Shown: piece after piece, positions 1 through 64,000 of the stretch
Position numbering within the stretch: the first letter of the stretch is position 1
Layout: the number at the start of each line of letters is the position of its first letter
DNA from: an uncultured Bacilli bacterium
Lineage (GTDB): Bacteria; Bacillota_I; Bacilli_A; RF39; UBA660
Assembly: GCA_947632325.1 (NCBI GenBank)
Contig: CANROU010000004.1
Location: 16,307-80,306, forward strand
Reading direction: 5' to 3'
Length of the DNA: 64,000 nucleotides
Program-made: the position numbers and the translations under genes
The notes under the pieces: model-generated
What the model was told of the DNA's origin: nothing
Databases searched by the model: none
What the model saw: only the letters and a program-made list of their open reading frames with translations

Positions 1-87
1 TCATCAGTTTTATAGCGTTAAAATATCAAAAAAAATGGTTGAATTGTTTTATTATTAAAGATAAATGTGGTAAAATGGACGATATTA

Positions 88-96
88 TGGTAAAAT
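88..96 (+). promoter_or_regulatory. Extended -10 element TGGTAAAAT for the tRNA gene (downstream copy of a tandem pair; upstream copy at 68-76)
   Basis: TGGTAAAATG occurs twice, 20 nt apart (68-77 and 88-97). The downstream copy ends 8 nt before the tRNA 5' end at 105. Confidence 0.4.
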
Positions 97-104
97 GAAC
101 ATGT

Positions 105-181
105 GTCCTCGTAGCTCAGTTGGATAGAGCACAATCCTCCTAAGATTGGTGTCGGTGGTTCGAATCCACTCGGGGACGCCA
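105..181 (+). tRNA. tRNA-Arg (anticodon CCU)
   Basis: A cloverleaf folds by eye. Acceptor stem GTCCTCG/CGGGGAC; D arm GCTC-AGTTGGATA-GAGC; anticodon stem CAATC/GATTG with loop CTCCTAA (anticodon CCT); T arm GGTGG-TTCGAAT-CCACT. The 3' CCA is encoded. Confidence 0.93.
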
Positions 182-222
182 TTTTAAAATAATATATATT
201 GTATATAGGGGGAGATAAAATA

Positions 223-756
223 ATGGTACAACAATCAAAATTAGAAAAAATGGCAAAACTTGATAATATAATTAATGGTATATTAACAGGTTATTTAAAG
301 GATGGTACACCTTTTTCACTACTAGAATTTTGGAAAAATATACCTTTTAAATATCCTGATGTTCCAATAGCTAATGCTGAACATATGAAAGATGCATGCG
401 TGCCTATCTATAATTATAATGATTTTTCCAATACTGTTAATGATTTTACATGGGCTAATAATACGAGAGCTAACCTTATTATCATGCAGTATATGAATAT
501 TTGTAAATCACATGTTTATGGTCATCATTCACCAGATGATATGAGAGATTTTAAGCATGTTATAGAAGTTGTTGAACAAAATAAAGAGAAAACTCTTAAA
601 GATATTACTTTTGATGATCAAGTAGTTGATAATGTTATTGCTTATATTAATGATAATGATATTCCTCTTATGTTGGAAACTTTTCAATATGTAAAGAAAA
701 AATATATCGCAGGTAGTTTATATAAAACAAATAATAAGACCTTAATCAAAAAATAA
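223..756 (+). CDS. Hypothetical protein (no family recognised)
   Basis: Long ORF. The ATG at 223 lies 8 nt after GGGGGAG (208-214). The TTG at 199 listed in the track has no RBS. Confidence 0.6.
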   Translation: MVQQSKLEKMAKLDNIINGILTGYLKDGTPFSLLEFWKNIPFKYPDVPIANAEHMKDACVPIYNYNDFSNTVNDFTWANNTRANLIIMQYMNICKSHVYGHHSPDDMRDFKHVIEVVEQNKEKTLKDITFDDQVVDNVIAYINDNDIPLMLETFQYVKKKYIAGSLYKTNNKTLIKK

Positions 757-881
757 TAAGAATAGTTTGTTTTTAAATATGATTTATGTATAGTAATACT
801 TAATTAGGATATTATTAATAATGGTTATAAAAATAAGTAGATGTCATTATTTAAAATATAAATTTATTAGGGGTGGATAGT

Positions 882-2267
882 ATGCGACATAAAGGGTGGT
901 TATTAATAACAGGAATACTTATAAGTATAGTAGTTGTTTTTCTAGTATGGCCTGATAAAAAAACTAAACAAGAGTCTAAAGATAATGTTAATAAATTGCA
1001 GGCAACTATTTTATCGTGGAATGATGATAAATTAATAGTTCAAGATCAAAACAACATCATTTATACCTTTTTAAGTGATCAAAATAATTGGTCTAATCAT
1101 GATGATGTAATAATTTATTATACAGGATCATTAGATCAAGATAAACAAGTACAAGACGTGTCTATCACTGATTTAAAATTAAATAATATTGCTAAAAATG
1201 CTGATGGGATACCACTTAATTATTTGGATAATGGTTTATTTAAAGATTATTACACCTTAGCGTATAAAAAATTGTTAACTTTATCGCTAGATGAAAAAAT
1301 AGGCCAAATATTTTTAGTGGCATACCCTGGCAGTAATGCCCTACAAGAATTACAAAAATATCACTTTGGAGGATACTTATTTTTTCGTAAAGATTTTCAA
1401 AACAAATCTGTTGAAGAAGTTCAAACAGAATTAGGGAATTTACAACAACAAAGTGGTATTCCTTTATTGATGGCCGTGGATGAAGAAGGAGGTACTGTCA
1501 TTAGAGTTAGTAGTAACCCTAATTTAGCTGCTAGTCCTTTTAAATCACCTCGTGAGTTATATTTAGCAGGAGGATTCCCTTTGATTTATAATGATACAAT
1601 TGCTAAAAGTAAACTTTTAGATTCCTTAAAACTTAATTTAAATTTAGCACCAGTGGTTGATGTTTCTACTAACGAAGATGATTATATTTATAAAAGAACT
1701 ATTGGTGAAAATCAAGATATTACTAGCGAATATGCTAAAACAGTCATCAAAGCTAGTAAGGAAGGGAAAGTTTCGTATACTTTAAAACATTTCCCAGGAT
1801 ATGGTAATAATTTAGATACTCATGTTGGTAGTTCGGTCGATGAACGAAGTTATGAAGATTGGGAAGCAAATGATTTACCACCTTTCAAAGCAGGAATTGA
1901 AGAAAAAGCTGAAGCTGTTTTAGTTGGACACCAAATATTAAAATTCTTTGATGAAAATATGCCAGCATCTTTATCTACAAATATTCATAACTTTTTACGC
2001 GATTCATTATCTTTTACTGGAATTATTATGACAGATGATATTGCTATGGCAGCTTTAGATAATGAAGATAATAATCAATCCTTAGCTAAACTAGGACTAC
2101 TAGCGGGTAATGATTTAATAATTACTACGGATTATCCTAATAGTATTAAAGAAATAAAAGAAGCCTTAAACTCTGGTAGTATAAAGGAATCTACGCTTAA
2201 TAGAGCAGTATTTAGAATTTTAGCGTGGAAATATTATAAAGGTTTAATGTTTGATAACACTAAATAA
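882..2267 (+). CDS. Membrane-anchored glycoside hydrolase family 3 beta-N-acetylhexosaminidase (NagZ/YbbD-like)
   Basis: N-terminal TM helix. GH3 N-domain motifs are KHFPGYG and IIMTDDIAM. The ATG at 882 follows AGGGGTGGA. Confidence 0.8.
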   Translation: MRHKGWLLITGILISIVVVFLVWPDKKTKQESKDNVNKLQATILSWNDDKLIVQDQNNIIYTFLSDQNNWSNHDDVIIYYTGSLDQDKQVQDVSITDLKLNNIAKNADGIPLNYLDNGLFKDYYTLAYKKLLTLSLDEKIGQIFLVAYPGSNALQELQKYHFGGYLFFRKDFQNKSVEEVQTELGNLQQQSGIPLLMAVDEEGGTVIRVSSNPNLAASPFKSPRELYLAGGFPLIYNDTIAKSKLLDSLKLNLNLAPVVDVSTNEDDYIYKRTIGENQDITSEYAKTVIKASKEGKVSYTLKHFPGYGNNLDTHVGSSVDERSYEDWEANDLPPFKAGIEEKAEAVLVGHQILKFFDENMPASLSTNIHNFLRDSLSFTGIIMTDDIAMAALDNEDNNQSLAKLGLLAGNDLIITTDYPNSIKEIKEALNSGSIKESTLNRAVFRILAWKYYKGLMFDNTK

Positions 2268-2293
2268 ACAAAGTAATAATACTTTGTTTTTTA
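2266..2293 (+). terminator. Rho-independent terminator after the GH3 gene
   Basis: Hairpin AACAAAGT/ACTTTGTT with loop AATAAT, followed by a T-run. Confidence 0.7.
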
Positions 2294-2400
2294 GAACAAA
2301 AAAAAGGAAACTTTTTGTTTTTTTTCGACAAAATTCGACAAACAGAAAACTACAGATAGTGTATAATATGGGGCAAAAGGAAAGTAATAAGAGGTTGAAT

Positions 2401-3528
2401 ATGAAGATATGTTTCATACAAGATAACTTAATAGAGCCAATGGAAATATCATTAAAAAAGTATTATAAGCTTTTATCCATGGCTTTATTTGCTTTAGGAC
2501 ATCAAATAGTATGGATTAGAAGTAGTACTCAAACAGAGGATTACTATGAAAATGGTGTTCATATAATTGGAATTAATGTAAAACCTTCACCAGATAAAGT
2601 TAAAGATAATATCATATTTAGAAAAAAAATTATGATTAAAATAGAAGAATTAGTCGCCTTAGGAGAAATTGATATTATTGAGATTGCTACTCATGATTCA
2701 TTAGGTTATTTTTATCTTAAAAATAGGCAAGTGCCAGTTATAGGTAAACAACATTTTCCTATAGATTATTTGTTAAAGAAAACCGCTACTACTAATATAA
2801 AACGACAATTAACCTATTGGTATGAAGAAAGCTGTAAACGATATGATAAAATTATTGCTGCAACAAATACTTTTTCTGTTCATAATAGTGAAATTATCAT
2901 GGATCCCATTGATAATAATAATTTTTATCCTACTTCTATAAGGCATCATTCAAAGATGATTTTGCACTGTGGTCCATTAAATAAAGATGGTGGTGTTTAT
3001 ATTTTAGCTAAGGCTATCAATTTAGTTTTAAAACAGTTAAATGATCGTGAAATTAGTTTTTGCTTTGTAGGAAAGGATAGCTTTGATGAGACTGAACATA
3101 TCAAAGTATCTACTAAAATTAAAAATTATATTGATTCCCAATATCATAAACAAATAGTTTTTTTAGGTGAAATACCGCCATTAAATTTAAATACTATTTA
3201 TAATGAAGCTCAAATAGGTATAGCTTCTTCATTAACTCCTATTAACTTAGACTATCTTTTGGAACCCCAATTATGTTGTTTACCTATGATTGTAGCCAAT
3301 AATAGTAGATATTTAGAGGCCTTGGATAACAACGATTATGTTTTATGGTATCAAGCACAAGATTATCGTAGTTTAGCTAGACATATCATAAGGCTTTATC
3401 AAAATATTACTATTACTAAAACTTTAACTTCTAACGCTCGTAAATATGTCTTACAAAAATATCAACCTAAATATATTGCTTGTCAAATGCTAAAAGTTTA
3501 TAACGAAACTATTAAAAAATTTAAATAA
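2401..3528 (+). CDS. GT-B fold glycosyltransferase, family 4-like
   Basis: The C-terminal half has a GT4-like signature (LLEPQLCCLPMIVANNS, compare E-x7-E / G-L-P-V-I). The ATG at 2401 is preceded by AAGAGG. The upstream extension in the track (2251) crosses the terminator. Confidence 0.6.
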   Translation: MKICFIQDNLIEPMEISLKKYYKLLSMALFALGHQIVWIRSSTQTEDYYENGVHIIGINVKPSPDKVKDNIIFRKKIMIKIEELVALGEIDIIEIATHDSLGYFYLKNRQVPVIGKQHFPIDYLLKKTATTNIKRQLTYWYEESCKRYDKIIAATNTFSVHNSEIIMDPIDNNNFYPTSIRHHSKMILHCGPLNKDGGVYILAKAINLVLKQLNDREISFCFVGKDSFDETEHIKVSTKIKNYIDSQYHKQIVFLGEIPPLNLNTIYNEAQIGIASSLTPINLDYLLEPQLCCLPMIVANNSRYLEALDNNDYVLWYQAQDYRSLARHIIRLYQNITITKTLTSNARKYVLQKYQPKYIACQMLKVYNETIKKFK

Positions 3529-3582
3529 ATATAACAGGACTTTCCTATTGATTGCGAATAATAGAAATAGGGAGGTGTAAGT

Positions 3583-5667
3583 TTGTTGTCTAGAGGATCA
3601 AATGCCCTGCAAGATGGTCCCAAAGATTGTGGAGTGTGTTGTTTATTAGCTATTATTAGGCATTATAAAGGTAATGTCAGTAAAGAATATCTGCGTAATT
3701 TAACACATACTACTACTGATGGCGTTAATTTTTATAATCTGTTACAAGCAGCTAAAAAAATTGGGTTTCAAGGTCGAGGAGTGAAAGGAGAATTAGAAAA
3801 ACTAGATAGTTTTATGTTACCCTGTATTGCTCATGTCATAATCGATAATCGTTATCAACATTTTATTGTGATTGACGAAATTAATTTTTATCGACAAACA
3901 CTTATTATATTTGATCCAGCTCAGGGAAAACGTAAAATTACTTTTACTGAATTTAAAAAAATATCAACCAATCAATATTTATATTTGAAGCCCTTAACTA
4001 TTTTACCATCAATTAATAGCAATCATCTAATTAGAAATATTATTGTACGCTTTCTTGGAACATATAAATTATCAATTTTTATTATTGTTATCTTATCTGG
4101 ACTTTATACAATTCTTCATATAATAGTAGGTTTCGACTTTAAATTTTTACTAGAATATGTTCTTTCAACTGGATCATATAAGAATGCTACTATTATTAGT
4201 GTTTTCACCACGACATTAATATCATTACAACTATTATTTAATTTTGCTAGAGAACATTTATTAAAATTATTAAACCACAATTTTAGCCATCACTTTATGC
4301 AATTAATTACACAACAAATTATTACCCTTCCTTATTCCTATTATAAAAACAGAACAACTGGGGAAATCATAAGCCGTATAAATGAATGTGAACAACTACA
4401 AAACTTTTTAATGCAACTTTTAGGGTTTGTTTTTATCGATCTTTTTCAAGTCATTGCTATCTTTATATTTTTATATTATTTAAATGCTTCATTGGCATTA
4501 TTTAGTTTTCTTTTTGGCTTTTTAGGATTTGCTTTGTTTTTTTTGCTGAATAATCCAATTAAAGAATTAATTGATACTACTAGTGAAGATAAAATTAAGC
4601 TACAGTCATTAATGATCGAGTCTATTAATGGAGTAGAAACAATCAAAGGATTGCATTTAGAAGAAGCTACTATCGAAAAAATAGATCGTTGTCATTGGCA
4701 TTTCCTACATAAGGATTATCAACTACATTTCTTATTATTAGTTTTAAATTATATTAAAGAACATCTTCTACAATTTGGTTTTATTCTTTTGTTATGGAGA
4801 GGTAGTTATTTAGTGATAGAAAAACGACTGTCTTTAGCTAATTTAATTTGCTTTCAAACTTTTTATTATTATTTCAGCCAACCTCTACAAACAATTTTTT
4901 CATTTATCATCAATATACCTACTATAAAGGTAATTATTAGGCGTATAACTGATTTATTTGATAATAAAAAGGAAATATTTGATTATCCTCGTAATAGATG
5001 TTTAGAAAATTTAACAGGCAAAATTAACATCACTAATTTATGCTTTCGCTATCAAGAACATTTACCTTTGTTAGAAGATATTACTATTAATATACCATCA
5101 CAGGCCAAATTAGTTATATATGGCCCTAGTGGCAGTGGAAAAAGTACATTAGTTAAACTTTTGATGAAATATTATCCTATAAATAATAACATGATTTATT
5201 TAGATGATATCGATATTAATCAATTATCGTTATCTACCATTCGTAATCACATTAGTTACGTTTCACAAAATGAAATTTGTTTCACGGATACCATATATAA
5301 TAATATTGTTTTATTTAATGAGGTAGATTATAATCTGTTCTTAAAAGTATGTCATATTTGTCGTGTTGATGAAATTATAAAAGATAAGATCTTAGGATAT
5401 GATCAAATGCTAGAGGAAAATGGGTTTAATTTAAGCGGTGGCGAAAAACAGCGTATTGTTTTGGCTAGAACTATTTTACGAGATAGTGCTATCTATATTT
5501 TTGATGAAGCTTTTAACCAGATAGATGTTGCATTAGAAAGGGAAATATTAAAAGATTTATTTAATTATTTAGAAAGTAAAAGCGTCATTGTAGTATCACA
5601 TCGTGATCACAATCAAGATTTATTTAAGCAAAAAGTAGTAATCAAAGAGGGAAAATGTGTTTGCTGA
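3583..5667 (+). CDS. Bacteriocin-processing ABC transporter with an N-terminal C39 cysteine peptidase domain (SunT/LagD/ComA class)
   Basis: The C39 triad context is intact: QDGPKDCGVCCL (Cys), QHFIVI (His), IFDPAQG (Asp). There are six TM segments. NBD motifs are Walker A GPSGSGKST, signature LSGGEKQR and Walker B IYIFDEA. TTG start sits 5 nt after GGGAGGTG. Confidence 0.9.
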   Translation: MLSRGSNALQDGPKDCGVCCLLAIIRHYKGNVSKEYLRNLTHTTTDGVNFYNLLQAAKKIGFQGRGVKGELEKLDSFMLPCIAHVIIDNRYQHFIVIDEINFYRQTLIIFDPAQGKRKITFTEFKKISTNQYLYLKPLTILPSINSNHLIRNIIVRFLGTYKLSIFIIVILSGLYTILHIIVGFDFKFLLEYVLSTGSYKNATIISVFTTTLISLQLLFNFAREHLLKLLNHNFSHHFMQLITQQIITLPYSYYKNRTTGEIISRINECEQLQNFLMQLLGFVFIDLFQVIAIFIFLYYLNASLALFSFLFGFLGFALFFLLNNPIKELIDTTSEDKIKLQSLMIESINGVETIKGLHLEEATIEKIDRCHWHFLHKDYQLHFLLLVLNYIKEHLLQFGFILLLWRGSYLVIEKRLSLANLICFQTFYYYFSQPLQTIFSFIINIPTIKVIIRRITDLFDNKKEIFDYPRNRCLENLTGKINITNLCFRYQEHLPLLEDITINIPSQAKLVIYGPSGSGKSTLVKLLMKYYPINNNMIYLDDIDINQLSLSTIRNHISYVSQNEICFTDTIYNNIVLFNEVDYNLFLKVCHICRVDEIIKDKILGYDQMLEENGFNLSGGEKQRIVLARTILRDSAIYIFDEAFNQIDVALEREILKDLFNYLESKSVIVVSHRDHNQDLFKQKVVIKEGKCVC

Positions 5668-6079
5668 TCAAAATTTTTATTATCCATTTATTAAAAAACA
5701 TTATTTGATGTTTATAGTGTTATTTTTATGTATAAGTTCCTTTTTATCACTAATTATCTTAAAGGGAAAAGTTAAAGTATATGATGAGATAGTGGGGATG
5801 GTGGAAGATGATAATATTATTTGTGTTGTACCACTTAAAGTATTAGAACACCTAAGTACACATCATGAAATAATAATTAATCGTAAGACATATTCTTATC
5901 AAATTTTAGAAATTACCAGTGATATATCAGTTAATGACAATATTATTTATAAACAAGTTATTTTAGATATTCCAATAGAAGATAACATAAGAAGAGAGCA
6001 TAATACATTTACAATGATAATACCTATAGAAGAAGTAAATTTATTACAAATAATTAAAACTATTATAAAGGAGGAATGA
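5657..6079 (+). CDS. Small single-TM protein coupled to the exporter (candidate export accessory or immunity protein)
   Basis: The GTG start overlaps the ABC stop, with AAGAGGGA upstream. It has an N-terminal TM helix and then a beta-rich domain. No family was recognised with certainty. Confidence 0.55.
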   Translation: MFADQNFYYPFIKKHYLMFIVLFLCISSFLSLIILKGKVKVYDEIVGMVEDDNIICVVPLKVLEHLSTHHEIIINRKTYSYQILEITSDISVNDNIIYKQVILDIPIEDNIRREHNTFTMIIPIEEVNLLQIIKTIIKEE

Positions 6080-6081
6080 TA

Positions 6082-6225
6082 ATGCAAAATATTAAAGATG
6101 ATCAAATGCAAATTATTACGGGAGGAGGTGTATCTGCTTGGGCTATCGCAGGAATTACGGCCATTATTACATTTGTTAGTGGCATAATTGAAGGCATCGT
6201 ACATCCTCGAAGCTGTGCAGATTAA
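6082..6225 (+). CDS. Double-glycine-leader bacteriocin precursor, peptide 1 (47 aa; below the ORF-track cut-off)
   Basis: My translation is MQNIKDDQMQIITGG|GVSAWAIAGITAIITFVSGIIEGIVHPRSCAD. AAGGAGG lies 7 nt upstream. Hydrophobic residues fall at -4, -7, -12 and -15 of the leader. The mature part is an amphipathic/hydrophobic helix with a GxxxG motif (GIIEG). Confidence 0.8.
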   Translation: MQNIKDDQMQIITGGGVSAWAIAGITAIITFVSGIIEGIVHPRSCAD

Positions 6226-6226
6226 T

Positions 6227-6397
6227 ATGGAATTAATAGAAGAAGATAAACTAACTAGTATCTCAGGAGGAGGTAGTATAAGCGGTACTATTATTAATGC
6301 CTTTAATAGTATTTTAGAAACTATTTTTAATTTTGGTGAACAACTTGGTTCTTCTCTTAGACGTATTCATAGTCATCAAATATGTCCTTTTCGTTAA
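6227..6397 (+). CDS. Double-glycine-leader bacteriocin precursor, peptide 2 (56 aa)
   Basis: MELIEEDKLTSISGG|GSISGTIINAFNSILETIFNFGEQLGSSLRRIHSHQICPFR. The ATG at 6227 is 1 nt after the peptide 1 stop. It has a 15-aa GG leader with the same hydrophobic spacing and a GxxxG motif (GEQLG). The longer form in the track (6188) overlaps peptide 1. Confidence 0.75.
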   Translation: MELIEEDKLTSISGGGSISGTIINAFNSILETIFNFGEQLGSSLRRIHSHQICPFR

Positions 6398-6533
6398 TAA
6401 TATTTTATAAAATAAGAGTCATTTATGCCAATATATCATATAATGTTATGCATAAATATCGATAAGATTAATATCGAAATAAAATAATATAACACTTAAA
6501 ATCTCTCAAAAGATAAAAAATTGTATTTTTTTG

Positions 6534-6563
6534 TTGTAATACTTATAAATAATGTGTTATAAT
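6534..6563 (+). promoter_or_regulatory. Sigma-A type promoter for rpsU
   Basis: TTGTAA, 18-nt spacer, TATAAT with an upstream TG (TGtTATAAT). It ends about 33 nt before the rpsU ATG. Confidence 0.5.
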
Positions 6564-6596
6564 CAATTTTAAGAAATGCGAAGGGAGGGATAGACA

Positions 6597-6794
6597 ATGA
6601 CACGGGAAACTGTTCGAAATGGAAATTTGGACGTTGCTTGGAAACGATTTAAGCAAAAAGTTGCTAGAGATGGTGTCCCTTCTGAATGCAAAAAAAGAGA
6701 ATGTTATGATAAACCAGGAGTTCGCAGAAGAAATGCGAAGAAAGAAGGAATAAAAAATTCTCGTAAAAGAAATCGTATGAGAGAAAGAGATTAG
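6597..6794 (+). CDS. rpsU: 30S ribosomal protein S21
   Basis: Typical S21 sequence (LDVAWKRFKQKV..., basic C-terminus). GGGAGGGA RBS. Confidence 0.93.
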   Translation: MTRETVRNGNLDVAWKRFKQKVARDGVPSECKKRECYDKPGVRRRNAKKEGIKNSRKRNRMRERD

Positions 6795-6807
6795 CTCTTT
6801 CTTTTTT
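6782..6807 (+). terminator. Rho-independent terminator overlapping the rpsU stop
   Basis: Hairpin AGAAAGAG/CTCTTTCT followed by TTTTT. Confidence 0.65.
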
Positions 6808-6837
6808 GATTGATTAATACTATTTAATCTTGAAAGA

Positions 6838-6866
6838 TAATATTTATCTAATTTTTTTCATATTCT
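6838..6866 (+). promoter_or_regulatory. Possible sigma-E type sporulation promoter for yqfC-yqfD
   Basis: TAATATT, 14-nt spacer, CATATTCT, compared with the B. subtilis sigma-E consensus kmATATT-N14-CATACAmT. It sits very close to the RBS, and AT-rich sequence makes chance matches likely. Confidence 0.25.
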
Positions 6867-6881
6867 TTATAAGGTGATAAT

Positions 6882-7127
6882 ATGATTCGACAATTAGTAG
6901 ATTATATACAAGAAAAAGAATTTAGATTTACGTGTTTTACCAATCGTATTCATATTGTTAATTATCAAAAAATTTTAATATTAGAGGATGAGAGAATTAG
7001 TATCGAATATAATGATGGCGTAATAGTAATTAAGGGTAATAACTTACGAGTTAGTCGTTTATTGGATGAAGAAATGTTAATTTATGGTAAAATTTCACAG
7101 ATAGAGATGAAGTCCAATGAAAAATAA
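6882..7127 (+). CDS. yqfC: Sporulation protein YqfC (YabP/YqfC family)
   Basis: Size and sequence pattern fit the family (IHIVNYQKILILEDERISIEY...IKGNNLRV). It lies directly upstream of yqfD and after rpsU, as in Bacillus. Confidence 0.8.
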   Translation: MIRQLVDYIQEKEFRFTCFTNRIHIVNYQKILILEDERISIEYNDGVIVIKGNNLRVSRLLDEEMLIYGKISQIEMKSNEK

Positions 7128-8295
7128 TACCTATCGTTTAAAGATTGTTGGTAAAAATCCCGAACAATTTCTTAAAATGCTCTACACATTACATATAGAG
7201 CTATGGTTAATAGAGAAAATAGATAAAGGTTACATCATTGAAGTAAGTTCTTCTAGTTATGAAAAAATAAAAAAAATTAAAACTAGTTATAAAATTACTA
7301 TTGTAAATCGCCATGGTATTATTGCCCTTATCCATCATTTAAAAAAATATTATTTATTACTCATTTCTGGTTTAATTGGTTTTTTATTATTGGTAATGCT
7401 CAGTCATTTAATATTTAAAGTAGAAATTGTTCATAATGATCCTAGTTTACGTTCCTTTCTTACTGAGGAATTAAAAGAATATGGCATAACTCCATTCCAT
7501 TTGCAAGTAGGATTTAAAAAACAAGAAGCTATTGTTAAGGATATTTTAACTAAACATAAAGATAAGATTGAATGGATGGAAATAGAAAGAATTGGTACCA
7601 AATATATTGTAAGAGTTGAACCCAGGAAATATAATGAGGAAACTAAAGAAGGTAAGCCCCAAGATATTGTAGCTAAAAAAGACGGTATCATCACCAAAAT
7701 TGATGCTAAAACGGGTAGTATTACTAAGCAAGTTAATGATTATGTTAAAAAAGGTGATGTTATTATTACCGGCATTATTAAAAATCAAGATACTGTAATG
7801 ACTACTGTAGTAGCAACGGGAACAGTGATGGCTGAGACATGGTATAAAATCAATGTGGAAATGCCTTTAAATTATTATGAGCAAACTCTAACTGGTAAAA
7901 GTAAAAATATTCTTAAAATTTCTTTTTTAACCCATGATATTAGTTTATTTGATTTTCATCCTTATAAGAATTATAAAGATATTGATACACCAATTATTAA
8001 AAATAATTTATTACCACTTTCTTTGAAAAAAGTCACAAGGCAAGAAGCATTGGTAAAAGATGAAGTGTATACTGAAGATACAGCAATTAAAAAAGCCTTA
8101 CAATTAGCTAGTGAAAAATTATTAAAAACATTAGGTGTCAATGATAAAATTATTTTGGAAAAAACTTTGAAAATAACCCGAAAAGATAGTAAAATAATAC
8201 TAGATATCTTTTTTAAAGTAGAAGAGGATATTACGGATTTCAAAGAAATAGATTTGACTCAATTAGCAAAGGACAGCGAAGAAGCAAGAAATTGA
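7117..8295 (+). CDS. yqfD: Sporulation protein YqfD (stage IV sporulation family)
   Basis: About 390 aa with a single central TM helix. It overlaps the yqfC stop, and synteny is conserved. Confidence 0.8.
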   Translation: MKNNTYRLKIVGKNPEQFLKMLYTLHIELWLIEKIDKGYIIEVSSSSYEKIKKIKTSYKITIVNRHGIIALIHHLKKYYLLLISGLIGFLLLVMLSHLIFKVEIVHNDPSLRSFLTEELKEYGITPFHLQVGFKKQEAIVKDILTKHKDKIEWMEIERIGTKYIVRVEPRKYNEETKEGKPQDIVAKKDGIITKIDAKTGSITKQVNDYVKKGDVIITGIIKNQDTVMTTVVATGTVMAETWYKINVEMPLNYYEQTLTGKSKNILKISFLTHDISLFDFHPYKNYKDIDTPIIKNNLLPLSLKKVTRQEALVKDEVYTEDTAIKKALQLASEKLLKTLGVNDKIILEKTLKITRKDSKIILDIFFKVEEDITDFKEIDLTQLAKDSEEARN

Positions 8296-8304
8296 GGTGA
8301 CATT

Positions 8305-8907
8305 ATGATGACATCATTAAGTGCTACTTTACAAAAGTTTTTAGTATTATCTATGCCTACCTTATGTTTTCCTTTGGCTATAGTAATTTCCTTGCGCCTA
8401 GTTTATTTATATAAAAATAAATTACCATTTGTTTTATATAAAGAAGTTATAATGTTAAGTTTTGCTATTTATATTTTATGTTTATTTCAAGTTGTTACTT
8501 TTCAAGATGTCGCACGTTTTTCTACTAACAATTTTATTCCCTTTAGGGAAATTACTCGTTATGAATTTGGTAGTTATTTGTTCATGAAAAATATTGTCGG
8601 CAATATGATTCTTTTTTTACCTTATGGTTTTTTCTGTAGTTATTATCTAAAAATAAATAAACCGTCAGCTATTTTAATTTTAACTTTAATTGCTTCTTTA
8701 TCAATTGAATTAATGCAATTAATGATAGGCAGAGTTTTTGATGTTGATGATATTTTACTTAATTTATTAGGAGGTTATATTGGTTTTATCTTTTATAGCT
8801 TCCTTAAGACGATCGTTAATCAATTTACTAAATTATTTAAACACGATTGGGTGTTGAATATTTTGGCTTGTATTATATTAATAAGTACTATTTTATTATT
8901 AATTTAA
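8305..8907 (+). CDS. VanZ-like family membrane protein
   Basis: VanZ hallmarks are NFIPF, NMILFLPYGFF and ELMQLMIGRVFDVDDILLNLLGGYIG. Multi-TM. Confidence 0.75.
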   Translation: MMTSLSATLQKFLVLSMPTLCFPLAIVISLRLVYLYKNKLPFVLYKEVIMLSFAIYILCLFQVVTFQDVARFSTNNFIPFREITRYEFGSYLFMKNIVGNMILFLPYGFFCSYYLKINKPSAILILTLIASLSIELMQLMIGRVFDVDDILLNLLGGYIGFIFYSFLKTIVNQFTKLFKHDWVLNILACIILISTILLLI

Positions 8908-8920
8908 GGAGTTTAAATAT

Positions 8921-9373
8921 ATGAATAAAATTACTATTTTTAATGAGACAACTGAACCATTACAAAGCCTGTTATCTACTGTTAAACATATACTAAAATA
9001 TGCTAGTAAAAAAGAAAAATTAAAAAATATTGAATTTAGTGTTATAATAGTAGATGATGATATCATTCAAAAATTAAATCGGGATTATCGAAAAATAAAT
9101 AAAGTTACTGATGTAATTACTTTTGCATTAGAAGATGAGAATAGTTTCCCAATTGATTCCTCTAGAAGATTATTAGGTGATATTTATATTTCTATTGATA
9201 AAGCCAAACAACAAGCTGAAGAATACAAACATTCTCTTAAAAGAGAGTTGTGTTTTTTAAGTATTCATGGTTTTTATCATTTGTTAGGATATGATCATCA
9301 AAATAAAGAAGATGAGGAAATAATGTTTTCAAAACAAGAGGAGGTATTAAGTAAATATGGCATTCAAAGGTAG
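8921..9373 (+). CDS. ybeY: rRNA maturation endoribonuclease YbeY
   Basis: Metal-binding motif HGFYHLLGYDH. Size and synteny fit. Confidence 0.92.
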   Translation: MNKITIFNETTEPLQSLLSTVKHILKYASKKEKLKNIEFSVIIVDDDIIQKLNRDYRKINKVTDVITFALEDENSFPIDSSRRLLGDIYISIDKAKQQAEEYKHSLKRELCFLSIHGFYHLLGYDHQNKEDEEIMFSKQEEVLSKYGIQR

Positions 9374-9764
9374 AAAAAAACGCTTGGGATTTAGACGTTT
9401 TATTGATAGTTTTGGTTATTCAATCGAAGGATTAAAATATGCTTATTTAAACGAACAAAGTATGATAATACATGGAGTAATCACTATATTAGTTATTATC
9501 TTTGGTATTATTTTTAAAATTAGTACTATGGAATGGTTATTTTGTGTTAGTATGTTCGGTTTTGTCATGGGAGCAGAATTGTTAAATACAGCTATTGAAG
9601 CGGTCGTGGACATGGTCATGCCAGATATTCATCCTCTAGCTAAGATAGCTAAGGATACAGCTAGTGCCGCAGTGTTTATTTTATCGGTAGTTGCCTTTAT
9701 TGTGGGAGCTATAATCTTTTTCCCACGCTTTTATGCTTTCTTTATATCCCTTATTGGAGGATAA
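9357..9764 (+). CDS. dgkA: Diacylglycerol/undecaprenol kinase (DgkA family)
   Basis: Three-TM small kinase pattern (SFGYSIEGLKYA..., ELLNTAIEAVVD). Located between ybeY and era. Confidence 0.88.
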   Translation: MAFKGRKKRLGFRRFIDSFGYSIEGLKYAYLNEQSMIIHGVITILVIIFGIIFKISTMEWLFCVSMFGFVMGAELLNTAIEAVVDMVMPDIHPLAKIAKDTASAAVFILSVVAFIVGAIIFFPRFYAFFISLIGG

Positions 9765-9766
9765 AA

Positions 9767-10666
9767 ATGACAAAGAAAAAATGTGGCATTGTTAGTATTG
9801 TTGGTCGTCCTAATGTTGGTAAAAGTACTTTACTAAATACTATTTTAAATACTAAATTAGTTATCACATCTAATGTTAGTGGTACAACTAGAAATGTAAT
9901 ACAAGGAATTTATCATGATAGTGATTCCCAAATTGTTTTTGTGGATACTCCAGGTATTCATAAACCCGTTAATAAACTAGGTAATTTATTGAATAAAAAA
10001 GCTTATCAAAATATTTTAGGCGTAGATATCATTTTATTTTTAATTGATGCTTATCAAGGCTTTGGTAAAGGTGATAATTATATTTTAAATCATCTAAAAG
10101 ATCAAAATATTCCTATTTTTCTTTTATTAAATAAAATAGATGAAATAAAAGATAAAACTCAAATATTAACCATTATTAATGATTTAAAAGATCTTTATCC
10201 TTTTGCGGAAATAATTCCTTTATCAGCTCTAAAACAAGATAATATTAAAGATTTATTAGAAAGTATTAAAAAATATCTAAAAGATGGTGAACCATTTTAT
10301 CAAGATGATGAATTAACTAATGTATCTGTTCGTTTTATGATTTCTGAATTAGTTAGAGAAAAAATATTAAAATTAACTAAAGATGAAATACCACACACAG
10401 TAACTTGTATAGTAGAAAATTATGAAGAAGAAGATAATATAGTTAATATTCAAGTTTTAATTGTTGTAGATAGAGACAATATTAAAAAAATTATTATTGG
10501 TAAGAAAGGACAACTTTTAAAAACGATTGGCATTGAAGCTAGACGAGATATTGAACAATTATTACATAAAAAAGTTTATTTAACCACACATGTTAAAACA
10601 ATTAAAAATTGGCGTAATAAAGAAAGATATTTACTAGAACTTGGTTTAAAAGAAATTGATGAATAA
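9767..10666 (+). CDS. era: GTPase Era
   Basis: G1 GRPNVGKST, G3 DTPG, G4 NKID, and a C-terminal KH domain. Confidence 0.95.
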   Translation: MTKKKCGIVSIVGRPNVGKSTLLNTILNTKLVITSNVSGTTRNVIQGIYHDSDSQIVFVDTPGIHKPVNKLGNLLNKKAYQNILGVDIILFLIDAYQGFGKGDNYILNHLKDQNIPIFLLLNKIDEIKDKTQILTIINDLKDLYPFAEIIPLSALKQDNIKDLLESIKKYLKDGEPFYQDDELTNVSVRFMISELVREKILKLTKDEIPHTVTCIVENYEEEDNIVNIQVLIVVDRDNIKKIIIGKKGQLLKTIGIEARRDIEQLLHKKVYLTTHVKTIKNWRNKERYLLELGLKEIDE

Positions 10667-10707
10667 AAAGACCATTTTATTTTCACTATATTAATAGAGG
10701 TGAAAAT

Positions 10708-10794
10708 ATGGATGATATTTTATGGAAATTATTTAAAGAAACTGGTGATATTAAATATTATTTACTAAGACAAAGCATTAAAGAAAAGAAGTGA
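10708..10794 (+). CDS. yqzL: YqzL-like small protein (28 aa; below the ORF-track cut-off)
   Basis: My translation is MDDILWKLFKETGDIKYYLLRQSIKEKK, with AGAGGTGA RBS. It sits between era and recO, exactly where yqzL lies in Bacillus, and shows the family pattern W-K-x-F-x-x-T-G-x-I-x-x-Y-L-L. Confidence 0.75.
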   Translation: MDDILWKLFKETGDIKYYLLRQSIKEKK

Positions 10795-10797
10795 CAT

Positions 10798-11544
10798 ATG
10801 AAAATAGAATGTGTAGAAGGTATTGTATTAAATGAAATGAACTATAGTGAATCAAGTAAAATCTTACGTATCTTAACTAAGGAGCATGGCAAAATTGGTG
10901 TTTTATCCAAAGGTTGTCGCTCCCTTAAAAGTAAATTACGGGGAGTAAGTGGAAAGCTTGTCTATGGTTCTTTTTATATTTATTATAAAGAAAATGGCTT
11001 ATCAACTCTAATTAGTGTGGATGTTAAAAATAGTTTTATAAATCTTCGTAGTGATTTAACTAAAATAAGTTACGCTGCTTATTTATGTGAATTAGTTGAT
11101 CAAGTATCAAATCAAACTAGTGATGGTAGCATTTATGATGTTTTTTCTAATGCCTTAATCAAGATGGAAGAAAATTTTTCTCCTCGTATTTTAACCAATA
11201 TAGTAGAACTTAAAATGTTAGATTATTTAGGCGTTAAACCAATGCTAGATGGTTGTGCCTATTGCGGAAATACAAAAAAAATTATTACTCTAAGTAGTAG
11301 TGCTGGTGGTTTTGTTTGTCAAAACTGTTATAGCAACGAAAAAATAGTTAATAGTGATGTTATTTCCTTTTTAAGAATGTTTTACTATGTTGATATAGCT
11401 AAAATCAGTAAATTATCAATTAAAGATGATATAATGCGCATTATAGATGAATTTATAGATGAATATTACGAAAGATATACTGGACTATATTTAAAAAGCA
11501 AAAAATTCTTACATAATCTTAATAAAATAACACCAAAAAATTGA
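10798..11544 (+). CDS. recO: DNA repair protein RecO
   Basis: OB-fold N-terminus, zinc-finger cysteines CAYCGN...CQNC, and synteny after era. Confidence 0.9.
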   Translation: MKIECVEGIVLNEMNYSESSKILRILTKEHGKIGVLSKGCRSLKSKLRGVSGKLVYGSFYIYYKENGLSTLISVDVKNSFINLRSDLTKISYAAYLCELVDQVSNQTSDGSIYDVFSNALIKMEENFSPRILTNIVELKMLDYLGVKPMLDGCAYCGNTKKIITLSSSAGGFVCQNCYSNEKIVNSDVISFLRMFYYVDIAKISKLSIKDDIMRIIDEFIDEYYERYTGLYLKSKKFLHNLNKITPKN

Positions 11545-11593
11545 CGAATAGGGCATAATTGATTACAATAACAGTAGCGAAAGGAGTCTAATT

Positions 11594-12148
11594 ATGAAAC
11601 TATTTATTGGTTGTTCTAGCAGTGATGAGTGTGATGAAGATATAAATTTAGATATTATGAATGTGGCTGTTTCTCTTGCGAAAATAGATGTTGATTATGA
11701 TTTGATTATCGGTGGTGTCAAAGGTGGCATCATGGGGGAAATTAGAAATATATTTCAAAAGTATCAAAAAAGAATAATGACGATTGTTTCTACTAAATAT
11801 CAAGAAGAAGCTGAAATGATGCCTAGCGAAATTACTATGGTTTGCGAAAATACTTTTGAAAAAACAAAATCTATTTTTTGGCATAGTGATGTTTTTTTAA
11901 TTTTACCTGGTGGTATTGGGACTATAATGGAATTTTTAAGTATATTAGAAGAAAAACGTACTTGTAATTCGTCTAAACCAATTATTTTGTTTAATTATAA
12001 TCACTATTATGATGAATTTATAAATTGGTTAAATAATTTAGAAGAACAGGGATTTATAAACAATAAAGATATAAAGCAATTTAAAGTAATTAGTAAAAGT
12101 ACTACTTTGCTTGATTATATTACCAAAGAACTAAAAGTGGAGGTTTAA
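11594..12148 (+). CDS. LOG family (TIGR00730) nucleotide phosphoribohydrolase-like protein
   Basis: Motifs GGVKGGIMGE and PGGIGTIMEF (PGGxGTxxE). Confidence 0.8.
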   Translation: MKLFIGCSSSDECDEDINLDIMNVAVSLAKIDVDYDLIIGGVKGGIMGEIRNIFQKYQKRIMTIVSTKYQEEAEMMPSEITMVCENTFEKTKSIFWHSDVFLILPGGIGTIMEFLSILEEKRTCNSSKPIILFNYNHYYDEFINWLNNLEEQGFINNKDIKQFKVISKSTTLLDYITKELKVEV

Positions 12149-12152
12149 TATT

Positions 12153-13523
12153 ATGGGAAATTTAACAATGGAAAAACTAGTCAATTATTGTAAGCAATAT
12201 GGTTTTATCTTTCAAGGAAGCGAAATTTATGGAGGTCTTGCTAATACATGGGATTATGGTCCTTTAGGAGCCCGTATTAAAAACAATGTCAAAGATGCTT
12301 GGAGGAAGCGTTTTATTGTTGAAAGAGAAAATGCTTTTGAAGTTGATGCTGCTATTTTAATGCATCCAAAAGTTTGGGAAGCATCAGGCCATGTTCAAAG
12401 TTTTTCAGATCCCCTTATCGATTGTAAACATTGTAAAAAAAGATATAGAGCAGACAACTTAATCGATGATTTTGATCCTACAGCTAAAGCTGATGGTATG
12501 AGTCAAGAAGAAATGCTTTCCTATATCAGTGAACATAGGGTTCCATGTCCTAATTGTAACGCTAGCGATTTTACAGATATTAGACAATTTAATTTGATGT
12601 TTGAAACCCATCGAGGTGTTACTGAAGATGCTAAAAGCAAAATTTATTTGCGACCTGAAAATGCTCAAGGTGAGTATGTTAATTTTTTGAATGTTCAACG
12701 ATCAATGCGATCTAAATTACCTTTTAGTATCGGGCAAATTGGTAAAGCCTTCCGTAATGAGATTACACCAGGAAATTTTACCTTTAGAACTATTGAATTT
12801 GAACAAATGGAGTATCAAACTTTTTGTAAGGAAGGTATGGATAGTGAGCTATATGCGTATTTTAAAGAATATGCTAGACAATTTTTTATAGATATAGGAC
12901 TTAAGGAAGAAAAACTACGTTATCATGATCATGAAAAACTAGCTCATTATGCCAAAGAAGCTTGCGATATTGAATATCAATTTAACTTTGGTTGGGGTGA
13001 AATTAACGGAACACACAATAGAACTAATTACGATTTATCTCGTCATCAAGAATATTCTAAAGAAAGTCAAATGTATCAAGATCCCGAAACCAATGAAAAA
13101 TATATTCCTTATATTATTGAGTCAACTGTTGGATGTGATCGCTTGGTTTTAGCGTTACTTGACCAATGTTATAGTGAAGAGACTTTAGAAAATGGTGAAA
13201 CACGTGAAGTAATGCATTTTCATCCGTTCCTTGCTCCTTATAAAGTAGCTGTTTTACCATTGATTAAAAAATATCATAGTACTAAAGCCCATGAAATTTA
13301 TAAAATATTAACCAAAGCTTTCCCAGTTAGTTATGATGAAGCAGGAAGCATTGGTAAAAGATATCGTAGACAAGATGCCATTGGAACACCGTTCTGTGTT
13401 ACTATTGATGATACAACACTAAAAGAAAATAAAGTAACTCTTCGCAATAGAGATACTATGGAACAAATCACTTTATCAATAGATGAAATCATACCCTATG
13501 TTCAAGAAAAAATTCAGCTATAA
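12153..13523 (+). CDS. glyQS: Glycine--tRNA ligase (homodimeric GlyQS type)
   Basis: N-terminus ...YGFIFQGSEIYGGLANTWDYGPLG and class II motifs. GGAGG lies 9 nt upstream of the ATG at 12153. Confidence 0.95.
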   Translation: MGNLTMEKLVNYCKQYGFIFQGSEIYGGLANTWDYGPLGARIKNNVKDAWRKRFIVERENAFEVDAAILMHPKVWEASGHVQSFSDPLIDCKHCKKRYRADNLIDDFDPTAKADGMSQEEMLSYISEHRVPCPNCNASDFTDIRQFNLMFETHRGVTEDAKSKIYLRPENAQGEYVNFLNVQRSMRSKLPFSIGQIGKAFRNEITPGNFTFRTIEFEQMEYQTFCKEGMDSELYAYFKEYARQFFIDIGLKEEKLRYHDHEKLAHYAKEACDIEYQFNFGWGEINGTHNRTNYDLSRHQEYSKESQMYQDPETNEKYIPYIIESTVGCDRLVLALLDQCYSEETLENGETREVMHFHPFLAPYKVAVLPLIKKYHSTKAHEIYKILTKAFPVSYDEAGSIGKRYRRQDAIGTPFCVTIDDTTLKENKVTLRNRDTMEQITLSIDEIIPYVQEKIQL

Positions 13524-13555
13524 ATCAAGTACATATCATAAAAAATAAGAAAATT

Positions 13556-13584
13556 ATTGACAAAATAGGAAATTATTTATATAA
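13556..13584 (+). promoter_or_regulatory. Consensus sigma-A promoter of the infC-rpmI-rplT operon
   Basis: TTGACA (13556-13561), 17-nt spacer, TATAAT (13579-13584). Confidence 0.8.
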
Positions 13585-13589
13585 TCATA

Positions 13590-13719
13590 CATATAAATGA
13601 AAAAGGAAAGCGATGTATCCGCATCCACCTGATTACCGTAGGTGATAGGTAAAAAGCCGATTATACTGATTTTAGTTTAATTATGCTTTACAGTGGATAC
13701 AGATGTATTCACTTTTTTA
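13590..13719 (+). promoter_or_regulatory. L20 leader (ribosomal-protein autoregulatory attenuator) upstream of infC
   Basis: A GC-enriched ~130-nt 5' UTR between the promoter and infC. It ends in the hairpin AGTGGATAC/GTATTCACT plus a T-run (13692-13718). This is the position of the L20 leader in Firmicutes. Confidence 0.65.
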
Positions 13720-13734
13720 TATTTGGAGGTGCTA

Positions 13735-14268
13735 ATTATCGCTAATAAGGGTAAGACAATGTTAATCAACGAAGAAATAAAAGCAAAGGAAGTTTTAGTA
13801 ATAGGTCCAACAGGTGAGCAAGTAGGCGTAAGAACCATTCAGGATGCTTTAACTTTATCAAGCTATGCTGGCTTAGATTTAGTTTTGATTAATCCTAATG
13901 GAACTCCACCAGTTTGTAAAGTAATGGATTATAACAAATTTCGTTATGAAAAAGCTAAAAAAGAAAAGGAACAGTTGAAAAAGCAGAGGGCTAATATGGC
14001 TGAATTAAAAGAATTTCGACTATCTCCTGTTATCGATGTTGGTGATTTTGAAACGAAATTACGTAATGTAATCAAGTACTTACAAAAAGGTGATAAGATA
14101 AAATTATCTATACGTTTTAAAGGTCGCCAAATGGCTCATACTGATTTAGGACGTGATGTTTTAATTCGCTTTGCCTCTCGTTTAAGTGATTATGCTGAAA
14201 TCGAACAACAACCCAAGCTTGATGGTAGAGTTATGATTATGTTGTTAACACCAAAAAAAGAAAAATAA
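13735..14268 (+). CDS. infC: Translation initiation factor IF-3, probably with an ATT start
   Basis: LINEEIKAKEVLVIGPTGEQ matches the IF-3 N-domain. GGAGGTG (13725-13731) is followed by an in-frame ATT at 13735, the conserved unusual infC start. The GTG at 13693 in the track lies inside the attenuator hairpin. The ATG at 13759 is an alternative start. Confidence 0.85.
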   Translation: MIANKGKTMLINEEIKAKEVLVIGPTGEQVGVRTIQDALTLSSYAGLDLVLINPNGTPPVCKVMDYNKFRYEKAKKEKEQLKKQRANMAELKEFRLSPVIDVGDFETKLRNVIKYLQKGDKIKLSIRFKGRQMAHTDLGRDVLIRFASRLSDYAEIEQQPKLDGRVMIMLLTPKKEK

Positions 14269-14282
14269 AAGGAGGAAATAAT

Positions 14283-14471
14283 ATGCCAAAAATTAAAAGT
14301 CATAAAGGAACTAAAAAAGTGCTTAAAGTTAGAAAAGGTGGTTCTATTAGTATTGGGCGCCCTGGTAGTCGTCATAACACTGGTAGTAAATCAAGCAAAA
14401 TAAATCGTAAGAATCGTAAAGGATCTGCCCTAAGTAGTGCAGATAAAAACCGTTTAAAAAACATTATTTAA
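14283..14471 (+). CDS. rpmI: 50S ribosomal protein L35
   Basis: MPKIKSHKGTKKVLKV... is a typical L35. AAGGAGGA RBS. Confidence 0.93.
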   Translation: MPKIKSHKGTKKVLKVRKGGSISIGRPGSRHNTGSKSSKINRKNRKGSALSSADKNRLKNII

Positions 14472-14492
14472 AAAGGAAGAGGAGGAATAACA

Positions 14493-15068
14493 ATGGCAAG
14501 AGTAAAAAATGGCGCTACAACTAAGGCGCGTCATAAAAAAGTATTGAAAGAAGCAAAAGGATATTTTGGTAGTAAACATCGTTTATATAAAACAGCCAAA
14601 GAACAATTAATGCATTCTGGACAATATGCATACCGTGATCGTAAAAATAAAAAGCGTGATTTTAGAAAATTATGGATAACCCGTATTAATGCTGCATGTA
14701 GAACATGTGGTATCAGCTATTCTAGATTTATGGAAGGACTTCATAAGGCCGGAGTAGATATTAACCGTAAAATGTTAAGTGAAATAGCTATCAATGATAT
14801 GAAAAGTTTTGAAGAACTTGTTAAAGTAGCTAAAGATGGTAAAGAGGGTAAAATTACTAAAGTAGAAATTACTACTAAAGGTGTTAGTGTAAATTCTACT
14901 ACTAAAGATAAAGACACTACAAAAGAGACTAAAGTAGTTGAAGAAAAAAGTGATAATGTCGATTTATCAAAATTAACTGTAGCTAAATTAAAAGAAATGG
15001 CTAAAGAAAAAGGTATTGAAGGTATCTCAACAATGAAAAAAGCAGATTTAATTGCTGCTTTAAAATAA
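14493..15068 (+). CDS. rplT: 50S ribosomal protein L20 with a ~75-aa C-terminal extension ending in a HeH/Rho_N-like domain
   Basis: Residues 1-115 are a canonical L20. A K/E/T-rich linker follows, then [35 protein letters not shown]. Confidence 0.92.
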
Positions 15069-15159
15069 ACATATTCATGAATTTATTTTTCTAGTGCCAA
15101 TATTGGTGAAAAATTTTAGAAATGAATAGAAGATAATAAAACGAAAAGGAGAAAAAGAT

Positions 15160-16119
15160 ATGGCAGTCGTATCAATGAATTATTTATTAGAAGCTGGTGT
15201 TCATTTTGGACATCAAAAAAGAAGATGGAATCCTAAAATGAAGGAATACATCTATACTACTAGAGATGACATTTATATTATTGATTTACAAAAAACTTCC
15301 AAAAAAATCGAGGAAGCTTATGCAGCAATAAAAGAAATTGCTGAAAATGGTGGTAAGTTCTTATTCGTAGGAACTAAAAAACAAGCTCAAGAAGCTGCTG
15401 AAGAAGAAGCTTTAAGAACAGAAATGTATTTTGTTAATGAACGTTGGTTAGGGGGAACTCTTACTAATTTTAAAACAATTCGTTCTAGGGTTAAACGCTT
15501 AGAAGAAATTGAAAAGATGGAACAAGATGGTACATTTGAACTACTTCCTAAAAAAGAAGTAATTCAAATTAAAAAAGAATATGATAAGTTAAATAAATAT
15601 CTACGTGGTATACGTGATATGAAAAAGATTCCTGAAGCAATGATTATCGTTGATCCTCGTAAAGAGGAAATCGCTATTAAGGAAGCCCGTATTTTACATA
15701 TTCCTGTTTTTGGAATAGTAGATACTAATTGTGATCCTGATATGGTAGATTACGTTATTCCAGGTAACGATGATGCTGTTAGATCTGTTAAACTTATTAT
15801 TGGCGTATTAGCTAATGCTATTGCGGAAGTTAACGGTAATGTTATAAATGATTATCTAACAGAAGAAGATAAAGTTAAAAACGATAAAAAGAGCGAAAAA
15901 GAACCTGTTAAAGAAGCAAAAGAAGAAATAATTGCTGAAGTTAGTGAACCAAAGGAAATTGTCAAAGAAGAAGAAAAAGTTGTTGAAGTTCAAAATAAAG
16001 AAGCAGACGTTGATTTAGAGAAACTTACTTTAGTGGAATTAAAAGAAATCGCTAAACAAAGAGGTATTAAAGGTTACTCAAAATTAAAGAAAAATGAATT
16101 AATTGACGCTTTAAAATAA
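15160..16119 (+). CDS. rpsB: 30S ribosomal protein S2 with a ~85-aa C-terminal extension ending in a HeH/Rho_N-like domain
   Basis: Canonical S2 core ([19 protein letters not shown]...). A K/E-rich linker follows, then [35 protein letters not shown]. Confidence 0.93.
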
Positions 16120-16142
16120 AAATAATAGAAAGGATGATGTTG

Positions 16143-17018
16143 ATGTTTAGTGCAAGTGATATTAAAGACTTAAGAGACAAAACAGGGGCTGGGATGTTAG
16201 ATTGTAAAAAAGCTTTACAAGAAACAGCTGGTGATATCGATAAAGCTATTGATTGGTTGAGAGAAAAAGGTATTAGTAAAGCCGCTAAAAAAGAAAGTCG
16301 TATTGCAGCTGAAGGATTATGTTTAACACTTAGTCAAGGAAATAATGCTGTAATGGTCGAAGTAAATTGTGAGACAGACTTTGTAGCTAAAAACGAAGAA
16401 TTCCAAAATTTTGTTAAGATGATTGCTACTGAAATTTTAAAACATGATGAACTTAGTACTAACGATGACGTTTTATCTCTTGTAGTTGATAACGAGAGTA
16501 TTGGTGATAAATTAGTAGCTTTAACTGCCAAAATCGGTGAAAAGTTAAGTTTCCGTCGTTTTGTAAAATTAACAAAAGAAGATAATCAAGTATTTGGTGA
16601 ATATTTACACATGGGTGGTAAAATTGGAACTATCGTTGTTTTAGAAGGTGCTAATACAGAGGTAGCTAAAGATGTAGCTATGCAAACAGCAGCCATGAAT
16701 CCTACTTGCGTATCACGTGAAGATGTACCTCAAGATTTATTAGAACACGAATCAAACATTATTAGAGAACAAGTTATCAATGAAGGTAAACCTGCTGAAA
16801 TAGCTGAAAAAATGGTTGCTGGAAGATTAAATAAATTTTATAAAGAAATTTGTTTGGATGAACAAGTATTTGTTAAGGATTCTAGTTTATCAGTTGGTAA
16901 TTACGTTAAAAATAACGGTGGTAAAATCATTAAAATGGTTCGCTTCGCTGTAGGTGAGGGTATTGAAAAGAAACAAGAAGATTTTGCTAGCGAAGTTATG
17001 AAACAAATTAATGGCTAA
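16143..17018 (+). CDS. tsf: Elongation factor Ts
   Basis: UBA-like N-terminus IKDLRDKTGAGMLDCKKAL. Three in-frame ATGs (16134, 16137, 16143) follow GAAAGGA; 16143 has the best spacing. Confidence 0.92.
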   Translation: MFSASDIKDLRDKTGAGMLDCKKALQETAGDIDKAIDWLREKGISKAAKKESRIAAEGLCLTLSQGNNAVMVEVNCETDFVAKNEEFQNFVKMIATEILKHDELSTNDDVLSLVVDNESIGDKLVALTAKIGEKLSFRRFVKLTKEDNQVFGEYLHMGGKIGTIVVLEGANTEVAKDVAMQTAAMNPTCVSREDVPQDLLEHESNIIREQVINEGKPAEIAEKMVAGRLNKFYKEICLDEQVFVKDSSLSVGNYVKNNGGKIIKMVRFAVGEGIEKKQEDFASEVMKQING

Positions 17019-17043
17019 AAAAGACACATTGTCTTTTTTTTTA
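17017..17043 (+). terminator. Rho-independent terminator after tsf
   Basis: Hairpin AAGACA/TGTCTT with loop CAT, followed by a long T-run. Confidence 0.7.
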
Positions 17044-17092
17044 CTTTGCAAAGCTTTAAAATTATGCTAGAATGATAATAGAGGTGATAAAA

Positions 17093-17983
17093 ATGGGGAA
17101 AGTGGTTAGAAATATAATAACTATATTTTGCTCTATTTTATTTTTCTTTGTATTGTGCTATAACATAATATTTTTTAATATTGAACATCTTAGTTCCAAA
17201 TCCGTCGTTTTAGATTATATTGATGATATGGAAGTAAGTGAAGTGTTAGAAAATATAAATACTATGGATGTTAAAGATTCCATAATGCTCCAAAAAATTA
17301 AAACTATGCGAGATAAAATTTATACAGGAGCTAGTCAAATAAATATACCTAAGCAAGTAGTAGATGAATATTTAGATTTAGACATGCTAAATGATAAATT
17401 AAAAGATATATTTATTAAAGTTAATGATAATGTCGGACAAGAACATATAAATAATGATATTATCACTACAGAAGAATGGGAAAATTTATTATATAACATG
17501 ATAATAGAATTAAAATATGATGAAAATATACATTTAGATGATAATCAACAACATTTATTTTTAGAATTTGTTAAAGATGCTTCTGCTCCTGTTATCGAGG
17601 AATTAAACAATTTTAATTTAGATCATATTGATAACAATGGTTTAATAGAGCTATTTATTAATGTTACTGTCGTAAAGACTATTGGTATATTAAGTATGTT
17701 GTTTTTATTAACTATTATCATAATATTACAAAGAAAACATGGTAAATGGTTGCTTTATGTTGCTGTGCCTTTAGCGCTTGCTACGATTATTCTATTATTG
17801 ACTGTTGGCCTAATTGGTCCAATGTTAAAAGGATTGCTACAAAGTGGTAGTCAATATATATTGATTGAACAGCAATTATCTACGCTTACTCATTCACTGT
17901 TATATAGTGGTATTGCTATGTTAATTGTAACTATAATCTTATTTATCATATATATCTATCATAATAAAAAACAAAAGGCATAA
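17093..17983 (+). CDS. Hypothetical membrane protein (N-terminal TM helix plus a C-terminal cluster of TM helices)
   Basis: The ATG at 17093 follows AGAGGTGA. No family was recognised. It occupies the slot between tsf and frr. Confidence 0.6.
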   Translation: MGKVVRNIITIFCSILFFFVLCYNIIFFNIEHLSSKSVVLDYIDDMEVSEVLENINTMDVKDSIMLQKIKTMRDKIYTGASQINIPKQVVDEYLDLDMLNDKLKDIFIKVNDNVGQEHINNDIITTEEWENLLYNMIIELKYDENIHLDDNQQHLFLEFVKDASAPVIEELNNFNLDHIDNNGLIELFINVTVVKTIGILSMLFLLTIIIILQRKHGKWLLYVAVPLALATIILLLTVGLIGPMLKGLLQSGSQYILIEQQLSTLTHSLLYSGIAMLIVTIILFIIYIYHNKKQKA

Positions 17984-18019
17984 AATAAATATATTAATTA
18001 AAGATAAGGAGATAAAAAT

Positions 18020-18565
18020 ATGAATAATAATATAGAGATAAATATTACAGATAAAATGCATAAAGCTCTTGATAATTTAGAAAAAAAATTTACAACCGTA
18101 AGAGCAGGGCGTGCTAATCCATCAAGTTTAGATGGGGTAGTAGTATCTTATTATGGAACAGCTACTCCCTTAAAGCAATTAGCTACTATATCTGTTCCAG
18201 AGGCTAGACAATTAGTTATTAAACCATTTGATAAAAGTTGCTTGGGTGAAATTGAAAAAGCCATTTTAGCGTCTAATTTGGGTTATACACCTAATAATGA
18301 TGGGGAATCTATTAGGATAGTTATTCCTGTTTTAACAGAAGAAAGACGTAAAGAGTTAATAAAACAAGTTAAATCTTTAGCAGAAGAGGCTAAAATAGCC
18401 ATTAGAAATATTAGACAAGATGCTCATAAGGAAATAGAAAATTTAAATTTACCAGAAGACGAAGAAAAAAAAGAAATGGAAAAAATTCAAGATTTAGTTA
18501 ATGAACATAATAAAAAAATAGAATCTTTACTTAAAAATAAAGAAGAAGAATTACTAACTTTATAA
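18020..18565 (+). CDS. frr: Ribosome recycling factor
   Basis: Typical RRF (TVRAGRANPSSLDGVVVSYYG..., RNIRQDA). Confidence 0.95.
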   Translation: MNNNIEINITDKMHKALDNLEKKFTTVRAGRANPSSLDGVVVSYYGTATPLKQLATISVPEARQLVIKPFDKSCLGEIEKAILASNLGYTPNNDGESIRIVIPVLTEERRKELIKQVKSLAEEAKIAIRNIRQDAHKEIENLNLPEDEEKKEMEKIQDLVNEHNKKIESLLKNKEEELLTL

Positions 18566-18574
18566 ATAAAAATA

Positions 18575-18603
18575 TTGGAAAATAAGTAATTATATGCTAT
18601 ACT
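18575..18603 (+). promoter_or_regulatory. Sigma-A promoter for the pheST leader
   Basis: TTGGAA, 17-nt spacer, TATACT. Confidence 0.6.
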
Positions 18604-18814
18604 AAAGTCGTTAAAGACCATTATTAGGAAATAGTAATAAGAAAATATCTTACTAGAGAGATCCCATTGGTGGAAAGGATCAAGAGAAATACTTATGAAT
18701 TCACCCTATAGTTCCTATTTTAGGCGTTATTCGCGTTAAGAATTGAGATAGATTTTATCTATGAATTAAGGTGGTAACACGGTATTTCGTCCTTAGAAAT
18801 AACTGTGTTTTTTA
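18604..18814 (+). promoter_or_regulatory. T-box riboswitch leader, Phe-specific (specifier UUC)
   Basis: Four elements support this. AGAGAG box (18655-18660). Specifier context GAA-TTC-A with TTC at 18700-18702. T-box sequence AATTAAGGTGGTAACACGG (18764-18782). Terminator AACACGGTATTTC/GAAATAACTGTGTT plus a T-run ending near 18814. Confidence 0.88.
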
Positions 18815-18831
18815 TATATTGGGAGGATAAT

Positions 18832-19884
18832 ATGAATTATGATGATATGATTAAAAAAACAATAGACTCTATTAAACAAGATTTTATTAAAGTAGAAAAT
18901 GAATTATACCTAAATGAACTTAAAGTAAAATATCTTGGCAAAAAGGGGTTAATAACTAATTTAAGTAGTGAAATAAAAAATGTAGCTAATGAAGATAAAA
19001 AGACCTTCGGTAAAGCTATAAATGAATTAAAAAATGTTTTCCAAAATAATTATGATACTGCTAAAAAGAAATTAGAAAAAAGCTTATTAGATGAAAAATT
19101 AGCCAAAGAAGCGATAGATATCAGTTTACCAGCTACTAAAATACGCCAAGGATCTCCTCATATTTTGGAAAAATTAATAGAAGAAATAGAAGAAATTTTT
19201 ATGTCTATGGGATATGATGTTATTGATGGTCCTGAAATAGAAGAGGATAAATATAATTTTGAAATGTTGAATATTCCTAAAGGCCATCCAGCCAGAGATG
19301 CTCAAGATACTTTTTATCTTAAAGGTGAAGAGCTTTTGCTTCGTAGTCAAACATCACCTGTACAAGTTAGAACAATGTTAAAGGGTGAAGGTAAAGTTCC
19401 TATTCGCATGATTTGTCCTGGAAAAACTTATCGTCGTGATGATGATGATGCTACTCATTCACATCAATTTACGCAAATTGAGGGATTATTGATTGATAAA
19501 AATATTAGTTTATCTGATTTAAAAGGTACTATTGACATTGTGGTTAAACAACTATTTGGTAATAAGGTAGAGACTAGATTTAGACCAAGTTATTATCAAT
19601 TTACAGAACCATCAGTTGAAGTAGATATTAGCTGTTTTAATTGTCAAAAAGAAGGGTGTAATATCTGTAAAAAAACTGGTTGGATAACTGTCGCTGGTGC
19701 TGGTATTGTTCATCCTAATGTATTGAAAATGAGTGGTTATGATCCTAATGTATGGAGTGGCTTTGCTTTTGGCTTTGGATCAGAACGTTTAGCTATGCTA
19801 AAGTATGGTATTTCAGATTTACGCGTTTTTTATAATCCCGATTTAAGAGAAAGTCAAAATTTTGATAGATGGGAGGATGAATAG
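18832..19884 (+). CDS. pheS: Phenylalanine--tRNA ligase alpha subunit
   Basis: Class II motifs (HPARD, FRPSYYQFTEPS, GFGSERLAML). The ATG at 18832 follows GGGAGGA. The start in the track (18805) lies in the T-box terminator. Confidence 0.95.
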   Translation: MNYDDMIKKTIDSIKQDFIKVENELYLNELKVKYLGKKGLITNLSSEIKNVANEDKKTFGKAINELKNVFQNNYDTAKKKLEKSLLDEKLAKEAIDISLPATKIRQGSPHILEKLIEEIEEIFMSMGYDVIDGPEIEEDKYNFEMLNIPKGHPARDAQDTFYLKGEELLLRSQTSPVQVRTMLKGEGKVPIRMICPGKTYRRDDDDATHSHQFTQIEGLLIDKNISLSDLKGTIDIVVKQLFGNKVETRFRPSYYQFTEPSVEVDISCFNCQKEGCNICKKTGWITVAGAGIVHPNVLKMSGYDPNVWSGFAFGFGSERLAMLKYGISDLRVFYNPDLRESQNFDRWEDE

Positions 19885-19886
19885 TA

Positions 19887-22262
19887 ATGATAAGTTTAAA
19901 GTGGGTAAAAGATTATATTGATATAAGCGACCAAGATTTAGATGAATTAGCAGTTAAAATAACTAAAGCTGGCATTAATATTGAACAAATTGTATCCAAT
20001 AAAATTGCTAATTTAGTAATCGGTGAAATTATTACTATAAAAAAACATCCTGATAGTGATCATTTAAACATCTGTCAAGTAAACATTGGCAGTAATGAAT
20101 TATACCAAATTGTTTGTGGAGCGTCTAATGTCAAAGAAAAAATGAAGGTTATTGTAGCTTTACCAGGGGCCATTTTAAAAGATAATTTTGTTATTAAAAA
20201 GAGCAAAATTAGGGGTGTAGAATCAAATGGTATGTTGTGTGCTTTATTTGAATTAGGATTAGAAGAAAAAAATGAAGACACTTACGCTAAAGGTATTTGT
20301 GAATTAGCGAAAGATGCTCCAATTGGTGAAGATCCACTAGAATATTTAGGTGTTGAAGACACTTTATATGAATTAGATGTTCATAAACATCGTAATAATG
20401 ATTGTTATTCGCATATTGGTTTTGCTTATGAAATAGCGGCTATCTTAAATAGAAAGGTAACTTTACCGGATTTAAGTTATCAGGAAATAGACAAATCCAT
20501 TACGAAAGAATTTCAATTACAAGTCAAAACAGATAAGTGTCCTTACTATTTAGCCAAAATGGTTACTGATATAAAAATTGGAGAATCACCAGAATTTATT
20601 AAACAGCGACTAATATCAGCAGGTATGCGACCAATTAATAATGTCGTTGATATTTCAAATTACGTTATGTTAGAATTTGGTCAACCATTACATTTCTTTG
20701 ATAAAGATAAACTGGGTAATAAAATTGTTGTTCGAAATGCTCTAGATAATGAAGAAATAATTACTCTAGATGGTAAATTACGATCATTAAAAGCAAGTGA
20801 TATCGTCATAACAGATGGCACTAAACCTGTTTGTATCGCTGGTGTAATGGGTGGTGAAAATACTGAAGTTGATCAAAATAGTAAAACCATTTTAATTGAA
20901 AGTGCTATATTTGATGCCGTTAGTATTCGTTATACTTCCTCTAATTTAAATTTAAAAAGTGAAGCCTCAATCCGTTATGGTAAAGGTTTAAATTATGAAT
21001 ATACCAATATGGCAATTGCTAGAGCCTGTCATCTATTAGAAAAATATGCCGGTGCTAAAATTTATAAAGATACTGTTTGTCATGATACTATTGATAAAAC
21101 ACCTAAAGTTGTACGCTTTAAAAAAGAAGATATTAATCGTATCTTGGGTATTAATATTAGTCAAAAAGACATAGAAGAAGTTCTTCATATGCTTGATTTT
21201 AGCTATCAATTAGATCAAGAATCTTTTATCGTTCAAATACCAAATAGACGTTTAGATATTGATCCTAATATAAATGATATTGCTGAAGAAATTGGTAGGT
21301 TATATGGTTATCATAATTTACATTCTACTTTGCCAAATGTTCCTATTAGGCGTGGCCAATATATAGGTGATGTCAAATATCGTAAAGCCATTTCAAAACG
21401 ACTTCGTAGATTAGGCTTAACTGAAGTTAAAACTTATACATTGGTATCACGTGAAGATGTAGAAATGTTTAACTATCAACACAAAGAAGCTATTTTACTT
21501 CCTAATCCCATGAGTATGGATAAAAGTGTTATTAGAATCTCATTATTACCATCTTTATTGAAAGTTTATCAATATAATAAAGCCCGTAAAGTAAATGATA
21601 TCTTTATCTATGAAATTAGCAAGACATATGATAAAAATTATGAAGAAGATAGTTTAATAAGTGGTTTATTATCTGGTAATTATTTAGATAATAGTTGGCA
21701 GCATAATGGCCAAGAAACAGATTTTTACTTACTTAAAGGAATTATTGAAGATATTTTAAATTATATGGGATTTAATAACAGATATAGTTTCATTAAAAAT
21801 ACTGATGACTCATTTCACCCTGGAGTAAGTGCTAAAATATTATTGGATAAACAAGAAATTGGAATATTTGGTAGAATTCATCCTCAACTTTGTAAAGATA
21901 ATGTTTATGCCTTTGAGTTATCACTTACAAAATTAATTAAAAAATGTGGACCACTCAAATTTATCGAAGCGCCAAAATATCCCGGAATTGAAAAAGATAT
22001 GGCCTTTATTGTAGATCAAGATATTCCCGCTGGTGATATTATGATGACCATCAAAAGAGCCGCAGGTCATCTTCTAAATCAAGTAGATATTTTTGATGTT
22101 TATAAAGGGGAAAATATAGCCAACAATAAAAAATCAGTAGCATTTAAGTTACAGTTTGTTGATTACACTAAAACGCTAACTGATGAAGAGGTTATGACAA
22201 TTTTCAATAAAGTTATTGAAACCGTGAAAACTAAATACCAAGCTATATTAAGAGATAAATAA
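19887..22262 (+). CDS. pheT: Phenylalanine--tRNA ligase beta subunit
   Basis: About 790 aa with a tRNA-binding N-domain and B3/4, B5 and FDX-ACB domains. It follows pheS directly. Confidence 0.95.
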   Translation: MISLKWVKDYIDISDQDLDELAVKITKAGINIEQIVSNKIANLVIGEIITIKKHPDSDHLNICQVNIGSNELYQIVCGASNVKEKMKVIVALPGAILKDNFVIKKSKIRGVESNGMLCALFELGLEEKNEDTYAKGICELAKDAPIGEDPLEYLGVEDTLYELDVHKHRNNDCYSHIGFAYEIAAILNRKVTLPDLSYQEIDKSITKEFQLQVKTDKCPYYLAKMVTDIKIGESPEFIKQRLISAGMRPINNVVDISNYVMLEFGQPLHFFDKDKLGNKIVVRNALDNEEIITLDGKLRSLKASDIVITDGTKPVCIAGVMGGENTEVDQNSKTILIESAIFDAVSIRYTSSNLNLKSEASIRYGKGLNYEYTNMAIARACHLLEKYAGAKIYKDTVCHDTIDKTPKVVRFKKEDINRILGINISQKDIEEVLHMLDFSYQLDQESFIVQIPNRRLDIDPNINDIAEEIGRLYGYHNLHSTLPNVPIRRGQYIGDVKYRKAISKRLRRLGLTEVKTYTLVSREDVEMFNYQHKEAILLPNPMSMDKSVIRISLLPSLLKVYQYNKARKVNDIFIYEISKTYDKNYEEDSLISGLLSGNYLDNSWQHNGQETDFYLLKGIIEDILNYMGFNNRYSFIKNTDDSFHPGVSAKILLDKQEIGIFGRIHPQLCKDNVYAFELSLTKLIKKCGPLKFIEAPKYPGIEKDMAFIVDQDIPAGDIMMTIKRAAGHLLNQVDIFDVYKGENIANNKKSVAFKLQFVDYTKTLTDEEVMTIFNKVIETVKTKYQAILRDK

Positions 22263-22287
22263 AAGAAACAAAATTGTTTCTTTTTTA
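22261..22287. terminator. Bidirectional terminator between pheT and sspI
   Basis: Hairpin AAGAAAC/GTTTCTT flanked by an A-run and a T-run. Confidence 0.65.
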
Positions 22288-22530
22288 TTTATTATCCTTA
22301 TTATCAATGGTGGTCATATTTACTCTCTTTTTAATAATATCTAATATTTTCTGTTTCATATCCTCATCAGCATCCTGCCAAATAATTTCCATAAATACTC
22401 CCATCCCTGGTAGGGTTTCTTCATCTTGTTCACTAACACTAATATCAATAGCGCTTTTTAAGGCTTCATAATCATCTCCCTTAAAATTATTAATTATATG
22501 ACTTCTAATATCAATATCCATATCGATCAT
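22285..22530 (-). CDS. sspI: Small acid-soluble spore protein SspI
   Basis: TLPGMGVFMEIIWQDADEDMKQKIL closely parallels B. subtilis SspI (MLPGLGVLFEVIWQHASE...). It lies next to pheT, as in Bacillus. Confidence 0.8.
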   Translation of the reverse strand: MIDMDIDIRSHIINNFKGDDYEALKSAIDISVSEQDEETLPGMGVFMEIIWQDADEDMKQKILDIIKKRVNMTTIDNKDNK

Positions 22531-22541
22531 CCTTTCTTTTT

Positions 22542-22571
22542 TATTATGATAGTTAATAAAACAATCTATAC
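22542..22571 (-). promoter_or_regulatory. Forespore (sigma-G/F type) promoter for sspI
   Basis: On the minus strand: GTATA, 18-nt spacer, CATAATA. The consensus is GhATr-N17-18-CATxxTA. It sits about 12 nt upstream of the sspI RBS. Confidence 0.45.
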
Positions 22572-22578
22572 ATTTTTA

Positions 22579-23730
22579 TTACGGATGATGTTTAAATTCT
22601 TCTTCAATAAGCTTCTTTTTCTTTTTTTCATCTTTTATGGATGCAGCATATACTTTTGTAGAGCGAAATTCTAAATCTAACATAGGATGCTTTAACTTAG
22701 AATAATTACTTATGATAGGTATTTTAATATTTTTTTTAATACTGTTTAAATATTTTTGCCCTTGAGTTGAAAAACCTAGGATTCTAATATAAGCAATCTC
22801 CTTCATCATATTAGCTTCTTCTTTAGTAAAACCGCATAAAATATGACAAAGCATTCGTTGAAGCTTATTATAGGTATATCTTTTACTTTTAATATTTTTA
22901 ATCAATTCATCATAACTTTCAATTTTATCAATATATTTTATAAGACAATACTCAATTCCTTCATCCACTCCTTGATAGATACTTAAATCTTGGCTTGTAG
23001 CTAATTTATATTTTAAAAAAGGTAAATAATCATCTATAAAATGTAATTCTGTTTGTAAATATTGTAAAACCTCGTGAGGAACATAAGTCTCTATATTAAT
23101 TTGATCCTTTAACGCTTTTCTAATACTTGTAGCACTAGTAATATTAGTATCAGGGCTTAATTTTACATCATGATAATCATTGATACGCTTTAGACAATGA
23201 GCTTCAATATGACAATATTGTTTTTTTATTTCTTTAATATAACTAATAGCTAATAAATCATTAGGTAAATCTATTTTTTTACCAGTTAAATCAACTAAAG
23301 CTTTTGATAATGCGGTAGGATAATTCAATCCTGATTTTAAATATAGGCCCACTAAAGTATCATATTCTGGATAATTTAATTGTGTATCAACTAATGTTTC
23401 AATCGTCTTAATATCATCAGTTTCACTGCCGAAAACCAAATGTCTTACTTCTAAATATTTTAATAACGATATGGCTCCATGAGCAAAAAAATCAGCGCTT
23501 TGGCTAGCAAAGGGATAGGGTAATTCAACCACTAAATCCACACCATATTGAATTGCTAACTTACAACGATCCCATTTATTAATGATACTAGGTTCACCCC
23601 TTTGTAAGAAATGTCCAGCTAAAATTAATACAATAACATGGTCAGGAAACAATTCTTTTACCTTCTGTAGGTGATATAAATGACCATTATGAAAAGGATT
23701 ATATTCCGCAATAATTCCAACAGCATCCAT
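22579..23730 (-). CDS. tmcAL: tRNA(Met) cytidine acetate ligase TmcAL (YlbM/UPF0348)
   Basis: N-terminus GIIAEYNPFHNGHLYHL (HxGH nucleotidyltransferase). Size is about 380 aa. Confidence 0.85.
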   Translation of the reverse strand: MDAVGIIAEYNPFHNGHLYHLQKVKELFPDHVIVLILAGHFLQRGEPSIINKWDRCKLAIQYGVDLVVELPYPFASQSADFFAHGAISLLKYLEVRHLVFGSETDDIKTIETLVDTQLNYPEYDTLVGLYLKSGLNYPTALSKALVDLTGKKIDLPNDLLAISYIKEIKKQYCHIEAHCLKRINDYHDVKLSPDTNITSATSIRKALKDQINIETYVPHEVLQYLQTELHFIDDYLPFLKYKLATSQDLSIYQGVDEGIEYCLIKYIDKIESYDELIKNIKSKRYTYNKLQRMLCHILCGFTKEEANMMKEIAYIRILGFSTQGQKYLNSIKKNIKIPIISNYSKLKHPMLDLEFRSTKVYAASIKDEKKKKKLIEEEFKHHP

Positions 23731-23837
23731 CTTTTTTCCCTCTTTCTATGTTTATTATAATAAAAAAAGAAAGCCTTGTCATTATAATTGCTATTTATTT
23801 AATATAATTAATATATTATTTAGCTATAAGCTTTTTA

Positions 23838-23866
23838 TTGCAAAATTTATCAACATAGGGTATAAT
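23838..23866 (+). promoter_or_regulatory. Sigma-A promoter of the yceD-rpmF operon
   Basis: TTGCAA, 17-nt spacer, TATAAT. Confidence 0.65.
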
Positions 23867-23886
23867 TTTCATACGAGGTGGATAGG

Positions 23887-24357
23887 ATGATAATAGATTT
23901 AAGTTCTTTACATAGTAATATAGTAAAAGAAATACCTCTTGATTTTACTATTTCTTTTACCAAAGATATTTTAGCTAATACTGATATAGTTAGACTAGAT
24001 AATATTAAAGTAGAAGGTAATATTACTCGTAATGCTTCAATGGAGGATATTATATCATGCTCAGTAACAGGTGAAATGTTTTTGCAAGATTCTATATCAT
24101 TAGAAGAAGTCGCTTATCCTCTGGCGTTAAAAATAGATGATATTTTAACAGAAAATGTCAAAAAAGATGAAAATACTCTTGATATTATGGAGTTTTTATG
24201 GGAAAATATTATCTTAGAGATTCCCTTAAAATTTACTAAGGTAGAGGATCTCAGTAAATTTCACGGGGATGGTTGGAAAGTCATTAGTGAAGAAGAACTA
24301 AACAAAAATAATAATCCGTTTAGTGAATTAGTAAATGAAACAGAGAGGAGTGATTAA
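23887..24357 (+). CDS. YceD/DUF177 family protein (YlbN-like, large-subunit rRNA accumulation protein)
   Basis: Acidic ~155-aa protein directly upstream of rpmF, which is conserved synteny. The ATG at 23887 lies 6 nt after GAGGTG. Confidence 0.8.
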
Positions 24358-24358
24358 A

Positions 24359-24568
24359 ATGTTAAAATTAGATATTCAATTATTTGCTGTGCCATTTCAT
24401 AGAGTAAGTAAAACCCGCAAAAGATTAAGACGAAGTCACAATGCATTAGAAACCCCTGGTACTACTAGATGTCCTAATTGCAATGAAATAATTAAACCTC
24501 ATCGCGTATGCTCAAAATGTGGTTTCTATAAAGGAAAAGAAGTAGTAGAGTCAAAAAGTGCTGAATAA
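24359..24568 (+). CDS. rpmF: 50S ribosomal protein L32 with a 9-residue N-terminal extension (MLKLDIQLF) before the canonical [10 protein letters not shown]-terminus
   Basis: [18 protein letters not shown] and the CPNC...CSKC zinc ribbon are canonical L32. The only in-frame start with an RBS (GAGAGGAG, 8 nt) is the ATG at 24359, which adds MLKLDIQLF. Confidence 0.9.
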
Positions 24569-24655
24569 GCATTTTTTTATTTTATACTATTTATGTTTAT
24601 TTACTACTAATTATTTTCATAGTATAATTTTATTAGAAATAAAGAAGGTGAGATT

Positions 24656-27082
24656 ATGGAACTATTATCACAGTTAAAAGATAATTTATTAATTATAGTA
24701 CCTTCAAAAGTAAAAGAAGATCTTCTTCATACGTTAAGTACTATGAAGCAACACTATATATTAAAAATCATGACCTTTGAAGAATTAAAAAAAGAATTTT
24801 ATTTTCAATATGATATAGATTGTTATGCTTACTTAATGCAAAAATACCATTATAAGATGGATGTATGTGAAGTATTTTTAAAAAATATGTATTATATTGA
24901 AGATAAAAAATATAACTCTATTACCTTAACAAAATTAAAGCAATTAAAAGATGAATTGCATGAGCAACATTTATTAATAACCAATGATTACTTTCCTAAC
25001 TATTTAAAACAAGTTGATGTTTTAGTATATGGCTTAGATGTTACTAACAAATTTATAGATTATACTATTAAAAAAATAGAAAATATAACTAATGTTCACA
25101 TCATAAATGAAACATTAACCCCTAAAAAAGATATAGCTGTCTATGAATTTCCTACTATTAGTGAAGAAGTAGAATTTGTGGCTATTTCAATTTTAAATTT
25201 AGTAGATAAAAACATACCTTGGTCAAACATCAAATTAACTAACGTTACTGAAGAATATTATGATGATTTACAACGCATCTTTACTTATTATAATATACCA
25301 CTATGTTTACCTAATAATACTTCCATTTATAGTTGCCTTTATGTTAAAAAATTTCTTGAATATTTTGATCAAACCAAGGATCTATCTCAAGCTATCACAT
25401 ACATTTATGATTGTTACCCCTTAGAAGAAAAATTATATGATATTATTTTAGATATTGCTAACAAGATAAACCAAGCTACAGATAATTATCTTTTACAAAG
25501 AGAAATATTAGTTAATTTATGTCAAAAAAAACCAATGTGGTCAAATGAATATATAGAGCAAGTAGAAATTATTGATATTAACAATTGTTATTTAACTGAT
25601 AATGAATATTTATTTGTCTTAGGAACCAATCAAAATAGTTTTCCTAAAATTTATAAAGACGAAGGATATATTAGTGATAAAGATGCTACAGAATGCCTAA
25701 TGGATACCACTATTAATAAAAATGAGCAAGCTAAACAAGCAGCTATTAAATTAATTTATCGTAGTAAAAATATTGTTTTAACCTATAAATTAGCAACTCC
25801 TTTTGACGAGTATTATCCATCATTTTTACTTAATTCATTAACCACCAAAATTATTTCTTCTCCATCATTACCTAATAGACTATCTTATTCTAATTTAGCC
25901 AATAAATTAACCTTAGCAAGAGCATTAGATAATTTACATAATAATGGTATAAAAGATTCTAATTTAACTTTATTAACTAATACATATCCTAATTTACCAT
26001 ATCTTAGTTATCGCCATCAATTTACTGACTTAACTTTAGAGCAAATAAATACATATAAGAATAATTTAACCTTATCTTATACTAGTATTAATACCTATCA
26101 ATTATGTGCTTTTCGCTATTACTTACAATATATTTTACAATTAAACCCTTTTACAGATACTTTTATAACCTTTATTGGGCGATTATATCATGATATTTTA
26201 TCTAAATGTTATAATCCTGAATTTAACTTTGATAAAGCTTTTAATGAATATTTAGAAAACAGAATACTCTCCAATAAAGAAAAATTACTATTGATTAAAA
26301 TTAAAGATGAATTAAAAGCAACGATCAATATTTTACGACATCAATTAAATTATACTAAATTTACTAAAGGTTTATATGAGCAAAAATTAACTATGGACAT
26401 ATATAAAGATCCTAAAGTACAATTAACGGGAACTATTGATAAAATATTATTAAATAATAATCAAGCTATTATTATTGATTATAAAACAGGTGCTGTAGAA
26501 GTTAAATTAGAAAGATTAATTCATGGATTGAATATGCAATTACCACTATATTTGTATTTATTAAAAAACAACAATATCATTGATAATATTACTCCAGTTG
26601 GCTTCTATTATCAAAAGGTTTTAAATAATACACCATATAAGCAACCTCATAAATCATTATTAGAAATTAAAGCCGAACAATTAAAGTGGCTTGGTTATAG
26701 TATTGATAAAGAAGAAATTTTACAGGAAATTGATAGTAGCTATCAAAATAGTCAATTAATAAAGGGCCTTAAATTAACAACTAAAGGATTTTATGCTTAT
26801 TCCAAAATATTATCATCTTCTCAAATTGATAAAGTATTAGAACTAACCAAAGCCAAAATTTATAACTGCACAGATAATATAATAGATGGTAAATTTATGA
26901 TTAATCCTAAAAAAATTAATAATGTCAATATCAGTTGTACTTATTGTCCATTTGGCGATGTTTGCCATCATAATATTGATGATATAGTAGAATTGACTGA
27001 GCATAATACATTAGATTTTTTAAATAGTGGAGGTGAAAATAAACATGATGAAATGGACACCCGAACAACTTTTAGCCATTAA
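24656..27082 (+). CDS. addB: Helicase-nuclease complex subunit B (AddB/RexB)
   Basis: C-terminal PD-(D/E)XK nuclease motif (IIDYKTG). Four cysteines fit an AddB Fe-S cluster (one Cys in QLCAFRYY plus CTYCPFGDVC). No Walker A is visible at the N-terminus. It is followed by addA. Confidence 0.85.
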   Translation: MELLSQLKDNLLIIVPSKVKEDLLHTLSTMKQHYILKIMTFEELKKEFYFQYDIDCYAYLMQKYHYKMDVCEVFLKNMYYIEDKKYNSITLTKLKQLKDELHEQHLLITNDYFPNYLKQVDVLVYGLDVTNKFIDYTIKKIENITNVHIINETLTPKKDIAVYEFPTISEEVEFVAISILNLVDKNIPWSNIKLTNVTEEYYDDLQRIFTYYNIPLCLPNNTSIYSCLYVKKFLEYFDQTKDLSQAITYIYDCYPLEEKLYDIILDIANKINQATDNYLLQREILVNLCQKKPMWSNEYIEQVEIIDINNCYLTDNEYLFVLGTNQNSFPKIYKDEGYISDKDATECLMDTTINKNEQAKQAAIKLIYRSKNIVLTYKLATPFDEYYPSFLLNSLTTKIISSPSLPNRLSYSNLANKLTLARALDNLHNNGIKDSNLTLLTNTYPNLPYLSYRHQFTDLTLEQINTYKNNLTLSYTSINTYQLCAFRYYLQYILQLNPFTDTFITFIGRLYHDILSKCYNPEFNFDKAFNEYLENRILSNKEKLLLIKIKDELKATINILRHQLNYTKFTKGLYEQKLTMDIYKDPKVQLTGTIDKILLNNNQAIIIDYKTGAVEVKLERLIHGLNMQLPLYLYLLKNNNIIDNITPVGFYYQKVLNNTPYKQPHKSLLEIKAEQLKWLGYSIDKEEILQEIDSSYQNSQLIKGLKLTTKGFYAYSKILSSSQIDKVLELTKAKIYNCTDNIIDGKFMINPKKINNVNISCTYCPFGDVCHHNIDDIVELTEHNTLDFLNSGGENKHDEMDTRTTFSH

Positions 27083-30000
27083 TAAGGAAGGTTGTAATAT
27101 CTTAGTAAGCGCTGGTGCTGGTAGTGGGAAGACCGCTGTCTTAACAGAAAGAGTATTAACTAAATTAAAAGAAGGAATACATATTAATCAACTATTAATT
27201 TTAACATTTACTAATAATGCTGCCTATGAAATGCAACAGAGAATAAGAAAGGCTATAACTAAAGCTAATTTAACAGAAGAACTTAATTTATTAGATAGTG
27301 CTTATATAAATACTTTTGATAGTCTAGCTTTATCAATTGTAAGAAAATACCACACTTTACTTAATATTACGCCTGATGTTAGTATTTGTGAAAGTACTGT
27401 ATTAGAACTTGAAAAAAAGCGTATTTTAGATAATATATTAAATAAATATTATGAAAAACCTACGGCTTTATTTAAAAAATTAATTTATGATTTTTGCCTA
27501 AAAGATGATGAAACCTTAAAAAAAGATCTTTTAACTATCAATAAGCAACTTGATATGCGTTATGATAAATCTACTTATCTATCTAATTATCTAAATATCT
27601 TTTTTAATGAGGAATTTATAATTAAAAATATCAAATATTATGAACTATTATTACAAAATAAAATAAAAGATGTTAAAACACTAATGTCATTATTGAAAAG
27701 GGAAGTTGATAGCGAATATTATGAACGAAATATACCATTATTACAACCATTATTTATAAGTCATAATTATAGTGATATTAAAAATAATTGTGAATATCAA
27801 TTATCTAGAATAACTAGTAAAACAGAAATATCCATTTATGGTAAAGAGCTTAAAGAAAAAATTAATAAATTATTAATTCAACTAAAAGAATTATGTAACT
27901 ATTCTTCTATTGAAGAAATTAAAGAACAAATTTTATCTACTCATGATCATATAACCATGATAATCATGATTTTAAAAGAATTAGATGATGAAATTAATAC
28001 TTATAAAAAGCAACATGATTTATATGAATTTACGGATATCAATAAATTAGCTATTACTCTTTTACAAGACAATCCATCTATTAGGCAAGAATTAAAAGAG
28101 CAATTTACAGAAATATTAATTGATGAATATCAAGATACCAATGATCTTCAAGAATATTTTATTTCATTAATTTCTAATAATAATGTTTATATGGTTGGTG
28201 ATATAAAGCAATCAATTTATCGTTTTCGAAATGCGAATCCTTACTTATTTAAAGAAAAGTATGATGAATATAAAAATAATAATGGTGGCATTAAAATTGA
28301 TTTAAACAAAAATTTTCGTTCTCAGCCATATGTAATAGAGGATATTAATTTAATTTTTAATTATATTATGGATGACATATATGGTGGCGCTAATTATAAA
28401 ATAGAACATCAAATGAGTTGTGGTAACCCTAAATATCTTAATACTTCTAATAATCATGAACATTTAACTATCTATAATTATTTGCCTAATATGAAACAAT
28501 TTCGAAAAGAAGAATATGAAGCCTTTATTATTGCTAGAGATATTAAAGAAAAAATTGATAAACAATATATGATTTTAGATAGTAATACAAACCAATTAAG
28601 ACCGTTACAGTATGATGATATAACTATTTTATTAGATCGCGCTGGTAATTTTTCTGTTTATCAAGCTATTTTTGATTATTTTAAAATACCACTTATTGTT
28701 TATAAAGATGAAAACATCGCTACATCACAAGAATTGCATTTACTAAGAAATATCCTAGAATTAGTTATTTCCGTATATCAAAACAAAAGAACACCTCATT
28801 TCCTACAAGCTTATATGGCCTTAGGACGAAGCTTTTTAATAAATTATACTGATAGTAAGTTATATGATATTATAAAAAATCAAACGTTTGAAAATGATCC
28901 ATTATATCAAAAAATACAAACTCTAGCTCAGGCTCTACCTCATTTAACATGTAATACTTTACTTACAAGTATTCTAGATATCTTTAATTATGATGAATGT
29001 TTAATAAAGATTGGCAATATAGATAATGCTCTTATTGAAATGTCATATTTTAAGAAATTAAGTAAAGATTTAGATAAATTAGGTTATAGTGTCATAGATT
29101 TCTTAAATTATCTCCAATTATTGGAAGAAAATGGTTTAGAGTTAACTTCTAAATTTAAATCAACTATAGATAATGGATGTAAATTAATGACCATTCACAA
29201 ATCCAAAGGATTGGAATTTAAAATATGTTATTACGCTGGTTTAGCTAGTAAATTTAATTTACAAGAATTAAATGATAAAATAATGTATGATAAAGATTAT
29301 GGTGTAGTGGTGCCTATTATTACTGATCAAATGACTGACAGCATATATAAAACTTTATTAAAAGAACGTTATTATGTAGAAGAGATAAGTGAAAAGATTA
29401 GATTGTTTTATGTTGCCTTAACTAGATGTATGGAAAAAATGATTATCGTAACGCCATTAGGAGAAGATCATAGTTTAATTATTAATAATGAAATACCTTC
29501 TAGTAGTAAAAAGCAATATCGTAGTTTTTTAGATATTTTAAAAAGTGTTCATAGCATTTTACAACCCTATATTATTGATATAGCAGAAGAAAAAATAAAA
29601 CTAAGTAAAGATTATTTATATTCATCAATAACATCTAACAAATTAGATACATTAATAGATAAAGAGACATTGATTGTTAATGAGCATGAATTACCTATAG
29701 AAAAAATAAACAAACATTATTCTAAAAAACAAACTAAACTATTATCTCATAAAGAATCTAAAATGATTCATATAGGAACTAAAATACATCAGTTATTAGA
29801 GGTAATTGATTTTAATCATCCTAACTTAACTACTATGAATATTGATCCATTTACAGAAGTTTGCCTTAATCGTCTTTTAAATCAACCTTTAATTTCTTCC
29901 ATTCATAATAAAAAATATTATCATGAATATGCTTTTAACTATCAAAAGGATAATATTAGGTATCACGGCATCATCGATCTATTAATTGAAAGAGATGATC

Positions 30001-30161
30001 GTATGATCATTATTGATTATAAATTACAAAATATAAATGATAATAGCTATATTTTACAATTAAAAGGCTATCAACAAGCTATAGAATCTTTATTTAATAA
30101 GCCAACTGATATTTATCTTTATTCTATTTTGAATAATATAATGAAAAAAATTAATTCTTAA
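27045..30161 (+). CDS. addA: Helicase-nuclease complex subunit A (AddA/RexA, UvrD-like helicase with C-terminal nuclease)
   Basis: Walker A GAGSGKT, DEYQDT, and a C-terminal IIDYKL nuclease motif. The ATG at 27045 lies 9 nt after GGAGGTG and overlaps the addB end. Confidence 0.92.
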   Translation: MMKWTPEQLLAINKEGCNILVSAGAGSGKTAVLTERVLTKLKEGIHINQLLILTFTNNAAYEMQQRIRKAITKANLTEELNLLDSAYINTFDSLALSIVRKYHTLLNITPDVSICESTVLELEKKRILDNILNKYYEKPTALFKKLIYDFCLKDDETLKKDLLTINKQLDMRYDKSTYLSNYLNIFFNEEFIIKNIKYYELLLQNKIKDVKTLMSLLKREVDSEYYERNIPLLQPLFISHNYSDIKNNCEYQLSRITSKTEISIYGKELKEKINKLLIQLKELCNYSSIEEIKEQILSTHDHITMIIMILKELDDEINTYKKQHDLYEFTDINKLAITLLQDNPSIRQELKEQFTEILIDEYQDTNDLQEYFISLISNNNVYMVGDIKQSIYRFRNANPYLFKEKYDEYKNNNGGIKIDLNKNFRSQPYVIEDINLIFNYIMDDIYGGANYKIEHQMSCGNPKYLNTSNNHEHLTIYNYLPNMKQFRKEEYEAFIIARDIKEKIDKQYMILDSNTNQLRPLQYDDITILLDRAGNFSVYQAIFDYFKIPLIVYKDENIATSQELHLLRNILELVISVYQNKRTPHFLQAYMALGRSFLINYTDSKLYDIIKNQTFENDPLYQKIQTLAQALPHLTCNTLLTSILDIFNYDECLIKIGNIDNALIEMSYFKKLSKDLDKLGYSVIDFLNYLQLLEENGLELTSKFKSTIDNGCKLMTIHKSKGLEFKICYYAGLASKFNLQELNDKIMYDKDYGVVVPIITDQMTDSIYKTLLKERYYVEEISEKIRLFYVALTRCMEKMIIVTPLGEDHSLIINNEIPSSSKKQYRSFLDILKSVHSILQPYIIDIAEEKIKLSKDYLYSSITSNKLDTLIDKETLIVNEHELPIEKINKHYSKKQTKLLSHKESKMIHIGTKIHQLLEVIDFNHPNLTTMNIDPFTEVCLNRLLNQPLISSIHNKKYYHEYAFNYQKDNIRYHGIIDLLIERDDRMIIIDYKLQNINDNSYILQLKGYQQAIESLFNKPTDIYLYSILNNIMKKINS

Positions 30162-30241
30162 ATACCGTCATCATATTTTCAATTTAATTTTTCTATGATA
30201 TGATATAATGTGATGATAGGTACTGTAAATGAGGTGAAAAG

Positions 30242-31861
30242 ATGGATCCTATTTATATAATTGGTCATAAAAAGCCAGATACTGATGCTGTGGTGTCAGC
30301 TATAGCTTTAGCATATTTAAAACAACAACTTAATATCAATTGTGAAGCTCGTATATTAGGAAATATTAATACTGAAACAAAATTTGTTTTAAATTATTTT
30401 AAAGTGCCTGAACCACGATATTTAAATGATGTAAAATTACAAATAAAAGATATTAATTATTATAAAGGTTACTATTTAAAAATTACTGATAGCCTTTATG
30501 ATGCTTATCAATATATGCTTAAAAAAGAAATTACTGGTTTACCTTTAGTTAAAGATAATCAGCAATTCTGTGGCTTAATTACTATTAAAAATATTTTAAG
30601 TGAGATTATGAGAGATAATAATACGATTGTCACTTCACTAGCTAATTTACAAAAAGTACTACAAGCCAAAAACATTACAACCACAAAAAAAGATATTTTA
30701 GCTAATAAGTTATTGCTAGAAGTTAGTTTATCTAATATTTCACCAGATTGTATTAAAGAAAAAGATCAAATGATCATTATTGATAAATATAACACCACTA
30801 ATATTGAAACTTGGCCAAAGAAAACTAAGGTTATCTTATTTACTTCTAACCAAAAAATCACTGATGAAATCAAAAATTATGCTGCCAAAAATAATATTTA
30901 TCTGTTAAAGACGCCATATAGTTTAGATAAAGTAATAAAACTACTACCTATGGTTAATAATCTAGAAATATTATTAAAAAAAGCTCGAATGATTAAACTT
31001 GATCAAACGGATTATGTGGATGATTTTATCGAATGTATAAATAGATATCATCATACTAATTATCCTGTATTAAATAAAAATAATGAGTGTTTAGGTTTAC
31101 TTCGTAATATTAATATTAACGATAAAATTCCTAAAAAAGTTATCTTGGTTGATCATAATGATCAAAAACAAAGTGTTGATGGTATTTTAGAAGCGGAAAT
31201 AGTAGAGGTAATTGATCATCATAATATCGGTAATCTAACCACACCATATCCTATGAATTTTCGTAACATGTTGGTTGGTAGTACATCTACCATTATTTAT
31301 CAATTATTTATGGAAAATAATATTAGCATACCATATAAAATAGCTGGCTTATTATTATCAGGTATCCTATCAGATACTTTAATACTAAAATCACCAACAA
31401 CCACCAATCAAGATAGGGAAGCTAGTTTAAATTTAGCTAAAATAGTCAATTTAGATATTAATAATTATGGTTTAAAGATGTTAAAAGCCGGAAGTTCTAT
31501 TAAGAATAAAACTATTGAACAAATTATTTATAATGATTTTAAAATCTTTACTATTAATAATAAAACTATTGCTATTGGACAAATATTTACTATGAATCAT
31601 AAAGAAATATTATCCCGTATTAATGAATATATTACGTCATTAAACCAAATCGCTATTAGTAACAATTACTATTTTGTAGCGCTCTTTGTTACAGATATTA
31701 TAAAAAATGGTTCCTACATATTATATAGTGATAAAGCTTTAGATATATTACAACAAAGTTTTTCTCTTTCTAAAATACATGAAGGATATTATTTAGATAA
31801 TATCATATCACGCAAAAAACAAATTATTCCTCCTTTGATGAATGTTATGGATCGAAGATAA
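30242..31861 (+). CDS. ppaC: CBS-domain-containing family II (Mn-dependent) inorganic pyrophosphatase
   Basis: DHH N-terminus IIGHKKPDTDAVVSAIALAYLK, then VDHND and DHHNIG motifs, an internal CBS-pair insert and a DHHA2 C-terminus. Length is about 540 aa. Confidence 0.85.
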   Translation: MDPIYIIGHKKPDTDAVVSAIALAYLKQQLNINCEARILGNINTETKFVLNYFKVPEPRYLNDVKLQIKDINYYKGYYLKITDSLYDAYQYMLKKEITGLPLVKDNQQFCGLITIKNILSEIMRDNNTIVTSLANLQKVLQAKNITTTKKDILANKLLLEVSLSNISPDCIKEKDQMIIIDKYNTTNIETWPKKTKVILFTSNQKITDEIKNYAAKNNIYLLKTPYSLDKVIKLLPMVNNLEILLKKARMIKLDQTDYVDDFIECINRYHHTNYPVLNKNNECLGLLRNININDKIPKKVILVDHNDQKQSVDGILEAEIVEVIDHHNIGNLTTPYPMNFRNMLVGSTSTIIYQLFMENNISIPYKIAGLLLSGILSDTLILKSPTTTNQDREASLNLAKIVNLDINNYGLKMLKAGSSIKNKTIEQIIYNDFKIFTINNKTIAIGQIFTMNHKEILSRINEYITSLNQIAISNNYYFVALFVTDIIKNGSYILYSDKALDILQQSFSLSKIHEGYYLDNIISRKKQIIPPLMNVMDRR

Positions 31862-31916
31862 AAGAATTAATTAATACATGTTATAATAAATATATAATAA
31901 GAAAATGAGGTGCTTT

Positions 31917-32756
31917 ATGAAAGAAAAATTATTATTAGTTATTAAAGGAATGATTATTGGAGTAGCTAATATTATTCCTGGGGTTAGTGGTGGTACATTA
32001 GCTATTACCTTAGGCATTTATGAACGGTTGATAAAAATTATTAGCAATTTAAAAAAGGAATTAAAAAAGAATTTATCTTTTATCATACCATTAGGATTAG
32101 GGGCTGTTATGGCTGTCTTAATATTAAGTAAAATTATTGATTTTACTTTAGAAAAATATCCATTACCAACGTTTTTATTCTTTATTGGTTTAATAATAGG
32201 TGGTATCCCTTTGCTTTATAAAAAAATTCAACATAAGAAAAAAGATATTAGCAATATGATTGTTTTCTTAATTACCTTTGGTATTGTTTTACTTATGGCT
32301 TTAGGAGGACACAGCAACAATGTAGTTGATTTTGCTAACGCGGGTGTTTTTATTTATCCTGCTTTGTTCTTAGTGGGTTCCATAGCGGCCGCTACAATGA
32401 TTATTCCTGGAGTTAGTGGTTCTTTTGTCTTAATGTTATTAGGTTTTTATAAACCTATTATCAATACAATTAGTAATTTAGTTAGTTTAAATAATGTAAT
32501 AGCCAATATTTTATTATTAATTCCATTTGGTTTAGGTATTATTATAGGTATAGTAGTAGTTGCTAAATTAATTGAATTTTTACTAAAAAAATATGAAGTA
32601 AAAACTTATTATGGTATTTTAGGTTTCGTTTTTGCCTCTATTTTTACCTTATCAAAGCCCTTATTTGCTTTGCCTATTACAACTGTAGAAGTTATTATTG
32701 GTCTTATTTTATTAATCACTGGTGGCATTATAGCTTATAAATTAGGAGGCAAGTAA
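31917..32756 (+). CDS. DUF368 family membrane protein (PopT-type undecaprenyl-phosphate translocase family)
   Basis: Duplicated signature IIPGVSGGTLAI and IIPGVSGSFVLM. About 8 TM helices. Confidence 0.8.
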   Translation: MKEKLLLVIKGMIIGVANIIPGVSGGTLAITLGIYERLIKIISNLKKELKKNLSFIIPLGLGAVMAVLILSKIIDFTLEKYPLPTFLFFIGLIIGGIPLLYKKIQHKKKDISNMIVFLITFGIVLLMALGGHSNNVVDFANAGVFIYPALFLVGSIAAATMIIPGVSGSFVLMLLGFYKPIINTISNLVSLNNVIANILLLIPFGLGIIIGIVVVAKLIEFLLKKYEVKTYYGILGFVFASIFTLSKPLFALPITTVEVIIGLILLITGGIIAYKLGGK

Positions 32757-32760
32757 AATT

Positions 32761-33576
32761 ATGGATATATTAAGTGCTATTATATTGGGTATTACTCAAG
32801 GTGTTGCTGAATTTTTACCTATTTCATCAAGTGCTCATTTAATTATTTATCGTGATGTATTTGGCATTGGTAGTGGGATGAGTACGGATGTAGCTATGTG
32901 TTTTGATATTGCTTTACATTTAGGTACTTTATTAGCAATTCTTATTTATTTTTGTAAAGATTTTATTGAGATTATCAAAAATGGTTTATCGCCTAAAAGT
33001 CATGATAGTAAAGGTAAATTATTATGGTATATAGTGATTGCGACCATTCCTGCCGCTATTTTTGGTGTTTTATTTGAAGATATTATCGAAGAATGGATTC
33101 GTACTAATTATATTTTAATTAGTCTAGCACTAGCGGGTATGGGCATAATTATCTATTTAGTTGATCATTATATGGCCAATAAGGATACCTTATTAAATTT
33201 AACAGCCAAAAAGAGTTTATTAATTGGTTGTAGTCAAGTATTTGCTCTAATTCCAGGTTTTTCACGTAGTGGTACTACTATTGCCGCTGGTAGAGCAATT
33301 GGCTTAAAAAGAGAAGAAGCAGCTAAGTTTTCCTTTTATCTTTCCGCACCTATTGTCTTAGGGGCAGTTTGTCTGCAACTTATAAAAAAGAATACTTTAA
33401 CTATTATAGTTAATCAATTACCAATATTTATAATAGGTATTTTAACTTCCTTTATTATTGGCTTATTATGCATTAGATATTTATTAAAATATTTGAAAAA
33501 TCATGATTTTAAAGTATTTATGTGGTATCGTATTATATTAGCCATTATTGTTATTAGTTATATCTTAGTAAGATAG
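32761..33576 (+). CDS. uppP: Undecaprenyl-diphosphate phosphatase (BacA/UppP)
   Basis: Motifs EFLPISSSAHL and PGFSRSGTTI. Confidence 0.95.
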   Translation: MDILSAIILGITQGVAEFLPISSSAHLIIYRDVFGIGSGMSTDVAMCFDIALHLGTLLAILIYFCKDFIEIIKNGLSPKSHDSKGKLLWYIVIATIPAAIFGVLFEDIIEEWIRTNYILISLALAGMGIIIYLVDHYMANKDTLLNLTAKKSLLIGCSQVFALIPGFSRSGTTIAAGRAIGLKREEAAKFSFYLSAPIVLGAVCLQLIKKNTLTIIVNQLPIFIIGILTSFIIGLLCIRYLLKYLKNHDFKVFMWYRIILAIIVISYILVR

Positions 33577-33578
33577 GG

Positions 33579-34331
33579 GTGATAAAGTTGAACATGGGAT
33601 TAGTAGCTAGTTGTTTGTTAGGATTATTTTTGTTATTGGGTGCAGGTATAAGTTTTATTATCAAAAATAATCGTAGTTTCATCTATTTTGCGCTAGCCTT
33701 CGCCTTAGGTGTCTTGTTGTCATTGATAGTAGTTGACATTTGGCCAGAGGCTTATGAGCAATTAGGTAGAAATCATCCCTTCTATTTTGGGCTTTCTATT
33801 ATAATAGGAGTAGTCTTTCTTAAAATAATGGACCTTTTTATACCTGATCACCACGATAATTTATATGATGATCATCATAATGATGCCAACTTATATCATA
33901 TTGGTTTTATTGCTAGTGTGGCTATTATATTGCATAATACAATAGAGGGTATGACAATTTATTCAGCATTTATAACCTCTAGTTCGATGGCCTTTATGTT
34001 GAGTTTGGGAGTAGGTTTACATAATATCCCATTAGGTATGATTCTCGCTTCAGCTTTTAATGAAAAATATCAAAACAAGAAAAAAACCTGTATTATCATT
34101 GGTGGAATAGCTTTATCGACCTTTTTAGGAGGATTTTTACTTTTTTTATTAGGAGAAAATAGCTTAAATAATTTATTTTTAGGTGTCCTTTTAGCTATTA
34201 CATTAGGTATGTTATTATATATATGCTGTTTTGAATTGTTACCAAAGTTATGGCATAAAAAAAAGTGGCCCATTAAATTATTTGGTTTATTGTTAGGCAT
34301 TTTACTTATTACTTTAACAGCCATTATATAA
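33579..34331 (+). CDS. ZIP family metal transporter (ZupT-like)
   Basis: HNTIEGM and GLHNIPLGM motifs with a His-rich loop (DHHDNLYDDHHND). The start is ambiguous: GTG 33579, TTG 33588 or ATG 33594. Confidence 0.85.
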   Translation: MIKLNMGLVASCLLGLFLLLGAGISFIIKNNRSFIYFALAFALGVLLSLIVVDIWPEAYEQLGRNHPFYFGLSIIIGVVFLKIMDLFIPDHHDNLYDDHHNDANLYHIGFIASVAIILHNTIEGMTIYSAFITSSSMAFMLSLGVGLHNIPLGMILASAFNEKYQNKKKTCIIIGGIALSTFLGGFLLFLLGENSLNNLFLGVLLAITLGMLLYICCFELLPKLWHKKKWPIKLFGLLLGILLITLTAII

Positions 34332-34364
34332 TTTGTTATGCCACCAATACAGGAGTGTGTCAGC

Positions 34365-35546
34365 GTGCGTAAAATATCTATTAAAATATTACTTATATCT
34401 ATATCCATCATAAATTTATTAGGTATATATCATGTGATATTTGATAAAATCAATATATTATCATTCGAACGATTAGATCACGGTCAAATTATTACCAATG
34501 TCCTATCTTGGTCTAAATTAAATAATAAAAATGCTGATAAATATCGTATTACTTTATATGACATAAACAATAATATTATTTTAAAAACAATGAGTGAAAA
34601 TAATACTGTAAATATTGATAATCTAGTCTTAGAAAATAATCAACGTTTCTTTATTGAAGTAGAAGCTACTACTAAAAATGGTAACACCGTTACTTCACAA
34701 CAATATAGCGCTACTTTTAAAAAGCCTCTTAAAAAAGTAGGCCCTATTAAAAGTAGTCGTCAAAGCGGTAAAATATCTGGTCGAAAACAAATTAGTTTAT
34801 CAACCATCACTAAGGGCGCAACTATTTATTATACAACTGATGGATCAACACCAAATAGCTCTAGTCAAAAATATACTGAACCTATTACCATTAATCACAA
34901 TATGATTATTAAAGCTATTGCCTTAAAAGACGGTTTTACTGCTAGTGATGAAGTAACATTTACATATGAATTAATATCTAATAGACCCATTATCTATCTA
35001 AGCCCTTCAACACAAAAGCACAACAAAGGTATTAAAGGATCTGGTTATACTAACGAAAGAGAAATGATGAATAAAATTGCCGATGTGGTAGAAAAGTACT
35101 TAAAAAAGTATAACATAGTTGTCTATCGTAATAGACCAACTATGACATCAACTACTTCGGTACTTGATTCTCAAAAATATGATGTTGATTTACATTTAGC
35201 CATTCATTCCAATGCTAGTCCAGATAATGTTAAGGGTCGCTATCGTGGAATAGAAACATGGGTATGGGATAGTAGTTGTAAAGAATCTATACGTATTGCC
35301 AATATACTACAGAAAGAATTAATGAGTATTTATCCTAATAAGCAATATGATAGAGGGGTTTTATACAGTGTAGAAACCGGTGGACTAAAAGAAACTAATC
35401 CTGACAATGTTAACAATGGTATTCTAATCGAGGTTGGCTTTCATGATAATTGGCAAGATGCTAAATGGATTGTTAATAATATTGAAAAAATTGGACAATC
35501 TATTGCTCAAGGTGTTATTAATAGCTATAAAGAGGAGGAAGTATGA
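34365..35546 (+). CDS. N-acetylmuramoyl-L-alanine amidase (Amidase_3) with an N-terminal anchor and a chitobiase/Fn3-associated domain
   Basis: Amidase_3 motifs DLHLAIHSNAS and GILIEVGFHDN. GATIYYTTDGSTPNSSSQKYTEPI is typical of the chitobiase C-terminal-like module. The GTG at 34365 lies 9 nt after AGGAG. Confidence 0.8.
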   Translation: MRKISIKILLISISIINLLGIYHVIFDKINILSFERLDHGQIITNVLSWSKLNNKNADKYRITLYDINNNIILKTMSENNTVNIDNLVLENNQRFFIEVEATTKNGNTVTSQQYSATFKKPLKKVGPIKSSRQSGKISGRKQISLSTITKGATIYYTTDGSTPNSSSQKYTEPITINHNMIIKAIALKDGFTASDEVTFTYELISNRPIIYLSPSTQKHNKGIKGSGYTNEREMMNKIADVVEKYLKKYNIVVYRNRPTMTSTTSVLDSQKYDVDLHLAIHSNASPDNVKGRYRGIETWVWDSSCKESIRIANILQKELMSIYPNKQYDRGVLYSVETGGLKETNPDNVNNGILIEVGFHDNWQDAKWIVNNIEKIGQSIAQGVINSYKEEEV

Positions 35547-36253
35547 TTTATAGTATTAGTTTTTGGTTTTTATTATTTTTAATATATTCAATAGTAGGAT
35601 GGCTAGTCGAAATGGTTTCTTGCAGTATCCTTGAAAAAAAATGGGTTATAAACAGAGGCTTTTTAATTGGTCCTTATTGCCCAATTTATGGTGTCGCAGC
35701 CTTATTGATGATTTTTCTTTTAAATCGTTATATTAATGATCCCATCGCATTATTTATTATGAGTACAGTTATTTGTAGTGTTATTGAATATATGACGAGC
35801 TATGTAATGCAAAAAATATTTAAAGCTCGTTGGTGGGATTATTCCAAGAAAAAATTCAATTTAAACGGAAGAATATGTTTGACTTATTCAGTGTTCTTTG
35901 GTCTATTAGGGCTTTTAGTTATGTATATTTTAAATCCTTTTTTTAGTAATTTATTAACTAAAATACCAAAGATTATTTTAATAGTAATAGCTACCGTATT
36001 AATGATAATTTTCTTAACTGATCTAATTGTTTCCTTAATAGTTATAAGTATTGTCCGTAAAAATACCATATTAATAGATAAACAAGATAATACAGAGGAA
36101 ATTAGAAAACAAGTAACCAATCATTTAATAAAACATCAATTATTGATTAAACGTTTGTTAAATGCTTTCCCTGATGTTAAAAAATTATTTAAAAAGCATC
36201 CTCTAGAAGAATGGCAACAATTAATAAAACATATTAAAAAGCAAAATCATTAA
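35543..36253 (+). CDS. CmpB-like 'putative ABC-transporter type IV' family membrane protein
   Basis: Signature IVGWLVEMV...NRGFLIGPYCPIYGVAALLM. Multi-TM. Confidence 0.7.
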   Translation: MIYSISFWFLLFLIYSIVGWLVEMVSCSILEKKWVINRGFLIGPYCPIYGVAALLMIFLLNRYINDPIALFIMSTVICSVIEYMTSYVMQKIFKARWWDYSKKKFNLNGRICLTYSVFFGLLGLLVMYILNPFFSNLLTKIPKIILIVIATVLMIIFLTDLIVSLIVISIVRKNTILIDKQDNTEEIRKQVTNHLIKHQLLIKRLLNAFPDVKKLFKKHPLEEWQQLIKHIKKQNH

Positions 36254-36277
36254 GTTAATACTTATGAATTTGCTTTT

Positions 36278-36520
36278 TTAATGAATTTTTTCTTCTTTAA
36301 TATTTTGTTTATTGGTTATGTTACTTATGCCTAGCATATAATCAATACTTACATCATAATATTTAGCTAACTTGATAAGTAATCTAGGGGGAATAGTTCG
36401 ACCATTTTCATAATACGAATAAGTACGTTGCGACACATTTAATATTTTCGCTATTTGTTGTTGTGATAATCCTTTTTCCTCACGAAGACTCTTAAGACGT
36501 ATTAAATAATCTTTATCCAT
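36278..36520 (-). CDS. XRE-family helix-turn-helix transcriptional regulator
   Basis: LSQQQIAKILNVSQRTYSYYENG is a classic Cro/C1 HTH. Confidence 0.85.
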   Translation of the reverse strand: MDKDYLIRLKSLREEKGLSQQQIAKILNVSQRTYSYYENGRTIPPRLLIKLAKYYDVSIDYMLGISNITNKQNIKEEKIH

Positions 36521-36600
36521 ATCACATCACCAATTATATTTTATCCTAGGATAATAAAGGACACCTCGCTTTAGAACGAAATATGCTAGAGAAATTTTCA

Positions 36601-36630
36601 CTTTGACCTCTAATAGTAAATATTGGTATA
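36601..36630 (+). promoter_or_regulatory. Sigma-A promoter for mutS
   Basis: TTGACC, 18-nt spacer, TGgTATAAT (extended -10), about 20 nt upstream of the mutS start. Confidence 0.55.
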
Positions 36631-36649
36631 ATAGTAATTGGTGAGTATT

Positions 36650-39193
36650 ATGAAGTTAACTGATGTTGATCAACAAAAATTAAGTCCTATGATGAGACAA
36701 TATGTAGAAATCAAAAAACAATATATGGATAGTATCGTTTTTTTTCGATTAGGTGATTTTTATGAAATGTTTTTTGAAGATGCCCTAACATGTAGTAAAG
36801 AATTAGAATTAACCCTAACTGGCAAATCAGCTGGTTTAACCGAAAGAGTTCCCATGTGTGGTATTCCTTACCATGCTTATCAAAGTTATTTAGATAAATT
36901 AATCACCAAAGGATACAAAGTGGCTATTTGTGAACAAACTAGTGATCCTAAAGAAAAAGGAATGGTAGAGCGAGAAGTAATTCAAGTAATCACCAAAGGA
37001 ACCAGAATAGGCGAAGGATTAGATGCTAAAGACAATAACTATATATGTAATATTTATGATTTTGAATACTGTTATGGTCTTAGCTATACTGATATTTCAA
37101 CAGGACAATTTTATGTAGAAATATTAGAAAATGATGATGAACAATTAATTAGGGAAGTAGTAAAAAGAGAAGTTCAAGAAATTATTGTTAATAGTAAAAT
37201 AAATAGGTTTTTAATCAACCATTTTCGTAACAAAGAACATATTTTAGTAACCATCCAGGATGAAATACTTGAAAATAATGTTTATGATTATATATATGAA
37301 AATATTAAAGACATCCGTTTAGTTACCACTATTAAACATTTACTTTATTATTTAAATAATACTAAAATGACCCTTTTATCCCACTTACAAACTGCCCAAA
37401 TAATAGAAAAAAATCAATATTTAGCACTAGATATTTATACTAAGAAAAATTTGGAATTATGTGAGACCATTCGTCTTAAAGAAAGAACGTACTCTCTATT
37501 ATGGCTTCTTGATAAAAATAAAACCGCCATGGGTAGTAGATTATTAAAATATAATATTGAAAATCCCTTAAGAGATATTAAAAAAATAACTAATCGCTAT
37601 GACATGATCGATAAATTACGTACAGAATTTATCTTAAGAGAAGAATTGATTGATTTATTAAATTCTGTATATGATCTAGAAAGATTAGCTGGAAAAGTTA
37701 GTTATGGTAATGTCAATGCTCGTGATTTACTACAATTAAAAAATTCACTTAAAGTATTACCTAATATTAACAATATATTAAAACAATTAGAATTTAAGCA
37801 TATACTCCCTTCCTTTGATGATATTTATGATCTATTAGAAAAAGCTATATATCAAGATCCCCCAATAAGTATCAAGGAAGGCTCATTAATTAAAGAAGGT
37901 TATAATAAAGAGTTAGATGAATTGAAAAAATTACGTAGTGGTTCAAAAGAATGGATCCTAAAATTAGAAAAAGAAGAAAAAGAACGCACTGGTATTAAAA
38001 ATTTAAAAATCGGTTTTAATAAAGTTTTTGGTTATTATATTGAGGTTAGTAAAGGATCTTTATCATTAATGAAAGATGAATATGGTTATGAAAGAAAACA
38101 AACACTAGCTAATTGTGAAAGATATACTAATAATTTATTAAAAGAAAAAGAAAATATAATATTAGGTGCTGAAGAAAAAATTATAGAATTAGAATATCAA
38201 TTATTTATAGAAATTAAAGATATTATAAAAGAACATATTCCTAAATTACAACTTGCTTCTAAAATTATCGCCGAAATTGATCTCTTACAGTCTTTTGCTA
38301 CTATTGCTGAACAAAATAATTATGTAAGACCTATCATTACTAAGGATAGGAATATTGACATAATTGATAGTCGACATCCTGTAATTGAAAAAGTAAGTCA
38401 AAATGATTATGTTCCCAATGATATCAAAATGAATGCTGATACATTTATTTTACTTATCACTGGCCCAAATATGGCAGGGAAGTCTACTTATATGCGTCAA
38501 TTAGCTATCATCGTTATAATGGCTCAAATAGGTTGTTTTGTTCCCGCTAAAAGTTGTCATATTCCACTTTTTGACAAAATATTTACTCGTATTGGCGCTA
38601 GTGACGATTTAGTTAGCGGAGAGTCTACATTTATGGTAGAAATGAAGGAAGCCAATCGAGCCTTGGAAGAAGCTACAGCTAATAGTTTAATTTTATTTGA
38701 TGAATTAGGTCGAGGGACAGCTACTTACGATGGTATGTCATTAGCTCAAGCTATTTTAGAATATATTCATGATGAAATTCACGCTAAAACATTATTTTCT
38801 ACTCACTATCATGAATTAACTGATTTAGCCAATAAATTACCTCATTTAAAAAATGTTCATGTTAGTGCCATTGAAGAAGAAGGCAATATTACTTTTTTAC
38901 ATAAAATTAAAAATGGAGCAGTTGATAAAAGTTATGGTATTCATGTAGCAAAATTAGCTAAATTACCACCTAAGGTTATAAAACGTTCGCAAGAAATATT
39001 AAATATGTATGAGACCAACAATAAAAAAGAAATTCCTAAATTCTTACAGACAACATTAGAATTAGATAATTCTACACCAAAAATAGAAGAAGAACTAATT
39101 ACAAAAATTAAAAATATTAATCCCTTAGAAATGACACCTATCATGGCTCTTAATTTCATATCACAATTACATGATGAAGCAAACAAAAAATGA
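36650..39193 (+). CDS. mutS: DNA mismatch repair protein MutS
   Basis: LSPMMRQYVEIKKQY...FFRLGDFYEMFFEDA N-domain. Walker A GPNMAGKST. The ATG at 36650 follows GGTGAG. Confidence 0.95.
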   Translation: MKLTDVDQQKLSPMMRQYVEIKKQYMDSIVFFRLGDFYEMFFEDALTCSKELELTLTGKSAGLTERVPMCGIPYHAYQSYLDKLITKGYKVAICEQTSDPKEKGMVEREVIQVITKGTRIGEGLDAKDNNYICNIYDFEYCYGLSYTDISTGQFYVEILENDDEQLIREVVKREVQEIIVNSKINRFLINHFRNKEHILVTIQDEILENNVYDYIYENIKDIRLVTTIKHLLYYLNNTKMTLLSHLQTAQIIEKNQYLALDIYTKKNLELCETIRLKERTYSLLWLLDKNKTAMGSRLLKYNIENPLRDIKKITNRYDMIDKLRTEFILREELIDLLNSVYDLERLAGKVSYGNVNARDLLQLKNSLKVLPNINNILKQLEFKHILPSFDDIYDLLEKAIYQDPPISIKEGSLIKEGYNKELDELKKLRSGSKEWILKLEKEEKERTGIKNLKIGFNKVFGYYIEVSKGSLSLMKDEYGYERKQTLANCERYTNNLLKEKENIILGAEEKIIELEYQLFIEIKDIIKEHIPKLQLASKIIAEIDLLQSFATIAEQNNYVRPIITKDRNIDIIDSRHPVIEKVSQNDYVPNDIKMNADTFILLITGPNMAGKSTYMRQLAIIVIMAQIGCFVPAKSCHIPLFDKIFTRIGASDDLVSGESTFMVEMKEANRALEEATANSLILFDELGRGTATYDGMSLAQAILEYIHDEIHAKTLFSTHYHELTDLANKLPHLKNVHVSAIEEEGNITFLHKIKNGAVDKSYGIHVAKLAKLPPKVIKRSQEILNMYETNNKKEIPKFLQTTLELDNSTPKIEEELITKIKNINPLEMTPIMALNFISQLHDEANKK

Positions 39194-39245
39194 TAAAGCT
39201 TTGTTTTTTAGGAAAGTTATGTTACAATTTTAAATAGGTGATAAC

Positions 39246-39653
39246 ATGAAAAATCGTAGTGAATTAAGAGAAATTGTTATGAAAATTTTATATCAAATTG
39301 CTATTTATCAAGAAAGTGATATTACTTATAATCTTGATGATTTAATAAAAGAACAAATGGAAATTGATAATAGTTTTGTTAAAGATTTAGTAACAGGCAT
39401 TATAAGAGAAAAAAGTAATTTACAAAAAATAGCCAATCGTTATTTAATTAATTGGCAAATAGAACGTTTAAACAAAGTTGATCAAGCTATTTTAAACATA
39501 GGCATTTATGAGTTATTATATACCAATACGCCAAGTATTGTAGCTATTAATGAAGCGATTGAACTTTCAAAAAAATATAGTGATGAAAAAGTTAGTAAGA
39601 TGATTAATGCAACATTAGATAAAATTTTTCATGAGGAAAAAGATCATGAATAA
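39246..39653 (+). CDS. nusB: Transcription antitermination factor NusB
   Basis: Size and pattern fit (REIVMKILYQ..., INEAIELSKKY). Confidence 0.88.
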   Translation: MKNRSELREIVMKILYQIAIYQESDITYNLDDLIKEQMEIDNSFVKDLVTGIIREKSNLQKIANRYLINWQIERLNKVDQAILNIGIYELLYTNTPSIVAINEAIELSKKYSDEKVSKMINATLDKIFHEEKDHE

Positions 39654-40902
39654 TAAATATATTACAGTTACCCAATTAACTCGGTACATTAAATATCAAT
39701 TCGAACAAGATCCAAATTTAAATGAGATATTTTTGAAAGGGGAAATTTCTAATTTTAAAGCTCATAGTAGGGGACATTACTATTTTACTATTAAAGATGA
39801 AAATTCCAGAATAAACGCCATTATGTTTAAAACTAATGTTAATAAACTTAAATTTATCCCTACAGAAGGGATGAAAGTATTAGTAACCGGTCAAGTACGT
39901 GTATATGAAGCAACTGGTGCTTATCAAATATATGTTAATGAGATGATTGAAGATGGAATTGGTAATTTATATGTAGCATACGAACAACTAAAAAAGAAGC
40001 TACAAGATGAAGGTTTATTTGATGAACATCATAAACAAAAAATACCCCGTATTCCTAATACCGTTGGTATTATAACAGCTCCAACAGGAGCAGCTATTAA
40101 AGATATATTATCAACCATAAAAAGACGTTGGCCTTTAGCAAAAACTATTTTATTTCCTAGCTTAGTTCAAGGAGAAGATGCCAAAGAAAATATTGTAAAA
40201 CAAATAAATGTAGCCCAAGAATATCCCATTGATGTATTAATTATAGGTCGGGGTGGAGGAAGTATAGAGGATTTATGGCCATTTAATGAAGAAATAGTCG
40301 CACGAGCTATTTACGAGTGCGCTATTCCCATTATTAGTGCTGTAGGGCATGAAATTGATTTTACAATTAGTGATTTTGTAGCCGATCTAAGAGCTCCAAC
40401 ACCAACAGCGGCTGCTGAATTAGCAGTACCTAATAAAAATGATGTCATAACATATCTTAATCAATTAAAAATTAGATCTAATCAAGTTATGAAAAAACAA
40501 CTTACTAGCGCTAAACATGATCTTGAACAATTGATGAAAAGATCTATTTGGCAAAATCCTTTACTTCTTTATGAAGCCAAAGAGCAACAATTTGATTATT
40601 TATTAGATAGATTAGCTAAAAGTATTACTATCTTATTAGAAAGATATCAAAATAAATTTACAACTATTACTTCCCACGCCTTATTTAAAAATCCTAAACG
40701 TTTTATTTTAGAAAATAATACTAATCGCTATTTACAAATAATTGCAAAATTAGAGGTATTAAATCCACTATTAACGCTTAAAAGAGGTTATACTATTATA
40801 AAAAGAGAAGAAGAAGTAATTACTACTAGCAAAATGTTAAAAAAACAAGATAAAATTGATATCGTTCTTAATGATGGAACAGTTAAAGCTGAAATATTAT
40901 AG
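39646..40902 (+). CDS. xseA: Exodeoxyribonuclease VII large subunit
   Basis: VTQLTRYIKYQFE..., OB fold, GRGGGSIEDLWPFNEE. The ATG at 39646 overlaps the nusB end. Confidence 0.93.
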   Translation: MNNKYITVTQLTRYIKYQFEQDPNLNEIFLKGEISNFKAHSRGHYYFTIKDENSRINAIMFKTNVNKLKFIPTEGMKVLVTGQVRVYEATGAYQIYVNEMIEDGIGNLYVAYEQLKKKLQDEGLFDEHHKQKIPRIPNTVGIITAPTGAAIKDILSTIKRRWPLAKTILFPSLVQGEDAKENIVKQINVAQEYPIDVLIIGRGGGSIEDLWPFNEEIVARAIYECAIPIISAVGHEIDFTISDFVADLRAPTPTAAAELAVPNKNDVITYLNQLKIRSNQVMKKQLTSAKHDLEQLMKRSIWQNPLLLYEAKEQQFDYLLDRLAKSITILLERYQNKFTTITSHALFKNPKRFILENNTNRYLQIIAKLEVLNPLLTLKRGYTIIKREEEVITTSKMLKKQDKIDIVLNDGTVKAEIL

Positions 40903-40910
40903 GAGGAAAC

Positions 40911-41141
40911 ATGGAAAAAGAAAAAAAAGAAACTAGTTTCGAAGAAAATTTAAGTAAATTAGAAGAAATTGTTAAAAACTTAGAAAGTGGGAATATTCCT
41001 TTAGATGAGGCTATTCAAAAATTTAATGAAGCTATGAATTTGGCCAAAATTTGCGATGATAAACTTAAAAAGGCCGAGGAGTCTGTTAATCAAATTCTAA
41101 AAGACGACGGAGGCTTAGAAAATTTCCAAATCGAAGAATAG
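40911..41141 (+). CDS. xseB: Exodeoxyribonuclease VII small subunit
   Basis: SFEENLSKLEEIVKNLESGNIPLDEAI is a typical XseB. Confidence 0.93.
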   Translation: MEKEKKETSFEENLSKLEEIVKNLESGNIPLDEAIQKFNEAMNLAKICDDKLKKAEESVNQILKDDGGLENFQIEE

Positions 41142-41157
41142 TAAATATAGTAAGTAT

Positions 41158-41180
41158 AAAAGTGGGACTATCCCACTTTT
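41158..41180. terminator. Bidirectional terminator hairpin between xseB and spoIVB
   Basis: AAAAGTGGGA-cta-TCCCACTTTT, a perfect 10-bp stem overlapping the spoIVB stop. Confidence 0.75.
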
Positions 41181-42177
41181 ATTGTTCTCCTTCTTCTAAC
41201 ATCTTTGTAATAAAGATACCATATCCCTTAGTACTATCATTGACGATAACATGCGTAACTGCACCAATTAGTTTGTTATCTTGCAGTATTGGTGAACCAC
41301 TCATACCTTGAACAACACCACCAGTTTCAGCTAACAAATTTTCATCTGTAATTTCAAATAAAATATTTTTCATTTGATTTTGTTTATCTATTTTAATAAT
41401 ATTAATGGCAAAAGATTCCACTACATTATCTTTAATAGATGTTTGCATAATAGCTGGACCAGTTTTAATTTCATTAATATCTTTAGCTACTTTATATAAT
41501 TTTTTATTTGGTAAAGTATCAGTATAGGTACCAAATATTCCTGAATTTTCATTTTCGCTTATATCTCCATAAATATCTTCTTTGAAAAATTGCGCCTTTT
41601 TTTCACCTGGGGAACCATTATTACTACGCTCGATATCTGTAACTGTTGCCTTAAAAATCTTGCCATCTTTTATTTCAAATTTTAGTCCTGTAGATTTTTC
41701 CATAATTTCATGTCCTAAACCGCCAAAAATTTTTGTTTCAGGATCGATATAAGTTAAGGTGCCTATACCATTGATTTGATCTTTTACATAAAGGCCTGTC
41801 TTATATATGTTATTTTCATCTTTCGTTAAGGTCAAGCTGAGTGTTTTTTCTTTATTATCCCGCATTATTCCTACTTCAATTGTTGATGTTTCATTAATAT
41901 TATCATTAATTAAATTGGCCATTTCTTGAATATTATTTACGGTTTGATTGTTAATACTTACAATTTTATCACCAATTACAAAACCTGAATCTTTACCAAT
42001 TAATTGATTATTTACCTCATAAAAACCAACAATTAAAATACCATTAGAATTGACTTGAATCCCAATGTTTTCTCCTCCAGGAATAACATAATCAGAATAA
42101 GCAAAGACATTAAAGGGTAATATCAATAATGATATTAAACCAATAAAGAGAACATGTAGTTTGTTTTTAAAATTCAT
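41179..42177 (-). CDS. spoIVB: SpoIVB peptidase (S55 family, PDZ plus serine peptidase)
   Basis: Signal anchor and PDZ domain (GDKIVSINNQTV), then GIGTLTYIDPETKIFGGLGHEI and GMSGSPI catalytic motifs. Confidence 0.88.
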   Translation of the reverse strand: MNFKNKLHVLFIGLISLLILPFNVFAYSDYVIPGGENIGIQVNSNGILIVGFYEVNNQLIGKDSGFVIGDKIVSINNQTVNNIQEMANLINDNINETSTIEVGIMRDNKEKTLSLTLTKDENNIYKTGLYVKDQINGIGTLTYIDPETKIFGGLGHEIMEKSTGLKFEIKDGKIFKATVTDIERSNNGSPGEKKAQFFKEDIYGDISENENSGIFGTYTDTLPNKKLYKVAKDINEIKTGPAIMQTSIKDNVVESFAINIIKIDKQNQMKNILFEITDENLLAETGGVVQGMSGSPILQDNKLIGAVTHVIVNDSTKGYGIFITKMLEEGEQ

Positions 42178-42377
42178 GAATTCATCTCCTTTTAAAATCC
42201 AGACTACATTATTATTATGAGCGACATTTTAATTATTATTGTTTAAATATTTTCCAGAACTACTATATTTTGGTTAGTTAATTCCAAATATTTTTTTTAA
42301 TTATGGTTATAATAAAATAATAAATTTGAAAAAATAATAATTTATGTTATAATCAAAATATAGTACGGAGGTGTAAA

Positions 42378-42713
42378 ATGGACAGTAAAGAAGAAAATAT
42401 GATAGAACAGACCGATAATAGTTTTAAAGAAGATATGGAAAAACATTCGGGAAAAGTTGGTTCTGTTATTGCCATAATAATTATTGTCATATTAATATTA
42501 TTAGTCATTTCCCAAATTATATTAGGAGTAATTAATTTAAATCGTATTTATCAACATGAAAAACCATATTTTTTGGTAGATAAAAAAACTAATGAAAATA
42601 CTGATAATAACGAAGTAACAGATATTTATTATTTTGGTGTATACAAAATTATTTTAAAAGAAAATACTACTACTAAAACAGCTTCTTTAAGACCATGGTT
42701 TTTTAAAGAATAA
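42378..42713 (+). CDS. Hypothetical single-TM protein
   Basis: ORF with GGAGGTG RBS and one central TM helix. No family was recognised. Confidence 0.55.
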   Translation: MDSKEENMIEQTDNSFKEDMEKHSGKVGSVIAIIIIVILILLVISQIILGVINLNRIYQHEKPYFLVDKKTNENTDNNEVTDIYYFGVYKIILKENTTTKTASLRPWFFKE

Positions 42714-42754
42714 GGTTATAAATTTAATTTGATTAACATATAATATAGTAAATA

Positions 42755-42783
42755 TTGACAAAATCAATAAAATATGTTAAAAT
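42755..42783 (+). promoter_or_regulatory. Consensus sigma-A promoter driving the large ncRNA
   Basis: TTGACA (42755-42760), 17-nt spacer, TGtTAAAAT (hexamer 42778-42783). Confidence 0.7.
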
Positions 42784-42789
42784 GATACA

Positions 42790-43377
42790 CGAAATTAGTG
42801 ATGGCACATTATTCTAGTCAATTAATTTATCAGGAAGACGGGGCTAAAAATCCGTTAAAGAGCATATTGTGAAGCGTTTGGTATCTGCTTTTTACGCCCA
42901 GTTTAGGGTGGATGCTGAATGGATAAGAGCATGGGCGCTTGTAATGGCATACAAATAACGACCCATGTTCCCAGATCTAATATTATATATTAGAAAACCT
43001 ATGTTATAATCGTGTTATGCATAGTGTAGCTTGTCTTGAGTGAGGATGTTGGGATATTTGTCCACCCTGTGATTGAATAGCTAACAATTATTGGGCATTG
43101 CAAATTGAAATCATACTTGCAAAAAAGAATTACTGATGAATATTGGTGAGGAAAACTCCTAGAGTGCATCTTATAGTGGGATTGCAGTGTGTACTAAGTG
43201 GCAATCAAGTCGTGCATTGGGTGACTATGCATTTGTTCTTGTAAAAGGGGAACCGCTTCTTTGGTAACAGGGAAGAGAAGAACAAGGGAAAGCCAACTTG
43301 ACCTAAGACACAAAGTTTACTATTATAAGGCCATTACAATTTAAAAGCAGAACTATAATAGTAATAGTTCTTTTTTT
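42790..43377 (+). ncRNA. Large structured ncRNA (~590 nt), most likely OLE (ornate, large, extremophilic) RNA
   Basis: The track shows no ORF on either strand across 42714-43420. The region is visibly GC-enriched relative to its neighbours. Complementary segments visible by eye: GGGTGGA 42906-12 with TCCACCC 43061-67; GAGCATGGG 42927-35 with CCCATGTTC 42962-70; GATTGC 43180-85 with GCAATC 43201-06; TTGTTCTT 43233-40 with AAGAACAA 43278-85. It ends in the terminator AGAACTAT/ATAGTTCT plus T7 (43349-43377). A 4-TM protein gene follows, and nusB-xseA-xseB lie upstream. Confidence 0.6.
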
Positions 43378-43439
43378 ATAATTTTGACTCTAGACATAAT
43401 GTAGGAGGTTAGTTATAATATTAAATAATGAGGTGAGAC

Positions 43440-44000
43440 ATGAAAATAAAAAAAGAGCGAACTAAACGTTCAACTTCTTCTAATTGGGTATTTAAAATTA
43501 CTATAATAGCTTTCCTACTATCTTTAATATTCTCGTTTTTAGCTGAAACGGTTCTACCTAATGTACCTGTTATTTTAGAACTTATCTTATTATTAGTAGT
43601 TATTGGACTAGGAATCATTTTCGATATGATTGGTATTGCTGTTGCTACAGCTAATGAGAGAGTTTTTCATTCGATGAGTTCTAAGGGATTAAAAGAAGCT
43701 AAAGTATCAGTAATGCTTAAAAAAAACGCTGATAAAACGGCTTCATTTTGTAATGATGTAATTGGTGATGTTTGTGGTATCATATCTGGATCCGCCGGTG
43801 CTATTATTGCTGTTTCCATAAGTAACAAAATAACTGCTATTACCAGTTTTACCATTACTTTAACCATCACAGCTATAATTGCAGCCATTACCATTGGTGG
43901 TAAAGCAATGTGCAAAACTATTGCTATGGAAAAAAGCGAAGAAATAGTTAAAAAATTCAGTAAAATTATTAGTATTTTTTATGCCCCCAAAAATAACTAA
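43440..44000 (+). CDS. oapA: Four-TM membrane protein, candidate OLE-associated protein OapA
   Basis: 186 aa with a basic N-terminus, four predicted TM helices and a duplicated acidic motif (FDMIGIAVA and NDVIGDVCGIISG). It lies directly downstream of the ncRNA. ATGAGGTGAGAC RBS. Confidence 0.5.
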   Translation: MKIKKERTKRSTSSNWVFKITIIAFLLSLIFSFLAETVLPNVPVILELILLLVVIGLGIIFDMIGIAVATANERVFHSMSSKGLKEAKVSVMLKKNADKTASFCNDVIGDVCGIISGSAGAIIAVSISNKITAITSFTITLTITAIIAAITIGGKAMCKTIAMEKSEEIVKKFSKIISIFYAPKNN

Positions 44001-44003
44001 AAA

Positions 44004-44037
44004 AAATAAATCTACTAATTAGATTTATTTTTTTTTT
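44004..44037. terminator. Bidirectional terminator after oapA
   Basis: AAATAAATCTA-ctaat-TAGATTTATTT followed by a T-run, with an A-run on the other side. Confidence 0.75.
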
Positions 44038-44128
44038 ACATAAAGTAAGCTACAATCGAAATTACAATGGATGCTACCATTATCAATGTTAAAAAAAGAG
44101 CTACTCCTTTTATAATTTTTTGATTCAT
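44036..44128 (-). CDS. 30-aa hydrophobic peptide (below the ORF-track cut-off)
   Basis: Minus-strand translation is MNQKIIKGVALFLTLIMVASIVISIVAYFM. GAGGTG lies 6 nt upstream of the ATG. It ends at the shared terminator. Confidence 0.4.
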   Translation of the reverse strand: MNQKIIKGVALFLTLIMVASIVISIVAYFM

Positions 44129-44233
44129 TTCATACACCTCACTATTATTATAATTTAATATGCAAAAAAAGTAAAATAAAAGGTTGCATTATTTCCCTAA
44201 ATAGATAATACGATGTATTAGGAAGGTGAAATA

Positions 44234-44860
44234 ATGAATATAACAATAAATAAAGCAAAAGCATCTATTTTAAGACAAAAGAAAATTTATTTAGCACTGA
44301 TTATATTAGTAATTATTGGCATTATCTGTGGTGCTGTTTTTACAACTATTATCACTGATATTGATAAAAATTTAGTCAAAGAACAATTAAGTCAATTTTT
44401 TAATCAAATTAAAATAAGTAATATTAACTATAATAAAGCTATAGTAAATAGTATTGCTTCTAATTTAATATATTCCTTTGGTATTTGGTTATTAGGTATA
44501 TCTATTATTGGATTACCTCTTATCATCTTTTTTCTTTTTATGAAAGGCTTTATTGTAGGTTTCGCTGGTTCATCTATTATATCCTTTTATGGTCTAAAGG
44601 GTATTATTGGAGCCTTTACTTATATTTTCCCACATCATTTAATATCATTAGCTATTAGCATCTTACTATCATTTTATGCTATATCTTTTTCTAATAAATT
44701 ATTTTCTTACTTATTTTTAAAAAAAGAAATAAATTTTAAACATGTAATGCACCGTTATATTAAAATATTAATTATTAGTATCATTGGATTGCTACTATGT
44801 TCGCTATTTGAAGTTTATCTTTCTCCTTTTCTAATTAAGTTTTTTACGAATATGATTTAA
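44234..44860 (+). CDS. spoIIM: Stage II sporulation protein M
   Basis: About 208 aa with the SpoIIM topology and pattern (N-terminal TM, then GISIIGLPLIIFFLFMKGFIVGF...). Confidence 0.75.
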   Translation: MNITINKAKASILRQKKIYLALIILVIIGIICGAVFTTIITDIDKNLVKEQLSQFFNQIKISNINYNKAIVNSIASNLIYSFGIWLLGISIIGLPLIIFFLFMKGFIVGFAGSSIISFYGLKGIIGAFTYIFPHHLISLAISILLSFYAISFSNKLFSYLFLKKEINFKHVMHRYIKILIISIIGLLLCSLFEVYLSPFLIKFFTNMI

Positions 44861-44929
44861 TAAAAACATATTAATATGTTTTTATTTTGATTATATTACG
44901 GATAGGAATATAAGTAAAAATTAAAATAA

Positions 44930-44958
44930 TTGACTTTTATAACAAAAAGTGATATAAT
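44930..44958 (+). promoter_or_regulatory. Consensus sigma-A promoter for the lipoprotein gene
   Basis: TTGACT, 17-nt spacer, TGaTATAAT. Confidence 0.7.
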
Positions 44959-44992
44959 ATGCACATGTTTAATGAAGGGGGACAATAAAATT

Positions 44993-45850
44993 ATGAAACT
45001 AAATAGAGAAAATAAGTATAACGGAAAAAGAATATTAAAATCAGCATTTGTCTTAGGAACTACTGCTAGTATCTTATTATCTATGACTGGATGTGGACAA
45101 GAAAATAATAATAGTAATTCTGTTATAGGCAATGTAACTAGTAGTTATGTTGAATCAAGCAATACGGTTGACAAGGACGATAATAGTGATTCTATTATAG
45201 ATAATGTAAATAGTGGTTATATTGAATCAAGTAGTACGGATGCTGTTGAACAAACAAAATCTTATTCAGCAGAAAATATAAGAGTAATAAACGTCTTAGA
45301 TCCTATAACTTCGAAAGAAAAATATTATTTTGTATCTTATAGCTTTTCTATTAATGAAGATGATTGCGACTATGACTATGAATCTCTAAAAAATGAATGT
45401 GAAGGGATAATACATACTGCTGATTTACAAAAATACTTAAACTCTAATACTTCCTATGAATTTTATCATGATACATATAATTCTATTTTTAATGATGGTA
45501 TTTTCCTTATCAACAGTCACTACAGTATAGTATGTGATGATGACAACAAATCAAGCGGATACTTTTTCACACAAGATTTATATACTGATAATGTATACTA
45601 TACTGATGCAACAAAAATCATTGATACTAAAGAAAAGAATTATGTGCGAATGTACTCTTTCTGCGATAATTCACAGAACCATAAAACTTATTATTCAACA
45701 AAAGGGGAGGAATATTTATATTATATTCATTACTCTCCGCTAACTAGTTATGGATATACTGGAGAATTTACTATCGAGGAATTAAAATCAATATATGATC
45801 AATTTAATAATACAAACGAAAAAAAGGTCGTTCTTACAAAAACTAACTAA
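44993..45850 (+). CDS. Hypothetical lipoprotein
   Basis: The ATG at 44993 follows AAGGGGGA. Signal peptide with lipobox LSMTG|C. The track's upstream extension (44930) covers the promoter. Confidence 0.7.
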   Translation: MKLNRENKYNGKRILKSAFVLGTTASILLSMTGCGQENNNSNSVIGNVTSSYVESSNTVDKDDNSDSIIDNVNSGYIESSSTDAVEQTKSYSAENIRVINVLDPITSKEKYYFVSYSFSINEDDCDYDYESLKNECEGIIHTADLQKYLNSNTSYEFYHDTYNSIFNDGIFLINSHYSIVCDDDNKSSGYFFTQDLYTDNVYYTDATKIIDTKEKNYVRMYSFCDNSQNHKTYYSTKGEEYLYYIHYSPLTSYGYTGEFTIEELKSIYDQFNNTNEKKVVLTKTN

Positions 45851-45862
45851 TAATAATGTTAG

Positions 45863-45880
45863 TTTTTTCATTTGGAAAGG
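45863..45880 (+). repeat. Left copy of the 18-nt direct repeat TTTTTTCATTTGGAAAGG
   Basis: Exact match to 54545-54562. Both copies sit immediately after a terminator hairpin. Confidence 0.8.
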
Positions 45881-46055
45881 GAAATATAGTTTATGTAAAT
45901 AAAATTATTACAAAAAAACTTAAATTATGTTATACTTAATAAGTAATACATTTGACACATGTAGTGCTATGCACATAAATCTGATTACAGAGATGTATTT
46001 GGAAAAATGTGATAGTTCTATATGTGTTTTTTATTGCTAAAAGGAGGTGAAGTTT

Positions 46056-46595
46056 GTGCTTACAAATAAAAAAGAAAGAGCTTTATTTGCTTTAATTACA
46101 GTAATTATTACAGTTCATGCCTATGTATTTTATAGTTTATATGTTGTAAATGGAGCAACGCTTATGAGTTTAACTGGTGCTAGTAGTGTAATAAATGCTA
46201 TTAATAAACTCGGTGGAGTTTATATGTTTGGTCGTTATTTACCTATAAGGGCAGTTGTTTTGGTTGAATTTTGTTTTGCCTATTTAGCCGAAATGCTAAT
46301 AGGTCAACCTTTTTCCTTTAAAATGACTTGTAAAAATTTTGACATCAAAAAAACTAATCCGGTTCATTTTGAAACAGCAATTATATGTGCTACAGTAGGA
46401 ATAATGGTTCCTGTAATGAGCTTTATAGCAGCCTTTTTATATTATCCATATTACATGGGTTTTAATATATTTACTTTGTTAGCTAATTGGCTAAAATTAA
46501 TTTGTTTTAATTTTCCATTTGCTTATTTTTCTCAATTGTTCTTTATCCAACCTTTTGTTAGACAAACATTTAAAGTAATATTTAAAAGAAAATAA
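46056..46595 (+). CDS. Multi-TM membrane protein, possibly DUF2798 family
   Basis: The GTG at 46056 lies 6 nt after AAGGAGGTG. The pattern W-L-K-x-x-x-F-N-F-P-F-A...P-F-V-R resembles DUF2798 repeats. Confidence 0.5.
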   Translation: MLTNKKERALFALITVIITVHAYVFYSLYVVNGATLMSLTGASSVINAINKLGGVYMFGRYLPIRAVVLVEFCFAYLAEMLIGQPFSFKMTCKNFDIKKTNPVHFETAIICATVGIMVPVMSFIAAFLYYPYYMGFNIFTLLANWLKLICFNFPFAYFSQLFFIQPFVRQTFKVIFKRK

Positions 46596-46691
46596 CAAAT
46601 AGTAAATTATACTTTGTATGAGCAAACTCTATATGAGATTTGCTTTTTCTTTGGTATAATTATTATAAAAGTTTCATTCATATGATGTATA

Positions 46692-46710
46692 TTTTTAATG
46701 TTTCTTTAAT
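46692..46710 (+). promoter_or_regulatory. Operator box A, TTTTTAATGTTTCTTTAAT (direct repeat TTAATnTTT with 11-nt period), upstream of the beta-helix/RR/HK operon
   Basis: Identical to box C and one mismatch from box B. It ends 46 nt before the ATG at 46756 and overlaps the -35 position of a TATACT -10 element (46721-46726). Confidence 0.6.
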
Positions 46711-46755
46711 TTTTGTATTTTATACTTTAACTATTAAAAAGAAAGGAAAAAAATT

Positions 46756-48504
46756 ATGCAAAGAAAAGCAAAAAATATTATATCTATTGCTGTTATTCTA
46801 TTATTATGTGGAAGTATTGCGTTTACCGGATATTTAAATACTAAATCATCTAATACTAACAATAGTAATAATATGCCAAACATGAGTCAAAATGGAAGTA
46901 AGCCACCAGATATGCCTAATGGTGATAATCAAGGTGAGCCACCAGAGAAACCTGATGAAGATGATAATATGGGAAATCCACCAGATATGCCAAATAATAA
47001 TGGTGGTATAGAACAATTGGGAGAACAACCAGATAATAATATCGACAATAATTATGTGTACTTAATTCTTTTGGGAATAGAAAATTTAATTTTATCTATT
47101 ATTGTACTTTATTTATTGATGTCAGGATTTAATAAAAAGACTTTAAAAGAAACATTTGCTAATACAGATAAAATAGTAATCTATATTTTAGGAGTAATTA
47201 TTTTAACAAGTGGATTTACTTTTACTGAAAATATAATTGCTAATAAATATAAAGATAATGTAACTTCTAATAATAATCTTAATCAAAGTATAGGAGTAGG
47301 ACAAAACACAAATATATCATATTCAGCTGTAAAAGAAATTACCAAATCGGCAACAGAAACAAGCGGTGAATATGAAAGTTCAAAAAAGGATGAAAATACT
47401 ATTTTAGTAAGTGGAGATATTGATGTAACTTTATCAAATATAACAGTAGATAAAAGTGGTGACTCAGATGGTGGCGATAATACAAGTTTCTATGGTACTA
47501 ATTCAGGCATTATTGCTAAAGATGGAGCTAATTTAACACTTAAAAATATGACAATAAACACTAATGCCACTGGGGCAAATGGTGTATTTAGTTATGGTAG
47601 AAATGCAACAACAAATAATACAAATAGTGATGGTACACAGGTAACAATTAGTGATTCTACGATTACGACAACCAAAGATAACTCTGGAGGAATCATGACA
47701 ACTGGTGGCGGAAGTATGATTGCTAAAAATCTTACTATCAATACTAAAGGTGTATCAAGTGCAGCTATTAGATCTGATCGTAAAGGAGGAACAGTAAGCG
47801 TTGATGGTGGAACGTATAAAACAACTGGTACAGGTTCTCCTAGCATTTATTCAACTGCTGATATAACAGTAAAAAATGCATCTTTAATTGCTACTGCAGC
47901 AGAAGGTGTGGTAATTGAAGGAAAGAACAAAATTACTCTCGAAAATGTAAATTTAACTGATACCAATAATAAATTAAACGGACAATCTACAACTTATAAA
48001 AATATCTTTTTATATCAATCTATGAGTGGAGATGCTTCTACTGGCGTATCAGAGTTTAGTGCTACTGATTCTACAATAACTACTAATAAAGGCGATACTT
48101 TCTACATTACTAATACAAGTTCTAAAATTACTTTAAATAATAATAAATTTATCAATAATGATTCTACTAGCAATTTTTTAAGAGCAGGGAAAGATTCTTG
48201 GGGAAATAACGGTTCAAATGGAGGTATTGTTGAACTATTAATGAAAAATCAAGAAGCTAAAGGCAATATCGTTATAGATTCTATTTCTACTCTTGATATG
48301 ACTATGAATACAAACTCTTCTTATGAAGGAACAATAAATGGAGAAAATAGTGCTAAAGAGATAAAATTAACATTGGATAAAACATCTAAAATCAAATTAA
48401 CAGGCAATAGTTATATAACTTCTCTTGATAATACTGATAGTAGTAATAGTAATATTGATTTTAATGGTTATACATTGTATGTAAATGGTAAAGCGATAAA
48501 TTAA
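46756..48504 (+). CDS. Membrane-anchored protein with a Pro/Asp/Asn-rich repeat region and a C-terminal parallel beta-helix (Cthe_2159-like) domain
   Basis: N-terminal TM helix, then repeats of PPDMPN / PPEKPD, two more TM helices, then ~400 aa of periodic G/N/T-rich beta-helix-like repeats (for example ...LTLKNMTINT..., ...ITLENVNLTD...). Confidence 0.65.
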   Translation: MQRKAKNIISIAVILLLCGSIAFTGYLNTKSSNTNNSNNMPNMSQNGSKPPDMPNGDNQGEPPEKPDEDDNMGNPPDMPNNNGGIEQLGEQPDNNIDNNYVYLILLGIENLILSIIVLYLLMSGFNKKTLKETFANTDKIVIYILGVIILTSGFTFTENIIANKYKDNVTSNNNLNQSIGVGQNTNISYSAVKEITKSATETSGEYESSKKDENTILVSGDIDVTLSNITVDKSGDSDGGDNTSFYGTNSGIIAKDGANLTLKNMTINTNATGANGVFSYGRNATTNNTNSDGTQVTISDSTITTTKDNSGGIMTTGGGSMIAKNLTINTKGVSSAAIRSDRKGGTVSVDGGTYKTTGTGSPSIYSTADITVKNASLIATAAEGVVIEGKNKITLENVNLTDTNNKLNGQSTTYKNIFLYQSMSGDASTGVSEFSATDSTITTNKGDTFYITNTSSKITLNNNKFINNDSTSNFLRAGKDSWGNNGSNGGIVELLMKNQEAKGNIVIDSISTLDMTMNTNSSYEGTINGENSAKEIKLTLDKTSKIKLTGNSYITSLDNTDSSNSNIDFNGYTLYVNGKAIN

Positions 48505-48520
48505 AAAAATGGAGGTTAAA

Positions 48521-49198
48521 ATGCGAATTTTAGTTGTAGAAGATGAAGAGGCAATCGCCGATGTTATTACTACAAAACTTCGTAAAGAAAAATATGAAGT
48601 TGATACAAGTTTTGATGGCGAAGACGGATTATATAATGCTCTAACAAATATATATGATCTAATAATTCTTGATATAATGCTACCTAAAATGAATGGTTTA
48701 GAAATACTAAAAGAAATAAAAGAAAATAATATAAATGCTAAAGTTATCATGCTTACTGCTAAATCTGGATTAGATGATAAATTGAAAGGCTTTGATATAG
48801 GTGCAGACGATTATGTAACAAAACCCTTTCATATTGAAGAATTAATCGCTCGAGTAAATGTCCAGTTAAGGAATAAAGGAAATCATAAAGTTAAGGATAT
48901 ATTAGAGTATAGCGATTTATCATTAAATATTAGAACTTCTACTCTAACTTGTAAAAATACAAATGAGTCAATAAATATTCCTTATAGAGAATTTCTAATA
49001 CTTGAATATTTTATGAATAACAAAGAGCAAATTGTATCAAAAGAACAAATTTATGATAAAGTTTGGGGAATTGATACTAATTATGAATCTAATAATTTAG
49101 AGGCATATTTGTCTTTTTTGAGAAAGAAAATAAAAATTATTGGATCAAAAGTAAGTATTAAAGCAGTTCGTAATTTAGGTTATAAAATGGAGGAATAA
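48521..49198 (+). CDS. OmpR/PhoB-family response regulator
   Basis: Receiver domain (MRILVVEDEE..., DLIILDIMLP, LTAK) plus a winged-helix C-terminus (IKAVRNLGYKM). The ATG at 48521 follows GGAGGT. Confidence 0.93.
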   Translation: MRILVVEDEEAIADVITTKLRKEKYEVDTSFDGEDGLYNALTNIYDLIILDIMLPKMNGLEILKEIKENNINAKVIMLTAKSGLDDKLKGFDIGADDYVTKPFHIEELIARVNVQLRNKGNHKVKDILEYSDLSLNIRTSTLTCKNTNESINIPYREFLILEYFMNNKEQIVSKEQIYDKVWGIDTNYESNNLEAYLSFLRKKIKIIGSKVSIKAVRNLGYKMEE

Positions 49199-49204
49199 AG
49201 AGAT

Positions 49205-50440
49205 ATGGAAAATTTAAAGAATAAAACTTTTTTTACAATTTTTATCATAATCTCTTTATTTGCTGTTTTTTTTGCTACTTTCTTTAATGTTCAAACATAC
49301 CATAGAGAATATGTCGGGATATTAAATAATTTAACAAGGATGAAAAATTTAACTAATCAAAGACCTGAACCTTTTGATAAAGAAATGAAACCAATAAATA
49401 ATGAGGATCTTCGCAATAGAAAAGTTATGGATTATGAGGTTTATACTTTTATTTTAAATGATAATAATGATATCGTTGATAAAATAAGTCATAGTGATAA
49501 TACTGTTAGCGATAAAGTAATAACTAAAGTGCAAAATATTATTGCTAATAATAATAATACAAGCAAAGTAAAAATTGGATGCTTATATTTAGAAAGTTAT
49601 GCTTATAATTTTGAAGATAATAATTCCTTAACTATTGTAAATATTTCTAATACTAGAAATATGCTACTTACTAACTTACTAATCTCTTTGTTATTAGTAG
49701 GTATTGGCGAGTTAGTTATTTATATCATTTCTAAAAAAATAACAGAATGGATTACTAAACCAGTTGTGATGAGCTTTAATAGAGAGAAGGAATTTGTTGC
49801 TAATGCCTCTCATGAACTTAAAACACCACTGGCAGTCATGATGGCAAGTATTGATTGTTTAGATGCAAATAAGAAAAACGAAAAATGGATCAACAATTTA
49901 AAAAGTGAAGCTGATAGAATGAATAATTTAATAACAAGATTACTTGATTTATCTAAAACAGAATACTTAAAAAAAGAAAATTTTAGTAAAAATGATATTT
50001 CTATGATTATAGAAAAAAGAGCATTAACATTTGAAAGTTTAGCATACGAAAAAAATATAACCATAGAAACTAATATTACAGAAAAAATAAATATCTCTTG
50101 CCATAAAGAAAGCATAGATGAATTGGTGTCTATTTTAATTGATAATGCCATAAGTCATGGTCAAGAAAATAGCACAATTAAAATTAACCTAATGAGTGAA
50201 AAAAACAGCATAAAATTGGAAGTGATTAATAAGGGTGATCCTATACCACCTAATGAATGTGAAAAAATATTTGAAAGGTTTTATAGGAATGATAAAAGTC
50301 ATAATCGCAAAAGCGGTAAATATGGTTTAGGGCTTGCTATTGCTAAAAATATTGTAATAGCCCATGATGGTAATATTAGAGCTTATTCAAAAGATGGCTA
50401 TACTACATTTGAAATTAAATTTAAAACAAATGAACATTAA
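49205..50440 (+). CDS. Sensor histidine kinase (two TM helices, ~130-aa extracytoplasmic loop)
   Basis: H-box FVANASHELKTPL. N, G1 and G2 boxes (IDNAISHG, NKGDPIP, GLGLAIAKNIV). Confidence 0.93.
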   Translation: MENLKNKTFFTIFIIISLFAVFFATFFNVQTYHREYVGILNNLTRMKNLTNQRPEPFDKEMKPINNEDLRNRKVMDYEVYTFILNDNNDIVDKISHSDNTVSDKVITKVQNIIANNNNTSKVKIGCLYLESYAYNFEDNNSLTIVNISNTRNMLLTNLLISLLLVGIGELVIYIISKKITEWITKPVVMSFNREKEFVANASHELKTPLAVMMASIDCLDANKKNEKWINNLKSEADRMNNLITRLLDLSKTEYLKKENFSKNDISMIIEKRALTFESLAYEKNITIETNITEKINISCHKESIDELVSILIDNAISHGQENSTIKINLMSEKNSIKLEVINKGDPIPPNECEKIFERFYRNDKSHNRKSGKYGLGLAIAKNIVIAHDGNIRAYSKDGYTTFEIKFKTNEH

Positions 50441-50462
50441 CAAAAAAAAGTTAATGTTTTTT
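50432..50462 (+). terminator. Terminator overlapping the kinase stop
   Basis: Perfect stem AACATTAAC/GTTAATGTT with an A8 loop, followed by a T-run. Confidence 0.7.
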
Positions 50463-50476
50463 AATATTTCTTTAAT
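50458..50476 (+). promoter_or_regulatory. Operator box B, TTTTTAATATTTCTTTAAT, upstream of the Trx-like/HtrA operon
   Basis: 18 of 19 nt identical to boxes A and C. A further TTAAT lies one helical turn upstream (50451). Confidence 0.55.
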
Positions 50477-50565
50477 GTTTAAGTATTATCCTTATCTCAT
50501 AAGGTAGGTGATAAATGAATAAAAAAAGAATATTAATTGCTATTTTTTAGAAAGGAGAATTTTAT

Positions 50566-50808
50566 ATGAGAATACAAATTGTTGGTAAAAACTCTAGTAA
50601 TAGAATGAAATTGTTAAAAAATATCAAAAAAGTATTAGAACCCCAAAAAAATACTTGTGATATTCAAATTTTAGAAGATGATAAATATAAACAAATTTAT
50701 CATGTAGTAAATACTCCTGCTCTTATAATAGATGGGAAGGTGATTAGTCAAGGAAAAATCTTGACTGAAAGAGAAATAAAAAGATTCATTCTTGCTAATA
50801 ATAATTAA
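50566..50808 (+). CDS. Thioredoxin-fold small protein (Thioredoxin_3/MTH895-like) lacking the CxxC motif
   Basis: MRIQIVGKNSSNRMKLLKNI...NTPALIIDGKVISQGK matches the family layout, but GKNSSN replaces the G-x-G-C-x-x-C redox site. Confidence 0.65.
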   Translation: MRIQIVGKNSSNRMKLLKNIKKVLEPQKNTCDIQILEDDKYKQIYHVVNTPALIIDGKVISQGKILTEREIKRFILANNN

Positions 50809-50834
50809 TTAGATATAAGATGAGGTGATAATAT

Positions 50835-52106
50835 ATGTCTAAAGATATAAAAGAAAGGGAAGAAAAATTTCAAAGAGAATCTAATAAAAGTATAACAGGA
50901 GAAGATAAGAATAATGAAAGCAATTCTAAATCAAAAAGCAATAAAAATATTAGTTTGTTTGCTATTATTGGCATATTAGTTTTAATTATTCTTATTTTAG
51001 CTATTTTCTTTTTTAACTTAATTTATCCAAAATTAAAATCCAATTTAGAAAAAAGGGAAAAAGAGAAAATAGAACTAAAATATACTGAAACCACTAACGC
51101 AAATAGTGATAGTGGTATATATATTACAGATGTATCTGAAGTTGTAGAAAATGTAATGCCATCTATTGTGGCAATTACGAGCAAGACTTTAATTTCATCT
51201 GGCAGATTTGGTCCAAATTTTTTTGGAGAAGATCAATATGCTGAAGGTGCTGGATCTGGAATAATTATTAGTAAATCAGATCAGGAACTTATGATTTTAA
51301 CAAATAATCATGTAGTTGAAAGTGCTAGTGAATTATCTGTTCAATTTATAGATGAAAAAAGTTATGATGCTAGAGTCGTTGGCACTTCAGAGAGAAAAGA
51401 TATAGCAGTTATCTCTGTTTCATTAAATGATATTGATAGTGATACTCTAAATGAAATTAAAATAGCAACTTTAGGAGACTCTAATAAATTGAAAGTAGGT
51501 AATGGTATTATTGCTATTGGTAATGCTTTAGGTTATGGACAGTCCGTTACTACTGGTGTAGTAAGTGCTTTAAATAGAGAAGTTTCTATAGATAATTACA
51601 CAAATAAAATGATTCAACTAGATGCTGCAATAAATGGCGGGAATAGTGGAGGAGCTTTATTAAATAGTAGTGGTGAAGTTGTTGGTATAAATTCTGCTAA
51701 ATATTCATCGAGTGCTACATCTTCTTCTGCTAGTGTAGAAGGAATGGGGTTTGCTATTCCAATATCAGATGTTAATGAACTTATTACTACTCTTATGAAT
51801 GGAGAAAATGATGAGGGTGTAACATTAGGTATAGAAGGATATATAGTTAATGATAGTAACAGTCGCTATTATAATATGCCAACAGGATTTTACATTTCTA
51901 AAATTACTTCTGGAAGTAGTGCTGACAAATCAGAATTAGAAATAGGCAATATTATCACTAAAATAAATGGTAATGAAGTTACAAGTCTAGGTGATTTACA
52001 AGATGTTTTAAATAGATTAAATAAGGGCGATAAAGTAAACTTAGCAATCAGTTATATAAGTGGTCGTGAATATAAAGAAAAAGATATTACAGTTACTTTA
52101 TCATAA
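50835..52106 (+). CDS. htrA: Membrane-anchored HtrA/DegP-family serine protease with a C-terminal PDZ domain
   Basis: Catalytic context TNNHVV (His), DIAVI (Asp), GNSGGALLN (Ser). PDZ (GNIITKINGNEV). Confidence 0.9.
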   Translation: MSKDIKEREEKFQRESNKSITGEDKNNESNSKSKSNKNISLFAIIGILVLIILILAIFFFNLIYPKLKSNLEKREKEKIELKYTETTNANSDSGIYITDVSEVVENVMPSIVAITSKTLISSGRFGPNFFGEDQYAEGAGSGIIISKSDQELMILTNNHVVESASELSVQFIDEKSYDARVVGTSERKDIAVISVSLNDIDSDTLNEIKIATLGDSNKLKVGNGIIAIGNALGYGQSVTTGVVSALNREVSIDNYTNKMIQLDAAINGGNSGGALLNSSGEVVGINSAKYSSSATSSSASVEGMGFAIPISDVNELITTLMNGENDEGVTLGIEGYIVNDSNSRYYNMPTGFYISKITSGSSADKSELEIGNIITKINGNEVTSLGDLQDVLNRLNKGDKVNLAISYISGREYKEKDITVTLS

Positions 52107-52130
52107 AAAAACACTTCTTACTTTATTTTA

Positions 52131-52164
52131 AGAAAATGGATATCTCGCCATTTTCTTTTTTTTA
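52131..52164 (+). terminator. Rho-independent terminator after htrA
   Basis: AGAAAATGG/CCATTTTCT stem followed by a T-run. Confidence 0.75.
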
Positions 52165-52180
52165 CTTAAAAAATGGTAAT

Positions 52181-52199
52181 TTTTTAATGTTTCTTTAAT
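52181..52199 (+). promoter_or_regulatory. Operator box C, TTTTTAATGTTTCTTTAAT, upstream of the ABC transporter operon
   Basis: Identical to box A. It ends 43 nt before the ATG at 52242. Confidence 0.6.
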
Positions 52200-52241
52200 A
52201 TTTACCTAATAAAATTATATTGTTTTAGAGGGAGGAAGATT

Positions 52242-53708
52242 ATGTTTATATTAAAAAACGCATGGATTTCAATTAAACGAAATAAAGGAAGGAACATTTT
52301 AATAGGAATAATTATTTTAATTATTGCTTGTGCTTGTACCATAACACTTGCAATTAAGAATACAGCTATAGATTTGATAGATTCTTATAAGAATGCTTAT
52401 GACAAAGAAGTAACAATTAGTTTCAATAGAGAAAACATGATGAAAGACTTTGATCCGTCACAAGACGATGATAGAGAGAATGCAAGAGAAAAATTTGATA
52501 ATATTAAAAGTTACACAATTAGTGATATAGAGTCTTTTGCAGATAGTGAATATATTGAAAGTTATTATTATACTTATAGTGTTGGACTAGATGGAAACAA
52601 TATTGAAAAAGCTGAAATTGAGTCAAATAATAATATGCCAAATGGATTTGGACATGGAAAAGAAAACAATATGTCATCTACCGACTTTACTTTAACTGGT
52701 TATAGTTCACAAGATGCGATGAGAGAGTTTATAAATGGTACTTATACTATGAGTGAAATAGCGGATAATGCTTGGGATATAGCATTTGATGGTAACTATG
52801 TATTTATAAATCAGGAACTTGCTGATTATAATGATCTAAAATTAAATGATAAAATAAAACTAGAGAGTGATGATGGAAATACTTATGAATTTGAAATTAT
52901 TGGTATTTTTAAAGAAAACGAAGAAGGAACTGGGGAGCCAATGTCAATGTTTTCAAATTCAGCCAATACACTTGTAACAAATGCTAGTGCTGTTACAAGT
53001 ATTACCACAAGTAATGAGGATTTAAAATCGACAATTAACCCAACATTTATAGTAGATTCTTATGATAATGTAGAAAAACTACAAGATGAATTTTATAAAA
53101 AAGGTTTAGATGAAAATTTTGTACTACAAACAAATGAAGAACTAGCTTTAAGCGGAGTATCAAGTATTGAAAATATTAATTCATTTGCCACAACATTTTT
53201 GAGTTTAACTCTTGTTATTGGTGGAATTGTATTATTTGTAATCAATATGATTAATATCCGTGAAAGAAAATACGAAATAGGAGTTTTAAGAACTATCGGT
53301 ATTAGTAAGTTTAAACTAACTATGCAATTTGTAGCAGAACTTGTTATTGTTTCAGTTGTTGCCCTTATTCTTGGTGCTGGAATTGGGGCAGTAAGTTCTA
53401 AAGGAGTTAGTAATTCTTTACTAGAAAGTGAAATTAATAATAGTAATGAAAGAACTGAAGAAATCGGCAAAAATTTTGGTGAAGAAAATACAACTGGTGG
53501 AATGCTTAATCGTGGTGGTCGAGGCGAAATGCGAGGAAAAGGTATGCCCGTTGTTCAAGCATATGACTCTATTGATGCCGTAGTAGATATTAAAGTTTTA
53601 CTAGAATTACTTGGAATAGGACTTGCATTAGTATTAGTAAGTTCTATTGCTTCAATGGTTAGTATAGAGAGATTTTCACCACTCACAATATTGAAAGAGA
53701 GGTCTTAG
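52242..53708 (+). CDS. FtsX/MacB-type ABC transporter permease with a large extracytoplasmic domain
   Basis: TM1, a ~290-aa external domain, then the three-TM FtsX domain (REIGVLRTIGISK-type motif: YEIGVLRTIGISKFK). Confidence 0.85.
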   Translation: MFILKNAWISIKRNKGRNILIGIIILIIACACTITLAIKNTAIDLIDSYKNAYDKEVTISFNRENMMKDFDPSQDDDRENAREKFDNIKSYTISDIESFADSEYIESYYYTYSVGLDGNNIEKAEIESNNNMPNGFGHGKENNMSSTDFTLTGYSSQDAMREFINGTYTMSEIADNAWDIAFDGNYVFINQELADYNDLKLNDKIKLESDDGNTYEFEIIGIFKENEEGTGEPMSMFSNSANTLVTNASAVTSITTSNEDLKSTINPTFIVDSYDNVEKLQDEFYKKGLDENFVLQTNEELALSGVSSIENINSFATTFLSLTLVIGGIVLFVINMINIRERKYEIGVLRTIGISKFKLTMQFVAELVIVSVVALILGAGIGAVSSKGVSNSLLESEINNSNERTEEIGKNFGEENTTGGMLNRGGRGEMRGKGMPVVQAYDSIDAVVDIKVLLELLGIGLALVLVSSIASMVSIERFSPLTILKERS

Positions 53709-53710
53709 AA

Positions 53711-54508
53711 ATGACAAATAAGAAAAAAAATAACTATATCCCAAAAGATAAACTTGGAAATAATTTCGTTCATAAAAAACAAACAATTAATAATAATGAA
53801 GAAAAAGAAAGTAAAGAAAAAAATACTTCTTTAAAGAATATTATTTTAAGCATTAAAAATGCAAGTTATCGATATAGTGATGCTGAAGAAAATGATTATG
53901 CTTTAAGAGATGTTAATTTTGATTTTGAAAGCGGAAAAACATATGCCATAAGAGGTCGAAGTGGTACGGGAAAAACAACATTATTATCTTTAATAAGTGG
54001 CCTCGAAAGATGTACCGAAGGAGAAATTATATTTGATGGTAAAAGTTTAAAAAATATGAATTTAGATAAATATCGCAATAGTGATATTGGTATTGTATTT
54101 CAAAGTTATAATTTGTTGCCTTTTATGACTGCAAGTGAAAACATAATTCTTTCTATGGATGTTAGTGGCTTAAAAATTAAGAACAAAAGAGAAAAGGCAA
54201 TTGAACTTATGGAAAAAGTAGGATTAAAAGAAAACTATGCGGATCGCAAAGTATTAAGGTTATCAGGCGGAGAGCAACAAAGAGTTGCTATTGCAAGAAG
54301 CTTATCTTATAACCCCAAAATGATAATTGCTGATGAACCAACCGGAAATCTTGATAAGCAAACAGAAACTGAAATTTTAGAAATATTTAAGAAGTTAGCT
54401 CACGAAGGAAATAAATGTGTTATTATTGTAACTCATTCACAAAATGTATGTGATGCTGTTGATGTAATATATGATTTGAAAAAAATTAAAGAAGAAAATA
54501 ATAAGTAA
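53711..54508 (+). CDS. ABC transporter ATP-binding protein (MacB/LolD-like) with a ~45-aa K/N-rich N-terminal extension
   Basis: Walker A GRSGTGKTT, signature LSGGEQQRVAIAR, Walker B IIADEPTGNLD. Confidence 0.92.
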   Translation: MTNKKKNNYIPKDKLGNNFVHKKQTINNNEEKESKEKNTSLKNIILSIKNASYRYSDAEENDYALRDVNFDFESGKTYAIRGRSGTGKTTLLSLISGLERCTEGEIIFDGKSLKNMNLDKYRNSDIGIVFQSYNLLPFMTASENIILSMDVSGLKIKNKREKAIELMEKVGLKENYADRKVLRLSGGEQQRVAIARSLSYNPKMIIADEPTGNLDKQTETEILEIFKKLAHEGNKCVIIVTHSQNVCDAVDVIYDLKKIKEENNK

Positions 54509-54516
54509 GTAGATAT

Positions 54517-54550
54517 TTGCAAACAATATATAAATAAAGTTTGCTTTTTT
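54517..54550 (+). terminator. Terminator after the ABC operon
   Basis: GCAAAC...GTTTGC hairpin followed by T6. Confidence 0.55.
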
Positions 54551-54562
54551 CATTTGGAAAGG
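54545..54562 (+). repeat. Right copy of the 18-nt direct repeat TTTTTTCATTTGGAAAGG
   Basis: Exact match to 45863-45880. Confidence 0.8.
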
Positions 54563-54612
54563 AACGATTGTCTTTTTTTTTATTTAGAGGTATAATAAGC
54601 TCGGTGAGACAA

Positions 54613-55728
54613 ATGAAAAAAGTCGTAATTGGAATGAGTGGGGGAGTGGATTCATCCGTCGCTGCTATTTTATTAAAAGAACAAGGCTATGAAGTTATTG
54701 GTTTATTTATGCGCAATTGGGATAGTTCTATTAATAATGATATACTAGGTAATCCAGATCTTAATAATAATATTTGTCCTCAAGAACAAGATTATAATGA
54801 TGCCTTAGAAGTGTGTCAAAAAATAGGTATACCTCTTCATCGCATTGACTTTGTAAAAGAATATTGGGATTATGTTTTCACATATTTTTTAGAAGAATTA
54901 AAGAAGGGTAGAACTCCTAACCCTGATATTATGTGCAATAAATATATTAAATTTGATTATTTTGTTAAAGAAGCAAAAAGATTAGGGGCTGATTATATTG
55001 CTACAGGTCATTATGCCCGCTATAGTGATGGTTATCTTTTAAGAGCTGTTGATAATAATAAAGATCAAACTTATTTTTTATCACAATTAAGTAGCGAACA
55101 ATTAAAAAATGTTTTATTCCCCATTGGTGATTTGACGAAAGATAAAGTAAGAGAAATTGCCAATAAATATCAACTAGTAACGGCTAATAAAAAAGACTCA
55201 ACAGGTATTTGTTTTATTGGAGAACGAAACTTTAAAAAATTTTTGCAGAATTATCTACCTAATCAACCAGGTAATATTATAAATATAGAAAATAATCAAA
55301 TAATTGGTGAACATGTAGGACTTATGTATTATACAATAGGTCAACGAAAGGGCCTAGATATTGGTGGAAATAAAGAACGATTATTCGTAGTTGGTAAAGA
55401 TTTAAAACAAAATATTTTATATGTAGCATTAGGGGATGATAATCCTTATCTATATTCTAACGCTTGTATTTTAGAAGAAATAAATTTTAATTGCGAATTA
55501 AGGCCTCAATTTTGTACAGCTAAATTTCGTTATCGTCAAGTTGATCACGATGTTCAATTAGAATATTTGGATAATGGTAATATTAAATGCTACTATGATA
55601 ATATTAAAGCTGTTACCCCTGGTCAAGCATGTGTATTTTATGTTAATGATAAATGTATAGGCGGAGGTATCATAAAAGAATGTTATAAAGATGATAAAAA
55701 ATTATGGTATCTTCTACCTGAGGTATAA
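54613..55728 (+). CDS. mnmA: tRNA 2-thiouridine(34) synthase MnmA
   Basis: PP-loop [15 protein letters not shown] and catalytic Cys contexts. The ATG at 54613 follows GGTGAG. The track's extension (54541) covers the terminator. Confidence 0.93.
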
Positions 55729-55741
55729 CTAGAAAATATCC

Positions 55742-55771
55742 TTGACTATTTACGTAAATTTACGATAAAAT
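55742..55771 (+). promoter_or_regulatory. Sigma-A promoter with an embedded palindrome/direct repeat (TTTACGTAAA; TTTACG x2)
   Basis: TTGACT, 17-18 nt spacer, (A)TAAAAT. The spacer contains the perfect palindrome TTTACGTAAA (55749-55758) followed by a second TTTACG. Confidence 0.55.
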
Positions 55772-55792
55772 GACATTAGGGAGGAATTAAAT

Positions 55793-56560
55793 ATGGAAAA
55801 ATTAAATAATGTCCTTGCAGAACTTGGTATTTCAAAAGTTCGTTTAGCCAAATATTTAGGTGTATCAAGACAAATGTTATATAACTATTTAGCCACTGAA
55901 TCATTTGATGATTGGCCAAAAGAAAAAGCTGTAAAAATATTTAGTTTATTACAACTTAAATCAAAAGAAGATTTAGATAATTTAAAAGTAGATGGCGAAT
56001 ATATTATTGCTGTTGAAGGACGCCTTAATGAAGGTGTAAAAGATAGTTCAAACAAAGAAGCATTAGCGGATCTTAAAGGTTTTAATAAAAAAGATCAAGA
56101 ATTGCTTTATGACATTATTAATTTATTAAAAGAAAAATTGGCTGATGATAAATCAAGAAATACTTACCATGCATATCGATATTTATATCATTTTTTACAA
56201 TCAATGGAAACTAATAAAGAATTATATTATATTTTAGCTTATATGTCTAAAGCCTTAGGATTCACTGAACCAATGGAATTTTTCTTTAATAAAGAACAGC
56301 AGTTTATATTTGAAAGTATCCTTTTTTCAGCCATGACCTTATATAATAATGGTGGTGCTAGTAAAAATAAAATTGCAGAATCTCACAAACGCTTTGTTCA
56401 AGATATCGAACATAAAAATGAAGAAAAATTAAGTAGAACTCAGGAATTAAATACAGCTAAAGTACAGGCCTTAAAAGAATTAGGCTATACAGAAATTAAT
56501 GAAGAAAACGCTAAAGAAGTATTAGAAAAAATAGCTGAAATACAATCACGAAAAGTATAA
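55793..56560 (+). CDS. Hypothetical protein with an N-terminal helix-turn-helix
   Basis: LGISKVRLAKYLGVSRQMLYNYL is HTH-like. The remaining ~190 aa are helical with no family recognised. Confidence 0.6.
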   Translation: MEKLNNVLAELGISKVRLAKYLGVSRQMLYNYLATESFDDWPKEKAVKIFSLLQLKSKEDLDNLKVDGEYIIAVEGRLNEGVKDSSNKEALADLKGFNKKDQELLYDIINLLKEKLADDKSRNTYHAYRYLYHFLQSMETNKELYYILAYMSKALGFTEPMEFFFNKEQQFIFESILFSAMTLYNNGGASKNKIAESHKRFVQDIEHKNEEKLSRTQELNTAKVQALKELGYTEINEENAKEVLEKIAEIQSRKV

Positions 56561-56625
56561 ATAATGGCCTTTTAGGGCTATTTTTTGTGACTAAAATTAA
56601 TTTGTCAAGTCTAAATAAATTTATT

Positions 56626-56645
56626 TATGTCAAAAATATGTCAAA
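56626..56645 (+). promoter_or_regulatory. Direct repeat TATGTCAAA-AA-TATGTCAAA abutting the -35 of the surface-protein promoter
   Basis: Two exact 9-mers with 11-nt periodicity end 5 nt before TTGCTA (56650-55). That is followed by a 17-nt spacer and TATACT (56673-78). A related TTTGTCAAG lies at 56601. Confidence 0.45.
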
Positions 56646-56733
56646 TTAATTGCTAGTTACCCCAGAAAATGCTATACTTAATTTGTATTATAAAGTCCGT
56701 TATAATATAGAAAATTAAAGTAGGGAGGTTTAT

Positions 56734-58899
56734 ATGAAGGACAAGCAAAATAAAAAAATTGTCATTATTGTTATTGCCATTATTATTATTTTGTTAATTT
56801 GTTTATTTAGTATCCGCAGTTGTAATAAAGATGATAGCAAAACTAAAGATAAAGAAATCAATGAAAAAACTAATAGCGATAAAGATAATGATACGTTAGA
56901 CGATGTAGATAGTGATGTAGTAGCTACTACTTTAGAAGTAACAACTTCAAAACCAAATATTTGGCTTAATGGTAGTGATCTTGTATATGTAGAAGTTAAC
57001 AGCACATATAAAGATGAGGGAGCTAGTGCTTTCGATCAAAAATATGGCGATTTAACTGATAAGATTATCGTTAGTAACCCTGTTGACATCAGTCAAATTG
57101 GTACTTATATAATCAGTTATACGGTTATAAATGATGACCATGAAGTAGCAAGTGTTACAAGAACAGTTATCGTAGTAGATACAACAAAACCAACAATTGA
57201 ATATAAGGAAGGAGTAGAGGAAGGGCAAATTATTCAAATAGATGCTAGCAAATATGATAGCTTTATGGATCATGCCGTAGTAGGATTAGATAATTCTAAT
57301 GATGTACGATTAGAAATGACTTATTTCTATAAACAAAATATGGAAGATGAATATACTCCAACTACAGACGTAGATCTTAGTAAAATAGGCTATTATAAGG
57401 TACATTATATAGCTGTTGATGGTTCTAATAATAAATCTAATGAATTAGTTGTAGAATATCATGTTCAAGATACAAAGGGGCCAGTTATTACTGTATCAAT
57501 GAATGGTACTATATATCCAATGTTAAATCCAACTGTTACTGTTAATGTTGAAGATGAATATACTGATGTTAGTAAAATTGAATATGCCTGGGTAACAGAT
57601 TTAACCAAAGTAGAAGAAATTGATAGCTGGCAAGAAATCAGTGATAATAATGTATTATCATTACCTGGTGATGGAACATATTACTTAATAATAAATGCTG
57701 AAGATGCACTTGGTAATAAAAGTCACTTTGAAAGTGAGGCATTTGAAAAAGATAGCACTTTAGTAGAAACTACTAAATTTATGCTAAATAGTAATGAAAA
57801 CTATAAGGGCATTGATGCTGGAATTAAGATTAATAAATTAGAAAATGTTACAGATGTTAGTATGATTATGGCTAAATTATACAGTAATGATATGTTATTA
57901 GCTACTAATATTAATACCAACAATATTTATAATTTATCATTAAATAATAATAGTTTAGAGTTAACAACTTCATTTATTGTAACTAATAATAATTATCAAG
58001 ATAATTATTGGACAAACATTTATAATAGTGAATATAATCTTACAAATATACCAACTAAAGTTGTATTTGAAGTTTATAAAACTAATGGTGCGGTATATAC
58101 CGTTGAAGCAAATACTTTAGATGAAACTACTGCCTATTGGGAAAGCTTTTTCTATGATTTTGATTTACTTGTAGGTCAAGATAGAGGTAATTATAACAAT
58201 TTAACTGAAGCTCTTAGTGCAGTAGGGGAAGAAGGAACAATTATGCTTCTCCCTGGAACTTATGATAGTCCAATTGAAATAACTAAAAATGTAACTATTT
58301 TTGGCCTAAATCGTGAAAATACAATTATTACAACTACAACTAATCCAGTTACTAGAGAACTAGATAATTATTACGGTCAAAATCCTGTAATATATGTTAA
58401 TAATGGTGAACTAAAATTAAGTGGAGTAACAGTTAGTGGTAATGTTGGAGTTAATATTCCTATCGATGGTATAACCGTCAATAATGGTAATCTAAATTTA
58501 GATAACGTTATTATTACCAATATAAGAAGTAATACCGGTTATACTGGAGCACAATATGGTCGTGGTATCACAGCCTATGGTACTTCAACTATTAATATTA
58601 ATAATTGTCACATTAACAATTTTAATAAAAACGGTGCTCATTTCATTGGTACTGGTGTTAATGCTACCATTACAAATACCACCTTCATAGGCGCTGGTAA
58701 AACTGCAGGAGCCGCTCAAAATGGAGTAGTCTTCATGGATGGAGCAAATGGTAGAGTAGATAATAATAATTTTATTAATTTCCAATATTATGATAGTGAA
58801 GCTGCACAATCATATGGTATTTTAAAATATAATAACGACTCTGGTAATGTTCAAATTGGCAACAATAATTTTATTGATTGTGACGGAAATTATAATTAA
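56734..58899 (+). CDS. Cell-surface protein: N-terminal anchor, Ig-like (DUF5011-type) domains and a C-terminal right-handed beta-helix
   Basis: TM helix, then repeats of the type ...GTYIISYTVINDDHEVASVTRTVIVVDTTKP and ...GYYKVHYIAVDGSNNKSNELVVEYHVQDTKGP. The C-terminus has NosD/pectin-lyase-like repeats (GITVNNGNLNLDNVIITN..., INNCHINNFNKNGAH...). Confidence 0.7.
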   Translation: MKDKQNKKIVIIVIAIIIILLICLFSIRSCNKDDSKTKDKEINEKTNSDKDNDTLDDVDSDVVATTLEVTTSKPNIWLNGSDLVYVEVNSTYKDEGASAFDQKYGDLTDKIIVSNPVDISQIGTYIISYTVINDDHEVASVTRTVIVVDTTKPTIEYKEGVEEGQIIQIDASKYDSFMDHAVVGLDNSNDVRLEMTYFYKQNMEDEYTPTTDVDLSKIGYYKVHYIAVDGSNNKSNELVVEYHVQDTKGPVITVSMNGTIYPMLNPTVTVNVEDEYTDVSKIEYAWVTDLTKVEEIDSWQEISDNNVLSLPGDGTYYLIINAEDALGNKSHFESEAFEKDSTLVETTKFMLNSNENYKGIDAGIKINKLENVTDVSMIMAKLYSNDMLLATNINTNNIYNLSLNNNSLELTTSFIVTNNNYQDNYWTNIYNSEYNLTNIPTKVVFEVYKTNGAVYTVEANTLDETTAYWESFFYDFDLLVGQDRGNYNNLTEALSAVGEEGTIMLLPGTYDSPIEITKNVTIFGLNRENTIITTTTNPVTRELDNYYGQNPVIYVNNGELKLSGVTVSGNVGVNIPIDGITVNNGNLNLDNVIITNIRSNTGYTGAQYGRGITAYGTSTININNCHINNFNKNGAHFIGTGVNATITNTTFIGAGKTAGAAQNGVVFMDGANGRVDNNNFINFQYYDSEAAQSYGILKYNNDSGNVQIGNNNFIDCDGNYN

Positions 58900-59088
58900 A
58901 ATTATATATTAACTAAAAAAGATGCATTTCTTTAAGGAATGTATCTTTTATTATTTTATAAATTTATAAAGAAGAGAATAAGATAAAATATATTGATTTT
59001 TTATATTTTAATATTATTATTATTTAAAAATTATCAAGTTCTGTGCACTATTATTAACTTCCTATAATTGATATTATGTTAACTTCTG

Positions 59089-59523
59089 TTATGATACCTT
59101 AAACATAATATTATTAGTAACTACCTTTGAATAAAATATTATACCATATTCACTTAATTGTGGTACATCAAAAGCTATTATAACCTGCTTGCTATTATGA
59201 GGCGAAATAGATATTGCATTATTCATAATAGCTTGATACGTTTGATTTTTAATCGATATAACAAAATTATCCTTATCAATTATCTTACTTTCTTTAAAAT
59301 TATTTTTTATTTCAAAAGTCAATATAAGATATTGACCATTTTTATTTTCTAGATTATTATATTGCGAACTATAATTATAATTTAATAACTTAATATTATA
59401 ATTATCTATTATTGCATCTTCCCTAACCTTATATTCTGTTTTAATATCATTAGGTTGATCGAAATTACAACCTATTGTTAAAATACATACTAATAATATG
59501 ATGATAATATTTTTAACCTTCAT
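59089..59523 (-). CDS. Lipoprotein, DUF4352-like
   Basis: Lipobox LTIG|C. The beta-sandwich pattern YLILTFEIKN...SISPHNSKQVIIAFDVP resembles DUF4352. The ATG at 59523 follows AAAGGTAGGTGAG. Confidence 0.6.
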   Translation of the reverse strand: MKVKNIIIILLVCILTIGCNFDQPNDIKTEYKVREDAIIDNYNIKLLNYNYSSQYNNLENKNGQYLILTFEIKNNFKESKIIDKDNFVISIKNQTYQAIMNNAISISPHNSKQVIIAFDVPQLSEYGIIFYSKVVTNNIMFKVS

Positions 59524-59624
59524 AACACTCACCTACCTTTAATTATATCTAATAATAGGGGAAAATACTATTCTTTTGTATAAAAATTATATATTTACCA
59601 ATACTATTATTGGAGGTAAATATT

Positions 59625-59810
59625 ATGAAAAAGAAAAAAAATCCTAGTATAAAGTGTGATGTAGAATCTTGTAAACATAATGATACAAGTTGCGGTTACT
59701 GTGATTTAAATGAAATTAAAATTAGTTGTAATTGCCAACCTACTGAAGCAGAAGACAAGGATTCTACTATATGTGAGAGTTTTGAGTGTGATAATAAAAA
59801 GGACTGTTAG
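59625..59810 (+). CDS. DUF1540 family cysteine-rich small protein
   Basis: IKCDVESCKHNDTSCGYCDLNEIKIS matches the DUF1540 pattern C-x-V-x-x-C-x-(H/Y)-N...C...I. The ATG at 59625 lies 7 nt after GGAGGT. Confidence 0.65.
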   Translation: MKKKKNPSIKCDVESCKHNDTSCGYCDLNEIKISCNCQPTEAEDKDSTICESFECDNKKDC

Positions 59811-59820
59811 TCCTTTTTAT
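59796..59820. terminator. Bidirectional terminator between the DUF1540 gene and deoB
   Basis: AAAGGACT-gtt-AGTCCTTT flanked by an A-run and a T-run. Confidence 0.7.
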
Positions 59821-59843
59821 TATTAGAATTAAATATTTATCCT

Positions 59844-61013
59844 CTACTTTAATTGATCTAAAAAACTATTACCGATTAATGGCTTATTTACCTCAAAATT
59901 ATCAGCAATAGTTGCACCAATATCAGCTAAACTATTTAACATATTTAAGCGTTTAGGCTCCATAAATTTACGACTAAAGATTACTACCGGTACATTTTCC
60001 CTAGTATGTTCTCCCCCATGAAAGGTAGGATCATTACCATGATCAGCTGTAATAATTAATAAATCTTCTAAACCTAATTTATTTAATAATATAGGAATTT
60101 CAACATCTAATTCTTCAATAGCTTTAGCGTATCCTTCTAAATCCTGTTTATGACCATAATTACTATCAAATTCGTTTAAATTAGCAAAACATAGTCCCGT
60201 AAAATTTTTATCCATTATATTAGTTAATTTATTAATAGCTTCTAAATTAGTAGGAGCTTTCATTATTTTAGTTATACCCTCTCCATCAAATATATCACTT
60301 ATTTTACCAATTGCAATCACACTATAACCATTCTCTTTTAAGGAGTCCAGTACTGAATGATGTGGTGGTTTAATAGCATAATCACGACGTTCATTGCTCA
60401 ATTTTTTAAATTTACCTGGTTTACCGGTGAAAGGACGCGCAATAATTCTCCCTACCCTCCATTCATCACGTTTTGTAATCTCTCGAATTTTTTCGCAATA
60501 TTGATATAACTGGGCAACAGGTATAACATCTTCATGGGCAGCAACTTGTAAATTAGAGTCTGCAGAAGTATATATAATTAAAGAACCATAATTAAGTTGT
60601 CTTTCACCTAACTCATTAATAATTTCATCTGTTTCGGCATATTTATTACCTATAACTCTACGTCCTGTTACTTGTTCAATAGTATCGATAAGTTCTCTTG
60701 GAAATCCTGAATTATTAAAAGTTTTAAAAGCTCTTTTACTTTCAATACCCATTATTTCATAATGTCCCGCTAAACTATCTTTACCGACATTAGTTGGCCT
60801 AGCAATAGTATAATAAGCATCTACATCTTCATTTTCAGCCATATTAATCGTATTTAAAAGACCTAATTTTTTAAGATTTGGAACAAATAAATCTCCTTTT
60901 TCCATTATGTGTCCTAGAGTGTTAGCTCCCTTATCTTGATAATTATCAGCATCAATGCTTTCCCCTACTCCTAACGAATCTAAAACTAACAAAAATACTC
61001 TTTTAAATTTCAT
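59844..61013 (-). CDS. deoB: Phosphopentomutase
   Basis: FKRVFLLVLDSLGVGE N-terminus and metal-binding motifs (ADHGNDPT). The ATG at 61013 follows GAAGGAGA and starts 1 nt after the xerD stop. Confidence 0.93.
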   Translation of the reverse strand: MKFKRVFLLVLDSLGVGESIDADNYQDKGANTLGHIMEKGDLFVPNLKKLGLLNTINMAENEDVDAYYTIARPTNVGKDSLAGHYEIMGIESKRAFKTFNNSGFPRELIDTIEQVTGRRVIGNKYAETDEIINELGERQLNYGSLIIYTSADSNLQVAAHEDVIPVAQLYQYCEKIREITKRDEWRVGRIIARPFTGKPGKFKKLSNERRDYAIKPPHHSVLDSLKENGYSVIAIGKISDIFDGEGITKIMKAPTNLEAINKLTNIMDKNFTGLCFANLNEFDSNYGHKQDLEGYAKAIEELDVEIPILLNKLGLEDLLIITADHGNDPTFHGGEHTRENVPVVIFSRKFMEPKRLNMLNSLADIGATIADNFEVNKPLIGNSFLDQLK

Positions 61014-61014
61014 A

Positions 61015-61920
61015 TTATTCATCTCCTTCAATGTGATTTCGTGGATGATATTTTTGATACTCTTCCCTTATGCGTTTATCACTAACATGAGTATAAATTT
61101 TAGTAGTAGTGATATCAGCATGTCCCAACAATTCCTGTATACTACGCAAATCAGCTCCATTATCTAATAAATGAGTAGCAAAACTATGGCGTAAAGTATG
61201 AGGGGTAACTGTTTTACTTATATTTTTTTTATCTAATAACTTTTTCAATATTTTAAAAAAGCCTTGGCGGGTAATAGGTTTACCATGATTATTCAAAAAC
61301 AGCATATTACTGTTTGTTTTTTTAACTAACTCTGGTCTATGTTGTAAATATTTTTGTAAACTATCTATACTGTATTCGCCTAGTGGTAAAATACGTTCCT
61401 TACTGCCTTTACCTAATACCCTAATGACACAATTAATAAAATCGATATCATCTAATGTAACATTAATAAGTTCTGATATTCTTAACCCTGAACCATACAT
61501 TAATTCTAACATGGCTTTATTACGATAATCAAAAGCAGACTCCAAAGGAATATCCAATAAATTATTAATTTCTTCAGCACTTAATACATTGGGAATTTTT
61601 TTGCGCAATTTTGGTCTAGCTAAAGAATCAGTTACATCATTTTCAATTAAATGCTGTCTAAATAAATGCTTATGAAAGTTTCTAATAGTAGTTAATTGAT
61701 GTGCCATAGTAGTAGTTGCTGTTTTTTTATTAGATAGCCATTTTAAATATGCCTCAACATTTTCAGTTTTAATATTGTCAATATTATTAATACCCTGATT
61801 TTGTAAATAATATATATATGTTTTTAAATCATAATAATATGATTTAAGAGTATTATTAGCCAAATGCCTTTCAAATCGACAATAATTTAAATATTCATCC
61901 AAACCATCCTCTACTTTCAT
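61015..61920 (-). CDS. xerD: Site-specific tyrosine recombinase XerD (RipX-like)
   Basis: Catalytic residues R (GLRISEL), HxxR (HTLRHSFATHLL), H and Y (LLGHADITTTKIYTHV). The xerD-deoB arrangement matches Bacillus. Confidence 0.85.
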   Translation of the reverse strand: MKVEDGLDEYLNYCRFERHLANNTLKSYYYDLKTYIYYLQNQGINNIDNIKTENVEAYLKWLSNKKTATTTMAHQLTTIRNFHKHLFRQHLIENDVTDSLARPKLRKKIPNVLSAEEINNLLDIPLESAFDYRNKAMLELMYGSGLRISELINVTLDDIDFINCVIRVLGKGSKERILPLGEYSIDSLQKYLQHRPELVKKTNSNMLFLNNHGKPITRQGFFKILKKLLDKKNISKTVTPHTLRHSFATHLLDNGADLRSIQELLGHADITTTKIYTHVSDKRIREEYQKYHPRNHIEGDE

Positions 61921-62037
61921 TTCATTCACCAACAATATTATACAAAAAATATAAGATAAATTCAACCATAGGTCATAATTAACTATTATTACTTTGCACT
62001 TCTTATATTTTTTGATAAAATAAAAGTGGTGATAAAA

Positions 62038-63261
62038 ATGGATATTGATAAACCATTAGCATTAATGATGGCCCCCAAATCTTTAACAGACATAATTGGC
62101 CAAGAACATTTGCTAGGAAAAGATAAAATAATAACTAATCTGATTAAAAATAAAAAATTATTTTCCATGATTTTATATGGTAAACCAGGTATAGGTAAAA
62201 CTTCTTTAGCTTTAGCAATGGTTCAAGATTTACAAATAAGATATCGCTTTTTAAATGCTGTTATTAATCAAAAAAAAGATTTTGATATAGTGATAGAAGA
62301 AGCTAAAATGTATGGTAATATCTGCTTAATAGTTGATGAAATACATCGTTTAAATAAAGATAAACAAGATTTATTATTACCACAACTAGAAAATGGTAGA
62401 ATTACCTTAATTGGTATGACTACAGCTAATCCATATCATCGAATTAATCCCGCAATTAGGAGTCGATGTCATTTATTTGAATTACATGAATTAACTACTG
62501 AAAACATTTTAACTGGTTTAAATAAGGCTATAAAACATCCTATGCTAAATGGTATAAAAGTCACAAATCAAGTATTAAAATATATTGCTCAGTTATCAGG
62601 TAATGATCTACGTTATGCCTATAATATGCTGGAATTAGCGTATTTTGGCAAAGATGATCATAATTTAACAATGGAATATATTAAAAGTATTACTAACAAA
62701 CCCATTTTCTTTCATGACAAAAACGAAAGTGGATATTACGATGTTTTATCAGCCTTTCAAAAATCTATACGTGGTAGTGATGTTCAAGCTTCTTTACACT
62801 ATTTAGGTCGCTTAATTGAAGCTGGCGATTTAGAAAGTATTTATAGAAGAATGAGTGTTATTGCTTATGAAGACATTGGTTTAGCTAATCCTTCCATTGG
62901 TCCTAAAGTGATGGCCGCTATTGAAGCCAGTGAATTAGTTGGCTTACCTGAAGCTCGTATACCCTTAGCTACTATCGTCTGTGAAATGGCTCTATCCCCT
63001 AAATCAAATACCGCAATCACAGCCATTGATAAAGTTTTAGATGACATTCACAGTGGTAACTGCGGTAATGTTCCAGCACACCTTAAAAATCCCTCAAATG
63101 AATATAAATACCCTCACAATTACCCCAATAGCTATGTTGTTCAACAATATTTACCTGATAATATTAAACATAAAAAATATTACGAGCCAAAATCATCTGG
63201 TTATGAAGCAAGTTTAAAAGAAGTATACTTAAAAATTGAACAACTAAAAAAAGGAACATAG
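62038..63261 (+). CDS. rarA: Replication-associated recombination protein A (RarA/MgsA AAA+ ATPase)
   Basis: Walker A GKPGIGKTS, Walker B LIVDEIHR, and the C-terminal MgsA domain (SIRGSDVQASLHYL). Confidence 0.92.
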   Translation: MDIDKPLALMMAPKSLTDIIGQEHLLGKDKIITNLIKNKKLFSMILYGKPGIGKTSLALAMVQDLQIRYRFLNAVINQKKDFDIVIEEAKMYGNICLIVDEIHRLNKDKQDLLLPQLENGRITLIGMTTANPYHRINPAIRSRCHLFELHELTTENILTGLNKAIKHPMLNGIKVTNQVLKYIAQLSGNDLRYAYNMLELAYFGKDDHNLTMEYIKSITNKPIFFHDKNESGYYDVLSAFQKSIRGSDVQASLHYLGRLIEAGDLESIYRRMSVIAYEDIGLANPSIGPKVMAAIEASELVGLPEARIPLATIVCEMALSPKSNTAITAIDKVLDDIHSGNCGNVPAHLKNPSNEYKYPHNYPNSYVVQQYLPDNIKHKKYYEPKSSGYEASLKEVYLKIEQLKKGT

Positions 63262-63264
63262 TTC

Positions 63265-64000
63265 CTATAAATTCAAAATAAATTTTTCTAATCCTCTTTC
63301 ACTGGAATTAATTTCGCCACTTTTAATTTGAAAATCAATTTCAGCTAATGATGATAAACAATTTAATATTTCAATATCTTCGTATTGATAACTACTACCA
63401 ATAGCTTTCTGTATCCTATAAGGATGTATTTTCAACATTTGTTGCATTTGATCTTTAGAATAATTGTATCTTAACAATACTTTTACTTGATATAAAAGTC
63501 GAAATTGATTAGCTAATAAACCAATAATTGATAATGGTTCAAACCCTAATTTATTTACTAAATTATAATAGTATGTTAAACATTGCCTTTTATTCTTTTG
63601 AATAAAAGCATTAACAAAATCAAAAATATATTGATCATTTATAATTAACTGTGGCATAACTAATTGTTCAACATCCTTGACAGTAATATATTTACTATCC
63701 AAGCAATATAACTTTAATTTTTCACATTCTTGATAAAGTTTATTACTATTATTATCACAATAAGCAAGTAAAGTAGTAATACTACCAGGTTCTAAATTAT
63801 AATTATGTAAAAATTGTTTAGCTAAAGTAGCCAAATCCACATTAGGTTCGATTAAATTAGCTACTTTTTTTAATTCATTGACTATTTTTTTTCGGGCATC
63901 TAACTGATTAGCTATTAAAATTAAATAATAATCAGGATTATAATTATGTAAATAATCTATAAAATGTTTTTCTAGTTTTTCGTCTAATTTCTTACTACTA
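63265..64000 (-). CDS. holA: DNA polymerase III delta subunit, partial (5' end beyond the window)
   Basis: My own reading shows the minus-strand frame stays open from 63840 to the window edge (...DARKKIVNELKKVANLIEPNVDLATLAKQ...). The C-terminal domain pattern fits HolA. Confidence 0.8.
   Translation of the reverse strand, partial: SSKKLDEKLEKHFIDYLHNYNPDYYLILIANQLDARKKIVNELKKVANLIEPNVDLATLAKQFLHNYNLEPGSITTLLAYCDNNSNKLYQECEKLKLYCLDSKYITVKDVEQLVMPQLIINDQYIFDFVNAFIQKNKRQCLTYYYNLVNKLGFEPLSIIGLLANQFRLLYQVKVLLRYNYSKDQMQQMLKIHPYRIQKAIGSSYQYEDIEILNCLSSLAEIDFQIKSGEINSSERGLEKFILNL

Follow-up and report, generated by a model that had tools for sequence, protein, structure and literature searches.

The stretch of DNA analysed here (64,000 nucleotides from an uncultured Bacilli bacterium, 27% GC, henceforth the window) carries a yceD-rpmF gene pair followed by addB and addA, with a gene for a HIGH-nucleotidyltransferase lying divergently upstream. 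The pair is read from the forward strand and is preceded by a promoter-like site (TTGCAA-17-TATAAT, forward strand, 23838-23866), which agrees with the consensus at 10 of 12 positions in a consensus scan and, as a consensus match only, is putative. The yceD gene (forward strand, 23887-24357) codes for a DUF177 protein (large-subunit rRNA accumulation protein) that scores just above the family threshold (PF02620, 33.7 bits; cut-off 33.2). The same 156-residue gene is also called on the ENA contigs L001, L003 and L004, and the open reading frame in our listing begins at GTG 23878. yceD is the canonical upstream partner of rpmF, and its stop codon is placed between the Shine-Dalgarno sequence and the start codon of the latter gene. 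That Shine-Dalgarno sequence, GAGAGGAG, can be read directly at 24343-24350 of the forward strand and, after a gap of 8 nucleotides, is followed by ATG 24359 of rpmF, the start that the initial annotation had regarded as the only one with ribosome-binding-site support. An in-frame ATG at 24335 sits inside yceD and has no Shine-Dalgarno sequence. Further downstream, the addA reading frame, if begun at its first GTG, shares 56 nucleotides with the end of addB (27027-27082), and the true addA start is probably located further downstream than the listed GTG.

The rpmF coding sequence (forward strand, 24359-24568; 69 codons and a TAA stop at 24566-24568) specifies a full-length pre-L32 of 69 residues that opens MLKLDIQLF'AVPFHRVSK, where the apostrophe here and below marks the known or proposed site of cleavage. 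An identical L32 with the same start is called on ENA contigs, all of them short (up to 5.7 kb). The first nine codons (forward strand, 24359-24385) encode the propeptide MLKLDIQLF, corresponding to positions P9 to P1 of a proposed site for the cysteine protease Prp, with the putative scissile bond between Phe9 and Ala10 (TTT'GCT; forward strand, 24383-24388); the segment 24359-24388 covers exactly M1 to A10. The predicted mature bL32 (AVPFHRVSK...SAE, 60 residues; forward strand, 24386-24565) contains a zinc ribbon formed by C38, C41, C51 and C54 (CxxC...CxxC; forward strand, 24470-24520), whose columns are invariant in the alignment of relatives. This four-cysteine ribbon marks the rpmF product as a standard zinc-type L32.

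The assignment to the bL32 family rests on the combination of a whole-length model match, the four-cysteine zinc ribbon and the yceD-rpmF pair, with yceD directly 5' of rpmF in the window as well as in those related loci for which gene tables were examined. The Pfam model Ribosomal_L32p (PF01783) matches with 86.1 bits (cut-off 21.3), with residues 10-64 corresponding to model positions 1-55 of 56, and the bL32 chains of Bacillus subtilis and Staphylococcus aureus are matched with E-values of 1e-17. The propeptide lies outside the family model, and in every Firmicute bL32 chain with a solved structure (from B. subtilis, S. aureus, Listeria and Enterococcus) the equivalent of Ala10 is residue 2. 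As the model starts at Ala10 and the solved chains have residue 2 there, MLKLDIQLF constitutes a set of extra residues that ends where an ordinary L32 begins; in other words, the extension stops exactly at the mature N-terminus of the untagged homologues. The earlier suggestion that cleavage between Phe and Ala would leave the canonical L32 N-terminus thus agrees with both lines of evidence.

Tags of this kind are known from another ribosomal protein of the large subunit. In Firmicutes, Fusobacteria, Synergistetes and some Tenericutes and Thermotogae, Prp (YsxB, MEROPS C108) cleaves the propeptide off pre-L27 (bL27), and the published recognition motif is MLxx(D/N)LQ(F/L)F'A. The L27 tags to which the initial annotation had compared the L32 extension, namely MLKLNLQFF'ASKK of S. 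aureus and MLRLDLQFF'ASKK of B. subtilis, are correctly given, as they are reported in this form in a review of Prp. The window sequence KLDIQLF'A agrees with the Prp-type motif (K/R)L(D/N)(L/I)Q x F'A and closely resembles the L27 tag of its own clade, L(N/D)IQLF'A, so that the postulated motif match holds. A back-translated form of K-L-(D/N)-I-Q-L-F-A is found once in the 64-kb window and in none of 100 shuffled versions; the match is not a matter of chance. When about 975 kb of related DNA was searched in six frames with the pattern L[DNE][LIV]Q[LFMY]F[AGS], only L32, L27 and a single non-coding site were recovered.

A homologue search yielded 282 L32 relatives, and counting the tag in the best 120 clusters (90% identity) showed that M(L/M)xL(D/N)IQ(L/M)F directly precedes AVP in 109 of these nearest L32 clusters. 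When one genome of each GTDB species was scanned, at least 593 loci were found to encode an L32 relative, and every one of the best 80, which were examined, has the tag. The sources of these 80 loci are uncultured gut MAGs labelled Bacilli, Tenericutes, Mycoplasmatota or Erysipelotrichaceae, including Candidatus Onthousia faecipullorum. The comparison of orthologues proposed in the initial annotation shows the extension to be widespread among the nearest L32 relatives. At 50% identity there are 13 tagged representatives, some of them on more distant types of L32. The full HMMER scan of 1.84 billion representatives from which these come recovered the tag on several such more distant L32s (P0245, P0246 and the RRTHYKI-type P0242 and P0292), alongside untagged siblings of such types (P0252, P0361 and P0249), and this pairing of tagged distant types with untagged siblings points to repeated gain or loss of the L32 tag. 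One further representative, P0248, reads ...MKLNITLFG'ALPFRRVSK, a degenerate version of the tag in which Gln is replaced by Thr and Ala by Gly-Ala; it may represent a decaying or altered site.

Untagged versions also occur among close relatives, with up to 91% identity to tagged L32s in the mature part. A neighbour-joining tree built from the mature region (58 residues) was used only to show this closeness of tagged and untagged proteins; counting gains and losses on it was dropped, as so short a region is too poorly resolved for the purpose. A direct comparison is provided by two loci, one tagged (L093) and one untagged (L104), which have in common the gene order lexA-polA-fpg-pyk-NTase-yceD-rpmF-spoIIGA-sigE. 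In the untagged locus rpmF starts as GGAGTGATAAC-ATG-GCA-GTA-CCA, and the alignment of L104:9955-10033 with L093 and with window positions 24314-24418 displays an exact, in-frame indel of 8 codons. On this comparative evidence the tag is dispensable for mature L32 itself. The untagged locus, at 39% GC, retains the Shine-Dalgarno sequence, the layout of the yceD stop and the gene order of its tagged relatives with 27% GC.

Two alternatives, each of which would deprive the nine residues of a role as a peptide, can be weighed against the nucleotide sequences of 71 distinct related loci. Under one, the start has been misassigned, with initiation at the Val11 GTG or at an ATG at P2 and the "tag" being an untranslated leader; under the other, the 27 nucleotides are conserved for a reason at the RNA level, such as translational coupling to yceD or an mRNA structure controlling rpmF. 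The former could appeal to the GTG codon for Val11 in the window and to the ATG at the P2 codon in 42 of the 71 loci. However, the Val11 codon is GTT in 50 loci and GTA in 20, the window being the single instance of GTG, and P2 is encoded by TTA, TTG or CTA in the other 29, the window among them. Moreover, neither Val11 nor P2 is preceded by a Shine-Dalgarno sequence, whereas a strong one, (A/G)GGAG(T)GA, equivalent to that of the window, stands before the extended ATG in all 71 loci, and either downstream start would yield a non-canonical L32 N-terminus. The GTG following Ala, named in the initial annotation as a possible alternative start, is accordingly disfavoured. Since the residue preceding Ala is always Phe (TTT in 50 loci, TTC in 21), there is also no start codon at the canonical Met-Ala position. 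As to an RNA-level function, coupling is plausible given that the yceD stop falls between the rpmF Shine-Dalgarno sequence and start, but the third codon positions are free to vary while the peptide is retained: Asp is encoded by GAT and GAC in 28 loci each, Lys by AAA in 35 and AAG in 25, and several codons are used for Leu and Ile. At the protein level, there is little or no change at Leu (P6), Gln (P3), Phe (P1) and Ala (P1'), in contrast to the drift of the positions and codons around them. Further, the untagged L104 locus has the same Shine-Dalgarno and stop layout without the 24 nucleotides, and the same peptide recurs in mRNAs of unrelated context, namely those of L27 and of phage proteins. 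In light of the Shine-Dalgarno, codon and synonymous-change data we reject both downstream initiation and RNA-level conservation, each of which we hold to be very improbable; this pattern of variation indicates that the tag is a genuine part of the protein rather than an artefact of annotation.

If the tag is indeed a Prp site, its carriers should be considered together with Prp and L27 of the same lineage. The initial annotation had suggested looking up rplU-prp-rpmA and the L27 N-terminus elsewhere in the genome. In the 64-kb window itself this cluster was not found by motif scan and tblastn, and as it lies outside the window the presence of Prp in the source genome is assumed from relatives; among the relatives, in contrast, the look-up was successful. 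In each of the six clade species looked up, rplU and rpmA flank a gene for Prp (PF04327, confirmed by Pfam), whose alignment to S. aureus Prp (4peo, 7kld) shows GH...DIVC at the catalytic His22 and Cys34, by which the clade enzyme is predicted to be catalytically intact. In one species, represented by five samples (L085-L089) and with an L32 75% identical to that of the window, yceD-rpmF(tagged)-addB-addA-rplU-prp-rpmA-obg is found on a single contig, and a second species (L096) has the same gene order from yceD and tagged rpmF to obg, again on one contig. On a GTDB MAG contig (L016), rplU and the beginning of prp follow a tagged rpmF at a distance of 5.7 kb, and the locus ends after the first 50 residues of Prp. 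The arrangement of rpmF-addB-addA followed by rplU-prp-rpmA extends over L085:10001-16642, L096:3621-10291, L016:6001-12207 and L056:6004-12207, and in those relatives both proposed substrates and the protease lie within about 6.5 kb on one strand. The window instead has a gene for a DHH-CBS-DHHA2 protein (30242-31861) after addA.

The L27 proteins of the clade are of the long type, with ...L(N/D)IQLF'AHHKG in 118 of 120 relatives. Their mature N-terminus (P0121-P0240) reads AHHKGQGS, as against the usual ASKKG or AHKKG, and their tags are mostly of 9 or 11 residues (range 9-13), the tag length following the length classes of the L27 protein. On the contigs that contain both genes the two tags can be compared directly. 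The L085 pair consists of MMKLNIQLF'AVPF on L32 and MNFMKLNIQLF'AHHK on L27, and the L096 pair of MMELDIQLF'AVPD on L32 and MKLLELNIQLF'AHHK on L27, both with an uncommon Glu at P7. With two same-contig pairs, this covariation of the L27 and L32 tags within genomes is suggestive only; at other L27 (P0137, P0160, P0184, P0150) and L32 (P0038, P0006) loci the partner gene lies more than 10 kb away or off the contig. Nucleotide similarity between the 5' ends of rpmF and rpmA was also considered as a sign that the tag had been copied from rpmA and was rejected as uninformative, because at 26-28% GC identical peptides force near-identical codons.

Every element of the initial interpretation that was open to computational testing was borne out. 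Taking these observations together, we propose that the nine-residue tag of L32 is removed by Prp and that L32 is a second ribosomal substrate of this enzyme, a reading that we consider likely, with both the cleavage and the identity of the enzyme deduced from sequence comparisons. An 8-codon insertion right after the start codon would have created the tag MLKLDIQLF, thereby reproducing the recognition sequence of the C108 family given above. Prp, which normally trims pre-L27, would then most likely also cut pre-L32 between Phe9 and Ala10, and the product would be a mature bL32 with an N-terminus (AVPF...) identical to that of ordinary bL32 after removal of methionine. The cleavage would take place before or during incorporation of bL32 into the 50S precursor beside uL22, and uncleaved bL32 would not be competent for assembly, which would explain the strict retention of the cleavage motif. 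bL32 is known to join 50S precursors together with uL22, before the binding of uL2 and the docking of domain IV. Given this order of entry, and the need for trimming of the mitochondrial counterpart MrpL32 (see below), it is plausible that an unprocessed N-terminus would block incorporation. The tag could act either as an assembly checkpoint or means of coordination with L27, or as a ratchet that merely "must stay cleavable". Certain points count against cleavage by Prp: the prime side of L32 is A-V-P-F, with Pro at P3', as compared to A-H-H-K in L27; P2 of L32 is often Met (in the 42 loci noted above), while L27 has Leu or Phe at this position; and Prp can be species-specific, the Clostridioides difficile enzyme having failed to cut an S. 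aureus L27 peptide. The carriers of the tag are uncultured MAGs, and in the literature searched we found no proteolysis or proteomics data on cleavage of L32 at F'A.

These same features bear on two further alternatives that accept the tag as a peptide. The tag could be removed by a protease other than Prp, such as an alternate L27-processing enzyme or a general aminopeptidase or endopeptidase. An alternate bL27-processing protease (Rrp), less precise than Prp, has in fact been reported in Streptococcus pneumoniae TIGR4, and the V-P-F that follows Ala in L32 departs from L27. Yet what is retained is the full P8-P1' Prp motif and not merely a removable peptide; within the same genomes the L27 tag agrees with that of L32; and Prp is present in each of the six clade species examined, all of which make a different protease quite improbable. 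A marginally greater, albeit still low, probability attaches to the possibility that the nine residues are kept as a lineage-specific extension of mature bL32, with the resemblance to the L27 tag being historical (copied) rather than functional. Ribosomal proteins do gain lineage-specific extensions, as in chloroplasts, and it is from sequence that removal of the tag is concluded. However, a retained extension need not preserve a protease site, whereas the residues at P6, P3, P1 and P1' are nearly invariant across the 71 loci; close relatives do without the tag while their mature protein is otherwise about 90% identical; and an extended bL32 is not assembly-competent in mitochondria. Even when pooled with the two possibilities considered earlier, these alternatives remain unlikely as a set.

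The proposed pre-L32 resembles pre-L27 in several respects: both are small 50S proteins with a short N-terminal tag (8-15 residues in L27) bearing the motif (K/R)L(D/N)(L/I)Q(F/L)F'A, and the cut site of either is immediately followed by the Ala with which the mature protein of untagged species begins. In the relatives studied here the L27 and L32 tags are almost the same peptide. In contrast to pre-L27, the carrier is bL32, an unrelated zinc-ribbon protein located by uL22, bL17 and bL20, away from the peptidyl-transferase center, and its prime side has V-P-F in place of S/H-K/H-K, besides the frequent Met at P2. The phyletic distributions also differ: the L27 tag occurs in some members of several phyla, whereas the L32 tag is confined to a single group of uncultured gut Bacilli, where close relatives have gained or lost it.

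A different kind of parallel is offered by the mitochondrial bL32 (MrpL32), whose N-terminal region the m-AAA protease has to cut off before ribosomes can assemble. Like the proposed pre-L32, it is an N-terminally extended precursor of the same ribosomal protein family, and its trimming gates assembly. However, the enzyme is an unrelated ATP-dependent AAA metalloprotease, the yeast presequence is about 71 residues long, the cut is set by the folded zinc domain rather than by a sequence motif, and the origin of the system is independent. The window L32, with its 9-residue tag, sequence-specific motif and canonical N-terminus, lacks the hallmarks of an m-AAA-type precursor, and the likeness to MrpL32 is one of functional analogy only. 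Because the N-terminal region of MrpL32 must be removed by m-AAA, a non-homologous precedent for proteolytic gating of L32 does exist. Thus, the remark in the initial annotation that no assembly-checkpoint role was known for L32 has to be qualified by this mitochondrial case.

Prp sites on proteins other than L27 are known from phages. In phage 80alpha, the scaffolding protein (...NLQFF'ADQS) and the capsid protein (...NLQHF'ASNN) are Prp substrates alongside host L27 (...NLQFF'ASKK), the residues after Ala being variable, and the motif is known on further non-homologous phage proteins. In these phage structural proteins, as in the L32 proposed here, a portable tag makes non-homologous proteins substrates of the host Prp. 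The phage substrates, however, exploit a host enzyme, with cleavage not being essential for viability, whereas here the tag is on a second core ribosomal protein. A scan for tags of the clade type recovered 14 open reading frames of several lengths on viral contigs (IMG/VR contigs L106-L119) that begin M.K(L/F)(D/N)IQ(L/F)F'A. One of these, at L106:12252 on a contig with 27% GC, opens MMKLDIQLF'AGTSS and so has the second commonest L32 tag. The occurrence of the same tag on varied viral open reading frames marks it as a module independent of the carrier protein, and judging from these sequences phage use of the Prp tag appears to be widespread well beyond staphylococcal phages. The contigs concerned (L106-L119) span 27% to 63% GC.

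No paper describing L32 as a Prp substrate was found in the literature searched, and a 2022 review of Prp names L32 only as an exit-tunnel protein. Hence, what is probably new here, going by the comparative evidence, is that, in a large lineage of uncultured bacteria, a known propeptide-Prp system also takes in a second ribosomal protein. Prp, which has been pursued as a narrow-spectrum antibiotic target, has so far been treated as a cellular enzyme with one substrate, pre-L27, on which phage proteins hitch-hike. A second, unrelated ribosomal protein with an independently acquired tag would imply that the tag can move between proteins of the cell and that selection maintains it there. It would also provide a comparative handle on the function of the tag, in the form of closely related tagged and untagged proteins and of two substrates in one cell. 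The parallel between MrpL32 and m-AAA suggests that bL32 may be a recurrent point of proteolytic control in large-subunit assembly. On a practical level, genome-based predictions of the mass of mature bL32 in this large group of gut bacteria would be off by that of the tag.

More speculatively, the Prp tag might be a general, transferable "licence" for large assemblies, with one protease gating two 50S proteins, bL32 and bL27; we regard this as possible but doubtful. Were it so, Prp would be a hub coordinating large-subunit assembly at different stages, one being the joining of bL32 with uL22 around the folding of domain IV and the other involving bL27 at the peptidyl-transferase center, and the L32 tag, having come and gone repeatedly, would provide a natural experiment on the purpose of the propeptide.

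The window and its relatives also offer a view of the biology of the lineage. The reverse strand of the window encodes the small acid-soluble spore protein I, sspI (PF14098), at 22285-22530, and in relatives spoIIGA-sigE follows right after rpmF (L093:10288-11765; L104:10468-11785). The relatives additionally encode a PBP, MraY and MurG. By virtue of these genes, the gut MAGs with 27% GC that are labelled "Tenericutes" look like spore formers with peptidoglycan genes. For orders of the RF39 type, both spore formation and peptidoglycan have been predicted, and the sporulation and peptidoglycan genes seen here would fit with RF39-like orders.

Follow-up and report, generated by a model that had tools for sequence, protein, structure and literature searches.

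Organization of the Locus

The analysed window (the whole 64-kb stretch of DNA) carries a gene for an OLE RNA, the ornate, large, extremophilic RNA, which is a large and intricately folded bacterial noncoding RNA. This gene is followed on the same strand by oapA, encoding OLE-associated membrane protein A. OLE RNA, known since 2006, has an entry in Rfam, and a recent catalogue lists it in 2,822 GTDB genomes; the original OLE/OapA work (Puerta-Fernandez 2006, Block 2011, and later Breaker-laboratory papers) is cited in PMC12265935. For comparative analysis, the closest 80 OapA-homologue loci from GTDB species were used, and compared loci are denoted by L numbers. The following features were annotated:

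39246–41141, + strand: nusB, xseA, and xseB, which form the conserved upstream side of the typical OLE gene block (NusB, XseA, and XseB models above cut-offs)
41179–42177, − strand: spoIVB (Peptidase_S55, 240.9 bits; TIGR02860, 314.4 bits)
42755–42783, + strand: predicted ole promoter of the sigma-A type; its −10 is extended (TTGACA-17-TGtTAAAAT, 11/12 matches plus TG)
42785–43350, + strand: OLE RNA gene (ole), RF01071 match; predicted transcript from ~42790 to ~43378 (~590 nt)
42971–42994, + strand: shortened J6/7 and P7 hairpin (CCAG + AUCUAAUAUUAUAUAUUAGA), from the RF01071 alignment and relatives
43211–43232, + strand: P13 hairpin capped by a GUGA tetraloop and carrying one bulged U (GUGCA-U-UGG-GUGA-CUAUGCAU)
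43349–43378, + strand: intrinsic terminator after ole (8-bp stem AGAACTAT/ATAGTTCT, 7-nt loop, T-run)
43391–43419, + strand: tentative candidate for a separate oapA promoter (TAGACA-17-TATAAT, 11/12 matches)
43440–44000, + strand: oapA, a 186-aa protein with the OapA hallmarks; Shine-Dalgarno sequence GAGGTG at 43429–43434
43999–44039, no strand assigned: A/U-rich hairpin between an A-run and a T-run (−12.6 kcal/mol, z −5.2)
44234–44860, + strand: spoIIM, a conserved downstream neighbour, also present at L052, L081/L082, and L088

The endospore genes of the window, namely spoIVB, spoIIM, yqfD, sspI, and one of the YabP family, support the assignment of the host to Bacillota. The nearest loci belong to uncultured Bacilli/Bacillota gut MAGs, and the MutS protein of the window shares 62% identity with its counterpart from an uncultured Bacilli bin. 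As noted in an earlier reading made from the sequence alone (hereafter, the sequence-only reading), positions 42714–43439 contain no credible ORF; only two short antisense ORFs of 56 aa (42999–43169) and 65 aa (43421–43618) were detected, the latter overlapping the oapA start. The same reading correctly described this region as richer in G+C than its surroundings (0.31–0.39 over 42700–43449 versus 0.21–0.24 just upstream); the G+C content of OLE is 0.38, compared with 0.274 for the whole window.

OLE RNA Match, Fold, and Conservation

The Rfam search proposed in the sequence-only reading was carried out, and the OLE model RF01071 matched the window at 343 bits (E 4.2e-97; gathering threshold of 50 bits) over model positions 1–616 without truncation, while the ROOL, GOLLD, and raiA models gave no match in the same search. 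Of the 198 columns with a conservation of at least 90%, the window RNA retains 191 (96%), and 130 of the 143 model base pairs are standard (91%), with 13 being non-standard. Deviations at conserved columns number seven (42831, 42868, 42973, 42976, 43008, 43135, and 43243), a count in the upper tail.

Covariation analysis, also proposed earlier, was performed on 69 sequences (the window and 68 relatives) that MAFFT had aligned without fitting them to the structure. In total, 85.3% of cells were paired versus 38–47% in slid controls, changes on both sides (compensatory) were found for 118 of 143 pairs, and none of 500 shuffles reached the observed values. Poor support was confined to two weakly aligned parts, namely P7, which is variable, and distal P9. 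The OLE fold is thus backed by strong covariation across the 68 relatives. The segments GGGTGGA (42906–42912) and TCCACCC (43061–43067), noted earlier as a pair, are indeed complementary; however, in the OLE model, GGGTGGA forms local pairs within the P5 hairpin and TCCACCC sits in the distal P9 stem, within a segment not conserved among relatives. A long-range helix between them was therefore rejected as lying outside the conserved fold, and their complementarity is most likely due to chance.

Helix names follow our own mapping of Rfam positions. The sole structural peculiarity of the window RNA is the shortened J6/7-P7, where a model loop is reduced from 29 nt to 3 nt and the conserved GUGGAGA of J6/7, with 3 nt missing, is reduced to CCAGA; most relatives have 60–75 nt in the J6/7-P7 region. 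Two of the seven deviations (42973 and 42976) fall here. This zone is already known as variable, and a shortened or absent P7/P8 is a widespread natural variant of OLE (PMC11332333). According to the literature, the J6/7 segment forms ‘k-turn 1b’ with J4a/5, and part of J6/7 is missing in the window. For OapB to bind, P13 needs a GNRA tetraloop together with a bulge of one nucleotide (PMC7936274); judging from the predicted P13 hairpin, both determinants appear to be intact.

Due to the shortened J6/7 and P7, together with the 13 non-standard pairs, the RF01071 score is the lowest in comparison with nine tested relatives that keep P7 and P8 (375–463 bits). This low score, the truncation itself, the number of deviations at conserved positions, and the loss of the canonical neighbours ispA, dxs, tlyA, argR, and recN from the neighbourhood might mark a non-functional remnant of OLE, decaying in a genome under reduction. 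We regard such decay as very unlikely, since the conserved positions and model pairs are largely intact, the ole promoter is near the consensus, the oapA ORF is undamaged, and the shortening belongs to the natural variation mentioned above.

OapA Protein

The oapA gene starts 90 nt past the end of the OLE model match. Its product corresponds to the earlier description of a 186-aa four-TM protein with a duplicated D-x-I-G motif, the two copies being D62-M-I-G and D106-V-I-G-D110. The AlphaFold2 model (pLDDT 86) contains long helices at residues 14–41, 44–70, 97–130, and 136–164, in agreement with the hydropathy segments. The DxxxD motif (D106-V-I-G-D110) was invariant in 23 of 23 aligned homologues, and the ORF is intact with all 40 family-invariant residues. 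In Halalkalibacterium halodurans, OapA is a 21-kDa protein with DxxxD at D100 and D104, and ole and oapA are known to occur nearly always in tandem. The protein is divergent, being at most 66% identical to any entry of the protein collection searched; contigs L081 and L082, originating from other samples, encode identical OapA. No NCBIfam model matched OapA.

Comparison with the CNNM family (PF01595) gave 24.4 bits, below the cut-off of 28.4, and a score just under the Pfam cut-off has also been published for OapA. In a Foldseek search against the PDB, the best folds were MtCorB (7M1T) and the CorC transmembrane domain (7CFF/7CFG), with a probability of 1.00 and TM-scores of 0.48–0.56 normalised to the query; 7M1T is the same protein as 7M1U, the reported top match for H. 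halodurans OapA. Searching the PDB by sequence with the OapA profile yielded no match at E 0.01, so the link to CorB/CorC is one of fold comparison alone. OapA proteins are also expected to lack the proline conserved in true CNNM domains.

Transcription Signals

The ole promoter had been called near-perfect in the sequence-only reading, which agrees with its 11/12 matches. Promoter-like sites are not rarer than expected in the AT-rich window (15 found versus 12.7 expected from shuffles), and the motif alone is too common in such DNA to be informative; the promoter is meaningful because its position is conserved, with an equivalent site of at least 10/12 in 58 of 67 relatives versus 2.5% of random windows. 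The terminator after ole, previously described as strong, is real but of moderate strength (−9.6 kcal/mol, z −2.6, just two G-C pairs), and the consensus scan made no call at 43349–43378. It was also found in the nearest relatives (L083/L084 and L088/L089), and a hairpin with a T-run lies 3′ of OLE in 24 of the 69 sequences, the window included, versus 3% in the background.

Upstream of oapA, an extended −10 (TGnTATGAT) occurs at the same place in the nearest relatives; in the wider clade, a promoter between OLE and oapA is not conserved (3/66 with a crude start-codon finder). The hairpin at 43999–44039, which none of 200 shuffles folded as well as, is probably a bidirectional terminator common to oapA and a convergent 30-aa ORF.

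The ole cluster of H. halodurans forms one polycistronic transcript (PMC12265935). The sequence-only reading had stressed that ole here has its own promoter and terminator and is not embedded in an operon; this does differ from H. halodurans, but the stand-alone layout is the rule in the gut Bacilli clade and hence not unusual.

Alternatively, the structured region might not be an independent RNA but a cis-acting, riboswitch-like leader at the 5′ end of the oapA mRNA. It lies immediately upstream of oapA on the same strand, read-through of the moderate terminator is plausible, most GTDB relatives have no good promoter between OLE and oapA, and polycistronic transcription is documented in H. 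halodurans. However, other genes separate OLE from oapA in L004 (1.7 kb) and L014 (3.7 kb), L001, L026, and L079 carry an oapA homologue but no OLE in the locus, and terminator-like hairpins 3′ of OLE are enriched over the background. In addition, OLE is described in the literature as a stable, abundant, trans-acting component of a ribonucleoprotein. A mere leader is, therefore, highly improbable, even slightly more so than the decayed relic, and the region is best read as an independent OLE RNA.

Genomic Neighbourhood

An OLE match was located upstream and on the same strand in 77 of the 80 OapA-homologue loci. Among these loci, ispA was the gene next to the locus on the upstream side in 1 of 65 cases, and dxs was the one on the downstream side in 4 of 69. 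The sequence-only reading was right that these isoprenoid genes are absent nearby; it was wrong to take this as unusual, as they are nearly always missing in the clade. Its emphasis on an unusual context was overstated in general, since both the promoter and terminator around OLE and the missing ispA and dxs are the norm there.

The nusB-xseA-xseB block also precedes OLE in L052, L068, and L080. In L052, the closest syntenic relative, the gene order is mutS-nusB-xseA-xseB-OLE-oapA-spoIVB(+)-spoIIM, relative to which spoIVB of the window has been inverted and moved upstream of ole. The neighbourhood of nusB-xseA-xseB with spoIVB and spoIIM is thus the canonical OLE block with deletions and with spoIVB relocated and inverted. 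Sporulation genes near ole are already on record (PMC11332333). The 111-aa membrane ORF upstream of ole (42378–42713) was considered as a conserved OLE neighbour and rejected because no homologue was found in any of the 80 loci. Genes for OapB (KOW; ybzG) and OapC (L7Ae; ybxF) were not detected in the 64-kb window, which says little about the whole genome, where the literature would lead one to expect both genes and no mpfA; a bS21 gene is present in the window at 6597–6794.

Identity and Proposed Working of the Locus

The OLE RNA/OapA pair suggested in the sequence-only reading was borne out by the RF01071 match, the covariation, and the OapA hallmarks. Because the RNA has the sequence and fold of OLE, the protein has the hallmarks of OapA, and both genes are linked across relatives, we conclude with high confidence that positions 42785–44000 represent a functional ole-oapA locus of a low-G+C, endospore-forming, uncultured member of Bacillota. 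The fallback of that reading, an undescribed class of large noncoding RNA only resembling OLE, was rejected with a practically negligible chance of being right, as the full-length covariance-model match exceeds the family threshold by nearly 300 bits, the window RNA aligns column by column with 68 OLE RNAs, and no supporting point was left after the RF01071 test. The window RNA is a clear copy of the described OLE RNA and an ordinary new example, not a new kind of RNA.

From the predicted signals, the consensus sigma-A promoter would drive a ~590-nt transcript ending at the moderate terminator, and oapA might be expressed by read-through, from the second promoter-like site, or by both. Such a layout would yield far more RNA than protein. 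By analogy with H. halodurans, OapA may bind OLE RNA and hold it at the membrane, OapB may bind the P13 GUGA loop with its bulged U, and OapC with ribosomal protein bS21 may remodel the P5-P6 k-turn region. The particle could then aid tolerance of cold, short-chain alcohols, excess Mg2+, and poor carbon sources, as carried over from the same organism.

According to a hypothesis from the literature, to which we give about an even chance, OapA is a CNNM/CorB-like divalent-cation transporter without cytosolic CBS and CorC domains, and OLE RNA takes over the sensing and regulatory role of those domains. More speculatively, the OLE of this lineage of uncultured spore-forming gut Bacilli might form a self-contained transcription unit having its own consensus promoter and terminator, with oapA expressed separately, a J6/7-P7 too minimal for k-turn 1b, all isoprenoid links lost, and links to DNA repair and sporulation kept. 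If true, OLE could fulfil its core function without its isoprenoid association and without the switch formed by k-turn 1b, and its connection with sporulation would be the more basic one.

The locus alone is of little weight, and standard annotation pipelines would label ole here. Its value is mainly comparative, combining a divergent OLE (no more than 73% identity to GTDB representatives), a divergent OapA, and a naturally minimised J6/7-P7. Together with its relatives, the window indicates that ole in gut Bacilli is usually an autonomous transcription unit without isoprenoid neighbours, and such a comparison helps to sort essential from incidental features of the OLE ribonucleoprotein.

Comparison with Known Systems

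OapA has a transmembrane fold similar to that of the CNNM-family Mg2+ transporters MpfA/CorB/CorC (7M1T, 7CFF) and a weak PF01595 match. These have three transmembrane helices, whereas OapA has four, carries the DxxxD motif, and lacks the CBS pair and the CorC_HlyC domain. MpfA is reported to be anticorrelated with OLE, and no MpfA gene was seen within the 64-kb window.

The reduced OLE variants 1 and 2 were described from the uncultured gut clades TANB77 and RF39 (Fernando and Breaker 2024, PMC11332333). The window RNA resembles them in its variation from J6/7 through P8, its low-G+C gut MAG host, and its intermediate Rfam score; the published classes were defined with a different covariance model (cut-offs of 390, 310, and 235 bits), not by the RF01071 bits used here. 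Variant 2 (RF39 type) lacks P7 and P8 entirely, whereas the window RNA has a full-length P8 and a 22-nt P7 stub. Variant 1 (TANB77 type) has shorter P7, P8, and P9, often without the OapB site at the P13 tip, whereas in the window P7 alone is shortened, P9 is full-length, and the P13 tip is intact. These features set the window OLE apart from variant 2 and probably also from a typical variant 1. The variant 2 description fits L058, L076, and L078, where P7 and P8 are fully absent (222–227 bits).

The ribonucleoprotein of H. halodurans, an alkaliphile, differs from that of the uncultured gut-type spore-former studied here in that its ole lies inside a long polycistronic operon, whereas the window ole has its own predicted consensus promoter and terminator. 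In the window, ispA and dxs are absent nearby, and the RNA has a shortened J6/7 and P7 and no P11. The two systems share P4a, P5, P6, P8, P9, P10, and P12–P14 with the conserved joining sequences, the P13 GUGA with the bulged U, oapA directly downstream, an OapA with four transmembrane helices and DxxxD, and nusB, xseA, and xseB upstream.

Identification and fold of the OLE RNA

With the gathering threshold of each of the 4,227 Rfam families applied, the entire window yielded two matches: a tRNA at 105-178 and the large structured OLE RNA (RF01071) at 42785-43350 (+), which scored 343 bits (threshold 50, E 4.2e-97). The OLE match was untruncated (model positions 1-616), in line with the ~590-nt RNA proposed as OLE in the sequence-only reading; ROOL, GOLLD, and raiA had no match anywhere in the window at these thresholds. 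The G+C content was 0.38 for OLE versus 0.274 for the entire window, and 0.31-0.39 across the OLE region versus 0.21-0.24 just upstream. The same reading had described the region as G+C-rich and free of substantial ORFs, and this held: between 42713 (stop of a 111-aa ORF) and 43440 (start of the 186-aa ORF), two ORFs were found, both short and antisense.

Features of the ole-oapA region
42755-42783 (+), predicted promoter, TTGACA-17-TAAAAT with TG before the -10 element
42999-43169 (-), antisense ORF, 56 aa
43349-43378 (+), predicted terminator, 8-bp hairpin then T-run, -9.6 kcal/mol, z -2.6
43421-43618 (-), antisense ORF, 65 aa, overlapping the oapA start

The fold was evaluated in the best 80 GTDB-species loci for homologues of the downstream protein, in which OLE was found by nhmmer; 68 near-full-length copies and the window RNA were aligned with the structure-blind MAFFT. 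The Rfam structure projected on the window RNA comprised 143 base pairs, 130 of them standard. Standard pairing occurred in 85.3% of alignment cells, versus 38-47% with the 3' partners slid by 1-3 columns, and two-sided changes were observed in 118 of the 143 pairs. None of the 500 shuffles equalled any observed pairing measure. Poor covariation support was limited to the variable P7 and distal P9, regions in which the alignment itself cannot be relied on. Of the 198 columns conserved at ≥90%, the window RNA matched 191. From the full model match, the covariation-backed fold, and the retained conserved columns, it is an intact OLE RNA.

A long-range pairing between 42906-42912 and 43061-43067, noticed earlier, lies outside the conserved OLE fold and was rejected: 42906-42912 forms the 3' side of the P5 hairpin, and 43061-43067 belongs to the distal P9 stem, where the sequence is unrelated in the aligned relatives.

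Helical organization

Helix names were assigned to Rfam positions via the literature nucleotide numbers for P5, P6, J4a/5, and J6/7.

Elements of the OLE RNA in Rfam positions (inferred mapping)
P4a, 54-73
P5, 93-139
P6, 144-190
J6/7, 191-197
P7, 198-245
P8, 253-280
P9, 289-385
P10, 406-416
P11, 426-435
P12-P14, 436-596

All helical elements were present in the window OLE save P11, which is likewise absent from nearly all gut relatives in the alignment. Its P7 is a 22-nt A/U hairpin (60-75 nt in most relatives), and J6/7 is 3 nt short (GUGGAGA to CCAGA). Because of this shortening, the window RNA scored lower (343 bits) than nine relatives retaining P7 and P8 (375-463 bits). Three relatives without P7 and P8 reached 222-227 bits; the published variant class boundaries (PMC11332333) were set with a different covariance model and are not transferable to these Rfam scores. 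Variant 2, the reduced OLE RNA of the RF39 clade, is ruled out since P8 is present. The window OLE is also atypical for variant 1 (TANB77 type) in having an intact P9 and OapB site. A GUGA tetraloop and one bulged U are present in P13, where a GNRA tetraloop and a one-nucleotide bulge are the reported determinants for OapB binding (PMC7936274). The minimised J6/7-P7 is the sole distinctive trait of the window OLE and falls within a zone already known to vary.

Most gut-Bacilli OLE RNAs conserve a distal P7 insert, GCCUAUACG...CUGAUGGAC (alignment columns ~225-265; e.g., 5480-5530 in locus L031), which neither the window nor the Rfam consensus loop contains and which may be a clade-specific motif.

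Transcription signals

Of 67 relatives, 58 have a counterpart of the ole promoter that scores ≥10/12 at the equivalent position (versus 2.5% of random windows), mostly as TTGACA-17-TGnTATAAT. The sequence-only reading had assigned the RNA its own promoter and a strong terminator; the promoter, the hairpin, and the T-run stand, but the strength does not. At -9.6 kcal/mol and z -2.6, the terminator is moderate, and it was missed by a consensus scan because it has two G-C pairs only. Of 69 sequences including the window, 24 have a short hairpin with a T-run after OLE (≤-5 kcal/mol), versus a background of 3%, and many other OLE sequences have a T-run directly after the terminal helix. The nearest relatives (OapA 60-66% identical) likewise have a terminator and then an extended -10 ahead of oapA; a promoter between OLE and oapA is rare in the wider clade. 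We infer that ole would be an autonomous, strongly expressed unit in the window, with oapA expressed at a lower level via read-through, its own promoter, or both.

The OapA protein and its linkage to OLE

The 186-aa product had a Pfam CNNM match of 24.4 bits, below the 28.4 cut-off, as is reported for OapA; the NCBIfam scan gave no match. The protein collection held 3,944 homologues, nearly all unnamed, the closest non-self one being 66% identical. D106-V-I-G-D110 was invariant among 23 aligned homologues and corresponds to the DxxxD motif that sets OapA apart from CNNM domains (D100 and D104 in the 21-kDa transmembrane OapA of H. halodurans). The AlphaFold2 model was confident (pLDDT 86) and showed four long helices, in agreement with the hydropathy profile. 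A profile search of PDB sequences gave no match; the top PDB folds (TM-scores ~0.5) were MtCorB (7M1T), an archaeal CNNM, and the transmembrane domain of bacterial CorC (7CFF, 7CFG), which reproduces the published OapA-CorB relation. Of the 80 homologue loci, 77 have a same-strand OLE match upstream of the oapA homologue, mostly directly adjacent to it. Together these features identify the downstream four-TM protein as OapA, as had been proposed.

That OLE is a purely cis-acting leader of oapA is argued against by L004 and L014, where other genes separate the two (1.7-3.7 kb), and by three oapA homologues without OLE in the fetched locus (L001, L026, L079). The latter may have ole elsewhere in the genome, because oapA has been reported only in genomes containing ole. 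The OapA homologues of these five loci and of contigs L086/L087, with OLE distant or not in the fetched locus, are ~50-57% identical. In L086, a 167-aa ORF (3-506) was called directly upstream of oapA, and the sequence there is coding-like, not OLE. Short metagenome contigs of the nearest relatives (L081-L089) tend to start 500-630 nt upstream of oapA, inside OLE or at its 5' edge; such a highly conserved RNA may be a point where assemblies break.

Gene neighbourhood

Upstream of ole lie mutS, nusB, xseA, xseB, a convergent spoIVB, and the 111-aa membrane ORF; oapA is followed by a 30-aa ORF (minus strand) and spoIIM. In the closest syntenic relative, the uncultured Bacilli bin L052 (MutS identity 62%), a single strand carries them as mutS-nusB-xseA-xseB-OLE-oapA-spoIVB-spoIIM. 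Anaerosolibacter (L068) has the classical layout of nusB, xseA, xseB, a 314-aa ORF (ispA position), OLE, oapA, and a 631-aa ORF (dxs position), with spoIVB ~6 kb beyond the latter. Family scans of flanking ORFs, not resolved locus by locus, detected a polyprenyl synthase and DXP synthases among neighbours of this kind. Comparison with these layouts shows that the window carries the canonical block minus genes including ispA and dxs, with local relocation and inversion of spoIVB. Among the best 80 loci, a polyprenyl synthase lies directly upstream of OLE in 1/65 and a DXP synthase directly after oapA in 4/69 cases, and the other neighbours were highly diverse. With isoprenoid genes so rarely present in the clade, the window context is normal for it, not unusual as first supposed. 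Sporulation genes are already among the common ole neighbours, and OLE is correlated with sporulation proteins (PMC11332333).

The 111-aa ORF (42378-42713, +), directly upstream of the ole promoter, has one hydrophobic segment and weak pilin-N/ComGE-like matches only; none of the 80 related loci contains a homologue. The hydrophobic 30-aa ORF MNQKIIKGVALFLTLIMVASIVISIVAYFM (44036-44128, -), convergent to oapA, has a GAGGTG ribosome-binding site, and L088 and L089, the nearest relatives, share a homologue of it (~60% identity) in the corresponding position; it probably encodes a real small membrane peptide.

Other features of the window

The ribosomal proteins L20 (191 aa, 14493-15068) and S2 (319 aa, 15160-16119) each have a ~35-aa Rho_N/HeH (SAP-like) domain at the C-terminus (PF07498, E 4e-10 and 1e-10, respectively), which is unusual for two ribosomal proteins of one genome. 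A tyrosine recombinase (XerC/XerD type or phage-integrase family; 61015-61965, -; PF00589, E 2e-53) adjoins a metalloenzyme-superfamily gene near the window end. A C39-peptidase ABC exporter (3583-5667) precedes two small ORFs with double-glycine-type leaders; together (3583-6397) they probably form a class II bacteriocin locus.

Small ORFs after the exporter
6076-6225, leader ...ITGGG, weak lactococcin G-beta match
6188-6397, leader ...ISGGG

Comparison with known OLE particles

In H. halodurans, OLE RNA forms dimers, binds OapA, and is localised at the membrane (PMC12265935). It requires OapB and OapC and also binds bS21, and cells without the particle are sensitive to cold, ethanol, Mg2+, and poor carbon sources. 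The reading that we favour, with roughly even confidence, is that OapA would be a cation transporter with OLE RNA as its regulatory subunit, because the OapA fold is CorB/CorC-like yet without cytosolic regulatory domains. Family scans found no genes for MpfA (a CNNM-family Mg2+ transporter), OapB, or OapC in the 64-kb window, which is uninformative for a sample of that size. The bS21 gene rpsU (6597-6794; PF01165, 51 bits), closely followed by a YabP-family gene and yqfD, says little, being near-universal. The feature is real, its main interpretation as an OLE/OapA pair is correct, and the locus adds to a well-known class; the arrangement in H. halodurans is polycistronic (PMC12265935), whereas ole in the window would be autonomous.
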